Shown one piece after another: positions 1-11,302 of a DNA stretch of 11,302 nucleotides. This DNA is from Armatimonadota bacterium. GTDB lineage: Bacteria > Armatimonadota > Armatimonadia > Armatimonadales > Armatimonadaceae. Below the pieces are notes generated by a model, which saw nothing but the letters and a program-made list of their open reading frames with translations, did not search any database and was not told the origin of the DNA. The stretch spans positions 1 through 11,302 of the forward strand of contig JAYUUO010000167.1 in NCBI GenBank assembly GCA_043754515.1, in the 5' to 3' direction. The stretch's first letter is position 1; each line of letters begins with the position of its first letter. The position numbers and the translations under genes are program-made.

Positions 1-551
1 TCGGAAAGCTCGCTCTCGATCTCCCCCGCTACGCTTCGTGGGATGTACACCACGTCCATGTTGCCCGGATCGGTGAAGTATAGACGATACAACGGAACAT
101 TCGCAGTGTCTAACCGACACACCACACAATCCCCGCCATGTGGTGAGATGACGCGGTTCGTATAGGACTTCCACGCTAGCGAGTCGGCGATGCCATAATC
201 ACGTTGTAAATGCTCCCCGACGCCCGCCCCACCCAGTGCGTAAGTGCCAAACGCACTCGTCACGTCGGCGATGCGCACCTTTTCCATGATCAGGTACTTG
301 TCAAGCGTCGCCGAAACGAACGCCGCCGTGCCCGGTTCGAGGTCGAGGAGCAGAGACTCGCCGACGTTCAGCACGCGCATATCGGCCAGAATATGCCCTG
401 TCGCGTCGAGGAGGAAGGCGTAGCAACCGTCGCCGGGCGCGAGGCGCAACACATCGTTCGTGACCATGCCCTGCAAGAACGACTGCCGGTCACGCCCGGT
501 CATCCTCAACAGGTCGCGTCTGGTCGGCGTATAGAAAAGGTTCGGTAGCAT
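1..551 (-). CDS. ygfZ: YgfZ/GcvT-family folate-binding (aminomethyltransferase-like) protein, 5' part; runs off the left edge
   Basis: Manual translation from ATG 551 is open to the window edge: MLPNLFYTPTRRDLLRMTGRDRQSFLQGMVTNDVLRLAPGDGCYAFLLDATGHILADMRV...LDKYLIMEKVRIADVT. The 'G.D...FLQG..TND' and 'L...G....D' pattern is the GcvT/YgfZ N-terminus. GGAGG Shine-Dalgarno at 565-561. The YgfZ-diagnostic KGCYxGQE motif would lie outside the window. Confidence 0.8.
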   Translation of the reverse strand, partial: MLPNLFYTPTRRDLLRMTGRDRQSFLQGMVTNDVLRLAPGDGCYAFLLDATGHILADMRVLNVGESLLLDLEPGTAAFVSATLDKYLIMEKVRIADVTSAFGTYALGGAGVGEHLQRDYGIADSLAWKSYTNRVISPHGGDCVVCRLDTANVPLYRLYFTDPGNMDVVYIPRSVAGEIESELS

Positions 552-590
552 GTGTGTTGTCCTCCAGGTTACCCTCGCGCTGGTGTGCTC

Positions 591-1223
591 TTATGCTACC
601 ACGGGGAGCGCGGTCGGGGAACCAGGCACCGACACCATCCGCGCCAGCACGCCCAGAATCGCGTCGGGGTTATCTATGAAGCGATCTTCGATGTCTACCT
701 CCGCGACGGTGTCGGTCATGCGCAGGAAACGCCACGTGGTGCCGGTGGTCACGACGCCGTAGACGGGCGTGATCGGTCGTTCACGTCGGGTGTTGAAGAG
801 TTGCGCCGCGAACAGTTCGGCGACGCACTGCGGAATGCCATTCGTCAGACTTTCGCGCTTCGCTTCCACGATAGCCACCACGGGCGCGGCGACCTGCAGT
901 AGCGTCGGCGCGCGGCTTAACAGGAAGTCGCAGAAACCATCCAATCCGCGAGCCGCGTCCACCGTGAACCCCGCGCCCGAGAATACGCCGATTTGCCGAC
1001 CGCACAGTTCGCGCAACTCCACCAGAAGCGGCGCGATGAGCAGTTCGGAACGTACTTTTTCCGTGTCCACGCCGCTGACGAGTGGCCGGTTGCGGGCTAA
1101 CTGCTCACGGAAGAACGCGCTCGGCGGGAGCGGCGGCGTGTCCGCGAAGAGGCCCGGCGCGTCCACGACGGAGACGCCGAAGCGGGAGCCGAGCAGGTCG
1201 AAAGTGAACTCGTCGTATGTCAC
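591..1223 (-). CDS. Conserved hypothetical protein with PD-(D/E)XK nuclease-like motif (restriction-endonuclease-like fold)
   Basis: Start revised to GTG 1223 (MTYDEFTF..., 210 aa), which removes the overlap with the upstream gene. Contains EKVRSELLIAPLL, GFCDFLL...IVEAK (D...ExK), QCVAEL and YGVVTTGTTWRFL. I recall this pattern from an uncharacterised family common in cyanobacteria. Confidence 0.75.
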   Translation of the reverse strand: MTYDEFTFDLLGSRFGVSVVDAPGLFADTPPLPPSAFFREQLARNRPLVSGVDTEKVRSELLIAPLLVELRELCGRQIGVFSGAGFTVDAARGLDGFCDFLLSRAPTLLQVAAPVVAIVEAKRESLTNGIPQCVAELFAAQLFNTRRERPITPVYGVVTTGTTWRFLRMTDTVAEVDIEDRFIDNPDAILGVLARMVSVPGSPTALPVVA

Positions 1224-1235
1224 GCTCCGAGTGTA
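1224..1235 (-). promoter_or_regulatory. Putative -10 element TACACT, 6 nt upstream of GTG 1223 (leaderless-type promoter)
   Basis: Minus strand reads TACACT-cggagc-GTG. Confidence 0.45.
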
Positions 1236-1237
1236 TC

Positions 1238-2104
1238 CTAAACCGTGACGGAACAGCCGCACAGCAGATCAATCGTGACGGGAGACGGGTACGACTTCTC
1301 GTTGCCGCCGTTACGCCAGTGCCGCACGAGATCAGTCTCGGGGTCGAAAACGATGATGTCCGGAATGCCGACGCGCTGATAAAACGGCACGCCGATAACC
1401 AGGTCCTTCGCGGCGTAGTCCTTGCTAATGATCTCGACCACGGCTTCGGGGACGAGTGTGGTCTCGGTATCTTGCTCGTCGGGTTCGCGGCACCAGATGG
1501 AAATGTCGGGACGCAGGTGCGAACCGTCCGCGAACCGGATATTCACGTCTGAGGTGTGGAAGACGGTCGCGCACAGGGCATCATCCGCTACGGTCGGGCG
1601 GATCGAGTTTTCGATGCGGAATACCGCCTTCTGATGCCGCAGAGGCGGCGTCGGCTCCCAAACCGAGACGCCGCCGATTTGAGACAAGCGAATCCCGATT
1701 TCGTCGGCTTCATGGCTCAGACGGTCGAGGGTCTGAGCTAGCCTTATTTCATGGGTTATGGTCAAAACCCTGCTTGCGAACGCGGCCCAATCATAATCGT
1801 GCGGTAGCATGATTCGATGGAACGGTATATCCTGATGGTGGCCCAGACTTCTCATGAACCGTTCGTACCCCACCCCCGTGTACGTCACGTCGCACAACGT
1901 TGTATATACGAACGGCATTACGCAAGCCTGCGGCTCGTCGTGAAACATCCAATCGGCGATGGCCGAGTCGAGAAGCCCCATCTCCTCGATCCATTCGAAT
2001 GCCGTGTCCTCTGACCAGCCTAACGTATGGCAGAGTATCTGTACCCATACACTTTTGTAATAGTTATGCGTGATGATCGCGAGCTGGCCACTCGGCATGC
2101 TCAT
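1238..2104 (-). CDS. Uma2 (DUF820)-family endonuclease with about 120 aa N-terminal domain of unknown function
   Basis: Start revised to ATG 2104, which forms an ATGA overlap with the stop of the C40 gene (288 aa). The C-terminal part has PTPPLRHQ, RPDISIW, PEAVVEIIS, D...FYQRVGIPDIIVFDPE, the Uma2 pattern. Confidence 0.85.
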   Translation of the reverse strand: MSMPSGQLAIITHNYYKSVWVQILCHTLGWSEDTAFEWIEEMGLLDSAIADWMFHDEPQACVMPFVYTTLCDVTYTGVGYERFMRSLGHHQDIPFHRIMLPHDYDWAAFASRVLTITHEIRLAQTLDRLSHEADEIGIRLSQIGGVSVWEPTPPLRHQKAVFRIENSIRPTVADDALCATVFHTSDVNIRFADGSHLRPDISIWCREPDEQDTETTLVPEAVVEIISKDYAAKDLVIGVPFYQRVGIPDIIVFDPETDLVRHWRNGGNEKSYPSPVTIDLLCGCSVTV

Positions 2105-3000
2105 CTCGTGTCGCCCTTTACCCGCGTCACCGGCTCGCTCGCCCGCGTCGGGTCGAGACGCCGCGCGTCCACGAAGCCGGGCGAGTAGCGGTCGTCGCCC
2201 CATGCGGTGATGATCACGCCCGCGCCGCCCGCCGCGTGGATGAAGGTGTTGCCCGCGAGGTGCATTCCGACGTGCGTGATCCGGTCGGGCTTGCCGAAGA
2301 ACACGAGGTCGCCGGGGAGCAGATCGTCACCCGCGCTTGCCACTGTTCGCACGGGCGCGGGGACGAAACGCGGGTCGTCGCGCTGAATGTCGGCATCGCG
2401 GCGCAGAGTCACGCCCGCGATCTGGTAGCAGTACTGGACGAACCCGGAGCAGTCCAGCCCGAACGATGACGAACCGCCCCACAGGTACGGGGTTCCGAGA
2501 AAATGTTTCGCGTAGTAAGCCGCAATCCCGGTGTGTGTCTTCGGGTAGTTCGGCATATAGGAACGCGAATGTAGTGGTACTCCTTCAATCATGCCTAGGT
2601 AGCCACGTGTCCCACCGTCGGGCGTCGTAACTTGAGCGAAGCCGTTTTCGGAAGCGGACTCGAAACGCACTTTTGTTAGAATCGGGAGACGAATAAGCGG
2701 TGGTGCGTAGGCATCGGGCGACTCGCGCAACTCCGCGAAAATTGAGCGCACTGGTTGCAACTCATCGGCATCGAAGACGTGTTCGCCGAGCCAGCGCGAA
2801 TCCGCCCAGCCCCGGTACGTGTCCTCGCCCTCGACATACGCCCAGCCGCTCTCCTCGTTTAGGACGCGCACCGTCTGCCCCATCAGGAGTTGCGACACGA
2901 GTTCGGAATCGTTCGACGGCTTGGCGCGGAGGTGGACGACGTTGTGCGCGACCGTGCGCAAAGAGGTATGAGATCCGTGTTCGGCTGGCGGTATAGGCAT
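2101..3000 (-). CDS. SH3-domain NlpC/P60 (C40) peptidase, YkfC/dipeptidyl-peptidase VI-like (gamma-D-glutamyl endopeptidase)
   Basis: N-terminal SH3b-like segment LRAKPSNDSELVSQLLMGQTVRVL...GWAYV...YRGW. Catalytic region FLGTPYLWGG, GLDCSGFV (Cys), RRDADIQ, PGDLVFF, HVGMH, FIHA. No evident signal peptide, consistent with cytoplasmic peptidoglycan-peptide recycling. Confidence 0.93.
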   Translation of the reverse strand: MPIPPAEHGSHTSLRTVAHNVVHLRAKPSNDSELVSQLLMGQTVRVLNEESGWAYVEGEDTYRGWADSRWLGEHVFDADELQPVRSIFAELRESPDAYAPPLIRLPILTKVRFESASENGFAQVTTPDGGTRGYLGMIEGVPLHSRSYMPNYPKTHTGIAAYYAKHFLGTPYLWGGSSSFGLDCSGFVQYCYQIAGVTLRRDADIQRDDPRFVPAPVRTVASAGDDLLPGDLVFFGKPDRITHVGMHLAGNTFIHAAGGAGVIITAWGDDRYSPGFVDARRLDPTRASEPVTRVKGDTR

Positions 3001-3012
3001 GACGCTATGATA
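3001..3012 (-). promoter_or_regulatory. Putative -10 element TATCAT, 6 nt upstream of ATG 3000 (leaderless-type promoter)
   Basis: Minus strand reads TATCAT-agcgtc-ATG; no Shine-Dalgarno is present. Confidence 0.55.
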
Positions 3013-3089
3013 CCGCGAAGCGTCAGTCGCGACGCGGGGCGCGGGAATCAGTTCGGCGCGTCGTGCGTATAAGTAGAAAGCGTCTCGCT

Positions 3090-4499
3090 ATGAAAAAAAT
3101 CCCATTCCTTTCCTCGTCACATCATCGGCATCTCGCGGTCGCTGCGTTCGGTGTCGCCTGGCTCGGCGTCTCCGCCGCGCCGGGTGCGTTTGCTCAAACC
3201 GGCACCGCGCCCGTTACCTCACCGCAAGTGACGCCGCCACCCGTAGCGACGTCGCCGGGTCAGGCGACGACGCCAAACGCCGCGAAGAAAGACAAAGCCG
3301 CGAAGCCGCCTGCCGAGGATTCCGAAGTCAAGCTAGGCCGCGAGACGCACGAGGACTTGCTCCGCTCCGGCTTGAAACTGGTGAAAGATCCCGCCGTCCT
3401 CGCCCGCGTCGAAGCCATCGGCAAAAAGGTCGCGGCAATCGCGAACGCCGAAGCGGTTCCCGCGACGTACGGTTCGTCGAAGCATGTACCGTACGAGTAC
3501 CGCTTCTTCGTGGTGGACGACGACGACGTGAACGCGTTCTCGCTACCCGGCGGCTACATCTACGTTAATAAAGGGATTTTGCGGTACGCGCAGTCGGACG
3601 ACGAACTCGCCGCCGTCATAGGGCACGAGATAACGCACGCGATGCACCATCACGTCGCTAAACTGCAACACGAGCAGAGCCGCCTAAATACGCAGATGGC
3701 ACTGGGTCTGCTCGCCGCGCTGGTCGCCCGCGTCCCGACTGCTGATACCATGAACCTGATGACCGGCTTCCAGTTGATCGCCCTACAGAAGGTGAACGGG
3801 TTCGGGCAGGATGCCGAGCGGGACGCGGACCACGGAGGAGTGATCCTGACGCAAAAGGCGGGGTACAACCCGGTCGGCTCACTGACTTTCATGGAGCGGC
3901 TGGGACGCGACCAGAAGCAACGCCCCGACGTCGAACTCGGCATCTTCCGCACGCACCCGCCGGAGAAGGAGCGGGCGACACTGATCAAGTCCGAGATCGT
4001 CGGGATGGGCTTGCCGATCAACCGCCGCGAGGTGACTAACACCCTGCGCGTCCAGGTGCGTTCCGTGGCGATCACGAAGGAACCGGTAGTAGCCGCTGGC
4101 GCGGCGAGCACTTCGTCCGTCACTAAGGTGTCGCCAGTCGCGGTCGCCGCTACTCCAGATGTCGCGAAAGGGTCCGCGCCGCAACCGATCGGCGGGCTGA
4201 GCGAGGTGCTACTCGACGGCAAATTGCTATACCGCACGCCGGTCGCGGATCGCGCGAAGCAGGTGTCCGACTCACTCAACAAACTTCTCGATCAGAACAT
4301 ACAAATATATGACCTGACACGGCGCGGCGCGACTATTTATGCGCACGGCGAGCCGGTACTCGCGGTGCGGAGCGACGACATGAGCGCGTACCCCGCCTCC
4401 GCGAGTGGCGGGTTGTCGCCCGAAGCCGCCGCCGACACCGCGTTCAAGACGCTACGAAATGCCTTGTACCGGCACCTGCTTAACGGGAACGTATACTAG
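3090..4499 (+). CDS. M48-family zinc metalloprotease (BepA/LoiP-like catalytic domain), exported, with C-terminal accessory domain
   Basis: Likely start ATG 3090 (MKKIPF...AFA|Q signal peptide), followed by a Pro/Thr linker. Motifs VNAFSLPGGYIYV, ELAAVIGHEITH (HExxH), ERDAD (third ligand Glu), AGYNP and RTHP. Confidence 0.92.
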   Translation: MKKIPFLSSSHHRHLAVAAFGVAWLGVSAAPGAFAQTGTAPVTSPQVTPPPVATSPGQATTPNAAKKDKAAKPPAEDSEVKLGRETHEDLLRSGLKLVKDPAVLARVEAIGKKVAAIANAEAVPATYGSSKHVPYEYRFFVVDDDDVNAFSLPGGYIYVNKGILRYAQSDDELAAVIGHEITHAMHHHVAKLQHEQSRLNTQMALGLLAALVARVPTADTMNLMTGFQLIALQKVNGFGQDAERDADHGGVILTQKAGYNPVGSLTFMERLGRDQKQRPDVELGIFRTHPPEKERATLIKSEIVGMGLPINRREVTNTLRVQVRSVAITKEPVVAAGAASTSSVTKVSPVAVAATPDVAKGSAPQPIGGLSEVLLDGKLLYRTPVADRAKQVSDSLNKLLDQNIQIYDLTRRGATIYAHGEPVLAVRSDDMSAYPASASGGLSPEAAADTAFKTLRNALYRHLLNGNVY

Positions 4500-4510
4500 A
4501 ATCGGAAATT

Positions 4511-4584
4511 GGTCTTTACCCGCCGTGGCGCGCAAACGTCGCGACGGGTACAATGGGAGCCGTCTCCCACAACACTTTAAGACC
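4511..4584 (+). promoter_or_regulatory. Intergenic inverted repeats with a candidate -10 (TACAAT 4549-4554) upstream of the leader ORF
   Basis: 14-position stem 4517-4530/4537-4550 (1 mismatch, 2 G-U). Perfect TGGGAG-ccgt-CTCCCA at 4554-4569. GGTCTT 4511-4516 is complementary to AAGACC 4579-4584. Confidence 0.5.
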
Positions 4585-4600
4585 TGAACCCATATTCGTG

Positions 4601-4954
4601 ATGATTACCCGACTCCCGACACAAACGTGCCAACGCCGCCTCGCGGCGTTCGTATCGCTTCTGTTCGCGTTCCTGGTGATCGGGACCACGGTCATGCCGC
4701 ATTTTCACGGCGGTAAAGCACCCGAATCGGTCGCCGCCGTCCATACGGATAGGCATCAATTGTCCGTTTCCGCCGCCGGTTGTCCGCTTTGTGATTGGCT
4801 AGCGTCGTCGTATGTCCCTGCGGCAACCCCGCTCCCGCTCCGAGTCGTGCCGGAACTCCGCGCCGCGCGGGCGACGCCGCTCGCTGCGAGTCATCAGTTC
4901 GGACTCGCCGAACCCGTTCACTCGCCCCAGCGCGGCCCCCCTTCGCTCGCCTGA
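4601..4954 (+). CDS. DUF2946-like (CruR/CutF-type) small protein; candidate metal-responsive leader/arrest peptide
   Basis: About 117 aa from ATG 4601 (alternatives GTG 4598 and ATG 4553). Basic N-terminus, hydrophobic helix LAAFVSLLFAFLVIGTTV, HFH (4700-4708), CPLC (4781-4792), Pro/Ala linker, RGPP (4931-4942) 3 codons before the stop. This is the DUF2946 architecture. Confidence 0.8.
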   Translation: MITRLPTQTCQRRLAAFVSLLFAFLVIGTTVMPHFHGGKAPESVAAVHTDRHQLSVSAAGCPLCDWLASSYVPAATPLPLRVVPELRAARATPLAASHQFGLAEPVHSPQRGPPSLA

Positions 4955-5098
4955 TCTGTCTTCTGTTGTACCCGCGTACTCTGACGCCGCTCGCGCCACT
5001 TACGCTACCCGCCTCGCGCCGACCGGTTTGCGCCGAACCGCCGCGTCCGTCCGGGTTTTTGTCCGTGCCTTCTTTACCGATTATCAGGGAGTTGAACC

Positions 5099-5731
5099 GT
5101 GAATACTATATTGACCTTTATCAAGAACGGCGGGGTGATGATGTACCCGCTGATCGTCTGCTCGGTCGGCCTTTTCGCCATCATCATCGAGCGCGCCATT
5201 TCGCTCCGCCGCGCCAGCGTGGACGGCGACGTGCTACTGGACGCGGTCCGCGACAGCTACAAAGGCGCAGACCCCAAAGTGACCTCGTCCGCTGACGCGA
5301 TCCGCGCCATTGAGGGATACCGCGCCCCGATCGCCCGCATGTTCGCGCGGGGTCTCAAGAACGCGCACCGCGACGCCGATGCGATAGAGATGGCGATGGA
5401 GCAGGAAGCCGCGAACGATCTGCCCAGCATTGAGGCGTACCTGCCTGTATTACGCACTATTATCAACATCGCGCCTCTCCTCGGCCTGCTCGGTACTATC
5501 GCCGGTATGATCTCGTCCTTTCGATCGGCGGCGACCTCGGGACTCTCCAACCCGACCCAGATTCTAGGCGGTATTTCGGAGGCGTTGATCTCCACCGCGA
5601 CCGGGATCACGCTCGCCGTGGTCGGCTTCGTCTTCTACAACTATTTCACGAACCTGACGCGCAAGATGACCGCCGACATGGAGTATTACGGCGCAGAACT
5701 GGTGAATTTCCTGACCGGACGCGTGGACTAA
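5099..5731 (+). CDS. exbB: MotA/TolQ/ExbB proton channel protein
   Basis: GGVMMYPLIVCS...IIIER, APLLGLLGTIAGMISSF, GISEALISTATG. AGGGAG SD at 5086-5091 before the GTG. Adjacent to exbD and tonB. Confidence 0.95.
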   Translation: MNTILTFIKNGGVMMYPLIVCSVGLFAIIIERAISLRRASVDGDVLLDAVRDSYKGADPKVTSSADAIRAIEGYRAPIARMFARGLKNAHRDADAIEMAMEQEAANDLPSIEAYLPVLRTIINIAPLLGLLGTIAGMISSFRSAATSGLSNPTQILGGISEALISTATGITLAVVGFVFYNYFTNLTRKMTADMEYYGAELVNFLTGRVD

Positions 5732-5759
5732 CCAGGGCCTCTTACAAGGAGATAAACCG

Positions 5760-6170
5760 ATGCGAAAACGTATGCGACTCGGTCGCCGCGTCCCGTCCGA
5801 AGAGGCGGAGATCGTGGTCATCCCGATGATTGACGTGATGATGTTTTTACTGTTCTTTTTCATGGTGTCGTCGCTCGCGATGGTGGTGCAGAGCGGCTTG
5901 CCGGTGAACCTGCCCAAGGCGTCTACCTCAAACCAGCACTCGTCGCAGAACATCACGATCACTATGATGCGCGACAACCGGATCTTTCTGAATACGACCG
6001 CGACCACGGTTGACAAACTCGAAGCCGGTCTGCGGGCGTTGAAGGTCGGGCCCGACAATCTGGTGATCATCAACGCCGACGCGAAGGTCGAGCATGGCGT
6101 GGTGGTCGAGGGGATGGATCAGGCGCGCAAAGCCGGGGTCACCCGCTTCGCCATCGCGACCACGAAATAG
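5760..6170 (+). CDS. exbD: Biopolymer transporter ExbD/TolR
   Basis: IPMIDVMMFLLFFFMV (conserved TM Asp), VNLPKA, VIINADAKVEHGVVVEGMDQARKAG. AAGGAG SD upstream. Confidence 0.95.
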   Translation: MRKRMRLGRRVPSEEAEIVVIPMIDVMMFLLFFFMVSSLAMVVQSGLPVNLPKASTSNQHSSQNITITMMRDNRIFLNTTATTVDKLEAGLRALKVGPDNLVIINADAKVEHGVVVEGMDQARKAGVTRFAIATTK

Positions 6171-6186
6171 AAGGAGCCAACGTATC

Positions 6187-7026
6187 ATGTCCATTCCCGA
6201 TGTGCCCAAGACACCGGCACCGCGTCGGCGACGGCGCGGGCAGAGCAACCCGCTCTTGCCGCGAATCATCGGCGTCGCAGTGCTGATTCACCTGATCGGA
6301 TTGCCGATACTGGCGCATTTCGGCGCGTTCAAGAAGGTGCAACAACAGTTCCTGGAAACGAAACTGGTTACGTTGCCTCCGCCCGAAAAGCCGAAAGCCG
6401 AACCGAAAACAGAAAAGAAGGCCCAGCCGAAAGTCGTCCGCCACCCGGAGTCGAAAGCCATCCATTCACACGCACCCGCGTCCACGCGCTCCGCGCTCGC
6501 CCAGCCGAAAGTGGTCGCGGCGGCGGGCAGTCCCGGCGCGGGCGGGGATGGCGGCCCGACCGTTGACCCGAACGGGACCGGGGTAGCGGGGCAGTTACCT
6601 GGTAATGCCACGACGCCCGCGCCCGCGTCTACACCGACACCGGCACCGGACGCCGATCCATCTACCCCGCTTCCGATGGTGCCTTCGCTGACACCGGAGC
6701 CGACACTGACGCCGCGACCGGTGCCTACTCCCACCCCGGTACCCAAACTGCCCACCTTCACCGAGGCGACACCGATAGACGAGATCAAGCCGGTGATCCC
6801 CGACGCGCTCCGGTCCGACGCGCTCGACGCCACCATGGTGATCGCGTTCACGGTGGGCGCGGACGGCGTGCCGACGAGCGTGCGAATTGCGGAATCGTCG
6901 TCCACTCCCGAACTTAATGATCTCGGGCTTAAAACGGCGCGGCAATGGCGGTTCAAACCCGCGACCCGCGATGGCGAGCCGGTCGAGAGCATCGTCCGCC
7001 TGCACATCGAGTTTCAAGTCAACTAA
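6187..7026 (+). CDS. tonB: Energy transducer TonB
   Basis: Start revised to ATG 6187 (AAGGAG SD upstream; 279 aa). N-terminal TM with His (AVLIH), Lys/Pro- and Pro/Thr-rich linker, TonB C-domain (FTVGADGVPTSVRIAESS...ARQWRFKPATRDGEPV...IEF). Confidence 0.92.
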   Translation: MSIPDVPKTPAPRRRRRGQSNPLLPRIIGVAVLIHLIGLPILAHFGAFKKVQQQFLETKLVTLPPPEKPKAEPKTEKKAQPKVVRHPESKAIHSHAPASTRSALAQPKVVAAAGSPGAGGDGGPTVDPNGTGVAGQLPGNATTPAPASTPTPAPDADPSTPLPMVPSLTPEPTLTPRPVPTPTPVPKLPTFTEATPIDEIKPVIPDALRSDALDATMVIAFTVGADGVPTSVRIAESSSTPELNDLGLKTARQWRFKPATRDGEPVESIVRLHIEFQVN

Positions 7027-7028
7027 GC

Positions 7029-9686
7029 ATGAATAAAAATATCGTCCTACTATCGCTACCGGTGATCGCCGCGTCCGCGCCGGCCTCGCTCGCCGCCACG
7101 CCCATTGCGTCCGCGTCGCTCCCATCCGTGTCCGCCGCGCCGCGCCCCATCCGGTTCGTGGTGATTGATCCGCGCACGCGTCTCCTGGTTGCCGGAGCGT
7201 GGGTGCGCGTGGAACCGGCGGGACGAAACGCGGCGGGCGGGGGGGGGAAGTCGCTCCCCGCCGTCGTTACGCTACGTACCAGTGCCGGGGATCATGGGGC
7301 GATCACGCCTGCGTTCGATGCCGAGGGTTGGGTTGCGCGGAGTGGCATGACGGGGGCCGACACAACCGCTGTCCCGAGGGGATTGCCGGTAACGAAGGGC
7401 GTTGCGCCGCGAACCGTGACTTTAATTCTGGGCACGAGCGTCGTTCTTCCCGCGAATGTGGCAACCGTAGCCGCGCCGCAAAACGGTGCGAATCGTCCCG
7501 CGACCCCCACCGGGAGTGGCAAGCCGCCCGTGCGCGACATCTATATCAAGGTCACCGCGACCCGCGTCCCGCTCCGCTCCGGCACCACCGCCGCCGGAAC
7601 GACGCGCACGAACCAGCAACTCAGCACGTTCGTGAACCGGGCGGGGAACGACACTGGGGCACTCACGCGCGGCCAGTCTGGCGTCGCGTCCGACTCGAAC
7701 GGACAACAGCACGTGCGCGGCGAACACGCCGACATCTCGTTCGTGATTGACGGCGTGCCGCTCCCCGACACGCTTTCCGGGCGGCAAGGCTCGGTCGTAG
7801 TGGCGTCCACGATCCAGAGTCTCGACATCCTGACCGGGGGATTCCCCGCCGAGTTCGGCGGTCAGACCGCCGCCGTACTGGATGTGCAGACCCTGCCCGG
7901 TGCGCGAAATCCGAGCGTGGATCTGAACCTGCAAGGCGGGAACTACAACGCCTACAACGCGGATCTGACCGCCTCGGGTCCGCTGGGTCTTCAGTCCAGC
8001 TACGTGATCAACGTCAGCGACAACCGCAGCGACAACGCCATCGAGCCGCAACAGCCGGACAAGCAGACCGCGCACAATTCCGGTCAGAACCAGAGCTACT
8101 TCGCCAAGTTCCGGACCGCGCCGCGACTCGGCGACGCGTTCACGCTCACGCTCAGTCACGCGCCGAGCCACCTCGACCTGTCGAACCGAACGGGACTCGG
8201 CGCGCGCTTCGCAAACGCTGGGCAGGGGTACGGTTTCCTCGGCCAGCGCAACGCCGATGGGACGCGCCCCGACGCACCCGGAGGCGACACGCCCGTGCCG
8301 CCAGGTGGCGATCCGCTCCCGCTCGCGTCGCAACAGGACGACGGGCAGGCGATCTACTCGGACGAGGTGAACGAGTTCATCACCGCGTCCTACCAGCACG
8401 CGTTCAGCACCCGCGACACCGGCGAACTCGCGGGCGTGGTGCTCCACTCCGGGCAGAACGTCCGCAATCACAGCCCCGCCATCAACCTCGACGCCCTGCC
8501 GCCGGACAACTCCATAGAGTACAACCCCGAGGCGAAGCGCGACGTCTACCATTACCAGGTGAGCGGCTACCTGAGTGTGCGGCGGGGGCGGCACCGTGTC
8601 AAGGGCGGCTTTCTGAACGACGAGCAGAGCGGCGACGAGTCGTATCGCATTATCCCCGCGAGCCAACTGGCCCTGAACGAACTCGCGGCACTCGCGCCCA
8701 ATATCGCGCCGCCCGGCACACCGGGGGACGCGAAGGACATAAACAACAACCCTGTATTCGCCATCACACCGGGCGCGGCGTCGCCGACACTGACCGTCCA
8801 CCGCTCTGGCTATTACCGCGCTGCTTACCTGCAAGACACCTGGCAATTGTCGAAGCGGTTCGCGGTGAACTACGGCGTGCGCTACGACGCGTTCTCGCAG
8901 AAGCAAAACCTCGGCCAGCCCTCCGTGGATAAGTCCGAGTTTTCGCCGCGTCTGAACCTGTCGTATGGCCTGCCCGGCGCGACCCTGTTCCGGGCGTCGG
9001 CGAACCACCTTTTTAACATCCCGCCGCTCGCGCAGGGCGCCGTGGTCGGCCAGCCGATCCAGCCGGAGAGCCTGAACCAGTATGACGCGAGCGTCGAGCA
9101 ACACGTCGCCCCCGGACAGACAGCTAAGGTCGCGTATTACTACAAGGAGATCAAGAATCAGGTGGACACCGGCTTATTGATCCCCGGAAGCCAGATCGGG
9201 CTATACTCTGCGGTCAACTTCCAGTTCGGCGGTGTTCACGGCGTGGAACTGTCGTATGAAGTGTCACCGCCGCGCGGGGTCGGGCTGGACGGCTATGTCA
9301 ACTACTCGTACTCGATAGCGAAGCCGAACGGCGTGGATAACACCGGCGCGAAGGTATCGCTCTTCAACGACCACGATCAGCGGCACACGCTCGGCGCGGG
9401 GCTTGCCTACCTGTTCCGTGGCGGGGCGTCGGCGGCTGTCACGCTGAACTACGGGAGCGGGCTGGCGAGTAGCCCGATTCCGCCGAGTTCGGAGCGCGTT
9501 CCACGCTCCGAGGTGGACCTGCACCTGACGTCGGGCAAGAAGCTGTTCGGCGGCCGGGGCGGGTTCGGCCTGGACGTCGCGAACCTGTTCGACTCGCGGG
9601 ATGTGATCAACTTCCAGTCGGCGTTCAGCGGCACGCGGTTCCAGCAAGGGCGTCGGATTCTCGGGTCGGCGTTCCTGACGTTCTAG
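7029..9686 (+). CDS. TonB-dependent outer-membrane receptor
   Basis: Start revised to ATG 7029, 2 nt after the tonB stop (885 aa). Signal-peptide-like N-terminus, TonB-box-like IKVTA (7545-7559), plug (HVRGEH...IDGVP...ILTGGFPAEFGG), barrel motifs AAYLQDTW, NYGVRYD, SPRLNLSY, PE, NLFD, and a C-terminal Phe. Confidence 0.95.
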   Translation: MNKNIVLLSLPVIAASAPASLAATPIASASLPSVSAAPRPIRFVVIDPRTRLLVAGAWVRVEPAGRNAAGGGGKSLPAVVTLRTSAGDHGAITPAFDAEGWVARSGMTGADTTAVPRGLPVTKGVAPRTVTLILGTSVVLPANVATVAAPQNGANRPATPTGSGKPPVRDIYIKVTATRVPLRSGTTAAGTTRTNQQLSTFVNRAGNDTGALTRGQSGVASDSNGQQHVRGEHADISFVIDGVPLPDTLSGRQGSVVVASTIQSLDILTGGFPAEFGGQTAAVLDVQTLPGARNPSVDLNLQGGNYNAYNADLTASGPLGLQSSYVINVSDNRSDNAIEPQQPDKQTAHNSGQNQSYFAKFRTAPRLGDAFTLTLSHAPSHLDLSNRTGLGARFANAGQGYGFLGQRNADGTRPDAPGGDTPVPPGGDPLPLASQQDDGQAIYSDEVNEFITASYQHAFSTRDTGELAGVVLHSGQNVRNHSPAINLDALPPDNSIEYNPEAKRDVYHYQVSGYLSVRRGRHRVKGGFLNDEQSGDESYRIIPASQLALNELAALAPNIAPPGTPGDAKDINNNPVFAITPGAASPTLTVHRSGYYRAAYLQDTWQLSKRFAVNYGVRYDAFSQKQNLGQPSVDKSEFSPRLNLSYGLPGATLFRASANHLFNIPPLAQGAVVGQPIQPESLNQYDASVEQHVAPGQTAKVAYYYKEIKNQVDTGLLIPGSQIGLYSAVNFQFGGVHGVELSYEVSPPRGVGLDGYVNYSYSIAKPNGVDNTGAKVSLFNDHDQRHTLGAGLAYLFRGGASAAVTLNYGSGLASSPIPPSSERVPRSEVDLHLTSGKKLFGGRGGFGLDVANLFDSRDVINFQSAFSGTRFQQGRRILGSAFLTF
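7239..7247 (+). repeat. G9 homopolymer tract within the 5' part of the receptor gene
   Basis: GGC GGG GGG GGG AAG, encoding GGGGK. Confidence 0.9.
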
Positions 9687-9690
9687 ACGA

Positions 9691-9702
9691 TACAATACAC
9701 CA
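9691..9702 (+). promoter_or_regulatory. Putative -10 element TACAAT, 6 nt upstream of GTG 9703 (leaderless-type promoter)
   Basis: Reads TACAAT-acacca-GTG; no Shine-Dalgarno in the 16-nt intergenic gap. Confidence 0.55.
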
Positions 9703-11022
9703 GTGACCAACCGCCTGCCCATCTTTCGTAGCTACATTTTCTATAGTCTGCGGGGTGGCTTCATCGTCCGCCCTCTGATTATCACGCTGGTACTCGGCGC
9801 GTTGGGGGCGACGCTCACCGTGCTCGAATCCCTCTACCCCTGGATGAGCCGGTGGGTGCCCCGCCTGCTGTTCCCCTACCCGCACGACCCGCAGGTAGGC
9901 CAGACCATCCTGAGCGGGATAGCGACTTCGATGATGACCGTGGTCTCCATCGTTTTCGCCATCCTGTTGATGACGCTCACGCTCGCTTCAATGCAATACT
10001 CGCCGCGCATCCTGGTCGCGTTCGCCCGCGACCGCGTGACGCAACAGACGCTCGGCATCTTCCTCGGCACGTTCTCGTACTGCCTCGCCGCCCTGCCCGC
10101 CGCGCGTAGCATCCCACATCCCACCGCGCCCGTGTTTACCATAGTCGGCGCGATGGTGCTCGCCCTGTGTTGCGTCGCCTGGCTCCTCTTCTTCATTCAG
10201 CACATCTCGGAGGCGATCAGCGTCAACCAGATCGTGCATAACATCGCAACCGAGACCGAACTGGTCATTGACGAGATCATGCCAAGCCCGTCCCGGCGCA
10301 GTCTCGTTCCCTCCATGGAACTGCCCGCCCCGGACTCGGACGAGGCTACCGTTCTGAGCCGGGTATCCGGCTACGTCCGCTTCATCGAAAGCCGAGAGAT
10401 GGTCGCGCTCGCGAAGGCGAACGGCGTGCGCGTGCGGGTTCTGCGCCGCACCGGACATTTCGTGCCGGAGGGCGTCGCGCTACTCGCCGCGCGCCGCGCG
10501 GAGAAACTCACGCCCGCGCTCGCCGCCGCCTTCCACTCGCTGTTCGACATCGGGCCGACGCGCACTCTGCAACAGGACATCGAGTTCGGGATACTGATGA
10601 TCGTGGACATCGCGCTCAAGGCGATTTCACCCGCCGTGAATGACCCTAGCACCGCGATCAGTTGCGTTGACCAGTTGAGCCGGATACTGATCCGCTTCGC
10701 CGCGCGCGAACCGCCGCCGACGGTGATCGAAGACCCGCCCGGCGTGCCGCGTGTTAGTATTCCCTGGCTCGACTTCGACCGTCTCGTCGAGTCGGCGTTC
10801 GAGCAGATACGGATGTACGCGAAGAATGATGTGGCCGTTAATCTGCGGATGTTGCGTGCGCTGTCCGACGTCGCCTCGACCCTCCCGAATGCCGGGTCGC
10901 GCGAGAGTCTTGTCGCCATGGGGCGCCGCATCGTCGCGGGCGGCGCGGAAGTACTCGGAGACGCCGAAATGGTCGAGATGCGTAGTCGTCTCGTTGCGCT
11001 AGAAGGCGTCGCGGCTTCTTGA
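9703..11022 (+). CDS. DUF2254-family predicted membrane protein
   Basis: About 4 N-terminal TM helices. Motifs LTLASMQYSPRIL, LGIFLGTFSY, SGYVRFI, RTLQQDIEFG..IVDIALKAISPAVNDPSTA..CVDQL. Confidence 0.88.
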   Translation: MTNRLPIFRSYIFYSLRGGFIVRPLIITLVLGALGATLTVLESLYPWMSRWVPRLLFPYPHDPQVGQTILSGIATSMMTVVSIVFAILLMTLTLASMQYSPRILVAFARDRVTQQTLGIFLGTFSYCLAALPAARSIPHPTAPVFTIVGAMVLALCCVAWLLFFIQHISEAISVNQIVHNIATETELVIDEIMPSPSRRSLVPSMELPAPDSDEATVLSRVSGYVRFIESREMVALAKANGVRVRVLRRTGHFVPEGVALLAARRAEKLTPALAAAFHSLFDIGPTRTLQQDIEFGILMIVDIALKAISPAVNDPSTAISCVDQLSRILIRFAAREPPPTVIEDPPGVPRVSIPWLDFDRLVESAFEQIRMYAKNDVAVNLRMLRALSDVASTLPNAGSRESLVAMGRRIVAGGAEVLGDAEMVEMRSRLVALEGVAAS

Positions 11023-11302
11023 CGCGGGGCGGTGTGTTCTCGGATGGCAGGGGATGCGTCATGACACCCCCAGCACACTCGTTCATCCTCTTCCCTCGTG
11101 GCATAGGTCCTGATAAGCACTTGTGTAGAAATGTGTTAGACTGTATGCACTATGCCACGCATCAAAACCGTGACCGCCACGGACATACAAAAAGCGGCAC
11201 TTATTAAACCCGAATCTTGAGTTGGTTTAGTGGCTCAACAGCCCCGCATGGCAAAAGTTGAGATGAAGCACTTTGAGTTTAACACTATTCCACAAACCGT
11301 GG

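Follow-up and report, generated by a model that had tools for sequence, protein, structure and literature searches.

A DUF2946-like leader ORF with arrest-peptide features precedes an exbB-exbD-tonB-receptor operon in Armatimonadota and is probably linked to zinc

The window analyzed here, a stretch of 11,302 nucleotides from an Armatimonadota bacterium (contig JAYUUO010000167.1, assembly GCA_043754515.1), carries on its forward strand a leader ORF of 117 amino acids (4601..4954), a DUF2946-like arrest-peptide candidate for which the ORF reading gives an ATG at 4553 and a GTG at 4598 as alternative starts in the same frame. The leader stop is separated by 144 nt from the start of exbB (5099..5731; PF01618, ExbB, 1.3e-30), which is followed on the same strand by exbD (5760..6170; PF02472, ExbD, 2.4e-29), tonB (6187..7026; PF03544, TonB_C, 4.9e-14), and a gene for a TonB-dependent receptor (7029..9686; PF00593, TonB-receptor barrel, 2.7e-26). 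A Shine-Dalgarno sequence of exbB, AGGGAG, is located at 5086..5091 (+). With the starts chosen at 6187 and 7029, the gaps between the four genes amount to 28, 16, and 2 nt. The 144-nt spacer and the four tightly packed Ton-system genes reported in a preliminary description of the sequence are confirmed.

The leader ORF contains a hydrophobic helix at residues 13–31 (4637..4693, +), which is preceded by basic residues and also occurs in the aligned family; the best sampled 19-residue hydropathy window begins at residue 13 with a mean of 2.05. Judged by hydropathy only, the helix may function as a signal or membrane anchor. It is followed by an HxH motif (residues 34–36, 4700..4708, +), in which His34 is invariant and His36 is present in at least 90% of the alignment rows, and by CPLC-D-W (4781..4798, +; CPLC at residues 61–64, nt 4781–4792), with Cys61 and Cys64 invariant and Trp66 in at least 90% of the rows. 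It is possible that HxH and CxxC together constitute a His2Cys2 metal site. An RGPP arrest motif (residues 111–114, 4931..4942, +) is located 46 residues after CxxC and three residues ahead of the stop. Re-reading of the ORF and the hydropathy profile reproduced the previously described anatomy (length, helix, HxH, CPLC, RGPP, and 46-residue spacing) exactly. In the own genome, 117 six-frame ORF ends show R[AG]PP within 15 residues of the stop, 4 of which carry CxxC no more than 75 residues ahead of it, and a spacing of 43–48 is found for this leader alone (1/117). Thus, the CxxC/RGPP architecture exceeds chance.

The Pfam model PF11162 (DUF2946) matched the leader ORF with E=0.28 and 12.4 bits, which is below the gathering cut-off of 23.7. 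A single-sequence search with the leader led to no match beyond itself, and the NCBIfam search gave no family match. A leader profile made without the window's row scored the window leader with 61 bits. PF11162 matches 24 of 30 aligned leaders at E<=1 (best 2.8e-6), and the leader profile in turn recovers all four checked loci above the PF11162 cut-off (L174, L176, L178, L180) as well as one annotated DUF2946 protein (WP_247368164.1, 28.1 bits), so that homology between the leader and PF11162 is given at the family level. The earlier assignment to the CruR/DUF2946 kind therefore holds for family-level homology, motifs, and spacing but not for the ORF itself, which by its score is DUF2946-like and not a formal DUF2946 member. 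The motifs are invariant across the 30 aligned leaders, whereas the remaining positions are just 16–46% identical. The full profile search yielded 582 matches at E<=0.001, on which the family survey is based, and a word-indexed profile search yielded 5 proteins. The CxxC–RxPP spacing is 43–47 in 142 of 150 listed leader-profile matches, whereby a spacing of 42–48 was the selection range applied to 29 leader loci.

Within 64 non-redundant loci chosen by ExbB, the leader is present in 34 and a CsoR-type operator in 19, and both occur together in none. The order leader-exbB-exbD-tonB-receptor is conserved among the ExbB-picked loci and the relatives belong to the Armatimonadota, in agreement with the synteny and the non-proteobacterial lineage that had been suggested. 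The flanking M48 peptidase and DUF2254 genes were matched in no related locus. A leader-receptor-exbB-exbD(-tonB) order also occurs (L038, L042, L044, L055, L061, L063), and on a Bradyrhizobium plasmid a gene annotated as DUF2946 heads receptor-exbB-exbD-tonB; contrary to the earlier proposal, joint gating of motor and receptor is thus not special to the motor-first order. The export signal and the metal ligands of the leader would also suit a metal-binding protein of the periplasm or membrane that acts in trans; alternatively, the ORF may be a relic without a regulatory role. We consider either case highly improbable, since conservation is limited to the metal ligands, RxPP, and their spacing, since the leader always precedes the operon (gap of 107–448 nt among relatives), and since its substitute is a DNA operator and never another protein: the CsoR-type operator, sought up to 1.1 kb at 45 leader loci, was found at none of them, as in the 64 loci above.

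The operator that replaces the leader, TACCC-N5-GGGTA, overlaps the -10 region, and a csoR gene is often close by. It meets the CsoR type 2 pattern (TAC-N9-GTA, G/C tracts, promoter position, csoR link) and occurs in 19/64 loci compared to 41/12600 shuffled windows, which suggests a putative CsoR binding site. The exact site is present ahead of csoR in three genomes (G000, G081, G295), and the operator also fronts csoR-copA in the own genome and copA in G081, G295, G434, and G384. Further operators are located on promoters of zigA (NF038288 over cut-off), of MerC-like genes, and of a choice-of-anchor M operon. In two genomes without any Fur gene the operator fronts zigA; G109 and G069 each contain a single csoR gene, which adjoins zigA, and lack Fur-family genes. 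A zigA gene was not found in five other operator-type genomes. Genome-wide operator counts at one mismatch showed no excess over the reversed control in four of five genomes, so that the evidence for the operator lies only in its position before specific genes. Most CsoR proteins adjoining exbB or zigA retain Tyr-Cys-His-Cys. The nearest leaderless relative (L031) carries a palindrome, TGCAA-N5-TTGCA, which recurs before a Fur-family gene in G008, and a canonical leader is present in 0/47 Fimbriimonadaceae genomes. The AU test does not reject one common origin of the operator state (p=0.547), for which a quick tree has three changes; in another tree, L157 is nested among leader loci. Among the pilin-like genes, those under the two types of control come together in a single supported group (L280 plus five genes behind leaders; SH-aLRT 97), and the remaining ones fall into separate groups.

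Upstream of the leader, TACAAT (4549..4554, +) is a candidate -10 box of the leader/operon promoter, and a -10-like hexamer precedes 21 of 25 examined leaders, a count with no chance control alongside. A consensus scan revealed no sigma-70 promoter near the leader and did not pick up TACAAT; the spacer contained a single terminator-like site, which was weak, and site totals were at chance level. The Rfam scan of the window and six loci detected no riboswitch or other family except one tRNA. By composition, a C-rich, pyrimidine-rich tract extends across the leader end and the spacer (4880..5030, +) and presents a candidate Rho-utilisation site. The 150-nt windows over this tract belong to the top 0.4–0.7% of the genome for C over G, and the 70 nt after the leader stop to the top 0.9% among 1675 background stop-flanks. 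C exceeds G past the leader stop in 30/33 leader loci (mean 0.13 vs. a background of -0.01 +/- 0.11). Since a rho gene is present in the own genome as well, the stall/Rho mechanism of CruR fits best. A weak, possible anti-Shine-Dalgarno sequence over the leader stop (4946..4955, +) pairs with 5083–5091 in the predicted fold; in the window, this pairing is no better than in shuffles (p=0.18) and is absent from the longest fold.

What was observed directly is the anatomy of the leader, its conservation, the order of the genes, the C-rich tract, the swap of regulators, and the gene context (see below). For the leader we arrive, with about even confidence, at a cis-acting CruR-type arrest peptide that turns on a dedicated Ton motor together with the receptor under shortage of a divalent metal, for which zinc is the likeliest candidate; stalling, ligand, and sign of the response are what we infer here. 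Transcription would begin upstream of the leader, and the ribosome would stall at RGPP with Pro113 in the P site, as suggested by CruR and the RAPP/RGPP arrest peptides. The stalled ribosome would shield the C-rich tract, so that Rho does not terminate in the 144-nt spacer and exbB-exbD-tonB-receptor is expressed. Under metal sufficiency, the metal would bind to the nascent HxH/CxxC outside the exit tunnel, the chain would be pulled free, and Rho would terminate. In some relatives, the leader end might, after release, additionally pair with the exbB ribosome-binding site. The earlier suggestion that export plus metal binding releases the arrest mixes two systems, as CruR works without its export signal (PMC9426467) but CutF requires one. 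From the preliminary description, the arrest-type CruR/DUF2946 leader, the conserved order, and the non-proteobacterial lineage are supported, whereas the argument on gating and the mixed release scheme call for correction and copper is not the best-supported metal.

The metal sensed is probably zinc and not copper, as judged from gene context. Among 60 further leader loci in the phylum, 17 head an outer-membrane protein together with a ZnuA-family ABC binding protein, 14 a TonB receptor, and 10 a pilin-like gene; more leader-headed ZnuA-family ABC operons are L256 and L257. The ZnuA-family proteins behind leaders keep three conserved His-bearing motifs, which we take to be of the zinc type, and the outer-membrane protein paired with them is similar to a cluster auto-named “zinc-regulated.” ZIP genes lie within two leader-headed receptor clusters (L038, L252). 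The receptor of the window has conserved His228, 233, 349, 522, and 782 with the motifs HxRGEH and DHDQ, and no Cys or Met in its aligned part. In Paraburkholderia, a distant homologue with the same motifs is accompanied by exbB, exbD, and tonB, and its neighbours include zigA, a zinc ABC transporter, and a Fur-family gene. The palindrome that L031 shares with the region before a Fur-family gene in G008, and the operators before zigA in genomes without a Fur gene, likewise count for zinc. The receptor model built with the alignment shows a plug-and-barrel fold (pLDDT 91.2, compared to 29.8 for the single-sequence fold); among the PDB matches listed, none exceeded 16% identity, and the fold named no substrate. 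We regard the receptor as an uncharacterized His-motif class without a close solved structure and as a candidate zinc importer. Counted against zinc are that all leader-headed ZnuA-family proteins are below the NCBIfam zinc cut-offs and that ZnuA-family proteins also bind Mn or Fe, that nickel neighbours exist (HupE, nikR), that 3/60 leader loci as well as L044 head OEP-HlyD(-CusA/CzcA-like) efflux genes, and that the first gene of the zinc-efflux operon czrCBA-zntA in Caulobacter is a DUF2946 gene. At 92.7% completeness, the own genome has no ZnuA-family match, and the queries used for zigA, ZIP, and MerC matched nothing in it, so that its zinc link comes from relatives only.

Copper as ligand, with mechanism and sign exactly as in CruR, would agree with the CxxC-46-RGPP anatomy, with CsoR-type operators usually being copper sites, and with the Cu(II) importer CrtA, which likewise conserves only His (PMC12914433). 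We hold it to be quite unlikely, because no CopC, YcnI, PCuAC, Sco, multicopper-oxidase, or PepSY protein was found among 104 scanned downstream proteins of the 60 leader loci, unlike in cruR operons, and because the receptor homologue sits in a zigA/Fur-family cluster. Nickel or cobalt acting by the same mechanism appears very unlikely: HupE/UreJ occurs behind the leader in 2–3 loci (L330, L339, L342), a Polymorphobacter plasmid has nikR immediately ahead of a receptor homologue, and the receptor motifs are His-only, but ZnuA-family operons number 17 compared to these 2–3 and zigA scores over the zinc-chaperone cut-off.

CsoR proteins in the cited literature are released from DNA by their inducer, so that the CsoR-type operator would turn the operon on with metal, which conflicts with the sign of our preferred model. 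A copper-induced operon, as the CsoR swap would at first suggest, is made less likely by the zinc-type gene contexts of leader and operator. The normal CsoR sign would be matched by a CutF-like switch: bound metal would lengthen the stall and thereby expose the exbB ribosome-binding site, so that the operon is turned on when metal is in excess. It would fit as well with the operator's agreement with the Streptomyces CsoR consensus (PMC3902906) and its place before csoR-copA, with the retained Tyr-Cys-His-Cys, whose Tyr has been described as predictive of Cu(I) sensing (PMC4235346), and with the efflux RND genes that follow leaders, and likewise operators, in a few loci. Moreover, pairing of the stall footprint with the exbB ribosome-binding-site region beats shuffles (p<=0.05) in 8/33 loci, including the nearest relative L125 (z -5.3). 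Nevertheless, such a switch is unlikely in our judgement, given the operators on zigA, MerC-like, and choice-of-anchor M promoters (starvation-type genes), the mostly uptake ABC systems behind leaders, the stall of CutF at PPP and not at RAPP/RGPP, and the weak pairing in the window itself.

What is new here is the zinc link and the leader/repressor swap. It is conceivable, though doubtful, that the zinc-starvation regulon of Armatimonadota is largely Zur-independent, with a nascent-peptide zinc sensor (His2Cys2 plus RAPP/RGPP stall) in some families and, in Fimbriimonadaceae, a CsoR paralogue with inverted allostery that is DNA-bound when zinc-loaded. If so, the leader would be the first zinc-sensing arrest peptide and the paralogue the first co-repressor in the CsoR/RcnR family, which raises the question whether the latter binds DNA with or without metal. 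Both DUF2946 leaders that have been studied, CruR and CutF, respond to copper; with a leader that responds to zinc, ribosome-stalling metal sensing would reach a second metal and a phylum not among the lineages that the text of the CruR survey names (PMC9426467). One operon under a leader peptide, a CsoR-type operator, or a Fur-family-like box offers natural controls for ligand and sign.

In Bordetella pertussis, CruR (Bp2923, DUF2946/PF11162) heads cruR-crtA(bfrG)-bp2921, acts via Rho, and has a CxxC–RAPP spacing of 45 (PMC9426467); its arrest at RAPP has been shown (PMC12992588). The leader shares with it the export signal, CxxC, a 45–46 spacing, a C-terminal R[AG]PP, the operon-first position, a long spacer, the C-rich tract, and a TonB receptor downstream. 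It differs by its score below the Pfam cut-off, the additional conserved HxH and Trp, RGPP, its position at the head of exbB-exbD-tonB ahead of the receptor, the receptor class, its occurrence in Armatimonadota, and zinc-type neighbours, whereas cruR operons contain copper-homeostasis genes. CutF, which heads cutO in Rhodobacter capsulatus, has the motifs CxxxC and PPP; it requires both EF-P and secretion, and copper switches it on (bioRxiv 10.1101/2025.02.05.636593). Like CutF, the leader is a predicted exported Cys-containing peptide whose stall could open a structure over the downstream ribosome-binding site; unlike CutF, it has CxxC and RGPP, and occlusion of that site is backed in only 8/33 loci. 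WP_247368164.1 (Bradyrhizobium plasmid NZ_CP064685.1), for which no literature was found, resembles the leader in helix, HxH, CPxC, 46 residues, and RGPP and heads a distant receptor homologue, whereby the receptor comes first and the motor after it. ApdA, ApdP, and the “TonB-related” uORF class likewise comprise small exported proteins with a C-terminal RGPP upstream of TonB genes, but ApdA and ApdP monitor protein localisation, and the text consulted names no metal and no exbB-first case (PMC12992588). The operator of the sister loci is of the same TACCC-N5-GGGTA type as Streptomyces CsoR type 2 sites (PMC3902906), with the difference that it fronts uptake and starvation genes here (exbBD-tonB-receptor, zigA, MerC-like) and copA elsewhere.

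The leader ORF (window 4601-4954, + strand) was compared with its preliminary description, and all figures given there turned out to be exact: it encodes 117 aa with a hydrophobic helix, HxH at residues 34-36, CPLC at 61-64 and RGPP at 111-114, whereby 46 residues separate CPLC from RGPP and 144 nt the leader from exbB, and the four genes downstream are those for ExbB, ExbD, TonB and a TonB-dependent receptor. In the genome of the window, R[AG]PP occurs near the stop of 117 six-frame ORF ends, four of which have a CxxC at most 75 residues upstream and only one of which, the leader, has a spacing of 43-48. The proposed assignment to DUF2946 stood in part. With 12.4 bits on PF11162 compared to a cut-off of 23.7, the leader is not filed as a formal member, but the family link holds up well: PF11162 matches 24 of 30 aligned leaders (best 2.8e-6), the leader scores 61 bits on a profile from which the window's row, but not its close relatives, had been left out, and this profile recovers four of four checked PF11162 loci above cut-off. 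The same anatomy, HxH-CPxC-46-RGPP, is seen in a protein that NCBI annotates as DUF2946 on a Bradyrhizobium plasmid. Positions His34, Cys61, Cys64, Arg111, Pro113 and Pro114 are invariant among the 30 aligned leaders. The profile search yielded 582 cluster representatives at E up to 0.001, and 142 of the 150 matches examined carry R[AGS]PP with CxxC or CxxH 43-47 residues ahead.

Several variants were observed. A second copy in the same genome (G000:C88:7110-7473, equivalent to L253:4111-4474) heads a pilin-like gene and is split across two reading frames at the CxxC, which may reflect a pseudogene or an assembly error. A long-spacer variant (L046:3471-4016 and L164), preceded by a csoR gene, carries HHH...CxxCxxC 94-136 residues ahead of RAPP; in L046, two further tandem long-spacer copies (1865-3099) head a divergent second receptor-exbBD-ZIP cluster. 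In family f2 (loci L054 and L057-L070), many loci, judged by eye from translations, seem to have a -10-like hexamer only a few bases ahead of a possible leader start, hinting at leaderless mRNA.

In order to find out how far the gene order is conserved, loci were gathered via ExbB or receptor similarity, independently of the leader; 11 loci lacking the exbB 5' end and the outgroup L120 were left out, and the remaining 85 were reduced to 64 at 95% identity. A canonical leader is present in 29 of the 64 (including one RSPP locus assigned by hand) and a long-spacer or contig-cut leader in five. TACCC-N5-GGGTA, with at most one mismatch and within 130 nt of exbB, occurs in 19 loci (41 of 12600 shuffled windows contain it) and G-tract variants, a pattern fitted by eye, in six; four loci have neither element and one is too short. 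Leader and operator were found together in none of the 64. These counts are not independent because the loci are kin, and both states are clustered on the tree. The full order leader-exbB-exbD-tonB-receptor, which had been put forward for comparison with relatives, is found in the nine canonical-leader loci whose fetched DNA extends as far as the receptor, and the two nearest leader-bearing relatives (L125, L121) share spacing 46 and RGPP. The reverse order, leader-receptor-exbB-exbD(-tonB), was also seen. Across the phylum, the leader profile matched 31 of 32 genomes in family f8, 27 of 29 in f2, 8 of 23 in Armatimonadaceae and 0 of 47 in Fimbriimonadaceae (f11), where a long-spacer variant in G284 escapes it. 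L147 has neither leader nor operator; directly ahead of exbB lies instead a MerT-like gene (3-434; weak Pfam match, below cut-off). The genes flanking the system in the window, an M48 (BepA-like) peptidase upstream of the leader (3063-4499) and a DUF2254 membrane protein that follows the receptor after 16 nt (9703-11022), do not recur in related loci. Farther upstream, a Uma2-type nuclease ORF (1238-2203, - strand) overlaps the NlpC/P60 gene end with a long N-terminal extension and may represent a pair of genes or start further in.

In order to deduce the ligand, we fetched 59 of 135 leader profile matches, namely those not yet seen before exbB or a receptor, plus one locus of G008, and scanned 104 of the 141 downstream ORFs. 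The first genes behind these 60 leaders encode an outer-membrane protein with a ZnuA-family ABC system (17 loci), a TonB receptor (14, four identified from separate similarity data), pilin-like proteins (10, plus a second leader in L339), OEP-HlyD efflux (3), other ABC systems (3), HupE/UreJ (2) or an unnamed protein only (7); nothing was called in four. No match to the copper families found with cruR turned up among the 104 ORFs. Three conserved motifs of the ZnuA-family binding proteins retain their His, which we take to be zinc-type, but the proteins score below the NCBIfam zinc and manganese cut-offs; ZnuA has no match in the genome of the window. Five His are conserved in the window's receptor, whose aligned part has no Cys or Met. 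Six distant plasmid homologues (28-33% identity) were opened. A DUF2946 gene precedes the one from Bradyrhizobium; the one from Paraburkholderia has zigA, a Fur-family gene and a zinc ABC transporter as neighbours; a third is flanked by nikR on one side and by merC with a repressor on the other. Of the remaining three, two lack any metal-related context and the last has no annotation. The Paraburkholderia pre-receptor sequence shares ATGATATAACAT with a Caulobacter Zur site. By association, zinc is the best reading of the leader's ligand. DUF2946 has been tied to copper (10.1101/072470, in part) and is listed ahead of a zinc-efflux operon in Caulobacter (PMC4176598, in part).

In the 17 ZnuA-family loci (L325, L333-L335, L337, L340, L344, L349-L352, L359, L360, L363-L366), the first gene past the leader, ahead of the ZnuA-family gene, encodes a protein of 360-550 aa that has no match in Pfam; an atlas likened one of these proteins to plug-less receptor-like clusters, among which one cluster bears the automatic name zinc-regulated. 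Leaders also precede OEP-HlyD(-CusA/CzcA-like) efflux operons (L044:8795-9562, L313, L321, L336), where they may act with opposite sign, and ABC/MacB-type exporters (L348, L354, L331), with a SurA-like isomerase next in L348 and L354.

TGCAA-N5-TTGCA is present in two of the four loci with neither leader nor operator (exact in L031, one mismatch in L171), before a Fur-family gene preceding the leader in G008 and, with one mismatch, in two leader loci; copies lie at L031:3554, L171:790, L078:4156, L346:13706, L073:6831 and L074:6800. The genome of the window has two exact sites compared to three for the control. The palindrome could be the box recognised by a Fur/Zur-family regulator of Armatimonadota. 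A search for Armatimonadota with zinc, Zur and TonB-dependent found nothing in the literature covered, which included few subscription papers.

The operator that replaces the leader matches the Streptomyces CsoR consensus (PMC3902906, in part), and csoR is divergent from exbB in G250, G324 and L156. A CsoR site on starvation genes would have the wrong sign, because described family members are released by inducers (PMC11672702, in part). As one of three explanations, it might be that a CsoR paralogue acts as a zinc co-repressor replacing Zur. In genomes G109 and G069 (99-100% complete), the zigA promoter (NF038288 639.5 and 642.9 bits, cut-off 600) carries the N5 site, with two mismatches in G069, and the site also precedes a pilin-like plus choice-of-anchor M operon; the single csoR adjoins zigA, and no Fur-family gene was matched. 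MerC-like genes carry the operator in G324, G290, G412 and G257. The csoR-copA operons of G250 and G290 carry an N4-spaced site and a different CsoR paralogue, and no operator was seen ahead of copA in the fetched DNA of G069, G412 and G324. The literature found in searches for a CsoR co-repressor was general or off-topic. It could also be that copper excess induces zinc uptake. In the genome of the window an exact operator precedes the only csoR gene, followed by a CopA-type ATPase, as in G081 and G295. Most CsoR proteins of these loci have the second-shell Tyr said to mark Cu(I) sensors (PMC4235346, in part), though the metal cannot be predicted from the ligand fingerprint. Third, the Ton operon might be metal-induced after all. 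N5 sites ahead of copZ-copA (G434, G384), ahead of a CusA/CzcA-type efflux operon (G433), and other sites before unrelated genes or within genes count against a clean picture. Nothing on a CsoR operator with a TonB-dependent, copper-induced gene was found in the literature searched, which included few subscription papers. Pairs of csoR-like genes occur at L140:6455-7059 and L141:171-963, one of each pair without the first metal-binding Cys.

For the window itself, a CruR-type stall that keeps the Ton operon on under zinc scarcity would fit best. RAPP arrest has been demonstrated in vitro, with RGPP giving the most stable arrest (PMC12992588, in part). CruR does not need its export signal; there, the stalled ribosome keeps Rho from acting, and copper lifts the stall (PMC9426467, in part). 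In 30 of 33 leader loci, the 70 non-coding bases past the leader stop are rich in C; the mean skew is 0.13 and the pyrimidine fraction 0.63 (background of 1675 stop-flanks from the genome of the window only, -0.01 +/- 0.11 and 0.49 +/- 0.07). The window's flank ranks in the top 0.9%, and its genome has rho. Of three fold lengths, two allow the leader end to pair with the Shine-Dalgarno of exbB, but the window does not beat shuffles (p=0.18), whereas 8 of 33 loci do. Rho is therefore the better-supported output, and occlusion of the ribosome-binding site a possible second layer. A GC-rich inverted repeat without T run (4518-4551, by eye) lies between the M48 peptidase stop and a candidate -10 box.

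ExbB and ExbD are absent from the main text of the CruR paper (PMC9426467), and ExbB, ExbD, TolQ, Armatimonad and Chthonomonas from the supplements of PMC12992588 in the portion searched. cruR stands first in over 40% of crtA operons, some with ExbBD/TonB genes in an order not given in the text (PMC12914433, in part). With CutF, stalling is triggered by copper and unfolds a stem that covers the following ribosome-binding site (bioRxiv 2025.02.05.636593, in part). Stalling means ON in both known systems, whereas the metal ends the stall in CruR and prolongs it in CutF. The window's leader would be a variant of the CruR/CutF kind, with stalling, ligand and sign all inferred; relative to these leaders, what is new here is the link to zinc, by association, and the swap of leader and operator before exbB.
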